Source of the DNA: an uncultured Nitrososphaerota archaeon
Lineage (GTDB): Archaea; Thermoproteota; Nitrososphaeria; Nitrososphaerales; CADDZS01
NCBI GenBank assembly: GCA_963799845.1
Contig: CAWCYI010000006.1
Location: forward strand, 1,184,001 to 1,248,000
Direction: 5' to 3'
Length of the DNA: 64,000 nucleotides
Shown: positions 1 to 64,000 of the stretch, one piece after another
Layout: each line of letters starts with the position of its first letter
Position numbering within the stretch: position 1 is the first letter of the stretch
Position numbers and translations under genes: made by a program
Notes under the pieces: generated by a model
What the model saw: only the letters and a program-made list of their open reading frames with translations
Told to the model about the DNA's origin: nothing
The model's database searches: none

Positions 1-1908
<1,908 letters not shown>

Positions 1909-2083
1909 TTAGTAGTATTCTATTCTCCACTATTACTGTCTTTCATTCGATCCTAAGGTATTTCCACACCGGATTCAGCATTCTATGCATACAATCGAAC
2001 TATATCAAGAAGAGATTATCTGGACGATCCGCACCAACTAGCGCATTTACCGGGAGTGGAGAACGGGATTTGGATTACTGACA

Positions 2084-2440
2084 TCAGGTCACCTGATCCT
2101 CGATATCAATGTCCTCTTCGACGTCTCCCTGCTCGTATGAAACAACATTCGGAAAAATTATTGAAACATGAGCGCCGCTTTTGAAAGCCAGATACTTCTT
2201 TACTCCGTCAAGCCTGACGATACGAAGTTCCGAGTCCTCCCCCACGGCAGTATAATGCCCCTCCGAGTCTGATTGCCAAGTTCCCTTAAACCGAGACTCT
2301 AGACACGCTATGTAATTGTGATCAATGCTGGGTTGCGTTGGCGTCTCTTTCATCGACGTTGTTGGTTGGTTTGCTTCTTCCGCTGAGGTGATCATATGAT
2401 TTAGAACACTTGAGTCCAAGATAAACACCTTCCCCATCAA
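2084..2440 (-). CDS. hypothetical protein (118 aa, acidic C-terminus)
   Basis: ORF co-oriented between the thermosome and cdc48; no recognisable motif. Confidence 0.6.
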   Translation of the reverse strand: MMGKVFILDSSVLNHMITSAEEANQPTTSMKETPTQPSIDHNYIACLESRFKGTWQSDSEGHYTAVGEDSELRIVRLDGVKKYLAFKSGAHVSIIFPNVVSYEQGDVEEDIDIEDQVT

Positions 2441-2476
2441 TAGTGCAAGACGATTAGTTTGTCGCTGAAATAAAAC

Positions 2477-2683
2477 TTACAGAATCGCAATTAATTCGTA
2501 TAAGGTCTTTCGCGTGTGAGCGCTGAGCTTTTCCTTGTATTGTTGAACGCTCGATCTCTCGGCTTTGGTAAGTTGTTCCGAATTCAGGGCCTCGATGATC
2601 TTGTCAATTCGCTCAACCGTTTCTTGAATGTAGGCTTTCGGATTAGTACCTAGTTCCTTTCGCAGCGCTTCTTGCAGCGGCAT
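2477..2683 (-). CDS. small helical hypothetical protein (68 aa)
   Basis: ATG overlaps the stop of the upstream ORF at 2683 (translational coupling); amphipathic helical pattern. Confidence 0.7.
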   Translation of the reverse strand: MPLQEALRKELGTNPKAYIQETVERIDKIIEALNSEQLTKAERSSVQQYKEKLSAHTRKTLYELIAIL

Positions 2684-2949
2684 CAGTACTTTTTCCTCTT
2701 CGAGTTCTCTTTTGTAATGATCTCGATTCGTCTGGATGTCCGTTTCAACTCTATAGATTTGTCGGAAGATTCTACGTCGTTACCTAGCTCAGACTTCAGA
2801 TCATCGAAGTTCTCCAATTGAGTTGCTAACTCACCTGCGAGTCTCCAACCCTTCATCTTGGAAACCTTGACCGCGTAAGAATCAAAATGAGCTTCTTCTT
2901 GTCCTGACGCGGTTAGGTTGGTGGATGAATCTGAAGAATCAGAAAGCAA
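2683..2949 (-). CDS. small helical hypothetical protein (88 aa), paralogue of 7293..7547
   Basis: Overlaps both neighbours; shares W-x-L-A-x-E-L-x-T and RI[ED][IV]I-x2-E-x2-[KR]RK with ORF 7293..7547. Confidence 0.7.
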   Translation of the reverse strand: MLSDSSDSSTNLTASGQEEAHFDSYAVKVSKMKGWRLAGELATQLENFDDLKSELGNDVESSDKSIELKRTSRRIEIITKENSKRKKY

Positions 2950-3190
2950 TTGATTTCTTCCTGTCGGATACTATTTTTTCATCGATTGAGCAGAGGACGC
3001 ATTTCCCGTTGTTGACCAGCTGGGATGCTATTCCGATCTTACCGGCGTGGGAAAGCTTCGTCCAGTATTGCCACTCGTCCGCTTTCGCGTTGAAGTGGCG
3101 ATACTGATCTCTCGTTCTTGGAATTCCATGCTTTACCGCGTTGTCACAGTCGAGACTGAACTCTCCGCTTAAGGCTACGATGATCGGCAT
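2939..3190 (-). CDS. hypothetical protein (83 aa, CxxC near the C-terminus)
   Basis: Starts 25 nt after the thermosome stop and overlaps the next ORF. Confidence 0.65.
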   Translation of the reverse strand: MPIIVALSGEFSLDCDNAVKHGIPRTRDQYRHFNAKADEWQYWTKLSHAGKIGIASQLVNNGKCVLCSIDEKIVSDRKKSIAF

Positions 3191-3214
3191 CTTGTACAGC
3201 TACTTCCTTTTCTG

Positions 3215-4867
3215 CTACATTCCTGGCATTCCAGGTGGGCCTCCAGCTGGAGGCATTGAGGACTTACTGCTGGCAATCATGTCGTCGATCCTTAGTATCA
3301 TGCACGTGCATTCTGTCGCCGATTTGATCATCTGTTCCTTGACAGATACTGGCTCTATTACATCCCTCTTGAACAGATCAACCACACCGCTCCCAAGCAC
3401 GTTTACTCCAAACCACATGTTGTTGGAATCCCCGTGCTTTTCCCTGAGCTCAACTCTGATGTCGAGAGGGTCAAACCCTGCGTTTTCTGCCAGCGCTATC
3501 GGGATCGATTCGAGTGCCTCTGCGAATTTTTCTACGGCGAGCTGCTCTCTTCCCTGGAGCGTGCTGCTCCATTTCATGAGCCTATGGGAAATCTCCTCTT
3601 CAACCGCTCCGCCACCGCCGACGATTCCCGGCTTCTCAAGGACGTCCTTGATCACCATGATCGCATCGTGCAGATCGCGATCAGCTTCGTCGATGACTCG
3701 TTGGCTCCCTCCCCTGATTAGGATGGTTACTGCCTTCGGATTCTTGCAATCTTCGACATAGGTCCATTTGTCGTTCTCGATCTTTCGTTCTTCAACCAGA
3801 CCAGCTTCTCCGAGGTCTGACTTGCTCAAGGTGTCGAGACCGGTTACTACCGTGGCGCCTGTTGCCTTTGCGAGCTTTGTCATGTCAGACTCTTTGACTC
3901 GCCTTATGCTGAGAATTCCAAACTTTGCCAGGTAGTGCTGTGCAACGTCGTCTATTCCCTTCTGACAGACAAGTACGTTCGCTCCTGCATCCCTAACCTT
4001 TTCGACCATTTCTTTGAGCATTCTAGTTTCTTCGTCGAGGTACTGCTGGATTTGCGATGGATCTTTGATCTCGATCTTTGCATCGAACTCTGTTTTCTCT
4101 ATTTCAATAGGAGAATTAACCAGTGCGATCTTTGCATTTTCGATCCGCTTCGGCATGCCCGGATGAACTACTTCCTTGTCCAAGATGATGCCCTTGACGA
4201 AGCTCGTATCTTTGATTGAACCTCCGGCCTTCTTTTCGACTTTGATATTGTCAATGTCGACCACGTAGTTCCCTTCAGAGGTCTTTTCTGCAACCTGCAG
4301 AAGAGCGTCCACAAGCAAGTTGGCCAGTTCCTCGCTGTCATTTGAGACAAGCTTGGATGCCATGCTCGTCCTGGCAACTTTCACGAGTGTTTCTTTGTCG
4401 TCGGGACTTACTTTGACCGCCAACTTGTCCAGAATCTTTTGAGCCTGAATTGCAGCTTTTCTATACCCATCGACTATAACGGTTGGATGAACTCCTTTGT
4501 CGATCAGTTCTTCAGCGTTCTCAAGCAGAGCACCTGCAAGAACTACTGCGGAGGTCGTTCCGTCTCCCACTTCGTTGTCGATCGTCTTGGAAATCTCTAC
4601 AATCATCTTCGCACCGGGGTGCTGAACGTCTATTTCCTTGAGTATAGTAGCTCCATCGTTCGTTATTGTAACGTCTCCCATGCCGTCTACGAGCATTTTA
4701 TCCATGCCACGTGGACCCAAAGTCGACTTTACCAGCCGGGCAATCTCCTTACCAGCCCAGATGTTATTCCTCTGAGCATCTCTACCCCTGTTTTCAGAGG
4801 TTCCTTCTTTCAAAATTAGAACGCGCTGTCCGCCTTCGGTTGTCGCATGCGAAGCCTGTTGTGCCAT
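3215..4867 (-). CDS. ths: thermosome (group II chaperonin) subunit
   Basis: [27 protein letters not shown] and a GGPPGMPGM tail. Confidence 0.98.
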
Positions 4868-4879
4868 TTGTTAACTCAA

Positions 4880-4987
4880 CTACTTTGATCGGTTAACCAC
4901 TGACTTAGTATTCAAAGACCTGCTTTTCTTGCTAGAAGTAGTACTCTTCTTCGCTGTAGTGGTCTTCCTTGGCTGGATAGTTTTCAT
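4880..4987 (-). CDS. putative 35-aa basic K/S/T-rich micro-ORF immediately upstream of the thermosome
   Basis: Hand translation MKTIQPRKTTTAKKSTTSSKKSRSLNTKSVVNRSK*; the stop is 12 nt before the thermosome ATG; TATA-like TATATA about 37-42 nt upstream. Confidence 0.4.
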   Translation of the reverse strand: MKTIQPRKTTTAKKSTTSSKKSRSLNTKSVVNRSK

Positions 4988-5091
4988 ATAAATTTCGACT
5001 AGCATGTAATAGGCATTACTTAGTATATACGTCTATACACAACAATGCTTACATATTACGGAGGACTATAGATACGAAGTATCGCTACACA

Positions 5092-5802
5092 TTGGCTCAC
5101 AACAACAACACTGTTCCAGTTGCAGTAGAATCAATTGTCACACATAATCAAGCAATTTACACCTGCCTGAAGCTGAAGATAGTCAATTATCACGCACTCG
5201 CCGCTGTCATCAAACTGGAGGTCGAAAAATTAACGGGCAGGATCACGACGATAAATACGCTAGTCGTCGCCATAAAGCGCTATTCGGACACTTTGAAAGA
5301 GGAGAAGAGACTGCCTCCGTCCGACATTCTAAGAGATGCCACGATAACGCTCACCAGCAACGTTGCAGACATTACGATCAGGCCGACAAAGGCTGAGTTT
5401 ACAAGTGTTCTGAAAAAAATCGTAGAGATTTCTTCCCAGCTCGACGAACCACTCGATCTTTTCAAATCCTCGAACCTCATCAAACTGGTGGCGGAGGAAA
5501 AAGAGTACAAATCCGTTATACGCGCGGAGTTGGGGAAATCGCGAATTTCGAGTGAACTGATGGGATTATCAAAATTAACTCTTCATCTCTCACCTCTAGC
5601 AGTTAAAGAACCGGGATTTGCCGTTTTCATTTCTGAACTGCTGTATCGGAAGGGGATCAACGTCGTCCAGTCTTACATCGACGAGGATGCGATCTTCCTT
5701 GTCAACAAGGCAGATGCCCCGAGGGCTTACGAAATACTGGACCAAGAAATCATGAGGAGCAAGGAATCGCAGCCGACTCTGAAAATCCGGCGCAAGCGTT
5801 AA
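5092..5802 (+). CDS. archaeal HTH + ACT-domain-like protein
   Basis: N-terminal IVNYHALA...TLVVAIKRY and a C-terminal ACT-like PGFAVFISELLYRKGINV pattern, typical of this archaeal family. Confidence 0.75.
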   Translation: MAHNNNTVPVAVESIVTHNQAIYTCLKLKIVNYHALAAVIKLEVEKLTGRITTINTLVVAIKRYSDTLKEEKRLPPSDILRDATITLTSNVADITIRPTKAEFTSVLKKIVEISSQLDEPLDLFKSSNLIKLVAEEKEYKSVIRAELGKSRISSELMGLSKLTLHLSPLAVKEPGFAVFISELLYRKGINVVQSYIDEDAIFLVNKADAPRAYEILDQEIMRSKESQPTLKIRRKR

Positions 5803-5861
5803 TGTGTACCCAAGTAAGTTCAATGCTCTCTTCTATCTGGCAGTGCCTGGTCTGAGAACCT

Positions 5862-6263
5862 TTGAAGAATGTTTGTAAGAGTCACCACTGCGTCAGCTGC
5901 TGTTATGACACCCAGATGCTGCTCTTGGAGGAGGATGTCAAGAGAATAGCTGGACTGGGCTTCAAAGAGCAGTTTTTCGCCTGGGGCTCCGATGGCTACA
6001 AAGTTCTCAAGAATAGCAGCGCCGGCAGATGCGTCTTTCATGATGGAAAGCAGTGCACGATCTACGAGAATCGACCGGAGGGGTGCAAGCTTTACCCGGT
6101 TGTCTACGACGAAGGTCTGATGTTACCTCTGAAGGATGAACTGTGTCCCTACCGGGATGAATTTGCCATGCCTTGGAAGACCAAAGTTGAACTACGGAAT
6201 ACATTCCAGAAGCTGGTCAGCGAGAGACTTTCAAGAATTGAGAAAACTGAGGACAAAGCCTAG
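5862..6263 (+). CDS. YkgJ-family (CxxCxxCC) Fe-S/Zn cluster protein
   Basis: CKSHHCVSCC...CVF...CTIYENRPEGCKLYP. Confidence 0.9.
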   Translation: MKNVCKSHHCVSCCYDTQMLLLEEDVKRIAGLGFKEQFFAWGSDGYKVLKNSSAGRCVFHDGKQCTIYENRPEGCKLYPVVYDEGLMLPLKDELCPYRDEFAMPWKTKVELRNTFQKLVSERLSRIEKTEDKA

Positions 6264-6516
6264 AGCTGGCATCTGTTAATCTGCAATGCGTGCGAATTTT
6301 GGATCGCAACTGAACAAAGCACGAGAATCCTCGAAAACCAATGCAATAAATCTTGGAATTAACCCAATTCTTCGAAGGGTACACCTTTCTCGGAAATATA
6401 ACAACTAATTTTTGAATAATCCTATGAGGGATGTTCCTTCACTCGGATTCAGGCGTTCACGATGCCTTATATGCTAGGACAACTAAAGATACAGATTACG
6501 GTAGCGTAATAAAATA

Positions 6517-6858
6517 ATGAGTTACGGAAGCGGAAACAGAAACAGATACGGCGGAGGAAGTTATGGCGGTAGCCGAGATCAATTCGGCGGATCTTCAATG
6601 GGTCAAGGCCCTAAACCTGTAGAAGCAGGTAAGGAATACGAAGTAGAAGTAACCGAACTTTCAAGGCGAGGCGACGGAGTCGCGAAGATTCAAGGTTTCG
6701 TCATCTTCGTAAAGGGAGCTAAGATTGGGGACAAAGTAAAGATCAAAGTTGAAACGGTGGGGCCACGGTTTGCAACAGCGACGGCGTTACAACCCGCTGG
6801 GAAGACTGAGCCTTCAACTACTGGTTCAAGTTCGTCGGTAACCGAACCCGTTCAATAG
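6517..6858 (+). CDS. single-TRAM-domain RNA-binding (cold-shock-like) protein
   Basis: KPVEAGKEYEVEVTELSRRGDGVAKIQGFVIFV with a Gly/Tyr/Arg-rich N-tail; TTATAT box about 45-50 nt upstream. Confidence 0.93.
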   Translation: MSYGSGNRNRYGGGSYGGSRDQFGGSSMGQGPKPVEAGKEYEVEVTELSRRGDGVAKIQGFVIFVKGAKIGDKVKIKVETVGPRFATATALQPAGKTEPSTTGSSSSVTEPVQ

Positions 6859-6881
6859 TTAACAAAACTAATATTTTGACG

Positions 6882-6928
6882 AAGAGTCTCTCCGTTTTTT
6901 TGGAGACTCTTTCGCCATCACTTTTTTT
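6882..6928 (+). terminator. hairpin plus T-tract after the TRAM gene
   Basis: AAGAGTCTC...GAGACTCTT 9-bp inverted repeat followed by CTTTTTTT. Confidence 0.6.
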
Positions 6929-6985
6929 GCCCATTGGGATAATCATAATAAATTTACATCGTCGTTTTTCTTCAGTTGTCCACGT

Positions 6986-7159
6986 TTGCCTTTAGTCATA
7001 ATATGCAAGAATAGGAAATGTGGATTCCGGCATCCCTCAGAATTACAGATGGATAAGAAGGCCTTCAGGATTGCCGTGATTGAAAATAATCCGGAGAAAT
7101 GCCCTAAGTGCGGGAAGCACACCCTATACAACAAGGAAGATTATTTCTTTAGCAATTAA
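6986..7159 (+). CDS. 57-aa CPxCG-type zinc-ribbon micro-protein
   Basis: Below the ORF-track cutoff; hand translation from TTG: MPLVIICKNRKCGFRHPSELQMDKKAFRIAVIENNPEKCPKCGKHTLYNKEDYFFSN*. Confidence 0.8.
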   Translation: MPLVIICKNRKCGFRHPSELQMDKKAFRIAVIENNPEKCPKCGKHTLYNKEDYFFSN

Positions 7160-7292
7160 ATGCTGATGAAATTTCAGTTCGGTATTTTACTTAATGCACT
7201 TTGAAATGATATTTTTTCTGTTAAAAGGCCCCCTGACGAATTAAAGTCGATATTCTTTCATGTTTTAATAGCTGGGAGTAATATCTACAGCC

Positions 7293-7547
7293 ATGGAAAC
7301 CGGATCGAAATCTGAGGTAGAGCTGGTGCGAGCAAAGAGATGGGCCGGAACTGCGCGTGATTGGGATCTTGCTCGAGAACTCGACACATGCAAACAAACT
7401 CGCGATTCGTGCCAGAGACAGATCGGTTTGCTCCCCATAAAAACGGATCAGAGCGACTATAATTCCCTGATATCACGAAGTACGCTCAATCAGCAGCGCA
7501 TAGATGTAATCGAAGAAGAAATAGTCAGACGAAAGGGAAGACTCTAG
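7293..7547 (+). CDS. small helical hypothetical protein (84 aa), paralogue of 2683..2949
   Basis: ATG start; motif similarity to 2683..2949. Confidence 0.7.
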   Translation: METGSKSEVELVRAKRWAGTARDWDLARELDTCKQTRDSCQRQIGLLPIKTDQSDYNSLISRSTLNQQRIDVIEEEIVRRKGRL

Positions 7548-7780
7548 CAAAAAGTGCTTCGATACTTCACTTTCAGCGGAGGCCGCGATATAATTTCCGC
7601 GATAAAGTTGAATTGGCCCGCTTATCGAGTTCCTAGATTCCATCTTGGAACTTCAATTCAAAATATTGCTATAACTATCGATTTTCCAACTGGAATTATG
7701 GAATTTCACGTAGAGACAGCTAATTCTTGGCAGTTTTTCGGCGCATTTTCTAGTTTGTAGCGCAATTTTACAGTGGGCGC

Positions 7781-7789
7781 TTTATATAT
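7781..7789 (+). promoter_or_regulatory. TATA box of tbp
   Basis: TTTATATAT about 21-29 nt upstream of the tbp start (leaderless geometry). Confidence 0.65.
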
Positions 7790-7809
7790 CCTGCTTTTAA
7801 TATAATACA

Positions 7810-8385
7810 GTGATGTCAGCTCTCCTTCCGCAGACAAAGGCGCTAATCAGTATAGAGAATGTCGTTGCATCTGCAAGCGTAGATCAAAGAATTGATCTCA
7901 ACGAAATTACTCGTTCCTTTGCAGATGTCGAGTACCACCCGGATCAATTTCCAGGCCTGGTGTTCAGATTAAAGTTTCCAAAAACAGCCACTCTGATTTT
8001 CAGCTCAGGCAAGATGGTCTGCACTGGCGCTAAATCCTCTGAACAGTCTGTAAAGGCTGTGAAGGCTGTCGTTCAAAAGTTGCGGAAAGGCGGCATTCAG
8101 ATCAAAAATGATGCGACCGTCGTCATCCAGAATATCGTCGCTTCAGCTTCTCTTGGTGGCAAGGTTCACCTTGAAGATGCGGCCAGACAACTTCCAAAAT
8201 CGATGTACGAACCCGAGCAGTTCCCGGGTTTGATCCACCGTATGGCGGAACCGAAAACTGTGATCCTGCTATTTGCTTCCGGGAAACTCGTGTGCACCGG
8301 TGCAAAGACCGAGGCCGACGTTTACAACGCCGTGAATAACCTTCACATGACTCTGGAACAGAAAGGGCTCATCAGTTACGCTTGA
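7810..8385 (+). CDS. tbp: TATA-box binding protein
   Basis: Two internal repeats: ENVVAS...YHPDQFPGLVFR...LIFSSGKMVCTGAK and QNIVAS...YEPEQFPGLIHR...LFASGKLVCTGAK. Confidence 0.98.
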   Translation: MMSALLPQTKALISIENVVASASVDQRIDLNEITRSFADVEYHPDQFPGLVFRLKFPKTATLIFSSGKMVCTGAKSSEQSVKAVKAVVQKLRKGGIQIKNDATVVIQNIVASASLGGKVHLEDAARQLPKSMYEPEQFPGLIHRMAEPKTVILLFASGKLVCTGAKTEADVYNAVNNLHMTLEQKGLISYA

Positions 8386-8733
8386 ATGAACGCACCTCTT
8401 GCGTAAGTTGCCTCTCCCTTACTTTCAGAGTTTCAAGCTATTCGCTATTTCCGAAATGTCCTCAGGGAGAATTCTGAATACCCAACTTCAATTGTTTTTG
8501 AAGCTGGCGAAATAATCTTCAGTATTCTGTACCAAATACCTGAGATGTGATCTCATCTAACATCTGAGCAACAAATCGTAGATTAAGATCCGGGCGTTTG
8601 ACCCGCGGAGAATCGAAATATCACATTTTTGATGGCCCTTCCTACTTATCACTCAACGAAGGGAGCGTCAGGCGGGATCATGAGCCCTCGGAGTACAATC
8701 TACTCACGTTTCAACTTCTAACAATAACGCAAT

Positions 8734-8758
8734 TAAGTTTTGTAAGTTTGTAAGTTTG
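8734..8758. repeat. short tandem repeat TAAGTTT(T)G x3
   Basis: TAAGTTTTG TAAGTTTG TAAGTTTG read directly. Confidence 0.7.
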
Positions 8759-8946
8759 TAGGGCTTTCGCGATCGTCTCGCTACGAAGATAAAGAACATT
8801 GGATACAAAGGATTCCTAGGAAATCTTTTTCATTCATTTTTCATTTTAGTAAGATTCTTGAGAATCAAAGATATTTCTTTTTGCTAATGCCAAGTCTTCA
8901 TTGATTTAAGAAATAAGAGAATGCAGGATCCCCTGAAGCTTGTTGT

Positions 8947-8984
8947 AAAAAGGTGGGACAGGCAAGTCAACCGCCTTACTTGCC
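8947..8984 (-). terminator. hairpin plus T-tract downstream of the 46-aa peptide gene
   Basis: GGCAAGT(8961-67)/ACTTGCC(8978-84) stem, followed on the minus strand by TGTCCCACCTTTTT. Confidence 0.6.
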
Positions 8985-9014
8985 CTAATTGCAGATTGAT
9001 AGGCGCTCTTTGAC

Positions 9015-9155
9015 CTAACCAGAGCCGCCGCCGCCTATGACATCCAACAGAGGATGTTTTGCGGTTTCTAGATGTCCGAAGTGCGCCGCAACGGCGATTG
9101 CGGAAACTATGGAGAGTGCGATTAGTCCTTGTTTGATTCTTTCGTCGATGGACAT
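9015..9155 (-). CDS. 46-aa putative secreted/membrane propeptide with a Gly-rich C-terminus
   Basis: Hand translation MSIDERIKQGLIALSIVSAIAVAAHFGHLETAKHPLLDVIGGGGSG*; charged n-region then a ~14-aa hydrophobic h-region; AAGGTG upstream; terminator downstream. Confidence 0.7.
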   Translation of the reverse strand: MSIDERIKQGLIALSIVSAIAVAAHFGHLETAKHPLLDVIGGGGSG

Positions 9156-9199
9156 GAGCCAGTTGGTTTGGCACCTTTTAGAAATATGTTTCGGTTTTA

Positions 9200-9232
9200 G
9201 CGGAAAAAGTGTTTATATTCAGTGATATATAG
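9200..9232. promoter_or_regulatory. candidate divergent TATA elements between the peptide gene and the regulator
   Basis: GCGGAAAAAGTG-TTTATAT (BRE/TATA-like on plus; TATAAA on minus) and GATATATAG. Confidence 0.45.
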
Positions 9233-9414
9233 CATTACTATCTTTTAAAAGAGCCAGATTAGACCTTGAATGAGAAAGTTTTGGCTGCGCTCTTCGGACT
9301 CAAAGGGCAGAAATAATAGCTGGAAACGTGACCAAACCAGAAGAACCTGTGTCGCTCCGCTTCACTTATCATAAATACGGCAAACGAGTGTAGAACTGGG
9401 TTGGGAGACCATAA

Positions 9415-10542
9415 TTGAGAATTCCAGCCGATGATGTTTCCGAGTTTCTTACAAGACTCTCCCCCTTCGTGGACGACGATGGCGCGCGTAATCTTAACAA
9501 GATCTCGGAGGAACTCTCGATACCTTATCAGACTCTGAGATTTAGGATGCAGCGCCTAAAAGACCAAGGTATTACTATAACTGCATTGGTAGATCCGGAG
9601 AAATTTGGACTTTCAAGGTTCAGAGTCAGTCTAGACGTTTCGTCCGACCTTACCGATGTCATTTCTTTCTTCGGAAGCCTTCATCAGAATGCTGGTCTGC
9701 ATTACTTTGCGCGTTCCCTATCCTCTCACTCGTTTGATTGCGAATTCATGATACCGGGGCGCAAGGTGGGAGAGCTATCGAAGCTTCTGAAGTCACTCGA
9801 GGAGATGAAACTTGTCGAAAATTTCAATTTGCGCAAGATCGTCTGGAAGGAGATAATTGGGATGAAGACCAAGTATTACGATTACGTAAACGGCGTATGG
9901 GACATTGACTTTTCTCGCCTGTCGGGCAATCCATCAGACTTCAAGGCTCACCCGACGACAGATTCCTCGTCACTCTCTTCGATTAAGAACAAGTTCGACA
10001 GCATTGATTTGCAGATAATCAAAACGTTGCAGTTGGATCCGTGGACAAAATCCGTTGACATTGCTAGAAGACTGAATCTGACCGACAGCGATATTTCATA
10101 CCACATGAGAAACCACGTCTTTGGATCGAAGATGATTCGTGGCTTCAAGTTTACGTGGATAGGCAGCAAAGATGCGCGGGCGAAACACACAGTTCTTCTA
10201 ATTACTTATGACTTCAGATCATTATCGGAGGACCTCGCCAGGCATGCGATGTCTATATTCACTGCATGCCCTTTTACCTGGAATCACGTGTTGATCGAAA
10301 ATGGCGAGTACATGGCAGAGTTGATGATCCCCGTTTCGCAGATGCCAGATACATTGCAATATATTGCGAACAGACTGAGACCGCTCAAGCTCAAACCCGA
10401 CGAGATGGGATATGTTGATTGGTCCTGCTCGCTGAACTATACAATCCCTTACTTTATGTACGATGTCGAGGCTGGCTGGCAGTTTGACAGTGAAAGAAGC
10501 CTAGGCCACATCATCCAGATGATAAAGAAAGAACAGACGTAG
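9415..10542 (+). CDS. tandem Lrp/AsnC-type winged-helix transcriptional regulator (375 aa)
   Basis: Two HTH segments (NLNKISEELSIPYQTLRFRMQRL; DSIDLQIIKTLQLDP..SVDIARRLNLTDSDISYH), each followed by an alpha/beta effector-like region. Confidence 0.8.
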   Translation: MRIPADDVSEFLTRLSPFVDDDGARNLNKISEELSIPYQTLRFRMQRLKDQGITITALVDPEKFGLSRFRVSLDVSSDLTDVISFFGSLHQNAGLHYFARSLSSHSFDCEFMIPGRKVGELSKLLKSLEEMKLVENFNLRKIVWKEIIGMKTKYYDYVNGVWDIDFSRLSGNPSDFKAHPTTDSSSLSSIKNKFDSIDLQIIKTLQLDPWTKSVDIARRLNLTDSDISYHMRNHVFGSKMIRGFKFTWIGSKDARAKHTVLLITYDFRSLSEDLARHAMSIFTACPFTWNHVLIENGEYMAELMIPVSQMPDTLQYIANRLRPLKLKPDEMGYVDWSCSLNYTIPYFMYDVEAGWQFDSERSLGHIIQMIKKEQT

Positions 10543-10569
10543 AAGGGTCAGACCCGGTTATTGAGGCGA

Positions 10570-11343
10570 TCAAGAGAATGCCTGTCCCCCATCAACAATA
10601 ATCGTCTGACCTGTGATCAAGTCGCTTTCGTCTGAACAAAGAAATACCAGCGTTCCCAGAAGATCCTTTGGAAAGATGTCCTTTCTAATGCTTCTCTGGC
10701 TCCTGTAAAAATCGATTTTTTCCTGGCTACGAAGTTTTCCTGCCTCGCTCAGGACAAATCCAGGGGCAATCGCGTTAACATTGATTGAGAATTCCCCGAG
10801 CTCCCTGGCAAGGGCCCTTGTCATCGAAATCAGCCCGCCCTTTGAAGTGACATAGTGCAGCATGTATGGGACACCAACGTGAAATACACCCGATGCCTGG
10901 TTGACTATCTTTCCCTTGCCGCGCCTTTTCATGAACGGAACCACAGCCCTTGAACAAAGAAAAGGTCCTTTCAAGTTTACAGCTTGGATTTTATCCCATT
11001 CCTCAACCGAGATCTCAAGAATGCTCTTGTAATTCAATCCATAGTATATTGCTGCATTATTGACAAGAATGTCGACGCTCCCAAATTCTTCAGCGGTTCG
11101 GTTTGCCATAGAGTTTACGCTCAATTCTGAAGAAACGTCAGTTTTTATCGCCAAGGCTCTATCACCAAGAGCTCGAATCTCACCTGCCACTTTTTCGGCC
11201 TTTTCTTCGTTTATCTCCGCAACAGTGATACTCGCTCCTTCATCCGCAAGTCTGATTGCGTATTCTCTGCCTATGCCCTGACCCGATCCTGTTACTATGG
11301 CAGATTTGCCTTCGAGCCTACGTTTCTTCAATGAAAAAACCAA
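10570..11343 (-). CDS. SDR-family oxidoreductase
   Basis: TGSGQGIG, NNAA, YVTSK (YxxxK), NAIAPG. Confidence 0.95.
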   Translation of the reverse strand: MVFSLKKRRLEGKSAIVTGSGQGIGREYAIRLADEGASITVAEINEEKAEKVAGEIRALGDRALAIKTDVSSELSVNSMANRTAEEFGSVDILVNNAAIYYGLNYKSILEISVEEWDKIQAVNLKGPFLCSRAVVPFMKRRGKGKIVNQASGVFHVGVPYMLHYVTSKGGLISMTRALARELGEFSINVNAIAPGFVLSEAGKLRSQEKIDFYRSQRSIRKDIFPKDLLGTLVFLCSDESDLITGQTIIVDGGQAFS

Positions 11344-11391
11344 CGCCCTAATTTTTATCCTGATTGCGGGCTGGCATTATCTATCAAAGCT

Positions 11392-12060
11392 TCACATATC
11401 TCGGGTCATTCGATGCCCGAATGCCGCAACATAGACTGCAACGCCTTTGGCGTTGTTTGCAAGTCCTATCTGAACTCCTAGCTCCGCTTTTCTTTGGTTC
11501 TCTTCGGTTGAGCAGTATCTTTCAAGGACCCGACTCCCAAGCGGAGCGTGCTTTCCCTCATCTTCTATCTGCGGGAGAACAACCTCGTCCTTGAATTTCT
11601 CGTCTAGTCCGGGTAATTCAGCGACCCTCCTCATCCAATAATCGCCCACCGTCTCACCGGCAAAATTCCTAGCCGCAAAATAGAGGACGGGGTCGTTTGG
11701 GTTGTAATCGTATATCGCGCGCCACTCCGGCGCCTTCATCACGACTTCATTGTACCACTCGTCGATGTCAAATATGTCACCGCGTGCCCGAACAAACTGA
11801 GCGAGTAACTGAAAGTGGTTAGCTTCTTCCCAGCTCTGCTCGAATAAGGCGACTTTGATGTCGTCCTCAACCTTGAATCTCAGGGCTTGCAATGCCGCGT
11901 CCTCCGCGTGCCAGAGCTCTCCCATCGCCCAGTCCTTCGTTAGAATATTGAATGATTTTGTTTCGATACCGGGGTAGGTCGCCTTGATTGAACCTAGTTT
12001 TTCGAAGTTGTTGCCGAAATATTTCTCTTTCAGGTTCTGAACGAATTCGATCGAATTCAT
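11392..12060 (-). CDS. ferritin-like diiron-carboxylate protein
   Basis: E (HAED)...EEANH...E (AGET)...DEGKH: the two-ExxH four-helix-bundle pattern. Start placed at ATG 12060 (the track extends to 12117). Confidence 0.75.
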   Translation of the reverse strand: MNSIEFVQNLKEKYFGNNFEKLGSIKATYPGIETKSFNILTKDWAMGELWHAEDAALQALRFKVEDDIKVALFEQSWEEANHFQLLAQFVRARGDIFDIDEWYNEVVMKAPEWRAIYDYNPNDPVLYFAARNFAGETVGDYWMRRVAELPGLDEKFKDEVVLPQIEDEGKHAPLGSRVLERYCSTEENQRKAELGVQIGLANNAKGVAVYVAAFGHRMTRDM

Positions 12061-12325
12061 GGATCTCGACAGGATTAATGTTCTTGCTATATTTCTTTGC
12101 TCATGTTGAACTCCCACATCAGGATCGTAATTCTGTGTGGAGGAGATTTGGATTGCTCTAATGTTCTTGACTTTTAAAAATCAGTTCAGTTGCGAACAGT
12201 AAGTTACAAGTTTCAAGCGATATCCAGAAAACTGAATAACAGAGTCGGCTGAAGCCACTGGTCGATCGAAATTATTCAGAAATTTTTTGACTAATTGATG
12301 GAGCCAACCTTTAAGAGAAGTATTA

Positions 12326-14091
12326 TCAAACTTGGTCGACAACCGCATCGACGACAGCGGATATCTTCTCGTTTCTAATTGTCTCAAAACCTGACAAAAT
12401 TGCTTCCTTTAGTTCGGCAGCGTTTTTGACTTTCCAACCAGTTGCGCCACAGGCCTTTGCTGCTTCAACGTAATCCGGCTGAGGACCAATTCTTACTCCC
12501 GCGTAATGATCTTTTGACTTGGAATAGCCGTTAGGATAACCGCGATCGACAACTCCCTTCATCGCGTTGTATCCACCGTTATCTATTATCACAGTCAAGA
12601 TTGGAAGTCTGATATCTGCGAGAGACCCAAAACACCGACGTAGGGTTTGAGTAAACGTACCCTCCATCACCAACTATGCACAAAACATCACTTCCGGTAT
12701 TGGCGAGCTTTAAGCCAAGTGCGTTTCCGAGACCATCGCCTAGGCTACTGCCACCTAAGGAGAAGTAAGTTCCAGGCTCATTTGAATCAATGTAGGAAGC
12801 GACAACCATTTCATTGGAAACTCCCTCCGACATCACTATCGTATTTGAGTTCTTAAGATCATTTAGAATAGAAATAACCGAGCCAATCTTCATAGGTGTT
12901 TTGTCTTTACCGGACTCGGCAGTTTTCTTCAAACTGTTGCGAATCGCTTGACTGGCATCGTGAATTTTGCTCGTTCTTTCATCTAATTTACTTGCATGAC
13001 CATTTTGTGCCTTGGTTTTGAGAATCTTGACTAGACTGTGAAGGGCTAATTGGGAAGAAGCGCAGACTGATAGATGAACGGGAAACCCCCATAACGGCAT
13101 TCCTGACTTTAGTGGGTCAACATCGATTTGAATGATCTTGACGTCCTGTCTAATTCGATGAATCGCTGGAGCCCACGGCACATCTACGTCCACAAGCAGG
13201 ATAACATCGGCACTTTCTATCCATTCTTTTGGAAAGCCTCTCAGGCTTAGAGGATTGCTTGAAGGAAAATTCATTCTTTTTCTCTGGGGCTCTATGACGG
13301 GTGCGCCCAGAATCTCCGCCAGTTCGACAAGCTCTGGAACGGCCTTGGGATTTCGCCCCAGAGTACTCTGTGAGGATAATCGGTGCGTCCGCTCCTTCAA
13401 GAATACTTGCTATTCTAACAAGATTTTCCTCACTGGCTTGTGAAGGCTCAGGCGAAATGTACACATCAGTTCGAGGTATATTCACCTCCGTCTGCTTTTC
13501 TGCCAATAATTCCCTTGGTAAGATTAGATAGGCGGGACCTTTTGGTTCCGAATTCGCTACCTGGAGAGCTCGTCCAAGAACTTGGGGCAAGTTAGAATTG
13601 GTTTTCAGTTCGTAGGTCCACTTTGAAAATTGCCTAGCAACACCCAGTTGATCGAAAATTTCTTGATCCCAGTGGTACGGTCTGTCACGCCCACCGAGAA
13701 GCTCTCCTTCAAACGTGTAAGGTGCTCTACCTGCGACGATCAGAACTGGCTCTCTTCCACGGTAGATGTTGTGAAGGGCCCCACCGATCTCCATCGTTCC
13801 AAGGCCAACATGGACCATGATAGTTTGAGCCTTCCCAACAGTCATGGAGTAACCATGAGACATGGAGAGAGCTAGATGCTCGGTAAGGCACATTATCGGT
13901 TTTGGATTTTTTCGACCTTCGATCTCAAATCTTGACATTTGCTCAAGAACCGGATAAAAATCTGAACCGGGATTGTAAAACAAAAAATCCACTTTGTACG
14001 CTGAAAGGAGCTCAAGAAAAGAGCTCCCACCGTCGCTACTTGGAATCGTATGTTCGTTCCTAGGATTCAATATATACCAGACTGTTACCAA
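12326..14091 (-). CDS. ThDP-dependent enzyme (acetolactate synthase/decarboxylase-like), split by two +1 frameshifts (~13362, ~12611)
   Basis: NPGSDF, EHLALSMSHG, HVGLGT, and GDG...DNGGY ThDP motif spread over three consecutive frames. Confidence 0.85.
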
Positions 14092-14166
14092 TGCATCAAA
14101 ATTTCGAATGTAATAAAATCGGTTCGACTCCGAAATGCTGGAGCGAACCTAGATGCTCGCCCAGAC

Positions 14167-15339
14167 TTATCGTTTTGATTTCGCTACAATCGCAGGGGAG
14201 ATGTACAGCACTCCAGTGGAACCGAAGGAAGATCCGACGAATGAGAGCGGCTGATCAGTCTGAAATGGCCCAGAAGGTTCAGGGACAGTCCCGATTTGTT
14301 GCAGTGCCTTCTGAAGAACTGAAAAATTGTATATCTGATTTACATTCCCGGTTGAATTGATCAAGCCTCCGTAAAACATGTACGTGTCAGAGGCGTTCAT
14401 TAGGGCTGGAGTGAATGTAATCATGTTCGGGCTGAAGTAGTCCGCTGCTTGAAGAATGTATTGAGTCGAGTTATAGACAGATTTGTCCAGTGACGTAAAG
14501 TTCGCATTGTACGTACTTTGAATCCAAGCAGGCAAGTTATTCGTTGCATTTCTAGCGCTCCGTAGTACAGCGATCATGAAGTCAACAGCGATCTGGAAAT
14601 GAGAATTTAGCCAAGTTTTATTTGCAAAGTAGAGTCCTCCTCCGATCCCAGGCAGAGCTTGAGCCGTAGTTGCAAGAATATGGAACTTTCCAGGATCAGC
14701 TTTGAATACGGTAGCAGCATCTTCTGGATCTAGGAAAGCTCCGACATATCTACCAGCAATAAGCGCCTGCGCTTTTACACTTGAATCTCCAATCACGACC
14801 AAATTGATGTTGTAATTCGAGTAATTCTGATTGTTAGCAGCAAATACAGCCGGGAACAATACGGGCCCGTCGAGTGAGAAAGCCGCAAGAGTTGTACCGT
14901 TAAGCTGAGGGAACGAAGTTATACTGTTTGAAACAACAAAATCCTGAAGAAAGGCGGTAGATTCTTCGCCGATAGCAACGAGATTTGCGCCTTGTTCGAT
15001 AGCGTTTATCGTGGTCGTAGCAAATTGAAACGCGAACATGTTGACTTGATTATTGGAACCCGCAGAAGTCAGGGTAGCCGGGTCAGAGATTGTTTGTACA
15101 GTAGCTTGCAAATTGTATTGTGACATATGATTCAGCGCATCTATGGTGTCGGCGTGGGTTGCATCGGAGGCTTCCAAACCAAATGTGAAAGTTTGTGTGG
15201 ATGCTTTACTCGGAGTCAAATAATAGTACGCACCGGCGGCGGCGGCGATAACAATTATGACAACAATAACAACCACTAGTGTTGTGCTAATGCCAGATAG
15301 CTGTCGTCCTTTCAGCCGAACAAAATTCACCCTTTGCAC
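14167..15339 (-). CDS. ABC substrate-binding protein (NMT1/SsuA/TauA-like)
   Basis: N-terminal GISTT plus TM anchor; adjacent NitT/TauT-type permease and ATPase. Confidence 0.8.
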   Translation of the reverse strand: MQRVNFVRLKGRQLSGISTTLVVVIVVIIVIAAAAGAYYYLTPSKASTQTFTFGLEASDATHADTIDALNHMSQYNLQATVQTISDPATLTSAGSNNQVNMFAFQFATTTINAIEQGANLVAIGEESTAFLQDFVVSNSITSFPQLNGTTLAAFSLDGPVLFPAVFAANNQNYSNYNINLVVIGDSSVKAQALIAGRYVGAFLDPEDAATVFKADPGKFHILATTAQALPGIGGGLYFANKTWLNSHFQIAVDFMIAVLRSARNATNNLPAWIQSTYNANFTSLDKSVYNSTQYILQAADYFSPNMITFTPALMNASDTYMFYGGLINSTGNVNQIYNFSVLQKALQQIGTVPEPSGPFQTDQPLSFVGSSFGSTGVLYISPAIVAKSKR

Positions 15340-15460
15340 AATCTCCTCGAAGGACGATTCTGATATAAGTGTTTAGGGATTTTTGTTATCAATCAGAATA
15401 TGGCTTCATGTTAATTCTATTTTGGGCCAACCATATACTGTGGTCGTCATTTTTAGGGCG

Positions 15461-16258
15461 CTACATTCCAGCAAATGTATTCAACCGGTTTCCGCGAGTC
15501 ACTCTGCGTTCAACGATTCTGAGAAATTCTGACAGCATATATCCCACGATTGCAAGTACGATCAAAATCGCAAGAATCTGATCAGTTCGGTAGAATTCTT
15601 GACCAAGGAGTAGCAAGTTTCCTACCCCAGTAACAACCAGCTCAAGCTGAGCTATGACCACCCCGATAAGAGCGATGCTTAGTCCGAGCCTCAAAGAAGC
15701 AAAGATGTATGGCGCGCTTGATGGGATTATTACTTTTGTAAATATCTGACCTTCTGAGGCGCAACCCACTCTGGCGACTTCTATGAATAGTTTGTCGGTG
15801 TTCTTGACCCCCTGAGAAACTATTAATATGATAGGGAAGAAAGAGAACGTATAAACGAAAAGAACACTTGTCAAGAGACCGAATCCAAACCAAATTATGA
15901 AAAGTGGAATTAGGGCAACTCTGGGCAGAACATAAAACGCGGTCATGTATGGTTCGACTACTTCGTCTACTATCTTCACCCTGCCCATGGTCAGGCCAAT
16001 TGGGATTCCCGTGATAACAGAGAGTCCAAATCCCAAAAGCAACAACCAGAGCATGCTTAGAATTGCTCCCCAGAAGTTGTGTTTCTCAAAGAGATTAACG
16101 AGTGCGTTAAGTACGGTGGTTGGAGACGAGAAGATTAACTGGTTTGACCGAGAGGCAATCAGTTGCCAAATTATCAGAATGATAATGAGAGATATAACAA
16201 ATATTACAGCCCTTCGAGCAAGCTCTCGGATACGTGTTTTCGGTAACTCAGAGCTCAA
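15461..16258 (-). CDS. ABC permease (NitT/TauT, SsuC-like)
   Basis: PRVALIPLFIIWFGFG, EAA-like EVARVGCAS, PYIFASLRLG. Confidence 0.92.
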   Translation of the reverse strand: MSSELPKTRIRELARRAVIFVISLIIILIIWQLIASRSNQLIFSSPTTVLNALVNLFEKHNFWGAILSMLWLLLLGFGLSVITGIPIGLTMGRVKIVDEVVEPYMTAFYVLPRVALIPLFIIWFGFGLLTSVLFVYTFSFFPIILIVSQGVKNTDKLFIEVARVGCASEGQIFTKVIIPSSAPYIFASLRLGLSIALIGVVIAQLELVVTGVGNLLLLGQEFYRTDQILAILIVLAIVGYMLSEFLRIVERRVTRGNRLNTFAGM

Positions 16259-17076
16259 CTAATCACCTGATCCTCGACAAGAGAGGACCTCACAGTGGCA
16301 CAATATCCAGTAAATTTCGGGTCGGTTCTGATCCCTTTTTCACTAGTTCTTCCGCTACCTAGATCAATCGAAAGTGTATCCTTGATCCTTCCTGGTCTAG
16401 GAGTGAATACAACTACTGTATTGCTCACGAAGACGGCTTCATCAATACTATGGGTAACAAATAGAACCGAGCGTTCTCGATCATTACTCAGGACATTGAG
16501 CAAGTCTTGCTGAGCTTTCTCTCTACTGAGGGCGTCGAGCGCACCAAACGGTTCATCCATCAATAGAATACTTGGTTCGACGCTCAAAGCTCTTGCTATC
16601 GCAACTCTCTGTTGCATTCCACCAGAAAGTTGAACTGGAGAATAGTTAGCGAATTCTAAGAGTCCGACGAGATTTAATTTTTCCAAGGCAATTTTCCTTC
16701 TTTCAGCCTTCGGGATTCCTCTAAGCTCCAAGAAGAATTCGACATTCTGAAGGGTATTCCTCCATGGATAGAGCCCGACCGCTTGGAATATGAAACCCTT
16801 GTCTTTTTCCGGTCCTTCTACCTTCTTATCATCGATCAATACTTGTCCCGTTGTAGGTTTCTCGAGTCCCGCGATGATCCTTAACAGAGTGCTCTTGCCG
16901 CATCCAGAAGGACCTACTACGCTCACAAATTCTCCTTTTGCAATCTGGAAACTCACATTCTGTAATGCGTCAAGATAGACTGGCTTGGATTGTCTGAAAG
17001 TACCTTGGCGCGTTTCACTCCTTGATACGAATCTCTTTGAGACATCTTGAATATCGCACTTGACAGCCATCGTCAT
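16255..17076 (-). CDS. ABC ATP-binding protein (NitT/TauT, SsuB-like)
   Basis: GPSGCGKS, LSGGMQQR, LLMDEPFGALD, FVTHSIDEA. Confidence 0.95.
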   Translation of the reverse strand: MTMAVKCDIQDVSKRFVSRSETRQGTFRQSKPVYLDALQNVSFQIAKGEFVSVVGPSGCGKSTLLRIIAGLEKPTTGQVLIDDKKVEGPEKDKGFIFQAVGLYPWRNTLQNVEFFLELRGIPKAERRKIALEKLNLVGLLEFANYSPVQLSGGMQQRVAIARALSVEPSILLMDEPFGALDALSREKAQQDLLNVLSNDRERSVLFVTHSIDEAVFVSNTVVVFTPRPGRIKDTLSIDLGSGRTSEKGIRTDPKFTGYCATVRSSLVEDQVIS

Positions 17077-17091
17077 CTCAGTCCATATATT

Positions 17092-18150
17092 TTAGTCTCG
17101 AGTAATTGCTGGGAGAATTTCCTTCGAGATTAGCTCAATCGCCTCATCAGGCTTTGGCCCTATTAGATCGAAAGCAATCGGCATCTGAACTCCTAGGTCG
17201 CCCAACTTACGCAATTTCTTAATACAATCTTCGGGAGTTCCAGCTATGGAGAATTCCTCTATCATCTCGTCGGTTACTAGCTCTGCAGAATTGCGAATTC
17301 CGCCCCTCTTCATTCCTTCCTTGACTCTGTCCAAATCTTCGGGCTTTACTTTGCTGTGTTGCAGCATGAGTTCGCTAGCAGTCAAGGTAGGATCAGCGAC
17401 ATAAAGAGCGACAACCTCCCGCACAAAGTTCTTTGCCTCTTCAGAGTCTTTCCCAACCGAAAAAGTAAGATTAGAAGCTACCACGATGTCTTCTTTTTTC
17501 CTACCGGCGCGCCTCGCACCTTCGAAGACATGGTTCAAGCTTTCAATCACGTAGGAGCCAGAGGCGCTCAGCGATCTCGAAAGTATCACGCCGTCTGCAA
17601 CACCGCCGCAGAGCTCGAGAATCTTGGGGCTCCGACTTCCCAAATATATGGGAATATTTTTTCTGACTGGAACGAACCCATGGAAATCGAGCGTACTCCC
17701 GGGTTCGGAAATACTGAAGACTTCGCCGTGATAGGTAACGTTTTCCCCTCTTAACAATCTCCTGATTATTTCTACCGAGTCTTTCATTGCAGCATACGGC
17801 TTTTGATCTCTCGCGGTGTTCGCGCTCCTCGTGAGGCCATGTTTGACCAATGAAGTGACGTTAACACCTAGACCTAGATTGAACCTACCTCCAGAGAGCT
17901 CATCTATCGTTGCCGCTTCCATCGCAATCAGACCTGGGTGTCTTGTGTACACTCCGATTATTGCAGTGCCCAACTGTATTTTCTTGGTGTTCACAGCTAC
18001 CGCAGACAGAAGAGAGATTGCACTCCTGCCGTGAAAGCCTTCGCCTAACCAGAAACCCTGCAATCCATACCTCTCTGCCAAGATTGCGTAGCGAATCGTT
18101 TCTTCCGCCGTAGCGAAAGGCGCAATTGCGAACCCGTTGATATCGGTCAC
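17092..18150 (-). CDS. LLM-class (luciferase/Mer-like, likely F420-dependent) oxidoreductase
   Basis: LGTAII..YTRHP..IAMEAATIDELSGGRFNLGLG, IPIYLG, ADGVIL, IAGTPEDC. Confidence 0.9.
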   Translation of the reverse strand: MTDINGFAIAPFATAEETIRYAILAERYGLQGFWLGEGFHGRSAISLLSAVAVNTKKIQLGTAIIGVYTRHPGLIAMEAATIDELSGGRFNLGLGVNVTSLVKHGLTRSANTARDQKPYAAMKDSVEIIRRLLRGENVTYHGEVFSISEPGSTLDFHGFVPVRKNIPIYLGSRSPKILELCGGVADGVILSRSLSASGSYVIESLNHVFEGARRAGRKKEDIVVASNLTFSVGKDSEEAKNFVREVVALYVADPTLTASELMLQHSKVKPEDLDRVKEGMKRGGIRNSAELVTDEMIEEFSIAGTPEDCIKKLRKLGDLGVQMPIAFDLIGPKPDEAIELISKEILPAITRD

Positions 18151-18194
18151 ATTGTTTTCTCGAGTGAATATGTGTAATTAATCTTGATGCCGAA

Positions 18195-20316
18195 TTGCAA
18201 CAGAAAAAACTAACTAAGGACTATCCACAATTTGCTCGAATATTGCGATATAATATTGGAATCGATATCGGCGGAACTTTTACCGATTTTGTCGGCTTCG
18301 ATTCAAAGAGCTCTCGGCTATTCTCAGAAAAAATCTTGACGACTCCCAGTCGCCCTGCCGACGCAGTTATACAAGGTCTGGAGAAACTGGCTCTCTCCCG
18401 CGGAATCAAAATTGAGGAAATTGACAGAATCTTTCACGCGACAACCCTCGCAACGAACGCCGTTATCGAAAGGAAGGGCGCGAAGGCTGGACTCATAACC
18501 ACGGCCGGGTTCGAGGATGTTCTAGACATCAGAAAAGGACTCCGATACAATCAGTACGACCTAAACATCCAGATTCCTAAGCCGTATGTTCCAAGACATC
18601 TGCGCAGGGGAGTTTCCGAAAGAATGTTTGCTTCCGGTGAAATTCGAAACAAATTAGATCCGGTCGAACTCGAAAAATGTGTTTCGGAACTTGTTGATGA
18701 GAGAATTGAATCTCTTGCAATCTGCTTTCTTCATTCGTATGCGAATCCCCTTCATGAAAAAAGAGCGAAAGAACTTGTTTCTACCAAATTCCCAAATCTA
18801 ACTGTCTCGTGCTCTCATGAGATTACTTCTCAAGCAAGAGAATACGAGCGAACTTCTACAACTGTCATTGATGCGTACATCAAACCGATAATTCACGAGT
18901 ATATTGATGACTTGTCTATGCGGCTATCTGAATTGGGTTTCTCTGGAAAACTACTTCTCATGACGTGTACGGGAGGCGTAGTTGAGGTCGAGCTAGCGAA
19001 AAATATTCCGGTACTACTTCTAGAGTCTGGTCCTGTTGCTGGTGTTTCGATGGGTCTGAATATTGCCAAGAGACTAGACCTTCAGGGGATGTTTTCATTT
19101 GATATGGGAGGAACTACAGCCAAAGGCTGTCTTGTAAGGAATCGGAGAATAGAAAAATCGTATGAATTTGAAGCAGCGCGTTTCGATAAATTCAGACGTG
19201 GAAGCGGAGTCCCCGTTAGCATTCCGGTTGTAAGGCTAATTGAAACGGGCTCTGGAGGAGGGAGCATCGCTAGAATTGATCAATTGGGAATGGTGAGAGT
19301 TGGCCCCGATAGTTCCGGATCGTCTCCTGGACCTGCCTGCTACGGACTAGGTGGGACCGAAGCCACCGTAACAGACTCGGATTTGGTCTTAGGATATCTT
19401 GATGAAAGCTACTTCGTAGGAGGCACTTTGAGTCTTCGACCTGATCTTGCGAAGAGCGCTATCCAAGAAAAGATAGCTGAACCATTAGACATCCCGGTGG
19501 AGAACGCAGCTTGGCTAATTCACGAACGGGTAAATGAAGATGTGGCTTCAGCATTTCGGCTTTATTCATCGGAAGTCGGAGTCGACTATAGAAAATTCGC
19601 GTTCTTACCTTTTGGCGGAGCGGGTCCGGTACACTCCTCGAGGATCGCGAGGAAGTTGGGTCTAAGAACCCTAGTGATTCCTCCAAGGGCCGGCGTACTT
19701 TCAGCCGAAGGCCTCCTGGTGACTCCCATTTCCATAGATCTAGCATTGTCAAAACGCGTCGAATTGTCCGATTTGAGTTACGAAGAGGTACTCAGATACC
19801 TTCGAGAAATTGATCGACAACGCAACGTCCCTTCTTTCATCGGCAGAAGGACGGTCAAAGCCGTTTGACGTAACAAGGTCCCTTGACCTGTGCTATCATG
19901 GACAAGGATACGAAGTCCCATTGGCATTGACTGGAAAGGGAGTAACAAGAAAGGAGTACTCAAACTTGATCGTGAGTTTCGAGAACGCGTACAAGGAAAA
20001 ATATTCGATTACAAAGATTTCCAATCACGTCGACGTCACTTCATTCAAAGTGAATGTATCTTCTAAGAGTTCAGCATTGCCCCGAAGAATTCTCTATACA
20101 GTTCCGTCGAGACCGAAATCCTCCAGGCAAGCATTTGATCCAGATTCAATGAAATTTCGGACCTTCAAATTACTTAACCGGTATTCAATGAAAGCAGGAG
20201 ACTCCGTCAGGGGGCCTGCATTGATTCAAGAGGTCGAGTCGACTACAGTTCTGCTATCGAATTCATCCGCGACTATCGACAAGTTCGGAAACATTCTGGT
20301 GAGTCTTCATGGCTAA
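18195..20316 (+). CDS. hyuA: hydantoinase/5-oxoprolinase subunit A (one +1 frameshift, ~19788)
   Basis: IGIDIGGTFTD, HATTLATNA, ESGP, DMGGTT, GPACYG, FGGAG; the C-terminal part (GPALIQE) is in the next frame. True start may be TTG 18243. Confidence 0.9.
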
Positions 20317-21954
20317 GACGCAACTCGATGCGGGCTCATTAGGATTCATCTGGGATCGTTTGATATCGATAACTGATGAAGCATTCAGCGCCCTTATTCG
20401 TAGTTCATTCTCTCCGATCGTAAGGGAGGCGCTTGATGCCACTTGTCAGCTTTTTGACTCACAGGGGAGGTCAATTGCACAGGCCTGGGCGGGGCCCCCG
20501 TCGTTCATCGGGACATTGCCAACCACGCTCAACGAGATCCTCAAAGTCATTCCGGAAGAGGATTTGAATCCCGGTGACGTTCTGGCAACTAACAATCCAT
20601 GGATCGGGACTGGACAGATCAATGATATCTCGATCATTTTTCCGGTCTTTGGAAAATATGGAAAGAAAATAATTGCATATGCGGGGGCAGTAAGTCATCT
20701 CCCGGATATTGGAGGGCAGTTGTGGTCGGCGACTTCCACAGAGGTGTTTGAAGAGGGATTGCAAATTCCTCCTGTTAAGATTGCCAAGAGGGGCGTTCTG
20801 GACCCTCTACTCAAAGAGGTAATTAGCGCAAACGTACGTTTGCCAGCTCAGGTGATTGCAGATGTACTTTCTGACATATCATGCGTCCAAACCATGGGGC
20901 GATTATTACAATCCGTCCTTGAGGAATATGGACTAAAGGACCTCGTCTCAATTTCGGATCAAATAATCGAAATGTCCTCTCGAGCAATAAGGAAAGACTT
21001 GGAATCCCTGCCCCATGAAAAATGCAGATCAGAAGTAATGGTCGAGGGTATTGATCTCGACCATAAGATTTGTTGCGAGGTCAGCATAAGAAATAATTCA
21101 GTCGACATAGACTTCGACGGTACCTCGCGAAAGTCGAACTTTGGAATTAACTCGCCCTTGGTTTACACCCGGGCGTACACCATATATGCAGCAAAGTGTG
21201 TTGTTTCGCCTTACATTCCAAACAATCAAGGAGTCATGGACGTTTTCAATGTCTCGGCTCCCGACGATTCCATCTTAAACCCCAGGCCCCCGCAGCTTGC
21301 GGAGCTAGGCACATCATGGGATGGCACGCCCCCATCGCCGTATGGAGGGCGATGTCTCAAATTGTTCCTGAGAAGGTGATAGCTGATCCAGGCCTTGCTT
21401 CCAGCTGTACAATCAAAGGAACCGACAACAAAGGTAGAACTTTTGTTGCCATTACTGTGATCGGAGTCGGAGGAATGGGAGCAAGACCCGGACTGGATGG
21501 ACTAGACACTACCGGAATTCCAACAGTCACTTCACTAATCTCAGCGGAAGTAATGGAAAGTACTACGCCTCTTCTAGTTGAAGAGCTTCGGTTGATCCCT
21601 GATTCCGGTGGCGCGGGAAGATATCGAGGAGGTCTCGGTGCATCTTACACCATTAGAAACATTTCTGGGAAGCCTGCAAGGGTCGCGTTTATTGCAAACA
21701 AATACAAATTCGCTCCTGAGGGGATGGCTGGCGGTCTTTCAGGATCTCGGAGGAAGACTTTCGTGGACGGTAAAGAAGTAAGTCCGATGGGCATGTACAT
21801 GTTGGCTGAAAACGGGACCATCAAGATGGAAAATGCCGGGAGCGGAGGATTTTTCGATCCAAAACTGCGCGACCGAGCGAAGGTCGAGGAGGACCTGAAA
21901 AATGGATTTATCGGTAAGGTGTCCGCCAAGGAGGCATACGGGTATTCATTCTGA
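20309..21954 (+). CDS. hyuB: hydantoinase/5-oxoprolinase subunit B (one -1 frameshift in the C-run at ~21287-21291)
   Basis: FSPIVRE, HLPDIGG, EEGLQIPP, DSGGAGRYRGGLG, GSGGFFDP. Confidence 0.9.
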
Positions 21955-23140
21955 CGAAGGCAAGTACTCACTCTCCAAGAGACTTGAATCAGTACCAACA
22001 TCGGTAATGTTCGAGTTTGCAGACAAGATTCGGCGGCTTCAGCAGCAGGGAATGAACGTTACCGATCTTTCACTAGGACAGCCCGACGTCCCAGCGCCGG
22101 ATCATATCTCACGCGCCCTAAGAGAATCAACGGAAAAGCCAATTACATCCTACACTTCTGCTGCCGGATCGTTGGAACTCCGGAACTTGATCTCGGAGTC
22201 CTACTCTAATGGGAGCGGCATTGAGACAAATCCGGATAATGTTGTGGTAACCTGTGGTTCGAAACACGCCCTATTCATCTCGCTGCTTTCTTTGATTGAT
22301 CAGGGAGATGAGATTCTGGTTCCCGAACCTTTCTTTCCACCGTATGCTGAAATTGCCGGTTTGATTGGCGCGAGGCTCAAAACGATACGAATCAGAGAAG
22401 ACGAGCGGAGTTTCAATCTTGATGTGGAAAAACTTCTGTCGGCCGTTTCTGCCCGAACTAAAGTAGTTCTTCTAAATTATCCCAACAATCCTGCAGGATG
22501 GACTTTGGATGGTTCCAAGGTCAAGAGAATCGTGGAATTTTGTATTTCCAAGCAGATTTGTCTTGTTTCTGATGAAATCTACGACAAGATTGCTTTTGAC
22601 AATCGAACCCATTCTCATGCATGGTCTTATGCGCAAGACTCCAATTACATCGTTGGACTCGGGAGCTTTTCCAAAACATACAGCATGGTTCCCTACAGAC
22701 TCGGATTCATTATCGCGCAGAAGAAAGTCTGTTCGGGAATTCTAAAGTCACAACGGGCCACCATAACAATGGTCAGTCCTTTTGTTCAAGCTGCCGGGTG
22801 CGCTGCGCTCAGGGGGCCGCAGAATTTCGTTTCGGAGCGATTACGAAAATACGAAGAAAGACGAGACAAATGTATCGAGATTTTGAGGAGGCTTAGCATT
22901 CCAGTCGTAAGTCCAGAAGGCGCATTCTATCTTTTCATAAAAATGCCGGAGAGAACGAACGTGATGAAATTTTCAACAAGACTTCTGGAGCGTGATAGCA
23001 TCGCTGTACTCCCGGGAGAGATTTTCGGAGCCGATTGGAGCCAATATGTGCGATTATCCTTCGCAACGCCGGATGCGCTACTTTATCCTGCGATTGAAAA
23101 GTTCGGAGAAACTTTCAACAATTCTGTCGGTACCGACTAA
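21902..23140 (+). CDS. PLP-dependent class I/II aminotransferase (AspC-like); start uncertain
   Basis: LGQPD, NYPNNPAG, SDEIY, SFSKT..RLG, PEGAFY. Confidence 0.93.
   Translation: MDLSVRCPPRRHTGIHSDEGKYSLSKRLESVPTSVMFEFADKIRRLQQQGMNVTDLSLGQPDVPAPDHISRALRESTEKPITSYTSAAGSLELRNLISESYSNGSGIETNPDNVVVTCGSKHALFISLLSLIDQGDEILVPEPFFPPYAEIAGLIGARLKTIRIREDERSFNLDVEKLLSAVSARTKVVLLNYPNNPAGWTLDGSKVKRIVEFCISKQICLVSDEIYDKIAFDNRTHSHAWSYAQDSNYIVGLGSFSKTYSMVPYRLGFIIAQKKVCSGILKSQRATITMVSPFVQAAGCAALRGPQNFVSERLRKYEERRDKCIEILRRLSIPVVSPEGAFYLFIKMPERTNVMKFSTRLLERDSIAVLPGEIFGADWSQYVRLSFATPDALLYPAIEKFGETFNNSVGTD
23123..23140. repeat. 18-nt exact repeat, copy 1 (TCTGTCGGTACCGACTAA)
   Basis: Identical to 43695-43712; core GTCGGTACCGAC is a perfect palindrome. 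Confidence 0.6.
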
Positions 23141-24648
23141 TCCAGCCAGACCCTCTTCTTGCCCTTCGAGTTCACGACCACCGCCTTTGTTTCAAGGTAG
23201 TTCTCCAAACCTTCGATCGACATTTCTTTCCCCAATCCGCTCTCCTTCAGCCCACCGAACGGGAGATCTATCTGAGGTTCATGGTATGAGTTAATCCATG
23301 TTGTTCCTGCGACTATCTTGTTTGCTGCTCTCATCGCGGCGTCCAAGTCTCTTGTCCATATCGAGGAGCCAAGTCCGTAAGGCGAATCATTGGCAAGATC
23401 GATCGCTTCGTTGACGGTGGAGAATTTGAAAATTGGGAGAACAGGGCCGAAAGTTTCTTCGGTGACCAACTTGGAATTTCGTTGAACATCTTTGACGAGG
23501 GTTGGATAGAAGAAATATCCATTGGATAAACTAGGTTCGTCAGGCTCTTTCCCACCTGAAATGACGCTCGCACCTTTTTCGACTGCGTCGTCCAATTGCT
23601 CCTCGATTTTTTCTCTCTGGCTGCGAGAATGCAAGGGCCCCATCTTTGATTCATTTCGGAGTCCGTTACCAATCTTGATTTTCTGGATTCGTTCAGATAT
23701 CTTCCTTACAAACAATTCAAACTTTCCATCCTGTACGTATAGCCTCTTGACGCTCATGCAGACCTGACCACAGTTGCGAAACCTGCTAATCAATGCCCCG
23801 TCGATCGCCAGATCTAAATCGGCGTCATCGCAGATAATCATAGGATCGCTGCCGCCCAATTCTAGACTCACTCGCTTGATCCCTCTTGCCGCGACACTCA
23901 TGACTTTCTTGCCCGTCTCGGTTTCACCGGTAAATGCAATCTTCGACACTTTCTTGTTCGAAACCAGTTCCTCACCAACAACGCTGCCTTTCCCTGTGAC
24001 GAAATTCAGAGCCCCCGGCGGTAGTCCAGCTTTATTGACAAGTTCGCACATGACAGAATCGGCTAAGGGAGTGCTGCTCGCCGGCTTCGCGACAACTGTA
24101 TTGCCGGCTGCAAGTGCCGGGGCGAGCTTAACGGCCATTAAAATTACTGGAGAGTTCCACGGAGCTATTGCCACTGTTACTCCGACAGGTTGCTTGAAGA
24201 CGAGGCCGAATTCTGAAGGATCAGAAAGCTCAACTTTCCTTCCAGAGATAGTTGGAGCGAGCCCAGCATAATACCGAAAAACCGACGCGGTAAGTCGAAC
24301 TTCGTTCAGAGATTCGGGGTATGTCTTACCCTGTTCTCTCGTGAGTAACCCTGCGATCTGCTCCTCAGATTGAGTAATGAGATCGGCTGCCCTAAATAAG
24401 ATCTGCGACCGTGCCCTCGGGGTCGTTTCACTCCACTTTTCGAAAGACGTGTAAGCGGCATCGATTGCATTTTTCGCGTCATCAATGGAGCCCATTGAAA
24501 AGTCGGCCACCGTCTCACAAATATCCGCAGGATTCTTGATATGACCCACTTCACCGCTCGCTGAATCTGTCTCCTTGCCATCTATCAACAGCTTGCGCAC
24601 CTGAGACAAGGAAAGATCTACTCCGGGTTTGGAACTATTCCCAATCAC
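23137..24648 (-). CDS. NAD(P)-dependent aldehyde dehydrogenase
   Basis: PWNSP, FTGET, LELGG, catalytic GQVC, EETFGP, PFGGLKESG. Confidence 0.96.
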   Translation of the reverse strand: MIGNSSKPGVDLSLSQVRKLLIDGKETDSASGEVGHIKNPADICETVADFSMGSIDDAKNAIDAAYTSFEKWSETTPRARSQILFRAADLITQSEEQIAGLLTREQGKTYPESLNEVRLTASVFRYYAGLAPTISGRKVELSDPSEFGLVFKQPVGVTVAIAPWNSPVILMAVKLAPALAAGNTVVAKPASSTPLADSVMCELVNKAGLPPGALNFVTGKGSVVGEELVSNKKVSKIAFTGETETGKKVMSVAARGIKRVSLELGGSDPMIICDDADLDLAIDGALISRFRNCGQVCMSVKRLYVQDGKFELFVRKISERIQKIKIGNGLRNESKMGPLHSRSQREKIEEQLDDAVEKGASVISGGKEPDEPSLSNGYFFYPTLVKDVQRNSKLVTEETFGPVLPIFKFSTVNEAIDLANDSPYGLGSSIWTRDLDAAMRAANKIVAGTTWINSYHEPQIDLPFGGLKESGLGKEMSIEGLENYLETKAVVVNSKGKKRVWLD

Positions 24649-24962
24649 AAATCGAAGACAATCTTACGTATTTGTGAAAGTGCTTCTTCGACATGGGTAT
24701 GTCCAGCAATTACTCGGGTCGCATCCTTTTGATCCACGATTGTGCCAAGTTCTTTCAATGATTCCTTCAAGTGGTTAGCTGCTTTCGATGCCGACTCCTC
24801 CCAGTTCGTATTTTCCGAGATCTTCTTCATGAGATCGATTCTGAGTTTCATCTGCCTCAAATCCCACGCCTGCCAATCGAAACGTTCACGGGTGAACGCG
24901 TTCTCTAGAAGTAACAACGAGTTCTCTGGGGATATGCCTTTTGAGACCAAGACGAATTTCAC
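24645..24962 (-). CDS. hypothetical protein (105 aa)
   Basis: Tightly packed between ubiD (3-nt gap) and ALDH (4-nt overlap). Confidence 0.65.
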   Translation of the reverse strand: MKFVLVSKGISPENSLLLLENAFTRERFDWQAWDLRQMKLRIDLMKKISENTNWEESASKAANHLKESLKELGTIVDQKDATRVIAGHTHVEEALSQIRKIVFDL

Positions 24963-24965
24963 CTA

Positions 24966-26345
24966 TCAAACGTAAGATGTGATATCAATGTTCTTCCAGT
25001 ACTCCAACGGTACATCAGCAGATTCCTGAAAAGGCTGTTCGATCGGTTTTGTCGCGTCTATCGCCCATTTTGTATTCAGTGCGCCCCTGTCGGCTCTTGA
25101 CCTTATCGAGTAAGCAGACGGGTCTAGCTCGGCGACGTAGGCTTCGGGAACGATGGTGAGCGCCCTGTCTGCCTGAGTCCTAGTGGCAACCGCCCACCAG
25201 ACCTGCTGCTCATCATGAACGTTGATGTCTTGGTCAACAATAACAGCCATCTTGATCATTGGGTCGGCGGCCAGTGCAGATAGTGAAGTCATTTTCCCTT
25301 GGCCGTCGTAGTCTTTCTTCATCGAAACGTATGCGATGTGCCGACATGTTCCCGACAGAGGTAATTCTACATCCACAATTGACGGGACCGCGAGCTTGAT
25401 TCTTTTGTAAACTACCGCTTCTCTCTGAACTTTTGCCGCCATGTTGTGATCGGCATGCGCGCTGAAAATATCGTGATATATCGGATTATTTCTGAAAGTC
25501 ACTGCAGTTATCTCCAGAACATGGGACATTCTCTCCAGTCCGTAATACCAAGTGTATTCACCAAACGGAGCCTCGGGTTCCCGAACGTCGGCAATCACCT
25601 TACCTTCTAACACGATTTCTGCGAACGCGGGCACGCGAAGATCGACAGTCTCACACGGGACGAGGTCAACAGGTTCTCCAAGCAGTCCTCCCATTACTGA
25701 AAATTCGTCCATCCCGAGAGGAACTTTAGTTTGAGATGTTAGGGTACTGGCAGGATGATGGCCGATAAAGAAAGCCATCTCTGTCGGCTTTCCTTTGGAT
25801 TCGAATTTTCTGATTACATGCATTGCCTTTGAATAGTCGCCGTAAAGAACTCCGAATCGATTTCTTTCCTTGTACATGAGTCGGAAAATTCCTGTGTCAT
25901 AAGCTCCCGTGTCTGGATCTTTGAATACACTAACTCCAGAAGTTATGTAGGGACCGGCGTCTTTTTCACAGTGAGTGATGTGGGGCAAGAAATTCAGATC
26001 TAAGTTGTCGCCCTTGATTACGTTCTCTTTGACTGGACCGTCCGACACTACCTTTGAAGGGATTCTCTTGTCTTCATTTGCCATGTAGTCCTTGAGCAAA
26101 GTGGACTCGCTCGCTCCAAATCCGAGTGCTAAACGAGACTTCGACGCAAACAAATTAGATACTACAGGCATCTCTGAGTTCTTTACTTTCTCAAAATATA
26201 CGAGTGGATACCTTCCTTTTTCCTGAAATTTTCGAATCACTCCGCAGAGTTCGAATTTCGGATCGACTTGTTTCTTAATTCTGACAAAATCTTCCGGCTG
26301 TTTAGATTCAACTTCTTTTAGAAAATAACGAAGGTCCTTCGGCAT
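24966..26345 (-). CDS. UbiD-family (prFMN-dependent) decarboxylase
   Basis: VDPKFEL, DAGPYITSG, AEIVLEG, EAPFGEY, VDQDINV..V.WAVATR, IDATKP. Confidence 0.95.
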   Translation of the reverse strand: MPKDLRYFLKEVESKQPEDFVRIKKQVDPKFELCGVIRKFQEKGRYPLVYFEKVKNSEMPVVSNLFASKSRLALGFGASESTLLKDYMANEDKRIPSKVVSDGPVKENVIKGDNLDLNFLPHITHCEKDAGPYITSGVSVFKDPDTGAYDTGIFRLMYKERNRFGVLYGDYSKAMHVIRKFESKGKPTEMAFFIGHHPASTLTSQTKVPLGMDEFSVMGGLLGEPVDLVPCETVDLRVPAFAEIVLEGKVIADVREPEAPFGEYTWYYGLERMSHVLEITAVTFRNNPIYHDIFSAHADHNMAAKVQREAVVYKRIKLAVPSIVDVELPLSGTCRHIAYVSMKKDYDGQGKMTSLSALAADPMIKMAVIVDQDINVHDEQQVWWAVATRTQADRALTIVPEAYVAELDPSAYSIRSRADRGALNTKWAIDATKPIEQPFQESADVPLEYWKNIDITSYV

Positions 26346-26372
26346 TGTTTTCGGCGATGATTAGTCGTTGAC

Positions 26373-26389
26373 GCTTAAAGGGTTTAAGC
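26373..26389. promoter_or_regulatory. perfect 7-3-7 inverted repeat in the ubiD / ThDP-enzyme divergent promoter
   Basis: GCTTAAA-GGG-TTTAAGC. Confidence 0.5.
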
Positions 26390-26497
26390 ATCCAGAGGTG
26401 TGGGAGGTTTGATCATGTTATTCATCGTAGCATACAAGCTGAAATTGATTGCGCGTAACCTCATACATAATAATCACTATCCGAACCCAATTCATGA

Positions 26498-28206
26498 ATG
26501 TTGTTAAGTGATAAGATAGTCCAGCTGCTCGAAGAGCTAGGGGTGCACTACGTATTCGGAGTGCCTGGTTCGACCACGGTTTCTCTAATAACATCGATTT
26601 CAGGTTCGGATCAAATCAAATTCATCTCTTCACTGAACGAGAACGTTTCCCTTGCAATGGCTGACGGTTATGCGAGAACGAGTGGAAAAATAGGGGTGGT
26701 ACTTTTGCATACTACGCCCGGACTTGCAACTGCTTTGCCGAACCTATACAACGCGTACGTTGACCGCGTTCCTCTGTTGATTTTGGTTGGCGATGTGAAC
26801 TCAAAGTTCCTAATCAAGGAGCCAGGTCTGTCACTCGATGGAATCGAAAATCTGGCAAAACCACTTACTGAATGGTCGTACTATGCAAAATCAACTTCAG
26901 ATGTTCTTATTGCGATGAAAAGAACTGCAGGCATATTCAACTCTCCGGGAGTAGGCCCGTGCTGCATCGTAATTCCCGAAGACATTATGGAAGAGAACGT
27001 CTCCGATCGAAACGGATCAAGCTCGAGTTTTTCGAAAGCACCGATTATCATGAATCCAGACCGGCAGCAAATTCGTCTCCTCGCTTCTGCAATAGATATG
27101 GCAAAATGGCCAGGTCCTCATTGTCGGGAGACAGATCAAGAGCGATTCTGCTGTAAAAGTACTCGTTGAATTTTGCAATCGTTTCGCCGTTCCTGTACTT
27201 TTGGAGAGTCCCTATCCATCGGCTTACACGGTAGGTTTCCCGCAGGATGATCCGTGCTACATGGGTCTGTTCAGGAGGGAGGCAGAATCATTGAAGCAAA
27301 CTGATCTAGTAATCGGATTAGGGGGACAGCTAATTACCGAAAGAAAGTATTATGAGGAAGATCCTTTCAACTCAACAACGAAAATTATTCACATTAGTTC
27401 GGATATTTGGCAGCTTGGAAAAAACGTGAGGACCGATTCTTCGATCGCCGCTGACCCGGAAATAACGGCGCAGATGCTCTGTGCCATTTCAAAAGAGATC
27501 GAACCAAACCGAATCAACCGAGACTCAAGGAGATCTAAGATGGCAAGCCTGCAGCTGAATGCGGAAAAAAGAGATGGATAATTTGCTTTCGAAACGAGGG
27601 GATGAGAACGGGATAAAACCGTGGAGGCTGGTTCACGCGATGAAAGAGTCGCTCCGGGATGAAGATTACATTATTGTTGATGAGGGAGTTGTTGCTTCGT
27701 CATATCTTTCGGAGCTCTTTGTGTTTACAATTCCAGGTTCCCTCGTCGGAAGGAGTGCGGGTTGTTTGGGGTGGGGAGTCGGGGCGGCGATTGGGGCGAA
27801 ACTGGCCTCTCCCGAAAAGAAAGTGATAGCTTTTGTCGGAGACGGCGCGCTGATGTTTAGTCCACAAGGGATATGGTCTGCGGCACACTACAAAATACCT
27901 GTCTTGATCATTGTCTGTAATAATTCTGGATATTCCTCGGTCGGCCTTTCTCTGGACAGCTATTCGCGAAGAGCAAATAAGAAAGTGAATAACAACAGCA
28001 TTATGATAAAAGATCCAAGATTAGAGATCTCAAAATTAGGTCAGTCACTAGGGGCAAACTCTGTTTTGATTAATTCTGAAAAGGAGCTACTGTCGGCAAT
28101 TAAGAAAGCTGTTTCCTCGAAGACTGTATCTCTCTTAGATGTCAAAATCGACCCCAGCGAAAGAGGATACGAAAACTCGACCGGGAATAATTCCTCATGG
28201 ACTTGA
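26498..28206 (+). CDS. ThDP-dependent decarboxylase (benzoylformate decarboxylase-like), two +1 frameshifts (~27113, ~27567)
   Basis: FGVPGST, ENVSLAMADGYAR, LHTTPGL, GCLGWG, GDGALMF...NNSGY across three frames. Confidence 0.88.
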
Positions 28207-28221
28207 AGCCGCCCAGTTCCT

Positions 28222-29106
28222 CTAATTACTCAGTTCCGACTCGGCTATCCGGATTTTGATGCCAATTAGGCGATCTACAATCCCGTGAAGAGCGTATCTT
28301 TCCTGCATAAAAGATGATTTGGTTTGGGACGATCTGAGTCTCGATATAACTGAGTCCAACCTCACGAGGGCCACTCTCATACTCAAAATAGCGTCGTCGA
28401 CCGATCTCATATCAGGAGACACCTTCGAAACCCTGCTTCTGGTGTCTCGCATTTCCAAAAGGCCCGTGCCTTTCTGTCCTGACGCATACATTTGGCGTTT
28501 CATTTTTCTTAATTCGGTTATACTGAGTTTGTCCCTTTCAGCAATATTGGCCAATACTGTTCTATCCTCCTGGTTCTTTATCCAGACAATTTCCTGAGCT
28601 TGACTCGTGCTAATTTTCCTAGAATCGATCTTTGCAAGGATGTCGTCAGACAGTTCTAGAAGAGACATTCGATGTGAGATGTATTCCTGACTCTTTCCAA
28701 TTCTTTTCCCCAAATCTGAGACTCCTCCCCAGCCGAACTCAACAACATATTGTTTGTACGCCCTCGCTTCTTCCACAGAAGAAAGAGTATTGCGCTGAAC
28801 ATTTTCGATAATCGAAAACTCAAACGCATCGATATCGGTGAGGTCTCTTACGATACAATCAATGTGCCGCTTCATCAACTTACGGCACGCTTCGAACCTT
28901 CTGTGGCCGCAAACGATCTCGAATTTGTCACCAATCGGTCTAACCAGAACCGGTTGAAGCAACCCGTGAACCCTGATCGAGTCGGCCAACTCAGAAAGAT
29001 CTCCTAACTGAATTCTAACCTGCTTCTGAGAAGGTATGATCAGCGAAGTCTCTATTGGTTCTATTTGCTGACTGGATTCGAGGTAAGTCCTAAGATGTCT
29101 GGACAT
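28222..29106 (-). CDS. ParB/Spo0J-family protein (no parA nearby)
   Basis: LADSIRVHGLLQPVLVR, CGHRRF (GxRR motif), ENVQR, HTH LGKRIGKSQEYISHR. Confidence 0.92.
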   Translation of the reverse strand: MSRHLRTYLESSQQIEPIETSLIIPSQKQVRIQLGDLSELADSIRVHGLLQPVLVRPIGDKFEIVCGHRRFEACRKLMKRHIDCIVRDLTDIDAFEFSIIENVQRNTLSSVEEARAYKQYVVEFGWGGVSDLGKRIGKSQEYISHRMSLLELSDDILAKIDSRKISTSQAQEIVWIKNQEDRTVLANIAERDKLSITELRKMKRQMYASGQKGTGLLEMRDTRSRVSKVSPDMRSVDDAILSMRVALVRLDSVISRLRSSQTKSSFMQERYALHGIVDRLIGIKIRIAESELSN

Positions 29107-29149
29107 TGTTGTGCGTGGGGAACAACGATGAAATATTAGAATCAGGTTA

Positions 29150-29167
29150 GGGTTTCATATGCAACCC
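29150..29167. promoter_or_regulatory. near-perfect 18-bp palindrome upstream of parB
   Basis: GGGTTTCATATGCAACCC (one mismatched pair). Confidence 0.45.
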
Positions 29168-29203
29168 ATATGTTGAGGTTCTACCACATTCTGAAATAGT
29201 ATC

Positions 29204-30061
29204 TCAAATTTCGTGACTCGAGAGATTTTTTTGCAGCACTTTCATCCTTTCTGAAAATGTGATTGATTTCAACCAAAGTTCTTCGAAGTAGCTTATGCAT
29301 CCTTTCACAAGGACACTGTTCCTTGTCGAAAGGATCGTCCTGTCGGGCTCGTCAATAGAAATTATTGTTCCTGCAAGAACAAGTTCCGCACCATCAATTA
29401 CTAGATATCTCAAAGAATTCTCAAGATTCGCAACGTGGTTGAGGTGGACGCAGTCCGAGTAGCTCTTGGCGACCCTGTAGTTCAGTGGCTGGACTTCGGT
29501 AAGAACTCGAACAGTCAGCCCTCTTGATGTGGCAAGTTTTTCGTATTCAGAGAAATCGATGTAGTGCCTTCGAAGGGCGTTTGCAGAGACCACCTTAATG
29601 ATCTCCGATTTTGCAGATTGTATGCTGTCGATTACTCTTGGAATAACAGCGCTTCCCCGCACAAGCCGAAAGGCGGAATCAGGTTCAGCATAATCTCGTT
29701 CGTCCGAGCCTCTATCGCTCTTATTTTTCTGATTATCCAGCCACTCAGTCAAAACGTCGGTCTTCGATTCGAGCGCAATAATTTCGTCTCTCCTACTGTC
29801 AAGCAAAAGCCTGACCGCCCTCGTCGGATCAATGGCATAATGTCGCGACGGATTTCCGACGCCAAGCTCGACCAATCCAAGCTGAGTCAACCGCTTTAGT
29901 GCTCGATAAGTGTCCGACCTATGGACACTCATCTTTTTCGAAATCTCAGTGGTCGATAGACCGTCCGACCCCACGAGAACTACAAAGACTTTTGCCTGGA
30001 GCGGAGTTAATCCAAATTCCGCCAAGGAAGGAATTATTCTGGTGTCCTCGTCGATAGACAT
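29204..30061 (-). CDS. TrmB-family transcriptional regulator
   Basis: LAEFGLTPLQAKVF..L, YRALKRLTQLGLVE...P..YAIDP, and a C-terminal PLD-like domain (YFEELW). Confidence 0.9.
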   Translation of the reverse strand: MSIDEDTRIIPSLAEFGLTPLQAKVFVVLVGSDGLSTTEISKKMSVHRSDTYRALKRLTQLGLVELGVGNPSRHYAIDPTRAVRLLLDSRRDEIIALESKTDVLTEWLDNQKNKSDRGSDERDYAEPDSAFRLVRGSAVIPRVIDSIQSAKSEIIKVVSANALRRHYIDFSEYEKLATSRGLTVRVLTEVQPLNYRVAKSYSDCVHLNHVANLENSLRYLVIDGAELVLAGTIISIDEPDRTILSTRNSVLVKGCISYFEELWLKSITFSERMKVLQKNLSSHEI

Positions 30062-30124
30062 CTAATCGATAGTTAATTCTAGTTGCGTAAAAAAATACCT
30101 CAATGCAGCCAAATAATACGATCT

Positions 30125-32530
30125 TTAGTGCTGACTCGCTCTCAATGACTTCCAAACATTCTCAGGTGACAGAGGTTGAAGAAGTGCGTTTGCCCTCAGC
30201 GGAGTAAGTGCATCCTCCACCGCATTTGATATTCCATACGGCGGGGTGATGCAACCCCCCTCGGCGGCGCCCTTGAACCCTCCCAACGTTACCGGAGATG
30301 GGGTTACCATGTGAATGATTTCAAGATCTGGAATCTCCATCGCGGTGGGAAGCAAATAATCTAGAAAAGTAGAAGACAAAAGTTGACCCTCTGAATTGTA
30401 TACCAAGTCCTCAAACATAGCTCCGCCGATCCCGTGGGCTACTCCCCCCTGGATTTGCCCATCCAGAGTCATTGGGTTGATGATGTTCCCACAATCAGAA
30501 ACGAAAACTTGTTTTTCGACTTTCACCTTTCCAGAGTTGGTATCAACCTGCACGATTACTCCGTAGGCACCTGCGGTTTCCGATGGATACAAATTCATCC
30601 TTCCCTTCTCATCAGGAATATATCGAATGTTAGGAGTTACGTATCGCGCCGTCTCGTCGATTCCGGGTTCTACACCAGACGGAAGCAAATAGATCTTTGT
30701 GTAAGCTATTGCAGCGATTTCTGAAATAGAAATTGTCTTGCTCGTATCCTTGATGCTTGTAAGATGGCCTCCCTCGAGAATAATCTCTCTTTCTTCGACG
30801 CCCAGTCTTGCGGAAGCGATCTTGATCAATTTTCTCTTCACTTTGTCGCAAGCCATCATCACCGATCCAACACCTGCTATTGCAAACCTAGAGGCCCATG
30901 CACCCAAACCGTAGGGAGAGATCGATGTATCACCTTCCGACACGCTGACGTCCCCCGGATCAACGCCCAGCTCATCCGCCACGATCTGCGAAAGAGCCGT
31001 TTCGTGTCCTTGGCCTTGAGCCGCTACTCCCGCCATGACGGTGATTTTTCCTGAAGGGTCTATCCTGATGGTTGACGAGTCGTATCCAGTGTGAAGGGAA
31101 TCCGGGACTGCGTTGGCAGATGGCTCGATCATGAAGCTAACGGAAACGCCCTTGTAGATTCCTTTGCTCCAGAGATCCCTTTGCTCTTTCTTGAATTTGG
31201 TGTAACCAATTGCGTCTGCCGCCTTGCGCAGATTAGACGGGTAATTCCCACTATCGTAAACCGCACCAGTGCAAGTATGATACGGAAACTCGTTCGGGAG
31301 GATAAAGTTCTTGATTCTCAATTCAATGGGATCTAGACCCGATCTCCTAGCCGCAATGTCCAGAATTCTTTCGATAACAAAATTTGCGTCCGCTTTGCCG
31401 AATCCTCTCAAGGCCCCAAACGGTGCTTTGTTTGTGTTCGCGACATGCAAATCAATTTCATAATTCTGAATTTTGTATCCGCTGGGAAGGAAAAGAGTAG
31501 TAGCTAACACGGAAGCGAGACCCGACTGGGGCATAAACGCCCCAAGATCAGCTATCATCTTATCTCTAAGAGCAGTGATGGTTCCGTCTTTCTTCAGTCC
31601 CAACTCCACATAGTGAACCTGCTGACGTGAATGGCATCCTGCTTTCAAGTTCTCAGATCTTGATTCGATCCACTTTACAGGCCGCCCCGTCTTGTAAGAA
31701 AGATAGGCAATCAAAGGTTCCTCCTGGTAAAGCGGAATCTTCTGGCCGAAACCGCCTCCGACATGGGGAGCAATTACTCTGATCTTGTCTTCAGGAATAC
31801 TGATGGACTGCGAAATGAGAGTTCTAAGGATGTGTGGGGTCTGGGTGGAGGCGTAATAGGTCATGGTCTTTGAGAATACATCGTAGTTCGCAACATAGCC
31901 TCTGGTCTCAATTGGGGCGGCAGCATACCGGTGCCGTGTGATTTTTTCTTTGATTACAAAATCCGCCTGCTCAAGAGCATCTTCGACCTCCCCGATTTTG
32001 AAATTGTAAGCAATCAATTCATTAGTGTCCCAGCCGTCATAGAGCTTAGGCGCGGAAGATTCAAGAGACCGTTCAGCATCGTTGATAGCCTCTAGCGGTT
32101 CATAATCTACGACTATTTTTTCGAGGGCGTCTTCAGCCAGATATCTGTCGGTCGCAAGAACAACTGCAACCGCTTCTCCGGTAAAGTACACCTTGTCAAC
32201 TGCAAGCATAAATACGTCTTTTTTCTTCATCCAAGGGAGAGTCACAGACAGCGGAAGCGGTTTCGTTGCTCCGGCAATGTCCCGACCACTAAGGGCAAGA
32301 ACCACACCGGGACTTTCCAAAGCCCTCGATAGATCTACTTTCCTGATTCTCGCGTGGGCATAATCGCTTCTAAGTATTGCCGCATGCAACATCCCTGAAA
32401 ATTTTATGTCGTCCACGAAGACTCCGTGTCCAGACACCAGAACCGCATCCTCTCGCCTCTTCAGCGGCTTACCGACGAACTTCTTCCCCCTAGTGATTTC
32501 AAGAGGTCTTTCAAGAACCGTACTGCTCAA
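30125..32530 (-). CDS. xanthine dehydrogenase/CoxL-family molybdopterin-binding large subunit
   Basis: RREDA.LV.G.G.FVDD, VGGGFGQK, FGALRGFG, QGQGHET, GQIQGGVAHGIG, GFKGAAEGG. Confidence 0.93.
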   Translation of the reverse strand: MSSTVLERPLEITRGKKFVGKPLKRREDAVLVSGHGVFVDDIKFSGMLHAAILRSDYAHARIRKVDLSRALESPGVVLALSGRDIAGATKPLPLSVTLPWMKKKDVFMLAVDKVYFTGEAVAVVLATDRYLAEDALEKIVVDYEPLEAINDAERSLESSAPKLYDGWDTNELIAYNFKIGEVEDALEQADFVIKEKITRHRYAAAPIETRGYVANYDVFSKTMTYYASTQTPHILRTLISQSISIPEDKIRVIAPHVGGGFGQKIPLYQEEPLIAYLSYKTGRPVKWIESRSENLKAGCHSRQQVHYVELGLKKDGTITALRDKMIADLGAFMPQSGLASVLATTLFLPSGYKIQNYEIDLHVANTNKAPFGALRGFGKADANFVIERILDIAARRSGLDPIELRIKNFILPNEFPYHTCTGAVYDSGNYPSNLRKAADAIGYTKFKKEQRDLWSKGIYKGVSVSFMIEPSANAVPDSLHTGYDSSTIRIDPSGKITVMAGVAAQGQGHETALSQIVADELGVDPGDVSVSEGDTSISPYGLGAWASRFAIAGVGSVMMACDKVKRKLIKIASARLGVEEREIILEGGHLTSIKDTSKTISISEIAAIAYTKIYLLPSGVEPGIDETARYVTPNIRYIPDEKGRMNLYPSETAGAYGVIVQVDTNSGKVKVEKQVFVSDCGNIINPMTLDGQIQGGVAHGIGGAMFEDLVYNSEGQLLSSTFLDYLLPTAMEIPDLEIIHMVTPSPVTLGGFKGAAEGGCITPPYGISNAVEDALTPLRANALLQPLSPENVWKSLRASQH

Positions 32531-32589
32531 AATCGATTCAGCTCACTCTGAAATCGAATTTCAATCCTAGGTTAAGACGATATAGAGAC

Positions 32590-33060
32590 TCAGAGATGGC
32601 CTTTGCCAAAATTCCAGCTGAGGATTTCAAAGTCATTGTAAGGTTTGACCCTGACGAATTTCCGGTTGGAAAAATCTTGAACCGGGGGCCTATTCGTCAG
32701 CATCTTGTATTTGTCTGTCATCGAAGTTATGATTTGGTCCATCGTTTCTCTTTCTTCGACAAAACTCGCATCTCCTTGAATAATCGTCCCGACCAGGTCG
32801 TCGTAGGAGTAACCAGTGTCAACAACTCCGCATACGTTAGGATTCCGCTCAATGTGCTGGAGTATCACGGATTCTGGATTCTCGTCAAAAAATATGGAGT
32901 CACCCAACCTAACAAACTGAGTCGGCAGATTCCAAATCTGCTCCTTCGAATCCAGAGTTGCGAGTCTGAGCCAAATCTGAGAGTCTAGGAAATCTCTTGC
33001 TTGTTCGGGACTTAGCGCAATTTTGGAATAGTTCCTTCTTCTCTTGATAACTTCTGACAC
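32590..33060 (-). CDS. pyridoxamine-5'-phosphate oxidase-like (split-barrel flavin/F420-binding) protein
   Basis: LRLATL..., IERNPNVCGVVDTGYSYDDLVGTIIQG, SWNFGK. Confidence 0.8.
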   Translation of the reverse strand: MSEVIKRRRNYSKIALSPEQARDFLDSQIWLRLATLDSKEQIWNLPTQFVRLGDSIFFDENPESVILQHIERNPNVCGVVDTGYSYDDLVGTIIQGDASFVEERETMDQIITSMTDKYKMLTNRPPVQDFSNRKFVRVKPYNDFEILSWNFGKGHL

Positions 33061-33094
33061 GATTAAACTGACCCCTAATTATTGTATTTAGATG

Positions 33095-34492
33095 TTAAGA
33101 CGCGTTAATGAAGTGACACATAGCTTGGATCGCCCGGAGAGCTCTCCTTGGACTAGAATAAACCGGTACTCGAGAACCTTCCAGCTCAGCTAGCCATTTC
33201 TCCTTCACACTCCCTCCCTGAAGTACGAGGAAAACCGGTTTTCCGTTCGAGACTAGCTCGTCATAGATATTCCGTATCTCCGGAAAATCAGAGTTGGCGA
33301 CAGCCAAATCTATCATTAAGAGAGAGTCAACATTGGGATCGTCAATCACGGCCTGCATCGTTTTCCTTCTAATCTCTTTCCCCGAAGTAAGGGCAAATCC
33401 GATATCGAGTGGATTTCCTATTCTTTGATCTGGAGGAATCTGTTTTTTCAAAAACTCGATAGTTTCGCGTGTGAACGTGGGGAATTCTAGTTTGAATTCG
33501 TCTGCTGCATCAGCGGAAAGGGTTCCGTTTGCACCGCTCATAGTCACGACACCGATCTTTCTTCCCCTCGGAAAAGGCTGGAATGATATTGCTTTTGAGA
33601 TGTCGAAGAATTCTTCGATGTCAATAACAGGAATGATGCCCATTTGTATTAGGTAATTATCGTCGAATCTTGGGTCCTGTCCAAATGACCCGGTATGGGC
33701 ACGAGTCGACAGCCTGCCCATTTCTGTTTTGCCGCCCCGCAAAAACACTATAGGTTTTTGTTCTTTCTGAAGACGCCGAGCCAGCTCGAATAACTCCTGT
33801 GGTCTCTTTATCGATTCTAGATAAATTTGGATCGCCTTAACATGTGAAAGTGACCCGGCATATTCTATGAAGTCGACTTCGTCATAATCGGCCTTGTTTC
33901 CAAGACTAACGCTCAGATCGTAGCCGAGGCGCTGGTATTTTCGCGACATTATCTCGTCCATGTACGCACCTGCGAAGATGCCAGTTTGACCCCCGATAGC
34001 AAGATCTCCTCCAGTCCAGCTGTCAAAGTGGTTTATGCTTGCAACTAGGCTCTTCGGGAATGAAACAAATCCCGTAGTGTTCGGACCCAAGAGTCTGATT
34101 CCCAACGAGCGACACTTTTCGAGGATTTCTTGTTCGAGTTCAGCCCCTTTATCCGATGCTTCAGAGAATCCTGCTGATATGATCACGATCGCTTTCACAC
34201 CTTTCCGCCTACAATCGTCCAGCATCGGAAGAACGAGGCTTCCCGCGATCGCGAAAAATACGACATCGACATCAGATGGAATACTGCTGATCGAATCGTA
34301 ACATTCTAGGTCGAGAATCTCTTTGTATTTTGGATTGACGGAGAAGATGCCGCCTTTGTACCCATGAGATTTCATCGAGTCAATCAGAGTGAAACCAGGC
34401 CGGTCAGGATTTGGACTCGCACCGACGACTGCGACAGAATTCGCTTCGAAGATTTCCTTCAATTCGATTTCACTTCGTGTAGCCTGTCCCAA
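33095..34492 (-). CDS. acyl-CoA synthetase (NDP-forming) alpha subunit / CoA-binding protein
   Basis: SVAVVGAS, SAGFSE, LGPNT, LGNKAD, phospho-His AHTGS, NPLD. Confidence 0.9.
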   Translation of the reverse strand: MGQATRSEIELKEIFEANSVAVVGASPNPDRPGFTLIDSMKSHGYKGGIFSVNPKYKEILDLECYDSISSIPSDVDVVFFAIAGSLVLPMLDDCRRKGVKAIVIISAGFSEASDKGAELEQEILEKCRSLGIRLLGPNTTGFVSFPKSLVASINHFDSWTGGDLAIGGQTGIFAGAYMDEIMSRKYQRLGYDLSVSLGNKADYDEVDFIEYAGSLSHVKAIQIYLESIKRPQELFELARRLQKEQKPIVFLRGGKTEMGRLSTRAHTGSFGQDPRFDDNYLIQMGIIPVIDIEEFFDISKAISFQPFPRGRKIGVVTMSGANGTLSADAADEFKLEFPTFTRETIEFLKKQIPPDQRIGNPLDIGFALTSGKEIRRKTMQAVIDDPNVDSLLMIDLAVANSDFPEIRNIYDELVSNGKPVFLVLQGGSVKEKWLAELEGSRVPVYSSPRRALRAIQAMCHFINAS

Positions 34493-36058
34493 GTACCGTC
34501 TGTGTTGGTCGTGTACTCGCTGCGCACAATTTTCTTGGTTTGTTCTGTTTTTTTCAGTTCATCTACAAACTGGATAAATCTGGGAATCATAAATTTTGGA
34601 AATCTGGATTCACACCAGTTGATCAAATCCCCGGGAGAAAGCTCCGCGCCGGACTTTCGCGAAACAACTAACTTAATGTCATCGCCACCCATTTCAGGGT
34701 TCGATATTCCCACTGCTATGCATTCTTCAACTAGTGGATGTGTAGACAAAACGGTCTCGATCTGAAGGGGAGAAATATTTTCTCCGCGATATCGAATGAA
34801 AGTCTCCACTTTCCCCACATAATGAAAGTAGCCTTCCTCATCAACTCGAACAATGTCACCGCTCTTGAACCAGCCATCTTCCGTGAATCTGGCAAGACTC
34901 TTGGGAACGTCATTATAGTACAGGTCCTCAGGTTGCTTCTTTGCAAACTCGGACTTTAGGCGTGAAACCAGCTGGCCAGGTTTTCCGGGTTCAGTCTCGA
35001 CCCCATTATCATCCAGGATTCTGACCCTCAGCTGAAGGATACTTTAATCCAATTGTTCCTGCACGATTCGTTGGCATTGTGCCCGCTCCAAAAAAAGCTC
35101 CCTCTGTCTGCGCGTAGTGCTCGTAGATCTTGACTCCAAACCGCGCTTCAAAATTTAGCCACGCCTCTTCGCTTGGAACTCCCGCTCCAACAGACAAACG
35201 TGCATTGTGAGCTTTATCGTTCTCTGACACAGGCTGCTTCAAAAGCAGTGGAATTGAAGCACCCTGATGAACGAGGACTGTTGCATCGTAGCGCCTCACA
35301 TCATTCCAGAATTGGCTTACACTGAATCTATCCGTTATTGCGATCTTGCCACCGTTTCTCAAAGCTCCAATCACATGGACCTGTCCAAGAATATGATAAA
35401 GTGCGAAAGGGAGGTAGGTCGTATCTCCTGGGCCGAGGCCGATCGCATCCATCATCTGCTGAACGTAGGTCTCTTGATGCAATGGAAGGATTCCATAATT
35501 TTCATACACTACTCCCTTTGGTGCTCCGGTTGTGCCACTCGTGTAAATGATGCAGCACGGATCGGAATAGCTGAGTTCTATTGTCGGTATAGAATCATGC
35601 CCCTCAGAGATCAGAGAAAGAATCGAGCTATCCGCTTCATTCTCCTCGTGGTCTAGTAAGTAATGTTGAATTCTCTTGACACTGGCAGTTTGCGAGGCCA
35701 AGAATTCCCTTTCGTAGTTATTGTGAACGAATGCCAGTACGGTTTCGCTCTGAGAAAGCAGATAAGATAACTCGTGGGCTTTTAGCTGACAGTTGATTGG
35801 GACGCAAATCCCACCAGCCTTCCAAATCCCGAATTCGCATATCAGATACTCTAAATTTGAGTGGGAAATGATAGCCACCTTATCGCCTTTCTTTATTCCC
35901 ATCTTTGCGAGTGAACTTGAAAGGCGATTAGACTTGCTCTCCAGTTCGGCGAGACTGATAGCGCCATCTTTGTAAAAGGCAAATGACTGGGACCCGTTTT
36001 CCTCGGCTCGGATCCGAAGGAGCGAGCCGGGAGAAGTACATTCTTCTTCGGATTTCAA
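34459..36058 (-). CDS. AMP-forming acyl-CoA ligase (CaiC-like), one +1 frameshift (~35026)
   Basis: YTSGTTGAPKG, YAQTE; the corrected frame continues GWFKSGD...RGENISP..IE. Confidence 0.88.
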
Positions 36059-36125
36059 TTTCGAATCTAGACTGAGCTTAGCAACTGACGGAGAATGAAT
36101 TTTGATGAGCTGGTTGATTCTCGTT

Positions 36126-36653
36126 TTATTTCGTATTTATTCCCCTTATTGACTTGCCCTTTTCAAAATGAAATGCAAACATTTCGAGCGGTTCAACTTC
36201 TATCTTCACTCGCGGAAAGGGCTGCCGATGATAGTAAGTGTAGGACGATCTTAATCCGGCAAAGCTCTTTTCATTGATTGCATCGTACACCTTCCACTCT
36301 AGATCCTTATCCTGAATGACCTTGGCTTTTCCCTTCATCATGACACCCCTGGAATCAAAAAACGGTTTTCCACTGTTCCAGACCAGTGTTATCTTTCCAT
36401 TTCGTTGAATATTCTTGATTTTAACTGAAGCGGCATCAGCATCAAAATAGATTCTATCGCCGAGCCTGATGAAGTTAGAAGGAATATTGTGTAGTTTTCC
36501 ATTGAGTGAAATCGTTGCTGCTCTCATGAAAAACTGGTTGTCAATGTAGCGAAAGACCTGTTCCATCTTGACTGGTTCAAGTGCATCCTCTGTCCAATTC
36601 ATGACCTTGTATGCCTCGCAGATGGCTTTATCTGTTTTTTTCAAAGGAATCAA
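36126..36653 (-). CDS. pyridoxamine-5'-phosphate oxidase-like (split-barrel) protein
   Basis: MRAATIS.NG..H, SVKIKNIQRN, RGVMMKGKA; distant paralogue of 32590..33060. Confidence 0.8.
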   Translation of the reverse strand: MIPLKKTDKAICEAYKVMNWTEDALEPVKMEQVFRYIDNQFFMRAATISLNGKLHNIPSNFIRLGDRIYFDADAASVKIKNIQRNGKITLVWNSGKPFFDSRGVMMKGKAKVIQDKDLEWKVYDAINEKSFAGLRSSYTYYHRQPFPRVKIEVEPLEMFAFHFEKGKSIRGINTK

Positions 36654-36704
36654 ATTTTCAAACTATCGTAATATACTCCTCTCTCACTTTGAAATCGGAT
36701 TCCA

Positions 36705-37143
36705 ATGCACACGCGCAATCTCAGATCCTACCTAAAGATTCTAGATTCTTAGGGTTTGCTACTTCATATAGAAAAGAGAGTTGACCCAAAATTTGAACTC
36801 TCTGCTGTCGTAAAGGCGGTTGAAAACCTAGACAAGGTGATTATCTTTCACAATTTGAAAAGAAGTGAGTTTGATGTTGCGGCAAACATCGTAGTTTCGA
36901 AAAAAATGTTTTCATTGCTACTCAATACCTCCGAGGCTGATACAGTTCAAGAATATGTAAGGCGGGCAGAGAAGCTGATCAAACCAACGATGGTTTCGAC
37001 CGGTCCGGCAAAAGATCACATTTCCCGCTAACGCAGAAATAATCCTAGAAGTGAAGTCCCTAGCCAATGTCAGAGAAGAAGAGAGACATTATGGAGACAT
37101 GGTCCAATTTTACACCCCTCAATCAAAGAATCACGTATTTTGG
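36705..37143 (+). pseudogene. UbiD remnant with an in-frame stop and a large internal deletion
   Basis: MHTRNLRSYLKILDS*GLLLHIEKRVDPKFELS...GPAKD, then directly PANAEIILE...VREEERHYGD, matching distant parts of the intact UbiD. Confidence 0.8.
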
Positions 37144-37212
37144 CTCAAGGGTATCTGTCAGCTCCTTTTGGGAGAGAAGAGCCTGTCATGAATAGACGAC
37201 AACACTATCCCG

Positions 37213-37307
37213 GTGGAACTAACGGTTCTTCAAAAAATGCAAAACGTGGAACTGTTCAATAAAGTGTACAAGGCGTACATCAAAGAGCCCAGATCCTGGA
37301 CGAAGCC
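37213..37307 (+). pseudogene. possible RidA/YjgF-family remnant
   Basis: VELTVLQKMQNVELFNKVYKAYIKEPRS resembles the RidA core V.VFL.DM.DF...NEVY..YF..P. Confidence 0.45.
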
Positions 37308-37539
37308 TTGTCAGCGCGAAAGAACACCTTCACACACCTCTTGCGGGATGACTGTGACCGCACTGGTAATTTGAATCCTACAAGTCGAGTATTTTTATGC
37401 ATGAATATAGGCCGCAACAAGTATCATAGGTCAAAGAAACCGGTGTTGCCGGTACTGTTACATCTTCGGTTGATGATGAATGGTAAGTCATCGCCAATAA
37501 CAGATAAAGTGACAGATCCGCGTAAACACACTTCCTGAC

Positions 37540-38550
37540 CTACTTAAAGGCGGGAATTATTTCTCTGCCGAATTGTTCTACGACTCCTTTGACTTCTTGA
37601 CCTACTCCATGTTCTCCTGTGAGTATAGCTATTTGATGAACTCCCGTTTTTGAAAGATCTTTCAGTTGTTCTATGCATTGGTCCGTCGTACCTGCAATTC
37701 CGAACTTTAGGATAAATTCCTCCGAAAGCATCTTCGTTATTTGTGTCATTTTAACAAAGTCGTGTTTGTTCAATGACGCCTCTTTGATGAGTTTGAGATC
37801 TTTTGTGCTGCTGTCGGCTATTTCTGCCAAGAAAGGATAGAGCGCGGGACTCCACATTGCAAGAGGCCTAACGGAGTCAACCGCGGCCTTCCTATCCTTG
37901 GCAAGACCGCAGAATGTCCAATTGACAAGTTTGATCTTTTGTGGATCACGTTTAGATTTTTTTGCACCTTCCTCGATCTTTTTCTTGGCGAACTCGATAC
38001 ACTTTGAATTAACACCCGTTGAAACTATTACACCGTCAGCAATTTCGCCCGAAATCTCGAGCATTTTTGGACCTGTCGCTGCAACATACAATGGTACCCG
38101 TCTTATTCTTCCAAATGAGAGTTTGGCAGGCCCTTTTGCTCCCGAAAACGTAACTGTTTCCCCTTCTAGCAGTTTCTTAATTTGAAGCGCCTTCTCCAAG
38201 AAGAAACCCGAAGGAACCGGAGCTCTGAGGCCAAGCTCAGCGAGATTCCATGGGCCTCCTGCTGAAATCCCGAGGATAGCTCTTCCGTTTGACAACTCAT
38301 CTATCGAATTGATAGCATTTGACGTGATTCCGACATGCCTACTGAGGAGATTCGTCACGCCAGTTCCGATTATTAATTTGTGAGAATTTAGGGCGCACAG
38401 AGTAAGATAGGGATAGCAGTCTCTTCCCTGCAGTCCTGAATCCGTAATCCAAACGGAATCAAACCCCGCCCTTTCAGTCGTCTTAATTAGGTCGATGAAC
38501 TCAGCGGGTGGCCTCTCGGTACTATGCGACATTGCGAATTCGACGGTCAT
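37540..38550 (-). CDS. LLM-class (Mer-like) oxidoreductase
   Basis: GFDSVWITDS, IGTGVTN, IDELSNGRAILGI, YVAATGPKML..SGEIADGV. Confidence 0.92.
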   Translation of the reverse strand: MTVEFAMSHSTERPPAEFIDLIKTTERAGFDSVWITDSGLQGRDCYPYLTLCALNSHKLIIGTGVTNLLSRHVGITSNAINSIDELSNGRAILGISAGGPWNLAELGLRAPVPSGFFLEKALQIKKLLEGETVTFSGAKGPAKLSFGRIRRVPLYVAATGPKMLEISGEIADGVIVSTGVNSKCIEFAKKKIEEGAKKSKRDPQKIKLVNWTFCGLAKDRKAAVDSVRPLAMWSPALYPFLAEIADSSTKDLKLIKEASLNKHDFVKMTQITKMLSEEFILKFGIAGTTDQCIEQLKDLSKTGVHQIAILTGEHGVGQEVKGVVEQFGREIIPAFK

Positions 38551-38587
38551 TAGATATTCTAATCCTTGTGTAGGAACATGTTTTCCG

Positions 38588-38956
38588 TCAACTTTTCGCT
38601 ATCACTCGATTGAACTCTGTGAGATTCACAATATTGTTGTCAGGATCAAGATATGCGGCGCTGTATCCCCATGGTTGATTCGTAGGCCTTTCGAGAACTT
38701 CTACTCGCTCAGCGATCAAGCGCTTATTATCTTCATCTAGGTTCTGCGAGGAAAATCCAAATTCTGAATGAGAAGGGGATTCTCCGTCTTTCAATCTAAA
38801 AATAATGAAATGTGTATAGGGGTTGTCCCACGAAAATTCATAATGGGATGGTTCATCACTCCGAAGAGGGATTCCTAGAATATCTCGATAAAAGTGCACT
38901 GATTTTTCAAGTTCGGCAACATGAATTGCGATGTAGTTGATTCTCTTGCTGCTCAA
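38588..38956 (-). CDS. VOC/glyoxalase-family protein
   Basis: SVHFYRDILG, QPWGYSAAYLDPDNN. Confidence 0.9.
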   Translation of the reverse strand: MSSKRINYIAIHVAELEKSVHFYRDILGIPLRSDEPSHYEFSWDNPYTHFIIFRLKDGESPSHSEFGFSSQNLDEDNKRLIAERVEVLERPTNQPWGYSAAYLDPDNNIVNLTEFNRVIAKS

Positions 38957-39040
38957 CTTTTGGATTCTACTGCCAATTCGGAAAAATAACCATATAATTA
39001 GAATGTTGATAGAAGTTAGATTTTTTATGGTTGTCAGATG

Positions 39041-39748
39041 TTATTGCTTGCTTTCCGTTTCCCCACTCACTCGACTCATCGTGGCTTTTAAGGGACTCGC
39101 ACGGTTAGCAAAAAGGTAAACGAAAAGTGCGAATAAGAAGAAAAGTGGAACTAAGATAAGATCATTCAGAGAAATCAGGATTTCGCTAAACCAGAACGCT
39201 GAGAAAGATAGTAATAAAGCTGACACGACAACCTTCATGTTTGCTTGCTTTACCTTCCTCACTTGATTCCGTAAAACAAAAGTTGAGACAATAACAATCA
39301 CTACGCCTGTGATTATTCCGATTATTGTGGAAGAGAAATTATTCGGAATTAGGCCTACCAACACAATTGCCGCCTCAAAGGCTTCTATGGCACCAACAGA
39401 AAATCCTGTGTACATCAATCCTTTTTCAAACTCTTCCGCCTTAAAGCCTCCAGAGCGCGACTTGAGTACTGATCGTCTCGCACTGCGGGCTAATCTAATT
39501 CCGAAGTAGAGGAGCAGTAGGCCACCGATGAACTTTACATAAAAAAAAGGAAGGAGCGAAATCGCAGATCCTATCAGTATTGTGGGCACAAGGACAACGA
39601 CAACGCCGAGGGCAACGTAGAAGAAGGCTAATCTGTTTCCTGATTCGCCATATAGGGCCAAACCGACTGCTGCAGCTTCTACCATCTCCAAAGTAGTGAT
39701 TCCTGTAGCAGCCAAGAAAATGGCAGAATCGAAAACCAGAGGCCTCAT
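39041..39748 (-). CDS. integral membrane protein (COG4280-like, duplicated ExxE motif)
   Basis: LEMVEAA / IEAFEAA repeats with multiple TM helices. Confidence 0.75.
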   Translation of the reverse strand: MRPLVFDSAIFLAATGITTLEMVEAAAVGLALYGESGNRLAFFYVALGVVVVLVPTILIGSAISLLPFFYVKFIGGLLLLYFGIRLARSARRSVLKSRSGGFKAEEFEKGLMYTGFSVGAIEAFEAAIVLVGLIPNNFSSTIIGIITGVVIVIVSTFVLRNQVRKVKQANMKVVVSALLLSFSAFWFSEILISLNDLILVPLFFLFALFVYLFANRASPLKATMSRVSGETESKQ

Positions 39749-39892
39749 CTCCTGACATTAATCTAATTTCGTATGAATCCAATCATAATTCTTGACTAGG
39801 CTTAGCGTGCGATATTTCTCTCATCGGCCGACCTTTCCAAGTTAAATTGAGAATATCGCGGCATGCACTGACTACATAGTCTAGATTCGTTC

Positions 39893-40633
39893 TTAGAGTC
39901 TCACATTTTCCAATGAAGAATAGGACTCTTCCCTCACACCGTTCCGGTGAGCCACAGCAATACAATTGTCCAATAGATCAGAAGAAACGCTCAGTATGTC
40001 CTGCACAGATAAACTCGATCCGAGTTTAGTCATCAAATTTGCGTAGTTTTCCGGAAGGATGTTGAACATCTTTGCCTCTCCGAGTGAGTCGTATGAGAGG
40101 TAATACTTTCGATTGAGAAGAGCAACGAGTTGGGCCGCCAACGACTGGAATTCAATGCTGAAGAGAAGCGAGTCTGCTAACTTACCGTAACTTAATACCG
40201 CTTTCATATGATTCACATACTCACGTAACAGAACAATAATTACCCCGGACTGCTTTGCATACGCCTCATTGGGTATGGAAGAGTCGAACTTCTGGAATTC
40301 TTTTAGAGCATTCTGATCACCATAGATCACTTTAGCGGTGTGAATGTGCATCATCCAGCTGAACCATTCACTGTTCGACGGATCTTTGAAGATATTTTGA
40401 GCCTCTCCTTCAGTTATGAAAAAAGGTTCCGCAATTATGTCTTTGTAAACGAATTTTCGAGATTCGCCAATTTTGTCCTTGCTTGCAATAAGCATATCCA
40501 GATCAGCAAAATCACCATCTTTGTTGTTAGCAGTCATCCCTGCAACTGCTACAAATAGAATCTGATTATGATACTGTTCGACGGCTCTCTTGGCAATACT
40601 TTCAGCGAGCGCCCATCTTTCATCATGCTTCAA
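39893..40633 (-). CDS. kanamycin nucleotidyltransferase (ANT(4')-type)-like protein
   Basis: From TTG 40633: HDERWALAESI...ILFVAVAG..ANNKDGDFADLDML (pol-beta NTase motif), and C-terminal LVALLNRKYY...LPENY; ~246 aa; TTTATATA box upstream on the minus strand. Confidence 0.7.
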   Translation of the reverse strand: MKHDERWALAESIAKRAVEQYHNQILFVAVAGMTANNKDGDFADLDMLIASKDKIGESRKFVYKDIIAEPFFITEGEAQNIFKDPSNSEWFSWMMHIHTAKVIYGDQNALKEFQKFDSSIPNEAYAKQSGVIIVLLREYVNHMKAVLSYGKLADSLLFSIEFQSLAAQLVALLNRKYYLSYDSLGEAKMFNILPENYANLMTKLGSSLSVQDILSVSSDLLDNCIAVAHRNGVREESYSSLENVRL

Positions 40634-40748
40634 TTCAAAAATTCCTTCGCCGTTCGCAAATTCAATAGAGTATATAAATTTCAAATATTGTGAAACGGAA
40701 TATTTTCTCCAGTTTGGCGACTTACGCAATTCGACTTTCAGAATGCGA

Positions 40749-40985
40749 TCAAGAATCCTTGGAATGTTGATTGTTGATCTGATGTTTTTCGGATGTCTCA
40801 ACCAGGATCCCTCCAACTGCCATAGCTAAAATTGATATTCCCGTCAATCCCAAAAAAAGTTCCAAATTTTCGCTCGCGGATGCCAAAAAGTAAATTGATG
40901 CGGCGAATCCTAATAGCATGACTACTTTACCAATTAGGAAAGTACTTGGCCACAAAACTCGCTTAATCACCTGATTTAGTCGCAA
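40749..40985 (-). CDS. small membrane protein (2 TM)
   Basis: Two hydrophobic segments; co-oriented with its neighbours. Confidence 0.5.
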   Translation of the reverse strand: MRLNQVIKRVLWPSTFLIGKVVMLLGFAASIYFLASASENLELFLGLTGISILAMAVGGILVETSEKHQINNQHSKDS

Positions 40986-41045
40986 AAGCTACTAAAATTA
41001 ATCACAGAAAGCTCGTTGCTGCTATCGACAGAATCATATTCACCC

Positions 41046-42260
41046 TTATGCGCGTCCCAAGTAATAGATAGCAGTCAATGCATAGCCTTCGGTAATAGTG
41101 ATTAGGTCCTCAATTTTCACCCATTCATTCGGCCCATGAATGTTTGCGGTTGAATCTCCAGGAGACCAAGTAATGGCTGGTATATGTGCGATGTTATTCA
41201 GATAACTGGATGGGCCAATAGGAGGTATCCCTTCAATTGAAGCTGGATGTCCCAATACATCTGTCGCAGCTTTCTGGACAGCAGTTACAACTGGAGAGTC
41301 ATCAGAAACATCGTCCCCCTCTACCCATCTTGTTTCCTTGAATTCCACCCGAAAAGTTGGATCGTTTTTCCTGAGATCTTCTACCGTGGTATCAATTGCT
41401 TTCAGGAGAGTGTCTTTCTTCTGGGTGGGCAGTAGTCTGAAATCTAATGTCGCAGTACAAGATTCGGCAGTCGCCGTGGGAGAGAAACCCCCCTTTATCA
41501 TTGTTCCGAGGCACATCGAAGGACCTTGCGGATGAAGCCTATGGGGTACAAAATCTATTTTTAAATGCTTTAGGGCAACTATCAGATCCGCCATTTTTTC
41601 AACCGCGTTGACTCCATTCCAAGGGAAGGCACTGGGAACGGCCTTTCCTATTGTAGTGGCCTCGAGCTGAAGGAAGGATTTGTGAGAAGTAGTGAGGCTT
41701 AAAGGGCCCTTTAGTGTCGGGCAACCAAGGATTATTGATTCAGCTTCAAGGTAACCGTTTTCCCATAGATATTTGGTTCCAGCATCCCAATTGACCTCCT
41801 CCCCCACGGGTACTGTAATTTGTATGTTACCTGAGAGTTTTATGCCCAAACTAATTAGCAATTTCGCGGCCATGACGGCTGATACGATTCCGGCTTTGCA
41901 ATCTGACGCTCCTCTCGCATAGATCTTGCCGTTTTCAATTTCTGCGCCCCATGGATCGAATTTCCAGAGATCTCTCTTCCCCTCGGCCACGACGTCGTTG
42001 TGAGTGTGAAAACCGAGGGTCTTGTCCCCATTTGTACCTCTCAACCAACTAACAACGTTGGGCCTTCCTTTTTCTCCTTCTACAACGATAGTTTTTTCCA
42101 TTCCAATTGATTGAAGTTCGTCTGCAATGAATTCGGAGCACCGCTTCTCATCTCCGCTTATGCTAGGAATTTTCATTATTCCTTGGGCAAAAGAAATAAT
42201 TTCGTCCCTCATTTTGGCAACTTTGGATTTCACTTCGTATAAATCGTCGGAATGTGTCAT
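41046..42260 (-). CDS. M20-family metallo-amidohydrolase (ArgE/DapE-like)
   Basis: GRPNVV, HNDVV, YARGASDCK, GEE, NAVEK, HGPNE. Confidence 0.92.
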   Translation of the reverse strand: MTHSDDLYEVKSKVAKMRDEIISFAQGIMKIPSISGDEKRCSEFIADELQSIGMEKTIVVEGEKGRPNVVSWLRGTNGDKTLGFHTHNDVVAEGKRDLWKFDPWGAEIENGKIYARGASDCKAGIVSAVMAAKLLISLGIKLSGNIQITVPVGEEVNWDAGTKYLWENGYLEAESIILGCPTLKGPLSLTTSHKSFLQLEATTIGKAVPSAFPWNGVNAVEKMADLIVALKHLKIDFVPHRLHPQGPSMCLGTMIKGGFSPTATAESCTATLDFRLLPTQKKDTLLKAIDTTVEDLRKNDPTFRVEFKETRWVEGDDVSDDSPVVTAVQKAATDVLGHPASIEGIPPIGPSSYLNNIAHIPAITWSPGDSTANIHGPNEWVKIEDLITITEGYALTAIYYLGRA

Positions 42261-42355
42261 GGTTCATTTCGCATGTCTTGCTAGTATTTATCGTCACATT
42301 TGGAGACACAGAACCCTAAGAAATTCTGATGTCGAGACTTCAGCAGACTAGAGCT

Positions 42356-42396
42356 AAAAAGAAAGAGAAAACCGAGTGAAAGCTTAGACTCGGTTT
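42356..42396 (-). terminator. hairpin plus T-rich tract after the SBP gene
   Basis: AAACCGAGT...ACTCGGTTT stem, then TCTCTTTCTTTTT on the minus strand. Confidence 0.6.
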
Positions 42397-42403
42397 CCGT
42401 AAA

Positions 42404-43597
42404 TCACGGTCCAAAAATACCCGTAAATATGTTCGTCCACATTTGAGGATCTGAATATATGGTAGGAGGTCCAGCCGCTACGATTGACGCGTTTGCAGGG
42501 TATGGCCAAAACGAAAGATATTGGCCATTAACAAGAGGAAGGCCACTAGGTGTACCAGATGATGTGAGCGCCAACGCACCCGCATAAGAAGTCATGAATA
42601 ATTCAAACAGCTCCGATGAGTACGGGTGCGGCGCATCCTTGAGGACACCTATTGATGCAGGATCACCATAGGTCGGATCGATGTATTTGTAACCAACTGG
42701 AGGGTGACTGGAAAGACCCCCTGCCACGTCATCAATAAGCGCAATCCCGATTGACACTTGACCAGTAGACACATCTGTGTACGTGTCGCTTGTTCCCTGC
42801 GTAATCATGGGCTGATTTGCTTCTATATTTTTCATTAAAGTAGTCCAGGAAGCGTTGCCCATAGATGGCTCTAGACTAGAGAAAATCGGACCTGCGGTGT
42901 TAAGAGTCGAAGGATCGTCGAACGCTAATTGTCCCTTCCACTGAGGATCAGCGAGCTGTTGCCAACTTGTAGGCAAAGTAGAGTTGTCAGTGATCTTGTT
43001 GGTATTCCAGATCAAAAGCGCTGGATCGTAATAGAAACTCGTCTGATATTGATCGGAACCAGTCCAATTCATAATAGCGATATTGGGGTTATCAAAGGCT
43101 TGGAGTGCACCATTCTGCTCGAGAATTTGCAAGTCGCTTCTAGTGTCTACAATGGAGTCAGCAACGACGTGTCCAGCATCAAATTCGGTGAGGGCTCTTG
43201 AAGCAACATCGCCGAAGCCTAACTGAACATAATTAATAGTGAACCAAGGGAAAGAGGCAAGCATGGCAGCCTCAATTTTCGGAAATACCTGATTTGGACT
43301 GAAGAATGAATAAAGTGTGATTGTTCCGCCTTCGGCTTTAGCTTCGTCCACTAGAGAACCACTGATGTTCACGTTAACGGTTCCCATTGCGGACACTGTT
43401 GTCATAACAGTAGTTGTTCCGCTAGAACCTGGCGCTGTTACTGTTGTTACGCCGCCACCAGACCCCGTCACTGTGAACGTTGAAGTTATGGTCGAAGTCG
43501 ATGAAGGCCCCTTAAGGGTAACAGCATACGCCGACACACCGGCAAGCGCGAGTATTAATACTACAATTAGGGCTAATGCTGATCTGGCTACTGCCAT
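42404..43597 (-). CDS. ABC substrate-binding protein (Fe3+/AfuA-like fold)
   Basis: TM anchor, Thr-rich linker, AKAEGGTITLYS, PTSWQQLADPQWKG, APHP. Confidence 0.88.
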   Translation of the reverse strand: MAVARSALALIVVLILALAGVSAYAVTLKGPSSTSTITSTFTVTGSGGGVTTVTAPGSSGTTTVMTTVSAMGTVNVNISGSLVDEAKAEGGTITLYSFFSPNQVFPKIEAAMLASFPWFTINYVQLGFGDVASRALTEFDAGHVVADSIVDTRSDLQILEQNGALQAFDNPNIAIMNWTGSDQYQTSFYYDPALLIWNTNKITDNSTLPTSWQQLADPQWKGQLAFDDPSTLNTAGPIFSSLEPSMGNASWTTLMKNIEANQPMITQGTSDTYTDVSTGQVSIGIALIDDVAGGLSSHPPVGYKYIDPTYGDPASIGVLKDAPHPYSSELFELFMTSYAGALALTSSGTPSGLPLVNGQYLSFWPYPANASIVAAGPPTIYSDPQMWTNIFTGIFGP

Positions 43598-43694
43598 AAG
43601 TCGGCAAGAAGATTAGAGACTTTTATACTTTTAGTGCGCAGAAAGCAAAAACATCGCAGTGATTGTGATTCAGACTAAACTAATTTGTGAAATG

Positions 43695-43712
43695 TCTGTC
43701 GGTACCGACTAA
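43695..43712. repeat. 18-nt exact repeat, copy 2 (TCTGTCGGTACCGACTAA)
   Basis: Intergenic between the permease and SBP; identical to 23123-23140. Confidence 0.6.
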
Positions 43713-43784
43713 AATCTATGCATAAAATCTTTTTTTAGGCAATGAAGTTCTAGCTTACGTCTTTGCGAACGAGAATTGCTTCAA

Positions 43785-45467
43785 TCATATTAGAACGACC
43801 TTTCTCTTTGACAACACCCGTATGACTGTGATCGCGCCCATCAGCATCAAACACATGAGAACAGACATCGCGGCAACAACGGGCAATGTTCCTCCACTAC
43901 TTGAGTAAGTTGTCAGGATTAGTGTACTGAGAAGAAGAGAAGAGGGCGTTGAAAGCAGGATAACGACTCCGATCTCCTTGAAAGAGTCGACGAACATGTA
44001 TAGAAACGAATTGACAACAGCGGGCCTAAGAAGCGGAAAGAGCACACGCACCATGGTCCCACTCCACCGCGATCCAGCAACACTTGCAGATTCTTCTAAC
44101 TCGTCAGCGAGTTGAACAAGGTTGTTCGCAGCAAACCGAATCGTGTACGGCAACCATACAACTATTAGGGCTAGTAACATGACCCAGATGGTTCCATAAA
44201 GTTCATTGAGACCAGGTAAAACTAGGAACATCCAAATCAATCCAATAGAATATACAATCCCAGGAAAAGCAAGGGGGAGGTTGCTAAGGTAATTCAGGAT
44301 CGCTTTTCCTCTATTCTTTCCTTTTATTAGGGCATATGCCATTATCGTTCCGAGCAATGTCGAAAGAGCAGCAGCGACGGTGGAGATTTCAAAACTGTTG
44401 AAGACGGCTTCTCGAAATGAGATAGTCTCCAGTGCATTTACAAAATTTGTCAGTGTCAATCCACTAGACAATGGTCCGATTCCAGGTGCTATTGTGTAGA
44501 ATCGAACCAGTGAGACTAAGACCAACGTACCGAACGGAAAGAAAAATACAATTGTTATAATCGCAACACAAATAGCGAATGCAACCCATTTCCATTTTCC
44601 CAAGTCGAACAATGTCGCAGTGCTTGCCTTCCCCGTCACAGTGACGAAACGATAAGACCTTCGGACAGCGAAGAGGTAGAGGCTAATGAGAATTAACGTC
44701 AGAATAAGATAAATGAGTCCGTAAGCCGCGGCTAGGCTGTACTGAGCCGTTACATCCATCAAGAGATACACTTGAGTCGCTAAGTTTGCAACGTGAACGC
44801 TGGCTCCGAGGATGAATGGGTATTCAAAGAGACCCACAACAAATAACATGCTAAGGAGTGAAACAGCTAGAATAGTAGGCGTTATTAGAGGGAGGGTTAT
44901 ATGACGCAATGTTCTTAGAGCACCGCCACCGCAAACTTGGCAAGCCTCTTCGAGCGAGGGGTCGATGGACTGTAGAGCCGACTCCATCATTAGAAACGCG
45001 AAGGGAATTGCCCCAGCTGCGGTGGCGAATATAAGACCCGCCATACTGAAAATATCGAAGGGTGCAGTGGAAGATCTTGTAATTGACTCCAGACCTAAAT
45101 TCAACAGACCTATTTGTGGACTAAGTAAGAATATCCATGCTATTGCAGCCACAAAGTTTGGCAAGATCAAAGGAAAGATGGGAAGCAATCTCAGGAATCT
45201 TTTCCCAGGGAGAGATGTCCTAACGACTAGCCAAGCATAGGGGGCAGACAGGCCAATTGCAAGAACAACAGTGCCGACTGCATATTCTAGGGTTCCTTCC
45301 AGAAGAACTGGAGTTCTAGGAGACGAAAAGACCTGAATCAAGAATGAGAGAGTATAATGCGTTGACCTGAAATTTGGTACAAGGCTTCCGTAGACTAAGA
45401 AGATTAAGGGAGTCACAAAGAAAACAGAGATCGCGAGGAAAATTGATGTTGGGATCTTGGTTCCCAT
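43785..45467 (-). CDS. ABC permease (FbpB/AfuB-type, duplicated domain)
   Basis: IDPSLEEA...ITLPL and ELEESA...VLFPLL repeats; FVTVTGK. Confidence 0.92.
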   Translation of the reverse strand: MGTKIPTSIFLAISVFFVTPLIFLVYGSLVPNFRSTHYTLSFLIQVFSSPRTPVLLEGTLEYAVGTVVLAIGLSAPYAWLVVRTSLPGKRFLRLLPIFPLILPNFVAAIAWIFLLSPQIGLLNLGLESITRSSTAPFDIFSMAGLIFATAAGAIPFAFLMMESALQSIDPSLEEACQVCGGGALRTLRHITLPLITPTILAVSLLSMLFVVGLFEYPFILGASVHVANLATQVYLLMDVTAQYSLAAAYGLIYLILTLILISLYLFAVRRSYRFVTVTGKASTATLFDLGKWKWVAFAICVAIITIVFFFPFGTLVLVSLVRFYTIAPGIGPLSSGLTLTNFVNALETISFREAVFNSFEISTVAAALSTLLGTIMAYALIKGKNRGKAILNYLSNLPLAFPGIVYSIGLIWMFLVLPGLNELYGTIWVMLLALIVVWLPYTIRFAANNLVQLADELEESASVAGSRWSGTMVRVLFPLLRPAVVNSFLYMFVDSFKEIGVVILLSTPSSLLLSTLILTTYSSSGGTLPVVAAMSVLMCLMLMGAITVIRVLSKRKVVLI

Positions 45468-45560
45468 TATCCCATTCCCCGCTTTGCTCGCCCGTAATAT
45501 TACGCCATAATAACCTTTTTTGAGACTTTCAATACCATCCGAAGATTTCCCCTTGACTGG

Positions 45561-46472
45561 TTAGGTGTATTTGATAAAATTAGTGACAATCTCATTGAAT
45601 TCATCAGGGTGCTCCCTAAATGAATAATGACCCGCGCAATTAAAAACGTGGAACTGGCATCGAGAAGCATGCCGACTGACGTTATCGAACAATTCCCACC
45701 CGCGTCTCACAGGGGCAGAAGGATCGTTCATTCCCCATAAAATGAGGGTAGGAACTTTGAGTTCGCCATTCTTGATTGCTCTAGTAATCTCAATCTTGCT
45801 CCTCTCCAGTTCGGGGAAGAACACGCGATCATAAAGCGACTCCATCTTTAGTTTAATAGTCCTCGTCTTCGGGAGTGTTGCGATTTCGTACATCTCGTCA
45901 ACAAAATCGTCAGTGATGTGAACAGTAGAATACGAATTTGCGATAGCCTCCCGTTTCACAGTTTCACGGGTTTCGCCCTCACCATCTTTGAGTCCAACCT
46001 TACTGTAAAAAGTTCTTCCAGCATCAAAATTGGGATCGTAGGGGGAAAGCGTATTAGTGTCAATGACTATCAAGCTCTTAATTGACTTAGGGCGTCTAAG
46101 AGCCAAACTTGCAGCGACAAAAGCCCCGCGTGAATGTCCAATTAAACTAACTTCGCCCAAATCTAATCTATCCAAAAATCTCTCGGCGTGACTAATTGTA
46201 GCTGACATTGTATGGTCTTCATTTGAGACGGGATTGTCTGTGTATCCCATTCCTAGTCGATCGAAGGCATAAACATGGAAGGACTTACTCAAAAAAGGCC
46301 AGTTGAGATTCCAGGAATAAGCGCTGTAATAGAGGCCGAAGTGTCCACCATGAATCAACACAATTGGTTCTCCCTCGCCCTTTTCAAAAAACCTAGTCTC
46401 TAATCCTCCCACGTTAACGAAATTTCCATCCACTGACCAATTGCATCGCCTCCTTTCTAGAATTTGTAACAT
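45561..46472 (-). CDS. alpha/beta-fold hydrolase
   Basis: LIHGG, GHSRG nucleophile elbow, WGMND, AGHY.FREHP. Confidence 0.92.
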   Translation of the reverse strand: MLQILERRRCNWSVDGNFVNVGGLETRFFEKGEGEPIVLIHGGHFGLYYSAYSWNLNWPFLSKSFHVYAFDRLGMGYTDNPVSNEDHTMSATISHAERFLDRLDLGEVSLIGHSRGAFVAASLALRRPKSIKSLIVIDTNTLSPYDPNFDAGRTFYSKVGLKDGEGETRETVKREAIANSYSTVHITDDFVDEMYEIATLPKTRTIKLKMESLYDRVFFPELERSKIEITRAIKNGELKVPTLILWGMNDPSAPVRRGWELFDNVSRHASRCQFHVFNCAGHYSFREHPDEFNEIVTNFIKYT

Positions 46473-46604
46473 CCATTCAAATTCGGATTTTTTTTAGCTT
46501 GCTAATATGTGGTCATAAAATAATTTTACTGTTCAAAAAATACAATTTTAAGATGAATATTCCTACAAAAAATATATCAAGAGTCGACAGATGCGTACGC
46601 TCAT

Positions 46605-47517
46605 TTGATAGTCGATATTCATGCTCATCATATTAATCCTCAGCTAGACACGTCTCCTCCGCTCTGTAGGCAGCCTGCTCTAATTATTCAATCTCGGTCT
46701 GAATCGAAGACTGATGTCATTGTTCTGAGCGACCCCTTCATATTGAAGCAAGCGGACGACGCAAATCTACATAGGCTAAAGGCGATACAGATGTCACATA
46801 GCTATTTCGCGGAATTTTGTAAATTAAATGATGAATATTTTCGCTACTTTGCATACGCTTATCCTCATACGAAAAGTGATTATTCAAAAGAACTGATCCG
46901 AGCTTTAGACAATCGATATTGTGTTGGTCTATTAATGAACTCAAACGTAGACGGAAAATATCCAGACTCGAAGAATTTTCGTGAAATCTTTGAAATCGCA
47001 TCAGATAAGAGGTTGCCCATTTTCATTCATCCAAACTTTAAGAGTATAGGTTATGAGAATCTTCTCGAGTACCACTTACTCTCCATACTTGGACGCCCTA
47101 CCGACGTCTCACTGGCAGCATTTAGGATGATTCTCTCAGGGGTTCTCGAAGAGTTTAGGCGACTCAAAATAATCTGTAGCTGATGGTGGAGGTGCGTTGA
47201 CAATGCTAAAATTAAGACTTGATAACCAGTGCGATACACCAAGGCATAAGTCAGAACAAAAGTACAATTTCAGTTTGACCAAGCCTCCGAGTGAATATTT
47301 CAAATCATTTTATGTCGACACTACAACTATGTCATCTGAGGCAATCCTCAATACTCTGAATGTGTTAGGGGAAGACCATGTTTTGCTGGGAACTGATTTT
47401 CCTCCTGGATCAATTTCGCCCAAACAATACCTTCACTTAATAGACGGCCTTCCCGTTTCCAAAGAGATCAAATCAGGAATTAAAGGCAAGAATGCAGAAA
47501 AACTACTCAGAATTTGA
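46605..47517 (+). CDS. amidohydrolase-2 (ACMSD-like decarboxylase/hydratase), one +1 frameshift (~47175)
   Basis: IVDIHAH, PIFIHP, corrected VADGGG, FYVDT, LLGTDFP, NAEKLL. Confidence 0.8.
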
Positions 47518-47566
47518 TATGCGGAGCTGCGTTAGACTCTAGCACGCCAGTCAAACAATTAGAGTA

Positions 47567-48541
47567 CTATTTTTGACTCTTAGCGATTCCACTCAAAATC
47601 GAAAGGCATGACCCCGTGTACTCTAAAGGTATTCCATCCGTCATGAGTTCGTCCACGTCTGAAAGGTTGGAAGTCTTTGCAAATGAACTCATTATTTGAA
47701 TCATTTCGCTCGGCTTAGGAACCAAAGAAAAATCGGAGAAAGTGATCGCGAGATATGTAAGTATCCCGTACACACCCCAGTCACACATTGTGCTGACAAC
47801 CAAATGATCGCATGATATTGATGTGATTATTCCTGATTTGCAAGGACAAGCGCAAACCATTTCTGATGGAATGACGCTGCCTATGACATCCTGGATGTTT
47901 CCCATGCCTACATCATTTCCAAGATCGGCGACCGCGACTGTGGGGGTACGCATTTCCCTTGCAACTTCGAAGAGGGAATCGCTCCATGAGACGAATGATG
48001 TCAACCTTTTTCCAAACGCAGTGTGATATTCACCGACAGAATTTCTTCCAGGTTTTTCGCTTGCTATGATTATCCCGGGCGAGTGCAAAGAAAGAATGTC
48101 AGAACATTGGTCTTTCACATCGCGATCTTTTGGCAGTTCGAGAATTGTTATCCTACTTTCATCGAAATCACCTGCCATCCCTCCGACGATGCTCGATTTC
48201 ATGATTGGACCGAGTCCGAGATCGGTTACAACTATTGCCTCGAGACCAAACTTTCCGGTGAGTCTGCGTATCATAGAAGCAATTCCGACCGGTCCATCAG
48301 AGTGAACTGCAGGCTTTTCTTTTGAAAAAGGGGAAGGAACTGGGAATCCTGTCAATAAGAGAACCGGGGCCTTTCTTCTCACCACTTCCTCTATCGCCTT
48401 CCCTGCTGAATAACACAATGGGAGTTCGTCTTGGTTCCTTGCCATTGAATAGAGCTTAGGGATAATTCCGTAAGAAGGCAAGTCAACGGTCGTGACCCTG
48501 TCGATAGCCTCACAGGCGTTCAATGCATTTGGTTGGAACAA
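47567..48541 (-). CDS. DUF4392 / D-glutamate cyclase-like protein
   Basis: LLTGFP, SDGPVG, EKPGRN..G.YH, DLGNDVGMG, CACPC, DWGVYG. Confidence 0.8.
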   Translation of the reverse strand: MFQPNALNACEAIDRVTTVDLPSYGIIPKLYSMARNQDELPLCYSAGKAIEEVVRRKAPVLLLTGFPVPSPFSKEKPAVHSDGPVGIASMIRRLTGKFGLEAIVVTDLGLGPIMKSSIVGGMAGDFDESRITILELPKDRDVKDQCSDILSLHSPGIIIASEKPGRNSVGEYHTAFGKRLTSFVSWSDSLFEVAREMRTPTVAVADLGNDVGMGNIQDVIGSVIPSEMVCACPCKSGIITSISCDHLVVSTMCDWGVYGILTYLAITFSDFSLVPKPSEMIQIMSSFAKTSNLSDVDELMTDGIPLEYTGSCLSILSGIAKSQK

Positions 48542-48675
48542 CTAGCTAGCGCAAGCTCCTAGAGAAGCGTATCTGGATTCAGCGTATTTTTCATTTTATT
48601 CAGTTTAAGAATTTCAGCGAAGCTTTCTCTTATCCTTATTCTTATATTGCCTCGGGATATTCAGCTTCGAGATAA

Positions 48676-49788
48676 GTGGTTGAGGGTTCATTGAGTGCGG
48701 TAACGGGAGGTTATCCTGGATTTCAAACACAAAGTCCGTACGTACTTCCACTATTGCTTGAATCCACAAGGAACTGTGTAGAAAATTTTTGCAAAGTGAA
48801 AGAAGGGGAAAACGTCCTAATTATAAGTGAATTCGATTCAGATCCTCTTGTTGTTTCTGCCTTCGCTGCTTCAGCTCAACAGATGAAAGCAAATGTAGCT
48901 ATAGTCTCGACAACTCCATTCAGTGCTGGAGGTTGGATGAAGGGAGGACCCAACAAAATGGTTGTTGGCGCCTTCGAAAATTCGGATGTAGTCATTTCCT
49001 GCTCATACTTTGAATTTGCCCACAATGAATTCACCTTCTTCAACAAGATCTTCAGTGGCAAGTACAGAGTCTGTTCTGTATTGACTGCTGCTAGCTCCGG
49101 ATGTCTAATTTCAGCTGGAAGGTTCCCGATACCACTTTTCACTGAAATCGGGGAGAGAGCACGTAAATTGATAGAGAATGCGCAGAAGATCAGAATTCTA
49201 ACGGATTCAGGTTCCGATCTTACATTCGAAGGACCGAAAGGAGTTAGATACAGCATGCCGCTGCAACCCGGGACGTGGGATAATTTCCCTCCGATGGGAA
49301 TAAACCAATATCCCACGAAAGCAAATGGCGTTATAGTATTTGATGAATCGACTATCACAGGTAAACCGTCTTCTCCAATGAAGATTGACATAGAGGACAA
49401 CTTCGCTACAGGCATTGAAGGTGGATCAGGTGCGGAAAGAAATGCGATAGAGTCTTTTGCAAATGGGAAATTGGCTGTAAGACACCTCATGATTGGTCTG
49501 AACCCAAAGGTGAGGATGGTGAATGCACCTCAATTCGAAAGAGCTAGGGCAGCAGGGACAGCCCACCTAGGCCTTGATGGGACAGGTTCTTCGACAACTC
49601 TTGATCGCAGCAAACCAGGGTTTTCTCACCTCGACATGATTATGGATACACCTACGATATGGGTTGACGAGAAATTATTTGTGAAGGATAGAAGATTGCT
49701 GATTTTGGACGATCCGGAGCTCATCGCCATTGCTAAACAGTATGGCGATCCTAAGAAAGTGCTGGCGCAAAATCCATTTCTGTGGTAG
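48676..49788 (+). CDS. M29-fold / NicX-like protein, putative non-haem Fe(II) ring-cleavage dioxygenase
   Basis: VKEGENVLII, GSDLTF, ANGVIVFD, RHLMIGLNP, GTAHLG, SHLD. Confidence 0.7.
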   Translation: MVEGSLSAVTGGYPGFQTQSPYVLPLLLESTRNCVENFCKVKEGENVLIISEFDSDPLVVSAFAASAQQMKANVAIVSTTPFSAGGWMKGGPNKMVVGAFENSDVVISCSYFEFAHNEFTFFNKIFSGKYRVCSVLTAASSGCLISAGRFPIPLFTEIGERARKLIENAQKIRILTDSGSDLTFEGPKGVRYSMPLQPGTWDNFPPMGINQYPTKANGVIVFDESTITGKPSSPMKIDIEDNFATGIEGGSGAERNAIESFANGKLAVRHLMIGLNPKVRMVNAPQFERARAAGTAHLGLDGTGSSTTLDRSKPGFSHLDMIMDTPTIWVDEKLFVKDRRLLILDDPELIAIAKQYGDPKKVLAQNPFLW

Positions 49789-49795
49789 ACAAGAG

Positions 49796-50239
49796 CTATT
49801 TCGAAAGTGGACGGAATTTTGCAATAGAAACCCCGTTTATCGGCTCAAAATAAGCCTCTACTTTCAAACCGATCTGAATCTTATCTAATGGCAAATCCAT
49901 TACTTGAGCGACCATCCTGACACCTTCGTCGAGATCTAGGATTGCCAAGGCGTATGGAATCTCCTTTTCGAAAGCAGGACTGTTCATAACTACCTCTTTG
50001 ATAATAGTGAAAGAGTGTATCACTCCCTTACCCGAACATTTCAGCCAAGTAAGATCTCTTTTGCCACACTCTTCACAAGCTGTTCTCGGGTACCATTGCT
50101 TATGGTGACAGATAGAGCACTCCTGAATCATAAGATCACCTCTTTTCGTAGCATCCCAAAAAGCGGCAGTGAAGGGGAAAATAGTGGGGAGTGGCTTCGA
50201 GGGAGCACGCTTCGAATCAGAATTATGTGGCTGGCTCAA
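49796..50239 (-). CDS. DUF35 Zn-ribbon/OB-fold protein
   Basis: FWDA...LMIQECSIC....YPR..CEECG, PYALAILDLDEGVRM. Confidence 0.93.
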   Translation of the reverse strand: MSQPHNSDSKRAPSKPLPTIFPFTAAFWDATKRGDLMIQECSICHHKQWYPRTACEECGKRDLTWLKCSGKGVIHSFTIIKEVVMNSPAFEKEIPYALAILDLDEGVRMVAQVMDLPLDKIQIGLKVEAYFEPINGVSIAKFRPLSK

Positions 50240-51426
50240 GGTTCATTCCCCAAAATTGCAACATTCGTGTAGGCTAGGTTCTTTGCATATTGCAAATTGC
50301 CCAAGCCTGTGACCATTCCATATTTTGCATTCTTAACCTGTCTCTCCTCCCCTTCTCCGCGGAGCTGTCTGATTGTCTCGATCAAGTTAACAAATCCCCC
50401 TGCCAAGCCCGGCTGTCCTGCTGAAATCTGCCCTCCGCCGGTGTTCACTGGCAGATCTCCTCCAAATGAGAGATCAGTTTTTTCGACAAATTTACCACCT
50501 TCTCCTTTCTTACAAAATCCTGCATCTTCAATTTGCATAAGTACAGCAATGGTGTAGTCATCATATGGCTCGAACAGATCAATGTCATCAATTCGAAGTC
50601 CAGAAGAGTCGAGTGCCGTCTTTGATGATGCCGTTATTCCGGTGTATGTAATGTCCGGGAGGTTTTTGGAACCATGATGGTAATTGTCGCACTCGCCCAA
50701 TCCTAGCACATACACGGGCCTTTCTACCGTAATCAAAGACTTCTCTGCTCTGGTAACAATGAATCCAGCACCTCCATTTACAGGCATGACAGTGTCAAAC
50801 ATCCGTATAGGATCCGCAATAATCCTTGAATTTAGATAATCATCAATTGATAATGAAGTCTTGAAAATGGCATTCGGGTTCAAAACCGCATGATTCCTTT
50901 GAGTCACGGCGATTTTTCCCGTTTGTTCCGGTGTGGTGCCATAAAGCTGCATATGTCGTCTCATTACCATCGCAAACGAGGAGTTCGGCCCCATAACCCC
51001 GAAAGGATTTTCGAAATCATTCCTATGTTGGCTAAGGGTCATTGGCCTAAAACTCATTGGTGAGTCGCCGCCTAAGCAAAGGACCCTGTCTACGATTCCA
51101 GACGCAACCGCACTGACAGCCTGTGACAACGCCGCGATACCACTCGCCCCGCCATGGGAAGGAGTAATGATACATCTGGGAGTTATTCCCAAATGCTCAG
51201 CAACTTCACAGCCGAAACAGATTGGATGATCTACGATTGGATGAAGAACAGCTAGGCCCTGACCGTCAAAATCTTTCATGTCCATGTGAGCGTTTTGCAA
51301 CGTTAGGTCGGCGGCCCACGCCAAGTATTCCCAGAATGAAAGGACGGGCTCTCCTCTCTCGCGCTTCGCCCTTGTTACAGGAGTTTCTGCGTACCCCGTT
51401 ATCACGGCTTTACCGCGAATTGGCAT
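50236..51426 (-). CDS. thiolase-superfamily protein (SCP2/Ltp2-like), partner of DUF35
   Basis: HGGASG, QRNHAVLNPNA, YDDYT, NTGGGQISAG, ETIRQLRGE...RQV. Confidence 0.9.
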   Translation of the reverse strand: MPIRGKAVITGYAETPVTRAKRERGEPVLSFWEYLAWAADLTLQNAHMDMKDFDGQGLAVLHPIVDHPICFGCEVAEHLGITPRCIITPSHGGASGIAALSQAVSAVASGIVDRVLCLGGDSPMSFRPMTLSQHRNDFENPFGVMGPNSSFAMVMRRHMQLYGTTPEQTGKIAVTQRNHAVLNPNAIFKTSLSIDDYLNSRIIADPIRMFDTVMPVNGGAGFIVTRAEKSLITVERPVYVLGLGECDNYHHGSKNLPDITYTGITASSKTALDSSGLRIDDIDLFEPYDDYTIAVLMQIEDAGFCKKGEGGKFVEKTDLSFGGDLPVNTGGGQISAGQPGLAGGFVNLIETIRQLRGEGEERQVKNAKYGMVTGLGNLQYAKNLAYTNVAILGNEP

Positions 51427-51775
51427 AGTTGAATTCTTCTACGATGGCCTTCAGAACCTAGATAATAAATCATAACCTTCTGAGATGAATCGGGTCTCAG
51501 ATTTCGAGTGTTCATTGCTGACTCTGGTTTCTTATCCCGAATCCAACATACAATTCTTTTTGCTGACTGAATGATTCAGGGGGTGCCAAAAGATGAGAAA
51601 AAGCCTGTCCAAGAAAAGTTGAGGAAGAAGACCAGCTTTTATTCATCAGATTTATTTAGGTTCAGCTCACGCGGCTTTTCCTAGTGAATCCAATATAGTG
51701 AACAATCAACGCTCGCTTTTGATATCATGTTCTTGTAAATAGGTCGCACTTTAGTTTGATGAGGAGATCGAAGGG

Positions 51776-52933
51776 TTGATTGATCTTGTTGGCGAGTCCG
51801 AAAAGCTAGATACTACCCGCTCGTCGCCTTACGTCATTGAAGTAAGAAATCTAACCAAGACTTTCATTAAAGGAAGCAACTACGCAGCTGTTAATGAAGT
51901 TTCATTCGAAGTTGGAAAGGAAGTTGTCAGTCTATTCGGTCCTTCGGGTTGTGGTAAAACTACAACCCTGAGGTGTATCGCAGGGCTGGAAAAACCTACT
52001 TCAGGTGAGATATTGATTGACGGAAAATTAGTGAGCTCGCCTTCCAAGAGAATATTCGTTCCACCCGAGAAGAGAAACGTGGGTTTAGTCTTTCAAAGCT
52101 ATGCTTTGTGGCCTCATATGAAGGTCTTTGATAATGTTGCTTTTCCTCTAAAAATTAGGCACATTTCGAAAGCTGAGACGAAGGAACGCGTCCGCAGAGT
52201 TCTAGCTCTAGTTGACTTGGAAATATTTGAAAGTAGATATCCGGCTCAGCTCAGCGGCGGACAGCAACAGAGAGTCGCGTTAGCTCGGAGTCTTGTTTAC
52301 GAGCCTAAAATCCTTCTCTTGGACGAACCGCTTTCGAATCTTGACGCCAAAGTGAGGGAAAGAACTCGAATTGAGCTCAAGAATTTATTGACAAAAATAG
52401 GTATCTCATCGGTCTATGTAACTCACGATCAGGAAGAAGCGTTTGTTATCTCTGATAGAATTTTGGTTATGAAAGATGGCCGAATCGTTCAGGCTGATAA
52501 GCCATACAATATTTATCGCCAACCTGCAGACGAATTTGTAGCCGCGTTTGTTGGAAGATCAAATATTTTGCACGGTACAATAGTGGCAATAAACGAAGGA
52601 AATTGCGAAGTGGTTATATTTGGAAATCGAAGGGTAACTTGTAAACTTCCATCAGAAATGGTCGTGGGTGACGAATGTCTCGTGATTATCCGCTCCAACC
52701 AAGTCAAGTTCGCAAATGCGGAGATCGGTCTAGAAGGCGCGATCCCTTGTGAGATTCAAGCAAAGGAGTACAAGGGTGCCGTGACAGACTACGTCGTGAA
52801 TGTGGGAAACGAAACTCTGACAGTAACTGTGAATGATGAAATCGGTATGGATCAGCAGGGGTATCCGGAAAGACATCAAGTCTTTCTTAAGCTTGCCGAA
52901 GATTCAGTAACGATAATTCCGAAAAAGAAATAA
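51776..52933 (+). CDS. ABC ATP-binding protein (FbpC/PotA-like)
   Basis: GPSGCGKTT, FQSYALWPHM, LSGGQQQR, YVTHDQEEA, C-terminal TOBE-like region. Confidence 0.95.
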   Translation: MIDLVGESEKLDTTRSSPYVIEVRNLTKTFIKGSNYAAVNEVSFEVGKEVVSLFGPSGCGKTTTLRCIAGLEKPTSGEILIDGKLVSSPSKRIFVPPEKRNVGLVFQSYALWPHMKVFDNVAFPLKIRHISKAETKERVRRVLALVDLEIFESRYPAQLSGGQQQRVALARSLVYEPKILLLDEPLSNLDAKVRERTRIELKNLLTKIGISSVYVTHDQEEAFVISDRILVMKDGRIVQADKPYNIYRQPADEFVAAFVGRSNILHGTIVAINEGNCEVVIFGNRRVTCKLPSEMVVGDECLVIIRSNQVKFANAEIGLEGAIPCEIQAKEYKGAVTDYVVNVGNETLTVTVNDEIGMDQQGYPERHQVFLKLAEDSVTIIPKKK

Positions 52934-53024
52934 GCGCCAGGCGAATTTTCGTGATGAAATTTCTAAATCAGACTCATTTGTGCAGATTTAAATAATCCTC
53001 AGCAAACTCATTTCGAAAAAAAAA

Positions 53025-54212
53025 TTGGACTTTTCTCTTTCTGAAGAACAACAGATTCTAATCGAGACGGTCAAAGATTTTACGTCGAAGGAGGTTCAAC
53101 CATGGATTCGATATATCGAGGAGAACCAGACAACCGATTTAGGGCATAAGAAATCAAGGGAAATTTTCAAGAAAGCATCCAAGCTAGGGCTGACAGCCAT
53201 GGGATACCCTGAGGAGGTTGGCGGGATTAGTTCTGACCCAGTAACAATCGGATTAATTCTTGAAGTGCTGGGGATGTATGGCGGTTTACCGCAACTTGAG
53301 TCTGGTCAGCCTCTTTGTGGTCCTTCCGGACCAGGATCGGTGATTGCCGTTGCGGGATCTAAAGAGCAAAAGGAAGAGTGGGTGCCGGGCATTATTGCGG
53401 GAGACAAGGTTGTATCAATTGGTTCGACTGAACCACACTGCGGATCTGATGTTTCCCAGATCAAGACGACTGCGAGAAAGGAAGGAGACGATTATGTCAT
53501 TAACGGGGAGAAACAAATGGTCGGGGGAACTAGATGGTCTGACGCTCATCTCGTATACTGTAGGACGTCGGACGAACCGGGGGCAAAGGGAATCAGCGCG
53601 ATTCTCGTCGAAAATGATCTCGATGGAATAGAAAAGTACCAATTTAAGACACTAGGAGGATCTTTTTGGGAAATAGGTGGTATCCGATACAAGGACGTCC
53701 ATGTCCCCGTAACAAACCTACTCGGGCAGGAAGGCAGAGGTTTTTACCTTGCAATGGGTATGTTTGACTGGATGCGAGCATTAGCCGGCCCTTTTACGAT
53801 AGGTCTCGCCCAACGAGCTCTTGACGAATCGGTTGAGTATGCAAAGCAGCGTCAAGCTTTCGGCCAGCCAATCGGGAAGTGGGAGGCCCTCCAATTTCGT
53901 ATTGCCGAGGGTGCTACTCTGCTCGAGGCAGCCAGATGGCTCTCGTTCAGGGCGCTTTGGCTCGCAACTGCTCATAAGCCATACACCAAGGAGGCATCGA
54001 TGGTGAAATGGTGGGTACCCATGATAGCGTTTAACGTGGTGAACGATTGCATGCAGAATCTCGGAGCGACCGGCTATACGACCAACAGCTATGACGAATT
54101 AAGGCTCAGATATATTCGAGCACTTTGGATTGCTGACGGAACAATGGACATTCAGAAGATTGTGATAGGAAGAGAAATATTGGGACGAGAATTTGTGCCC
54201 TATAAGAAATAG
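53025..54212 (+). CDS. acyl-CoA dehydrogenase
   Basis: MDFSLSEEQ, TEPHCGSD, INGEK, RQAFGQPI, IADGT. Confidence 0.95.
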   Translation: MDFSLSEEQQILIETVKDFTSKEVQPWIRYIEENQTTDLGHKKSREIFKKASKLGLTAMGYPEEVGGISSDPVTIGLILEVLGMYGGLPQLESGQPLCGPSGPGSVIAVAGSKEQKEEWVPGIIAGDKVVSIGSTEPHCGSDVSQIKTTARKEGDDYVINGEKQMVGGTRWSDAHLVYCRTSDEPGAKGISAILVENDLDGIEKYQFKTLGGSFWEIGGIRYKDVHVPVTNLLGQEGRGFYLAMGMFDWMRALAGPFTIGLAQRALDESVEYAKQRQAFGQPIGKWEALQFRIAEGATLLEAARWLSFRALWLATAHKPYTKEASMVKWWVPMIAFNVVNDCMQNLGATGYTTNSYDELRLRYIRALWIADGTMDIQKIVIGREILGREFVPYKK

Positions 54213-54239
54213 GAATTAGGAACTAGGTAGAAATAAGAT

Positions 54240-55019
54240 TTGGTTGAGTTTATAGAAGTCCAGCAAAACCAATCCTATACAATCATAACACTGAACCGTC
54301 CGGAAGTACTCAACGCAATAAATAATGCAATGAGAGCTGAAATGGTCTCTCTGCTAAACGAACTAACAGAGAAAGATGATTGCAGAGCAATCATTTTGAC
54401 AGGAAGGGGGAGATCCTTCTCTGTGGGTGCAGACTTGAAGGAGATGAGTCAGATGACTCCGACAGAATACAGGAAAAAGGCTGGGTTCGGAGCAAACGAG
54501 CCCTACAACACACTTTCTCGTTTTCCAAAACCCACGATAGCTGCAATAAACGGTTTTGCATTAGGCGGTGGTTGTGAACTTGCATTAGCCTGCGACATAC
54601 GAATTGCCTCAAGTGATGCAATGTTAGGACTGCCTGAAGTCTCTAGAGCACTAATTCCTGGTTCTGGAGGCACACAACGATTGCCAAGGTTAATTGGACC
54701 TGGACGAGCAAAAGAGCTCATCTTCACTGGCAAGAGAATCAGTGCAGCTGAGGCTGAGAAAATCGGCCTTGTGAATCATGTCTGTCCTCCCGAGGAACTT
54801 CTAAAGTCAGCATCCGATCTGGCATCAGCCATAGCTGAAAACGCTCCAGTTTCGGTGATGCTTGTGAAAGCTGCTATAGACAGGGGACTCGACATTGACT
54901 TGCGCTCGGGTTTAGCTTACGAGGCGGAGCTTGGTACAATTGCTCTTGGAACCGAAGATAGGCTAGAGGGCGGAAGGGCGTTCCAAGAAAAGCGTCAACC
55001 GAAATATTTGGGTAAGTAA
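54240..55019 (+). CDS. enoyl-CoA hydratase/isomerase
   Basis: LNRPEVLNA, GADL, GGGCEL, LPEV...PGSGGTQRL. Confidence 0.96.
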   Translation: MVEFIEVQQNQSYTIITLNRPEVLNAINNAMRAEMVSLLNELTEKDDCRAIILTGRGRSFSVGADLKEMSQMTPTEYRKKAGFGANEPYNTLSRFPKPTIAAINGFALGGGCELALACDIRIASSDAMLGLPEVSRALIPGSGGTQRLPRLIGPGRAKELIFTGKRISAAEAEKIGLVNHVCPPEELLKSASDLASAIAENAPVSVMLVKAAIDRGLDIDLRSGLAYEAELGTIALGTEDRLEGGRAFQEKRQPKYLGK

Positions 55020-55041
55020 TGTTAGGTTTCTCTTTCTTTTT

Positions 55042-57183
55042 TTGTATTTTTTCTTGCTGCTTTCAATGAATGTGGTGCAAGAGACCTTGATTGAGACTAC
55101 TCTCCTAGATCAAATTTCGGCAGAGCGACTATTGTCGAAGTATGAATTGAAGATGCCGAGGCAAGGAATCGTGTACTCGGAGGAAGAAGCCGTCAACCTT
55201 GCAAAAGAATTCGGAAGCACAGTCGTGCTGAAAATTGCAGATAATAAGGTCCTTCACAAAACAGATGTCGGCGGAGTCAAACTCAATCTTGCAAAAGAGA
55301 TTGACGTACGGGCAGCATATTATGAGCTCGTCAGGAATTTTGGTATCGACTCATCGGAGCATTTCCATAGCTCAGTATTAGTTCAAGAGATGTTGCATGG
55401 AGATCCTCCAATTGAACTAATTTTTGGAGCAAAGAAAGACGAAACTTTCGGAATGATTCTTCTCTTCGGAGTAGGTGGTGTCCAGACTGAGATGTACAAG
55501 GATACTGCGATGTGCGTAGATCCATGGGAAGATCAAGATCTGAAGAACATGATCGGATCTATTAAGGCCCAGCAGTTACTAGATGGGTATCGTGGATCTA
55601 AATCCATTGAAAGGGAAAAATTGTTTCAATTCGCGAAACAATTAGAGCTGCTAGTAAAGGAAAACCCACAGATTGTTGAGATAGATCTCAATCCAATCAT
55701 CCAAACGCAAGGCAAGCTTGTGATCCTAGACGCGAAAATAAACACTTCCGGCAACGGATTTTCTGTAACCAAACAAAGAAGACCTACTTCATTAGAAGAG
55801 GTCAGTTTGCTTCTCAAGCCTAGAAGCATAGCCGTAATAGGTGCGTCCAATGACCCCCAGAAAATAGGTGGTATGATAATTCCTAGACTCGTAAAATTTG
55901 GATTCAACAGCAGCCTCATATTTCCCGTGAATCCAAATCAGGACAAAGTATCGGGACTAACTTGCTACAAGAGTGTAGACCTGATTCCTGAACCCGTTGA
56001 CCTCGCTTGTATTCTGGTTCCTGCTATAGCTGTGGCAGGCGTGGTCGAGCAATTAGGCAGGAAAGGAGTCAGATCCGCCCTTGTTTTCTCCTCGGGATTT
56101 TCAGAATCTGGGAAGGAAACCTTGCAGAAAGATCTGCAATCTAAAGCGGCGGAGTACGGAATAAGATTATGTGGACCAAACAGCGAAGGTATCGTTTCAA
56201 CGTCACACAAGACCTTTGTAAGTTTCAGCCAAAGGTTCGACTATCTTCAATCGCTTGAAAGCGGCTCGTCTTCTATTGTTAGTCAAAGCGGTGGAATATC
56301 GACATATGTAGCTCTCTCGTTAGCTGAACAAAATGCAGGATTTAGCAGTTTAGTTTCTACGGGAAATGAAGTAGATCTCGAGCTATCAGACTTTCTAAAA
56401 TTCTTTGCATTAGACTCTGAAACCAAGGCCGTTGGTGCTTTTGTCGAAGGGATAAGGAACGGGCCTCAGTTCGTTGATGCGGTGAAGGCACTAAACAAGG
56501 CCGGTAAGCCCTTGGTAGTTTACAAGAGCGGGAAGGCTTCTAAAGGCGCAATAGCGGCCGGCCTTCATACAGGGGCCCTTGCCGGATCATATAGTGTATT
56601 CCAAACTCTGATGCGTCAATTAGGAGTTATCGAGGCTCAAATGATTGGAGAACTCGGGGACATTCTCGGCGCCCTTTTTTTTCAACCTTTACCACGGGGT
56701 GATCGGCTTGTTGTCGCATCTGCTTCAGGTGGCGTCAACACAATAATTGCTGACTGGTGCGAAACTAGATCAATTAAACTTCAGGTGTTCGATGAGAACA
56801 AAAAAGCCCAGCTTGCAAAAATACTTCCCGATTTTGGGGCTGGAAGTAATCCATTGGATTTCACAGCTCAGGCGATGAGCAATCCGAGTATCATGAGCGA
56901 TACTTTAGAGCTGCTAGCTGACGAGGGGGACATCTTCGTCGTCGTGATGATAGGTGGAATAAGATTTGCAAAAGCCTATCTCGACATTTGTTCGCCGTTA
57001 ACTTCTCGAAATAAGACCGTAATCACATGCTGGCTTTCACCTAGAGGAGTCAATGAGGATACACGGCGCATTTTACTCGAGCAGAAGTTACCCGTGTATT
57101 CGGAGCCTACACAGGCACTCAGAGTCGTCGAGGCTTTACTCAACTATTCAAAATATTGTCGTGAAAGAGCCCCTAAATTATGA
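55042..57183 (+). CDS. acyl-CoA synthetase (NDP-forming), ATP-grasp/CoA-binding (beta-alpha) fusion
   Basis: HKTDVGGV, EIDLNP, then SIAVIGAS, GPNS, SQSG, TGNEVD, HTGAL; exact start uncertain. Confidence 0.92.
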   Translation: MYFFLLLSMNVVQETLIETTLLDQISAERLLSKYELKMPRQGIVYSEEEAVNLAKEFGSTVVLKIADNKVLHKTDVGGVKLNLAKEIDVRAAYYELVRNFGIDSSEHFHSSVLVQEMLHGDPPIELIFGAKKDETFGMILLFGVGGVQTEMYKDTAMCVDPWEDQDLKNMIGSIKAQQLLDGYRGSKSIEREKLFQFAKQLELLVKENPQIVEIDLNPIIQTQGKLVILDAKINTSGNGFSVTKQRRPTSLEEVSLLLKPRSIAVIGASNDPQKIGGMIIPRLVKFGFNSSLIFPVNPNQDKVSGLTCYKSVDLIPEPVDLACILVPAIAVAGVVEQLGRKGVRSALVFSSGFSESGKETLQKDLQSKAAEYGIRLCGPNSEGIVSTSHKTFVSFSQRFDYLQSLESGSSSIVSQSGGISTYVALSLAEQNAGFSSLVSTGNEVDLELSDFLKFFALDSETKAVGAFVEGIRNGPQFVDAVKALNKAGKPLVVYKSGKASKGAIAAGLHTGALAGSYSVFQTLMRQLGVIEAQMIGELGDILGALFFQPLPRGDRLVVASASGGVNTIIADWCETRSIKLQVFDENKKAQLAKILPDFGAGSNPLDFTAQAMSNPSIMSDTLELLADEGDIFVVVMIGGIRFAKAYLDICSPLTSRNKTVITCWLSPRGVNEDTRRILLEQKLPVYSEPTQALRVVEALLNYSKYCRERAPKL

Positions 57184-57219
57184 AATATGGGTCATTTCAG
57201 ATTCTGTTTTTTGCATGTT

Positions 57220-57520
57220 AACATAACTTGCTTTGTATTGGAGGTTTTCAGGTCATTTAGAATAGAAATAAGCTAGCCAATCTTCATCGGTGCTTTGTCT
57301 TTACCGGACTCGGCAGTTTTTTTCAAATTATTGCAGATCGCTTGGCTGGCATTCGCGAATTTTACTCGTTCATTCATCTGGTTCATCTGCCCGGCCATTT
57401 TGCGCATTGGTTTTGAGTATCTTGACCGGGCCGCGAAAGGCCAGTTGAAAGGAAGCGCAGACAAATAGATGAAACCCCCATAACGGCATTCCTGATTTTA
57501 GTCGGTCGACATCAATTGAT
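57220..57520 (-). pseudogene. degenerate internal fragment of a paralogue of the ThDP enzyme at 12326..14091
   Basis: Aligns by eye to ~12830-13130 (shared ATTTAGAATAGAAATA, TTTGTCTTTACCGGACTCGGCAGTTTT, AACCCCCATAACGGCATTCCTGA), with indels. Confidence 0.85.
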
Positions 57521-57575
57521 AGAATATCGCGAAGTGTACTAACGGTTAAATAGTATCTCAAGTTTTTAGGCGTTT

Positions 57576-58904
57576 ATGAATTCTCGCGTAAAGCATGCGA
57601 TTTCTACAACTGTTGTTATAGGTATAATCGTCATCTTAGTGATTGCCGCTGGGGTCGGCGTTTATCTTGCAACTAGTTCCAAAACTACTACGAGCACGTC
57701 TACGACTCCCACTACGAGTTCAACTCCATCCACAACTTCGACATCGACTACCACTACACCTACTTCATGCACTCCGTACAACATTGGTATTATGGAAGAT
57801 GAAGAAGGAGCGGTCGCATCCTTTGCAAATGAATCAATTCATATGGCTCAGATAGCAGTAAACCAAATAGATGCCCAGGGCGGTGTGAATTGTCACCCAC
57901 TAAAGCTCTTTGTGGCGGATGAAACTACATCCGCTTCAGCTGCTGCTAACACTCTCGTCTTGCAAGACAACATTAGCGCACTGGTCGGCATCACATACGC
58001 AGGCGATGCGGAAGCCATCTTTCCATTCCTTTCTGCTCATCATATAATTACGATAATGAATACTGCGAGCAACAATGCTCTTCTTGAGAATCTAACAACC
58101 GATTATACTGACTACCAATACTTCTTCAGAATAACACCCACTGATGCTGAGATGGCTCAAAGTGCGATAAACTTCACTGCGTCTGTGATAAAACCTTCCT
58201 CGGTTTACTTTGTGGCTGAAGATCTGTCTTTTGCGCACGAGTTGTTCCAGAACCTCTCAAACTTTGCAACTGCAGCAGGAATTAGTGTCGCTGGATCTAC
58301 TTTTGTCCCGCTCAGCCAGACAGATTTTAGCACTACCGCAACTACAGTCGCGGCAGCAAATCCTGGGTTGGTCATCGATTGTCAGACTGGATCTGGAGCT
58401 GGTTCATTCATCCAAGATCTAAGGGCGACTCCTGCAGGTGCCAACATGAAGGTTCTTTACATGTGCAACGGAGCATTGGCTGATCCTGGATTTCAGGGTT
58501 ACTTAGAGTCGTCCGACGCGACATTGCTCAATGGAGTGGTCTTTCAAGTCGAACCAAGTACTGCCTCAGTGGCGCTGAACAACGTCAGCACTTATGTGGC
58601 TACCCAGTACACCAAAGTCATGGGAAGCTTCTATCCATATTATTCATTCGTGTCTAATGACTATTCGTCAGTAGTCGTTCTTGCTGCTGCCCTCAAGCAG
58701 GCTGGAACAATTTCAAATGTGACCGCTATTGTTTCCGCGCTACAAACTGTAAGTGCAGTGGGACCAACTGGTACAATTCAATTCAATTCTCAGCACATAT
58801 GGAACCCTGGCTTTTGGTATACCCAAATCCAAGCACCCTACACGGAGAAAGTAATCTATCCAAGCGCCAATGCAAATGGGTCTTACAACGCTACCCTTTC
58901 GTAG
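57576..58904 (+). CDS. branched-chain-amino-acid-type ABC substrate-binding protein
   Basis: KHAISTT plus TM, Thr/Ser linker, GGVNCHPLKL, YFFRITPTD, GPTGTIQF. Confidence 0.9.
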   Translation: MNSRVKHAISTTVVIGIIVILVIAAGVGVYLATSSKTTTSTSTTPTTSSTPSTTSTSTTTTPTSCTPYNIGIMEDEEGAVASFANESIHMAQIAVNQIDAQGGVNCHPLKLFVADETTSASAAANTLVLQDNISALVGITYAGDAEAIFPFLSAHHIITIMNTASNNALLENLTTDYTDYQYFFRITPTDAEMAQSAINFTASVIKPSSVYFVAEDLSFAHELFQNLSNFATAAGISVAGSTFVPLSQTDFSTTATTVAAANPGLVIDCQTGSGAGSFIQDLRATPAGANMKVLYMCNGALADPGFQGYLESSDATLLNGVVFQVEPSTASVALNNVSTYVATQYTKVMGSFYPYYSFVSNDYSSVVVLAAALKQAGTISNVTAIVSALQTVSAVGPTGTIQFNSQHIWNPGFWYTQIQAPYTEKVIYPSANANGSYNATLS

Positions 58905-58930
58905 CAGTAAACAAGAAGATTCCAAGAACG

Positions 58931-58967
58931 AGGGGGAATATTCGGGGTTCTCCCCCCTTCAATTTTT
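58931..58967 (+). terminator. GC-rich hairpin plus T-tract between SBP and permease
   Basis: AGGGGG...CCCCCT stem, then AATTTTT. Confidence 0.45.
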
Positions 58968-59071
58968 CTACTCAATTTTTGAAGAGCCTACTTAGTAGTC
59001 TAAGCTGAATAGGATTCTATGTTTAATTATTTGTAGTCGAAGAAAACGGATGATTGTAAGAAGGCAGTAAT

Positions 59072-59950
59072 TTGATCCCTCTGACACCAACGTTTGTCGA
59101 GCAGATATCAGTTAACGCAATACTCCTTGGCCTTGTTTACGGTATGGTTGGTCTCGGACTTTCTCTCGTCTTGGGAATAATGAACGTCCTAAATATATCT
59201 CATGGATCCATGTACATCCTAGGCGGTTACCTAACGTATTACATATCGGAGCAGCTTCACTATGCCCCTATTCTAGGCTTAGCTTTTGCAGCAGTTGTAA
59301 CTTTTGGCCTCGGGGTTGTCTTCGAACTCATATTTGTGGACAGGGTTTCAAATGATCCTACTAGGGTCATGCTAATCACCTTCGGAATAGCTATCATAAT
59401 AGAACAAGTTACGTTGCTAATCTGGGGTGGGACTGCCATACCGACACCTGCTCTCGTAAAGGGCTTTACGACAGTCGGCCGAGTCATCGACTTTCAGAAT
59501 GAGCAACTGCTGGCGGCTCTAACCGGCATCGGTGTCGCTGTGATTACATCACTGTTTCTTCGTTTTACTGAGTTTGGAAGAGCAATGCGAATGGTTTCGC
59601 AGAATAGCGAGGCCGCCCTTTCAATAGGCGTAAATTCCCGTTGGGTATTCGCAGTTGCGTTGGGAATAGGCTCTCTCTACGCTGGCTTGGCTGGCTCTCT
59701 TCTCTCGCCAATAACATTTGTTCAGCCGAATTACCAGTGGTTACCACTGCTCTTTGCATTCGTTGTAGTAGCAGTTGGTGGCCTCGGAAGCGTAATCGGC
59801 AGTATCATTGGGGGGCTTATTTTCGGAATCCTCGAGACTATTGGCGAAGTAGTCTTCCCATCGAGCGCGGATATCCTAGTCTTTGTTTTGATAATCGTGA
59901 TTATTCTTGTACGCCCACGGGGACTGTTTGGAGCAAAGGAAAGAATTTGA
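59072..59950 (+). CDS. livH: branched-chain ABC permease (LivH-like)
   Basis: GLSLVLGIMNVLNISHG, FGRAMRMVSQN, GGLGS, RPRGLFG. Confidence 0.92.
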   Translation: MIPLTPTFVEQISVNAILLGLVYGMVGLGLSLVLGIMNVLNISHGSMYILGGYLTYYISEQLHYAPILGLAFAAVVTFGLGVVFELIFVDRVSNDPTRVMLITFGIAIIIEQVTLLIWGGTAIPTPALVKGFTTVGRVIDFQNEQLLAALTGIGVAVITSLFLRFTEFGRAMRMVSQNSEAALSIGVNSRWVFAVALGIGSLYAGLAGSLLSPITFVQPNYQWLPLLFAFVVVAVGGLGSVIGSIIGGLIFGILETIGEVVFPSSADILVFVLIIVIILVRPRGLFGAKERI

Positions 59951-60942
59951 TTAGATTCTCAAGAACAATCCTCTTCGTGGGAATTATTTTCTACGTGGCA
60001 TTAGGCGTGGTCCCTCTAATTACAAGAAATCAATTCTTTCTATCGTCGATGATCTTCGTCTTTGTATTCGCATTGTTTGCCGCAGCTTGGGATCTTAGCT
60101 ATGGAGTTGCTGGAATCATAAACTTGGGGCCCGGCGCGGCATACGGGATAGGATCTTACCTTTTTGTATATTTTGCTCTGGCGCACTACCCTCCATTGTT
60201 AGCCTTCATTGCGGCAGCGGCGATTTCGTCACTCGTCGGATTTGTTTACTGGATACCAAGTATCCGGACGTCAGGCTCCTATCTTGCTATCGTCACGTTG
60301 ATCTTGCTCCTTCTCGCCGGAGAAATAGCTCTGGGTTATACGGGTGAAGAAGGAATCTCTGCGCAAATTAATTATTACGCTCCTACGCTGATCCAATCGT
60401 ACTACATTACCCTAGCGATTGCTTTTGTTGGAAGCCTTGCACTCTTCCTTCTATCATTTTCAAAGTTTGGTTTAAGGCTAAAAGCGATGAGAGACGATGA
60501 GATCGCTGCGAAAGCTGTTGGGATAAATGTCTACTTCTACAAGTTAGTTACTTTGGTAGTCAGTTCTTTTCTCTTGGGCGTTTCAGGAGCTTCCACAGCA
60601 TTCTTGATCAATCATTCGCACTTCGACTACACAATTTTCGCGATTACTCCAAATTTTCTTGGAGTTGTGATTAGCGTCATCGGCGGGCCAGCTACAATTT
60701 TTGGCTCAATCATAGGATCGTTGATAGTAGAGCTACCTGCAAACTATCTGACATCGTACAGTACATATGCAGTAATAACATATGGTGCAACCCTAGTTTT
60801 AGTTGTCTTGTTCCTGAGAAGTGGAATACTCAATGCTATTGTCACACTCACAAGGCGCCTCGCCAAGATAAATGCAAAGGAGTTTGATTCAAATGGTACT
60901 GCTTTGGAAGAAAAGAGATTGGAAACTACACCTGCCAAATAG
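59947..60942 (+). CDS. livM: branched-chain ABC permease (LivM-like)
   Basis: WDLSYGVAG, GSYLAIVTL, FGLRLKAMRDDEIAA..VGIN; start placed at the TTG overlapping the livH stop. Confidence 0.9.
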   Translation: MIRFSRTILFVGIIFYVALGVVPLITRNQFFLSSMIFVFVFALFAAAWDLSYGVAGIINLGPGAAYGIGSYLFVYFALAHYPPLLAFIAAAAISSLVGFVYWIPSIRTSGSYLAIVTLILLLLAGEIALGYTGEEGISAQINYYAPTLIQSYYITLAIAFVGSLALFLLSFSKFGLRLKAMRDDEIAAKAVGINVYFYKLVTLVVSSFLLGVSGASTAFLINHSHFDYTIFAITPNFLGVVISVIGGPATIFGSIIGSLIVELPANYLTSYSTYAVITYGATLVLVVLFLRSGILNAIVTLTRRLAKINAKEFDSNGTALEEKRLETTPAK

Positions 60943-60959
60943 ATCAAGTCAAGCAAGAT

Positions 60960-61709
60960 TTGTATAAGAAAAAAGGAGTCTTAAGAGAAAAGATGAGACT
61001 TGCAATTAACAACGTCGTAAAAAAATTTGGAAACCTCGCCGCGGTGAACGACTGCAGTATAGAGCTCGACAAAGATGGAATCTATGGGCTCGTGGGCCCT
61101 AATGGCTCTGGGAAGACTACTCTATTCAACTTGATATCTGGTTTCCTCAGACCTGATGAGGGGGGGATATTTTTTGAAGAAAAGAGGATCGGTGGAAAGA
61201 ATCCCATAAGTATAGTGAGGCTTGGGATCGCGAGAACTTTTCAGTTGCCCAGAGTATTTTCTAATCTTACTGTTCAGGAGAACCTCGAAGCGTCTATGTT
61301 TGGTCAGGGGAATAAAATACAAGAATTGATAGATGTCTTCAATTTGAAAGATGTAAGAAACTCTATGGCCTCCACAATTTCTTTCGGGCAAAAGAAGCAA
61401 CTTGAGCTCGCTAGGGTTCTATCAATGAATCCCACCCTACTACTTCTTGACGAGCCAACTTCCGGGCTCGAGCCATCTTTGATTAGAATCACAGTGGATC
61501 AAATAAAGTACGTTAGGGAGCTCGGAAAATCGATATTCATAATCGAACACAACATGAATGTGATAATGAATCTAGCGGAGAAGATATTTGTGCTTCACAA
61601 TGGCAGGAAAATTGCTGAGGGGATGCCAAGCGAACTCAAAGCAAATACTCTCGTAATTGATGCCTACCTCGGGGAATCAGCGAAAGAGGAAGAGCAAACT
61701 CAGCAGTAA
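60960..61709 (+). CDS. livG: branched-chain ABC ATPase (LivG-like); likely start ATG 60993
   Basis: GPNGSGKTT, GIARTFQ, LLLDEP, IEHNM, AYLG. Confidence 0.92.
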   Translation: MYKKKGVLREKMRLAINNVVKKFGNLAAVNDCSIELDKDGIYGLVGPNGSGKTTLFNLISGFLRPDEGGIFFEEKRIGGKNPISIVRLGIARTFQLPRVFSNLTVQENLEASMFGQGNKIQELIDVFNLKDVRNSMASTISFGQKKQLELARVLSMNPTLLLLDEPTSGLEPSLIRITVDQIKYVRELGKSIFIIEHNMNVIMNLAEKIFVLHNGRKIAEGMPSELKANTLVIDAYLGESAKEEEQTQQ

Positions 61710-61734
61710 AAAATGATCGAGAGAGAGTCAATGA

Positions 61735-62523
61735 TTGATAAAACAGGAAAATTCTGCTTCCATTACACTGAGCCAATCTGGTCCGCCTGCGGAGCTGCAG
61801 ATCAACAATGTGGATGCCGGTTATGGTGAATTCATAGCGATTAGAAATGTATCGATCTCAATAAACAAAGCCGAGATTGTCTCGGTTATCGGCCCGAATG
61901 GTGCAGGTAAAACCACATTACTTAAGACGATAATCGGTTTGCTGAAGCCAAAGAAAGGAGACATCTATTTCGAAGGAAAGAAAATCTCCGGCGCTAGTCC
62001 TCGCCAAATAGCTAAATCTGGAATAGGATACGTTCCTCAGGGCCCAACGATCTTTCCACAGATGACTGTTAAGGAGAACATCCGCGCTGGAGCGTACGTG
62101 CTAAAAAATTCGAGTGTAGTTTCCGAACGGTTGGAGAAGGTCTTGAACCTCTTCCCGAGACTCAGGGAAAGAATTGATTACAAAGCGTTCTCGCTCAGCG
62201 GAGGAGAACGTCAAATGCTCCTTCTGGGGAGAGCGCTTATGCTCGACCCAAAACTCATTCTCTTGGACGAACCCTCAACGGGACTCGAACCTAAGTTACA
62301 AGTTGTACTTTATAATACAATTAAGGAACTGAATTCTGCAGGAAAAGCAATTTTTCTTGTGGAGCAGAACGTTCACAAAGCCCTCGATCTGTCAAATCGA
62401 TGCTATGTTCTCGAAGCGGGGAGAGTAGTTGAAACAGGTCTTTCAAAGGAGCTCAAGAGATCTGGCCGCGTTAGAGAGGCCTATTTAGGGCTTCCAGCGG
62501 AAGTAGGAACAGACTCAGTTTGA
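61735..62523 (+). CDS. livF: branched-chain ABC ATPase (LivF-like)
   Basis: GPNGAGKTT, LFPRLRER, LSGGERQM, LVEQN. Confidence 0.93.
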   Translation: MIKQENSASITLSQSGPPAELQINNVDAGYGEFIAIRNVSISINKAEIVSVIGPNGAGKTTLLKTIIGLLKPKKGDIYFEGKKISGASPRQIAKSGIGYVPQGPTIFPQMTVKENIRAGAYVLKNSSVVSERLEKVLNLFPRLRERIDYKAFSLSGGERQMLLLGRALMLDPKLILLDEPSTGLEPKLQVVLYNTIKELNSAGKAIFLVEQNVHKALDLSNRCYVLEAGRVVETGLSKELKRSGRVREAYLGLPAEVGTDSV

Positions 62524-63905
62524 TTTCGTCTCTCTTTTTTATCTCCACTAGACTCGCACCTCACGGGTTTGCCTCTGCCAGCTCTTGCATTCACTTCTCC
62601 ATTCACCATTGTCAACTCTCCAGATGAAATTGTCATAACAGGCCATCCTTTGAATGTCCTCCCTTCGAAGAGTGAGTAGTCCGACCCATCGTGCATCATT
62701 GATTGAGTGACTCTCACTTCTTTTGAAGGATCAAAGAGACAAAAATCAGCATCCATTCCAATCTCGATTCGGCCCTTCCTCTCTAGCCCGTGGATTGCGG
62801 CGGTATTCGAAGAGGTTACCTCTGCTATCGTCTCGAGGGGTATTCCTCTTCGATGAAAGCCTTCGTTCAACATCACTGGAAGCATCATTTCTAATCCATG
62901 CAATCCCGGAATTGCAGTCCAGATGTCTCCTCCGCCAAGCCTAGTTTTCTTGTCGCAAGCGATATGATCTGAACCGACGCAGACGATTTGACCGTTTCTA
63001 ATTCCTTCCCAGAGGGCCTCTCTATGTTCCTTTCCCCTAATTGGCGGATTGACCTTGCCAAGGACTCCAAGTTCGTCATCATCCTTTGTGAAATACAAAT
63101 ACGCCGGGTTTGTTTCAAGACGTAGCGAAACTCCTTTGCTCCTTGCGAATTTCATCACCTCTGGGAATGAACTAATGCTGACATGCACCAAGTAGAGAGG
63201 AACTTTTGCAATAGAAGCAAGCAAGACGGCCGTAATCATATGGTCATATTCGCAGTACCACGGTCTGGCCTCTTCCCAAGCACTCAGATCATTCTTTCCC
63301 GAGGATTTCACCTCCTCAATTTTTCTTGCGATAATCTCATAGTTTTCTGCATGGATCATTGCTTGACCACCTAGCTTTGCGATCTTCCTGAAGGACTCAA
63401 GGATTTGTCCCTCATCAGGATAATTCCAACCAAGAAATTTCTCAAATTCAGGCTTACTCATGTAGTGCTTGAAAGAGACGACCCCTAGTCTGTAGCAGGT
63501 TTCAAGCTCGTCGATATGCCGTTGATTCATCACAACACCGATCAAACCGACATCTGTGAACGATCTCTCGGAGACGACTTTTTGCTGTCTTTCAATCTCC
63601 TTAGACAAGCTTTCTTTGATTGTGACGAAGTTCATTATCGTCGTTATTCCCCCTCCTAAGGCACTCCTCGTTTCTGTTTCCATATCAGCTTCTAGACCGT
63701 TGAAAGGACCAAGATGGACATGCGGTTCGATTAGTCCGGACATGAGGTAAAGGCCTTCTCCTTCAACCGTCTTTTCCGCAGAGAATTTGTTTGAAACAGA
63801 GCTGAATGCAGCTATCTTTCCATTCGAGCAATAGACGTTTGTGGGAGGAAGGATTCCTTCGGGCTTGACTATTCGGGCATTGTTTATCGCAATGTCGTAG
63901 TTCAA
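62481..63905 (-). CDS. cyclic amidohydrolase (dihydropyrimidinase/allantoinase/dihydroorotase family)
   Basis: PHVH, GGITT, SFK, IHAE, VHVS, KVNPPIR, GSDH, KGRIEIGMDAD. Confidence 0.93.
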   Translation of the reverse strand: MNYDIAINNARIVKPEGILPPTNVYCSNGKIAAFSSVSNKFSAEKTVEGEGLYLMSGLIEPHVHLGPFNGLEADMETETRSALGGGITTIMNFVTIKESLSKEIERQQKVVSERSFTDVGLIGVVMNQRHIDELETCYRLGVVSFKHYMSKPEFEKFLGWNYPDEGQILESFRKIAKLGGQAMIHAENYEIIARKIEEVKSSGKNDLSAWEEARPWYCEYDHMITAVLLASIAKVPLYLVHVSISSFPEVMKFARSKGVSLRLETNPAYLYFTKDDDELGVLGKVNPPIRGKEHREALWEGIRNGQIVCVGSDHIACDKKTRLGGGDIWTAIPGLHGLEMMLPVMLNEGFHRRGIPLETIAEVTSSNTAAIHGLERKGRIEIGMDADFCLFDPSKEVRVTQSMMHDGSDYSLFEGRTFKGWPVMTISSGELTMVNGEVNARAGRGKPVRCESSGDKKERRNQTESVPTSAGSPK

Positions 63906-64000
63906 ATTGAAAAAGGCACGTTAGGTAATGTATTTACATTTCACTCTTTTCAAATAAAGTTGTAAAGAATTGGACTACAGCACTGTCATCCCTGAAAGTG

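Follow-up and report, generated by a model that had tools for sequence, protein, structure and literature searches.

Within the window, a 64,000-nucleotide stretch of contig CAWCYI010000006.1 from an uncultured Nitrososphaerota archaeon, a gene for a 46-residue microprotein lies head-to-head with the gene for a 375-residue transcriptional regulator. The features of this locus are:

8947..8951, minus strand: T5 run, 64–68 nt past the microprotein stop codon
9015..9155, minus strand: microprotein gene, 46 aa plus stop codon
9155–9126, minus strand: conserved N-terminal decapeptide of the microprotein, residues 1–10
9125–9075, minus strand: putative membrane helix of the microprotein, residues 11–27
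9074–9018, minus strand: microprotein tail, residues 28–46, with an HPLLDVIGG motif and a variable end
9175..9200, no strand assigned: conserved upstream block, 20–45 nt upstream of the microprotein ATG
9366..9377, plus strand: TTATCATAAATA, a TATA-like element 38–49 nt upstream of the regulator start
9415..10542, plus strand: tandem Lrp/AsnC-like regulator, 375 aa, with a TTG start that aligns with the ATG starts of orthologues
9436..9855, plus strand: regulator repeat 1, residues 8–147, a wHTH and a RAM-like alpha/beta domain
9997..10437, plus strand: regulator repeat 2, residues 195–341, an AsnC-type wHTH and a RAM-like domain

As an earlier note on this DNA had observed, the pair sits at the boundary between a housekeeping block (thermosome, TRAM and TBP genes) and a catabolic region (genes for an SDR, a TPP enzyme, an ABC transporter, a hydantoinase, an aldehyde dehydrogenase and UbiD). 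The note had also drawn attention to the minus-strand ORF at 9015–9155, and our ORF check returned exactly the residues that it quoted. This ORF stands far above chance expectation, as judged from a paralogue, orthologues, profile matches and dN/dS. A second copy in the same genome is 60% identical to the 46-residue product, pN is lower than pS in 45/45 orthologue pairs, and dN/dS is 0.03–0.34 in those pairs for which it could be computed, which bears out the purifying selection on which the note had made its proposal depend. On these sequence grounds the ORF is a genuine gene. The microprotein has no Pfam or NCBIfam match and no usable match in the ESM Atlas, and fused forms are absent among 1.84 billion representatives, in which the sole long match is a spurious repeat translation. 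It is a clear example of a functional small gene of the kind that gene callers often overlook or call hypothetical.

Alignment of five orthologous intergenic regions revealed 17 invariant columns inside 9175–9200, and two of the orthologues carry a perfect 12-bp AT-rich palindrome at this block. The block probably serves as core promoter (TATA/BRE) for an mRNA with a short leader or none, and may also be an operator. Shared TATA-like elements had been proposed slightly further out, at 9200–9232; conservation falls at the inner block instead. Facing the regulator, the element TTATCATAAATA is similar in three of the five aligned regions and may act as a promoter. The AAGGTG noted upstream of the microprotein gene is present, but it lies 16–21 nt from the ATG and is unconserved in the four closest orthologous loci, which argues against a Shine-Dalgarno role. 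The terminator proposed at 8947–8984 fared similarly: the T5 run is there, but the hairpin is unsupported (z = +0.44, with 124/200 shuffles folding equally well or better). The run itself is a probable archaeal oligo-T terminator, and a run of T5 or longer occurs no more than 90 nt downstream of the microprotein gene in 26/36 family members; a terminator scan returned 0 sites. An ATGCR-N4-YGCAT inverted repeat upstream of convergent-type microprotein genes, visible in about 5/13 loci, was discarded because with two mismatches allowed it is present all over the loci. Rfam gave no match in 6000–12000 at E ≤ 1, and the window contains no tRNA.

The regulator had been described as carrying two wHTH-plus-effector repeats, and Pfam, a PDB profile search and an AF2 model all agree. 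In repeat 2, residues 195–232 match HTH_24 (33.9 bits, cut-off 21.9) and HTH_AsnC-type (29.8, cut-off 27); repeat 1 falls under the Pfam cut-off (HTH_20, residues 21–53, 22 bits against 27), and its query positions 10–140 give PDB profile matches to full-length FFRPs. Both halves match full-length Lrp/AsnC proteins in the profile search (E 4e-7 to 8e-4). The AF2 model (pLDDT 88.7) contains two HTH and beta-alpha-beta-beta-alpha-beta units, and each half of the predicted fold aligns with full-length FFRPs at TM 0.57–0.65 over about 145 residues. The Pfam effector-domain model PF01037 has no match in the regulator at E ≤ 0.01, so that the RAM-like effector fold is present in the predicted model and not by sequence family. 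Pfam likewise finds no TPR family, and by profile and model the fold is tandem Lrp/AsnC. A Y-H-x-x-x-H motif lies in the recognition helix of repeat 2; its H230 and H234 do not vary in two regulator alignments (A2 and A4), its Y229 is nearly invariant (90% or more in A2), and an extra aromatic hairpin with W-D-[IV]-D and T-I-P-Y...W motifs lies behind each RAM-like domain.

By both profile and fold, each half thus resembles the Lrp/AsnC proteins of known structure (Pyrococcus PH1519, PH0140 and PH0061; Sulfolobus ST1022). The regulator differs from them in that two complete units are fused in a single chain, each with its extra hairpin and without the PF01037 match, next to a dedicated microprotein gene. 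The only solved tandem Lrp-like chain is the siroheme decarboxylase NirDL/AhbAB, and the best whole-chain fold match of the regulator is 4ch7 (E 3e-10, TM 0.52/0.60). However, identity to NirDL/AhbAB is 9–10%, there is no NirD-type Pfam match in the regulator, its HTH motifs still match DNA-binding HTH models, up to 10 paralogues occur per genome, and nothing in these comparisons suggests an enzyme.

Members of the microprotein family are 38–47 residues long and share a consensus that begins with a near-universal decapeptide, M-T-x-D-E-K-I-R-x-G, and continues through an 18-residue membrane helix and the motif P-L-[DE]-x-I-G-G to a short end of 2–5 variable residues. Within the decapeptide, K6 is found in 102/106 sequences, R8 in 97/106 and D or E at position 4 in 97/106; position 10 is G or A in 101/106, and 97/106 have Y, L, I or F at position 9. 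Two features highlighted in the window's own product, the signal-peptidase-like AVAA that ends its hydrophobic region and the His of its tail (HPL), proved to occur in the window's own family alone. At a median of 18 residues, the hydrophobic core is as long as a membrane anchor, and the median number of basic residues is 2 ahead of it and 0 behind. In the AF2 model of the 46-residue product, residues 3–30 form one helix, which carries spaced small residues, and residues 36–40 a second, short one. Judged solely by the positive-inside rule, the predicted topology is a single pass with the N-terminus in the cytoplasm and the tail outside. Conservation is unevenly spread along the chain: inside the two large regulator clusters helix identity is 0.71–0.74 and tail identity 0.49–0.53, an order that is reversed in a four-member cluster (tail 0.49, helix 0.31). 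Between clusters, helix identity is just 0.34 and the decapeptide is the most conserved part, at 0.62.

Linkage of the two genes was examined across several families. The earlier note had suggested looking beside regulator homologues for comparable small ORFs, and ORFs of 38–47 residues that combine a hydrophobic core with a P-L-[DE]-x-[IV]-G-G tail are indeed found there; that such ORFs, under selection, adjoin the regulators lends support to a small-ORF/regulator module. In the window's family, the window and 9 published genomes have the two genes head-to-head, about 170–400 nt apart; a narrower alignment search for related loci returned 12, all from this family. In five near-complete genomes of another family, 9/9 microprotein matches (E ≤ 1.5e-5) lie 25–204 nt from a regulator homologue, in convergent orientation. 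An adjacent convergent regulator was also present in 19/20 regions fetched around microprotein matches, 11 of which were previously unknown (regulator adjacent in 10/11). The orientation therefore switches from head-to-head in the window's family to tail-to-tail elsewhere, and adjacency outlasts the switch. No third gene is conserved with the pair, the next commonest neighbour family appearing in 6/31 loci.

Many genomes contain two to five microprotein/regulator pairs, which suits parallel signalling channels better than one housekeeping function. Microprotein types track regulator clusters (Spearman 0.65 between distance matrices, reached in 0/2000 permutations), a co-divergence that is expected from linkage and so does not by itself demonstrate binding; when segments of the microprotein were set against single domains of the regulator, the mirror correlations showed no consistent pattern. 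Taken together, linkage is near-obligate, and the two genes duplicate and diverge together. Exceptions occur on both sides. Microprotein genes without a nearby regulator include the second copy in the window's genome, which adjoins a DDE transposase, and those at two other loci (L056 and L033); the orphan copies retain an intact ORF and the conserved upstream block. Among 20 regulator paralogues in the five genomes, 11 have no partner detectable by profile, and beside 3 of these 11 lies a small ORF that has diverged but keeps the same build. Separately, at locus L007 the regulator is flanked by a frame of 300 codons whose end resembles the tail motif (E 0.023), a possible remnant.

The microprotein profile matches 106/401 genomes of the order, almost all from lineages that apparently do not oxidise ammonia. 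The family is concentrated in families whose checked genomes lacked amoA; ammonia-oxidising families gave no match but one weak one, and 400 genomes sampled across the phylum gave none outside the order. Conservation over the order's families points to vertical inheritance.

The explanation that we favour, tentatively and at somewhat short of even chances, is that the microprotein stays in the membrane and tethers or modulates its regulator. The two genes would then form a dedicated signalling pair in which the 46-residue product is a single-pass membrane microprotein with a cytoplasmic N-terminus and an outer C-terminal tail. It would bind its cognate tandem Lrp/AsnC factor at the membrane, most likely through the near-universal cytoplasmic decapeptide, while the lineage-specific helix would pack within the membrane. 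The acidic, glycine-rich outer tail, P-L-[DE]-x-I-G-G, may be a sensing or processing site, such that a change in the tail, or intramembrane cleavage, would free or switch the regulator. In its favour are the near-obligate linkage in both orientations, the anchor-length core with its basic residues on the N-terminal side, the good conservation of the helix in the two large clusters, and that of the decapeptide between clusters. Topology, physical binding, the binding segment, the signal and the DNA targets of the regulator are all elements of this model that we infer. Co-folding of microprotein and regulator lends weak support to binding: the median score was 0.54 (runs 0.54, 0.67 and 0.52) against 0.02 for the best control, with partner pLDDT of at least 62 and at least 83% of contacts common to the runs. 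In calibration the mark was reached by 58/80 solved complexes and 2/110 mismatched pairs, with 7/80 solved complexes and both passing mismatches at 0.60 or under, counts that hold roughly because our own alignments were supplied. Several points weigh against a tether. The co-fold pass is weak and comes without a contact map, a cytoplasmic stub of 10 residues offers a 375-residue protein little to grip, a plain tether leaves the conserved outer tail motif unexplained, and there are both orphan microproteins and regulator paralogues without a detectable partner.

The earlier note had instead envisaged a peptide pheromone. In this reading, which we regard as unlikely although it is a serious competitor, the microprotein would be an SHP-like precursor for cell–cell signalling: an intramembrane or extracellular protease would free a C-terminal peptide with [DE]-x-[IV]-G-G, an oligopeptide ABC transporter would re-import it, and the tandem Lrp regulator would bind it through its RAM-like domains. 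SHP signalling requires the Eep protease and Opp, and the shp gene adjoins rgg on the opposite strand, as outlined in PMC3150281. The likeness extends to a poorly annotated or unannotated small ORF beside the gene of a cytoplasmic transcription factor, here divergent or convergent, to several paralogous pairs, and to a hydrophobic peptide in which an acidic residue is followed by aliphatics and a GG near the C-terminus; the tail motif resembles DIIIIVGG, the C-terminal octapeptide that is the active form of SHP3 in streptococci (PMC3150281). The peptide here is twice as long, however, at 38–47 residues compared with the 22–23 given for SHP in PMC3150281. The host is archaeal, export, processing and import are putative here, and the microprotein's N-terminus is conserved, with acidic and basic residues, while two to five variable residues lie beyond the GG. 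The window's genome matches Peptidase_M50 6 times (three of them strongly) and the oligopeptide-binding family PF00496 45 times; such genes are general housekeeping or nutritional ones and carry no specific weight. The co-fold pass would fit a bound tail equally well. The pairing of small ORF and regulator survives from the note's proposal, but cleavage, export and sensing do not fare as well: the 18-residue core exceeds a typical cleavable signal, in the two large clusters conservation is lower in the tail than in the helix, the N-terminus is best conserved between clusters, which a leader would not require, the receptor is a tandem Lrp/AsnC protein and not the HTH-plus-TPR type of Rgg, and a neighbour survey found no linked protease, exporter or processing gene. 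The fullest version, in which a [DE]-x-I-G-G tail cut off by an intramembrane protease passes from cell to cell, each pair has its own channel, and the system is the first ribosomally encoded archaeal peptide signalling, is improbable. If true, the peptide would enter via one of many oligopeptide transporters, and its receptor would represent a class with no relation to the RRNPP family of bacteria.

Lrp/AsnC regulators commonly adjoin the genes that they control, and the pair could be a plain regulator and target. The Lrp-type factor would sense a metabolite, for example an amino acid, and control transcription of the microprotein gene, whose product would have a membrane role of its own (protecting against stress, or modulating a transporter or channel) and make no contact with the regulator. 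This agrees with the overlap of the conserved AT-rich block, palindromic in two orthologues, with the microprotein promoter, with the retention of ORF and block by orphan copies, and with the spaced small residues of the helix, which suggest packing against another membrane helix. We nevertheless judge it unlikely: linkage persists in the convergent orientation, where there is no common promoter, the need for up to five separately regulated 40-residue helices is hard to see, and the co-fold passed, weakly, with near-zero controls.

That a membrane-damaging peptide is repressed or neutralised by its DNA-binding neighbour, as in toxin–antitoxin or addiction systems, is very unlikely; the peptide is small and hydrophobic and the module multi-copy and patchily distributed, with one orphan beside a transposase, but several loci have stable chromosomal neighbours in common, a 375-residue tandem Lrp protein is unlike known antitoxins, and conservation across families suggests vertical descent. 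Class III signal peptides are marked by K/R at position -2 and G/A at -1, ahead of a hydrophobic stretch, and a very short type IV pilin-like protein cut after glycine 10 would fit the short charged N-terminus, the G and the helix that follows; this is the least credible of the readings, since the residue ahead of that glycine is nearly always Y, L, I or F and not K/R, the basic residue is at -3, the mature product would have just about 30–36 residues, and no pilus assembly genes are linked. A double-glycine leader peptide, in which a core peptide would follow the GG and a C39-peptidase transporter would act, was rejected (just 2–5 residues follow the GG, and no transporter gene is conserved nearby), as was a ubiquitin-like or Pup-like C-terminal GG, because the GG is non-terminal and the protein is a membrane helix.

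Returning to a membrane-resident partner, the proposed logic, in which an anchored protein holds or tunes a regulator, has counterparts in the RseA-type single-pass anti-sigma factors, which are released by regulated intramembrane proteolysis, and in MgrB-type small membrane modulators of regulators. Site-2 proteases typically take single-pass helices that have the N-terminus inside and are rich in G, S, A and P, or that end in a short outer stub; the microprotein's predicted build is of this type, which would suit the pheromone reading as well. The archaeal pair would differ from these systems in its roughly 10 cytoplasmic residues, its Lrp-type partner and its host, with binding and cleavage both putative. 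Bacteria are known to pair some regulators with a dedicated small peptide, membrane-bound or secreted; at the level of titles and abstracts, literature searches turned up no such pair for an Lrp/AsnC-type factor or for archaea. The recurrence of the pair suggests an undescribed two-gene signalling unit. Its hosts are abundant, uncultured soil archaea, and its concentration in families of the order whose checked genomes lacked amoA therefore marks it as a putative device of lineage-specific environmental sensing in soil archaea. As the module comprises two genes in 1.6 kb, it makes peptide or microprotein control of transcription in archaea directly testable.

The small minus-strand ORF beside the regulator is a real gene and encodes exactly the 46 residues that the earlier note had claimed for it.

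Positions of the pair and of the block between them:
9015–9155, minus strand: microprotein ORF, 46 residues
9415–10542, plus strand: regulator ORF, 375 residues, TTG start (orthologues have ATG at the same aligned position)
9175–9200: conserved block, 20–45 nt upstream of the microprotein ATG, in five orthologous intergenic regions

The window's own genome carries a paralogue of the microprotein (60% identity, E 3.8e-12), and orthologues with 55–74% identity occur in 11/12 other genomes of the window's family. Purifying selection, which the earlier note had listed among its checks, is evident: pN (0.08–0.34) is below pS (0.46–0.92) in 45/45 pairs drawn from ten orthologues, and dN/dS is 0.03–0.34 across the 26 pairs with unsaturated dS. 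A 17-sequence profile finds the microprotein in 106/401 genomes sampled across the order, some of which hold up to five copies. The sole f12 match and one f1 match come from unpublished genomes, on which no claim rests.

Microprotein-positive genomes by family of the order:
f1: 11/12
f9: 88/97
f14: 2/15
f5: 1/1
f17: 1/1
f18: 1/2
f12: 1/112
f15: 0/112

A 36-sequence profile found no further genome with the microprotein among 400 sampled across the phylum. Searched against 1.84 billion proteins, it returned 107 representatives at E ≤ 1e-3, none fused to another domain and all 38–98 aa long except for one spurious 399-aa match; the longer representatives are upstream start miscalls. Because the tested genomes of f12 and f15 contain amoA, which was not found in the window's genome (86.7% complete), G011 or G020, the lineages with the microprotein appear not to oxidise ammonia.

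We conclude firmly that the tandem Lrp/AsnC factor and its cognate single-pass microprotein form a two-gene module that has been kept together through a change of orientation and repeated duplication. The window and nine published genomes of its family have the genes head-to-head (as does one unpublished genome), separated by 259 nt in the window and by ~170–400 nt in the family, judged from match coordinates. Beyond this family they lie tail-to-tail. Comparable small ORFs were sought beside regulator homologues and are present: all nine microprotein matches (E ≤ 1.5e-5) in five near-complete f9 genomes converge on a regulator homologue 25–204 nt away, and 19/20 regions fetched around microprotein matches contain an adjacent convergent regulator, including 10 of the 11 that were not known beforehand. 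The more distant families (loci L015, L017, L018, L019, L021 and L038) share this arrangement. Seen from the regulator, 9/20 homologues in the five f9 genomes have such a match; of 11 fetched regulators that lack one, three have a diverged small ORF of like build in a like place, and no small partner ORF was seen beside the other eight. No third gene is conserved, the commonest further neighbour family occurring in 6/31 loci.

Three microprotein copies have no regulator nearby: the second copy in the window's genome, L033 and L056 (none within 4 kb). The first of these (locus L002, G000:C6:1690525-1693653; microprotein at 1486–1629, minus strand) is flanked by a DDE_Tnp_1 transposase and a bPH_3 plus zinc-ribbon gene; its ORF and promoter-like block are intact, and its tail, of GPGPISH type, is closer to regulator-linked copies of two sister genomes than to the window's copy. 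Genome G143, with 10 tandem-Lrp paralogues, has two regulator copies with identical match scores (L067, L073), each 11 nt from a near-identical diverged 48-aa partner ORF. At L007 a 300-codon open frame (246–1148, plus strand), convergent with a regulator, has a microprotein-like tail at its end (…GPLDPIGPGAGSG) and lacks the N-terminal motif and helix. The frame may be a remnant, or the likeness may be due to chance.

Microprotein types track regulator clusters, and the two distance matrices correlate (Spearman 0.65, reached by 0/2000 permutations), a correlation that would also arise from linkage alone. What it does show is that the pair duplicates and is passed on as one unit.

The 375-aa protein is read as a fused double Lrp/AsnC regulator with predicted DNA binding, not as an enzyme. 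Pfam places HTH_24 and HTH_AsnC-type matches above cut-off at residues 195–232 and HTH_20 below threshold at 21–53, and with a 19-homologue profile both halves match full-length archaeal Lrp/AsnC structures (positions 10–140, E 4e-7; 190–249, E 5e-6). The AF2 model (pLDDT 88.7, pTM 0.87) contains two HTH plus RAM-like units, each followed by a short extra hairpin and joined by a disordered linker (residues 181–189). Its top whole-chain fold match is NirDL, a tandem siroheme decarboxylase (TM 0.52/0.60), at just 9–10% identity, followed by single Lrp/AsnC regulators (TM 0.57–0.65 over ~145 residues); database names of close relatives are 'DNA-binding Lrp family transcriptional regulator', 'winged helix-turn-helix' and 'hypothetical'. 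In the second HTH, the recognition helix has the motif Y-H-x-x-x-H (residues 229–234; window 9997–10164), with H230 and H234 invariant and Y229 nearly so in a 19-sequence alignment, and both histidines invariant also among 30 sequences; this motif could contact DNA or bind metal.

Core promoters, serving leaderless or short-leader mRNAs, are read in the 9175–9200 block and in the CTTAAA(A) found ~25–30 nt ahead of the ATG of convergent-type microprotein genes. The block, which includes a perfect 12-bp AT-rich palindrome in two of the five intergenic regions, is also a possible operator. Of the other signals proposed for the small ORF, AAGGTG is not conserved; the oligo-T run of the suggested terminator stands, recurring after 26/36 genes, and its hairpin is no better than shuffles.

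The pair does sit, as described previously, at a boundary between housekeeping and catabolic genes, because a thermosome subunit, an ACT-domain protein, a TRAM protein and TBP lie upstream, and an SDR, a TPP enzyme, ABC transporter parts, a luciferase-like monooxygenase, hydantoinase A/B, an aminotransferase, an aldehyde dehydrogenase and UbiD lie downstream. The TPP-dependent enzyme (12329–14091, minus strand) is apparently broken into three overlapping ORFs, either a frameshifted gene or assembly indel errors.

Parts of the TPP enzyme:
13150–14091, minus strand: N-terminal TPP domain
12579–13400, minus strand: middle part
12326–12673, minus strand: C-terminal TPP domain

The hydantoinase B match in ORF 20309–21376 (plus strand) covers only profile positions 6–321 of 519, and the next ORF (21196–21951, plus strand) overlaps it in another frame; we take 20309–21951 as another probable case of a frameshifted gene, a reading compatible with indel errors of long-read assembly. 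The genome (4.6 Mb, 9 contigs) has three strong Peptidase_M50 matches and ~45 matches to PF00496, the oligopeptide/dipeptide-binding protein family, a very large expansion for an archaeon; this expansion and the lack of a detected amoA both fit a peptide-scavenging heterotroph.

The microprotein consensus reads MTxDEKIRxG, helix, LG, P-L-[DE]-x-[IV]-G-G and two to five variable last residues. K6 is present in 102/106 sequences, R8 in 97/106 and the LG glycine in 104/106, and position 4 is D or E in 97/106. The 'AVAA' and AHFGH features noted earlier are confined to the window's own family. The median length of the uncharged hydrophobic core is 18 residues. A median of two basic residues precedes the helix and none follows it, and the tail carries a net charge of −1, so that the positive-inside rule predicts a cytoplasmic N-terminus. 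AF2 models a single helix over residues 3–30 (pLDDT ~95 over residues 1–20), a short helix at 36–40 and a disordered end. Identity within and between regulator clusters is 0.62–0.80 and 0.62 for the N-terminal decapeptide, 0.71–0.74 (two large clusters) and 0.34 for the helix, and ~0.5 and 0.35 for the tail. We favour an in-membrane protein over a cleavable signal peptide because the hydrophobic core is long, because conservation within the two large clusters is higher in the helix than in the tail, and because the decapeptide, predicted to face the cytoplasm, is near-universal.

We tentatively propose that the microprotein would stay in the membrane and tether or modulate the regulator, its acidic Gly-rich outer tail serving as a sensing or cleavage site. 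Co-folding the two proteins gave 'weak support' (median 0.54; runs 0.54, 0.67, 0.52) against a best of 0.02 among three controls, with partner pLDDT at least 62 and at least 83% of contacts agreeing between runs. This mark was reached by 58/80 solved complexes and 2/110 mismatched pairs in calibration, with just 7/80 complexes and both passing mismatches scoring ≤ 0.60, counts that hold only roughly here because the co-fold used our own alignments; the weak pass adds a little to the case for a membrane partner.

An SHP-like pheromone, with the tail peptide as signal, seems unlikely. The gene arrangement, the paralogous microprotein/regulator pairs and the likeness of [DE]-x-I-G-G to the active SHP3 octapeptide speak for it; SHP signalling requires Eep and Opp (PMC3150281), and the three Peptidase_M50 and 45 oligopeptide-binding protein matches are merely permissive. 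A plain regulator–target pair is similarly improbable, and toxin-like and pilin-like readings are minor.

Literature searched at the level of listings and abstract openings describes neither a dedicated microprotein for an Lrp/AsnC regulator nor gene-encoded peptide signalling in archaea. A regulator with a small peptide or membrane partner is a known kind of system; the pairing of Lrp/AsnC with a dedicated microprotein would be new.
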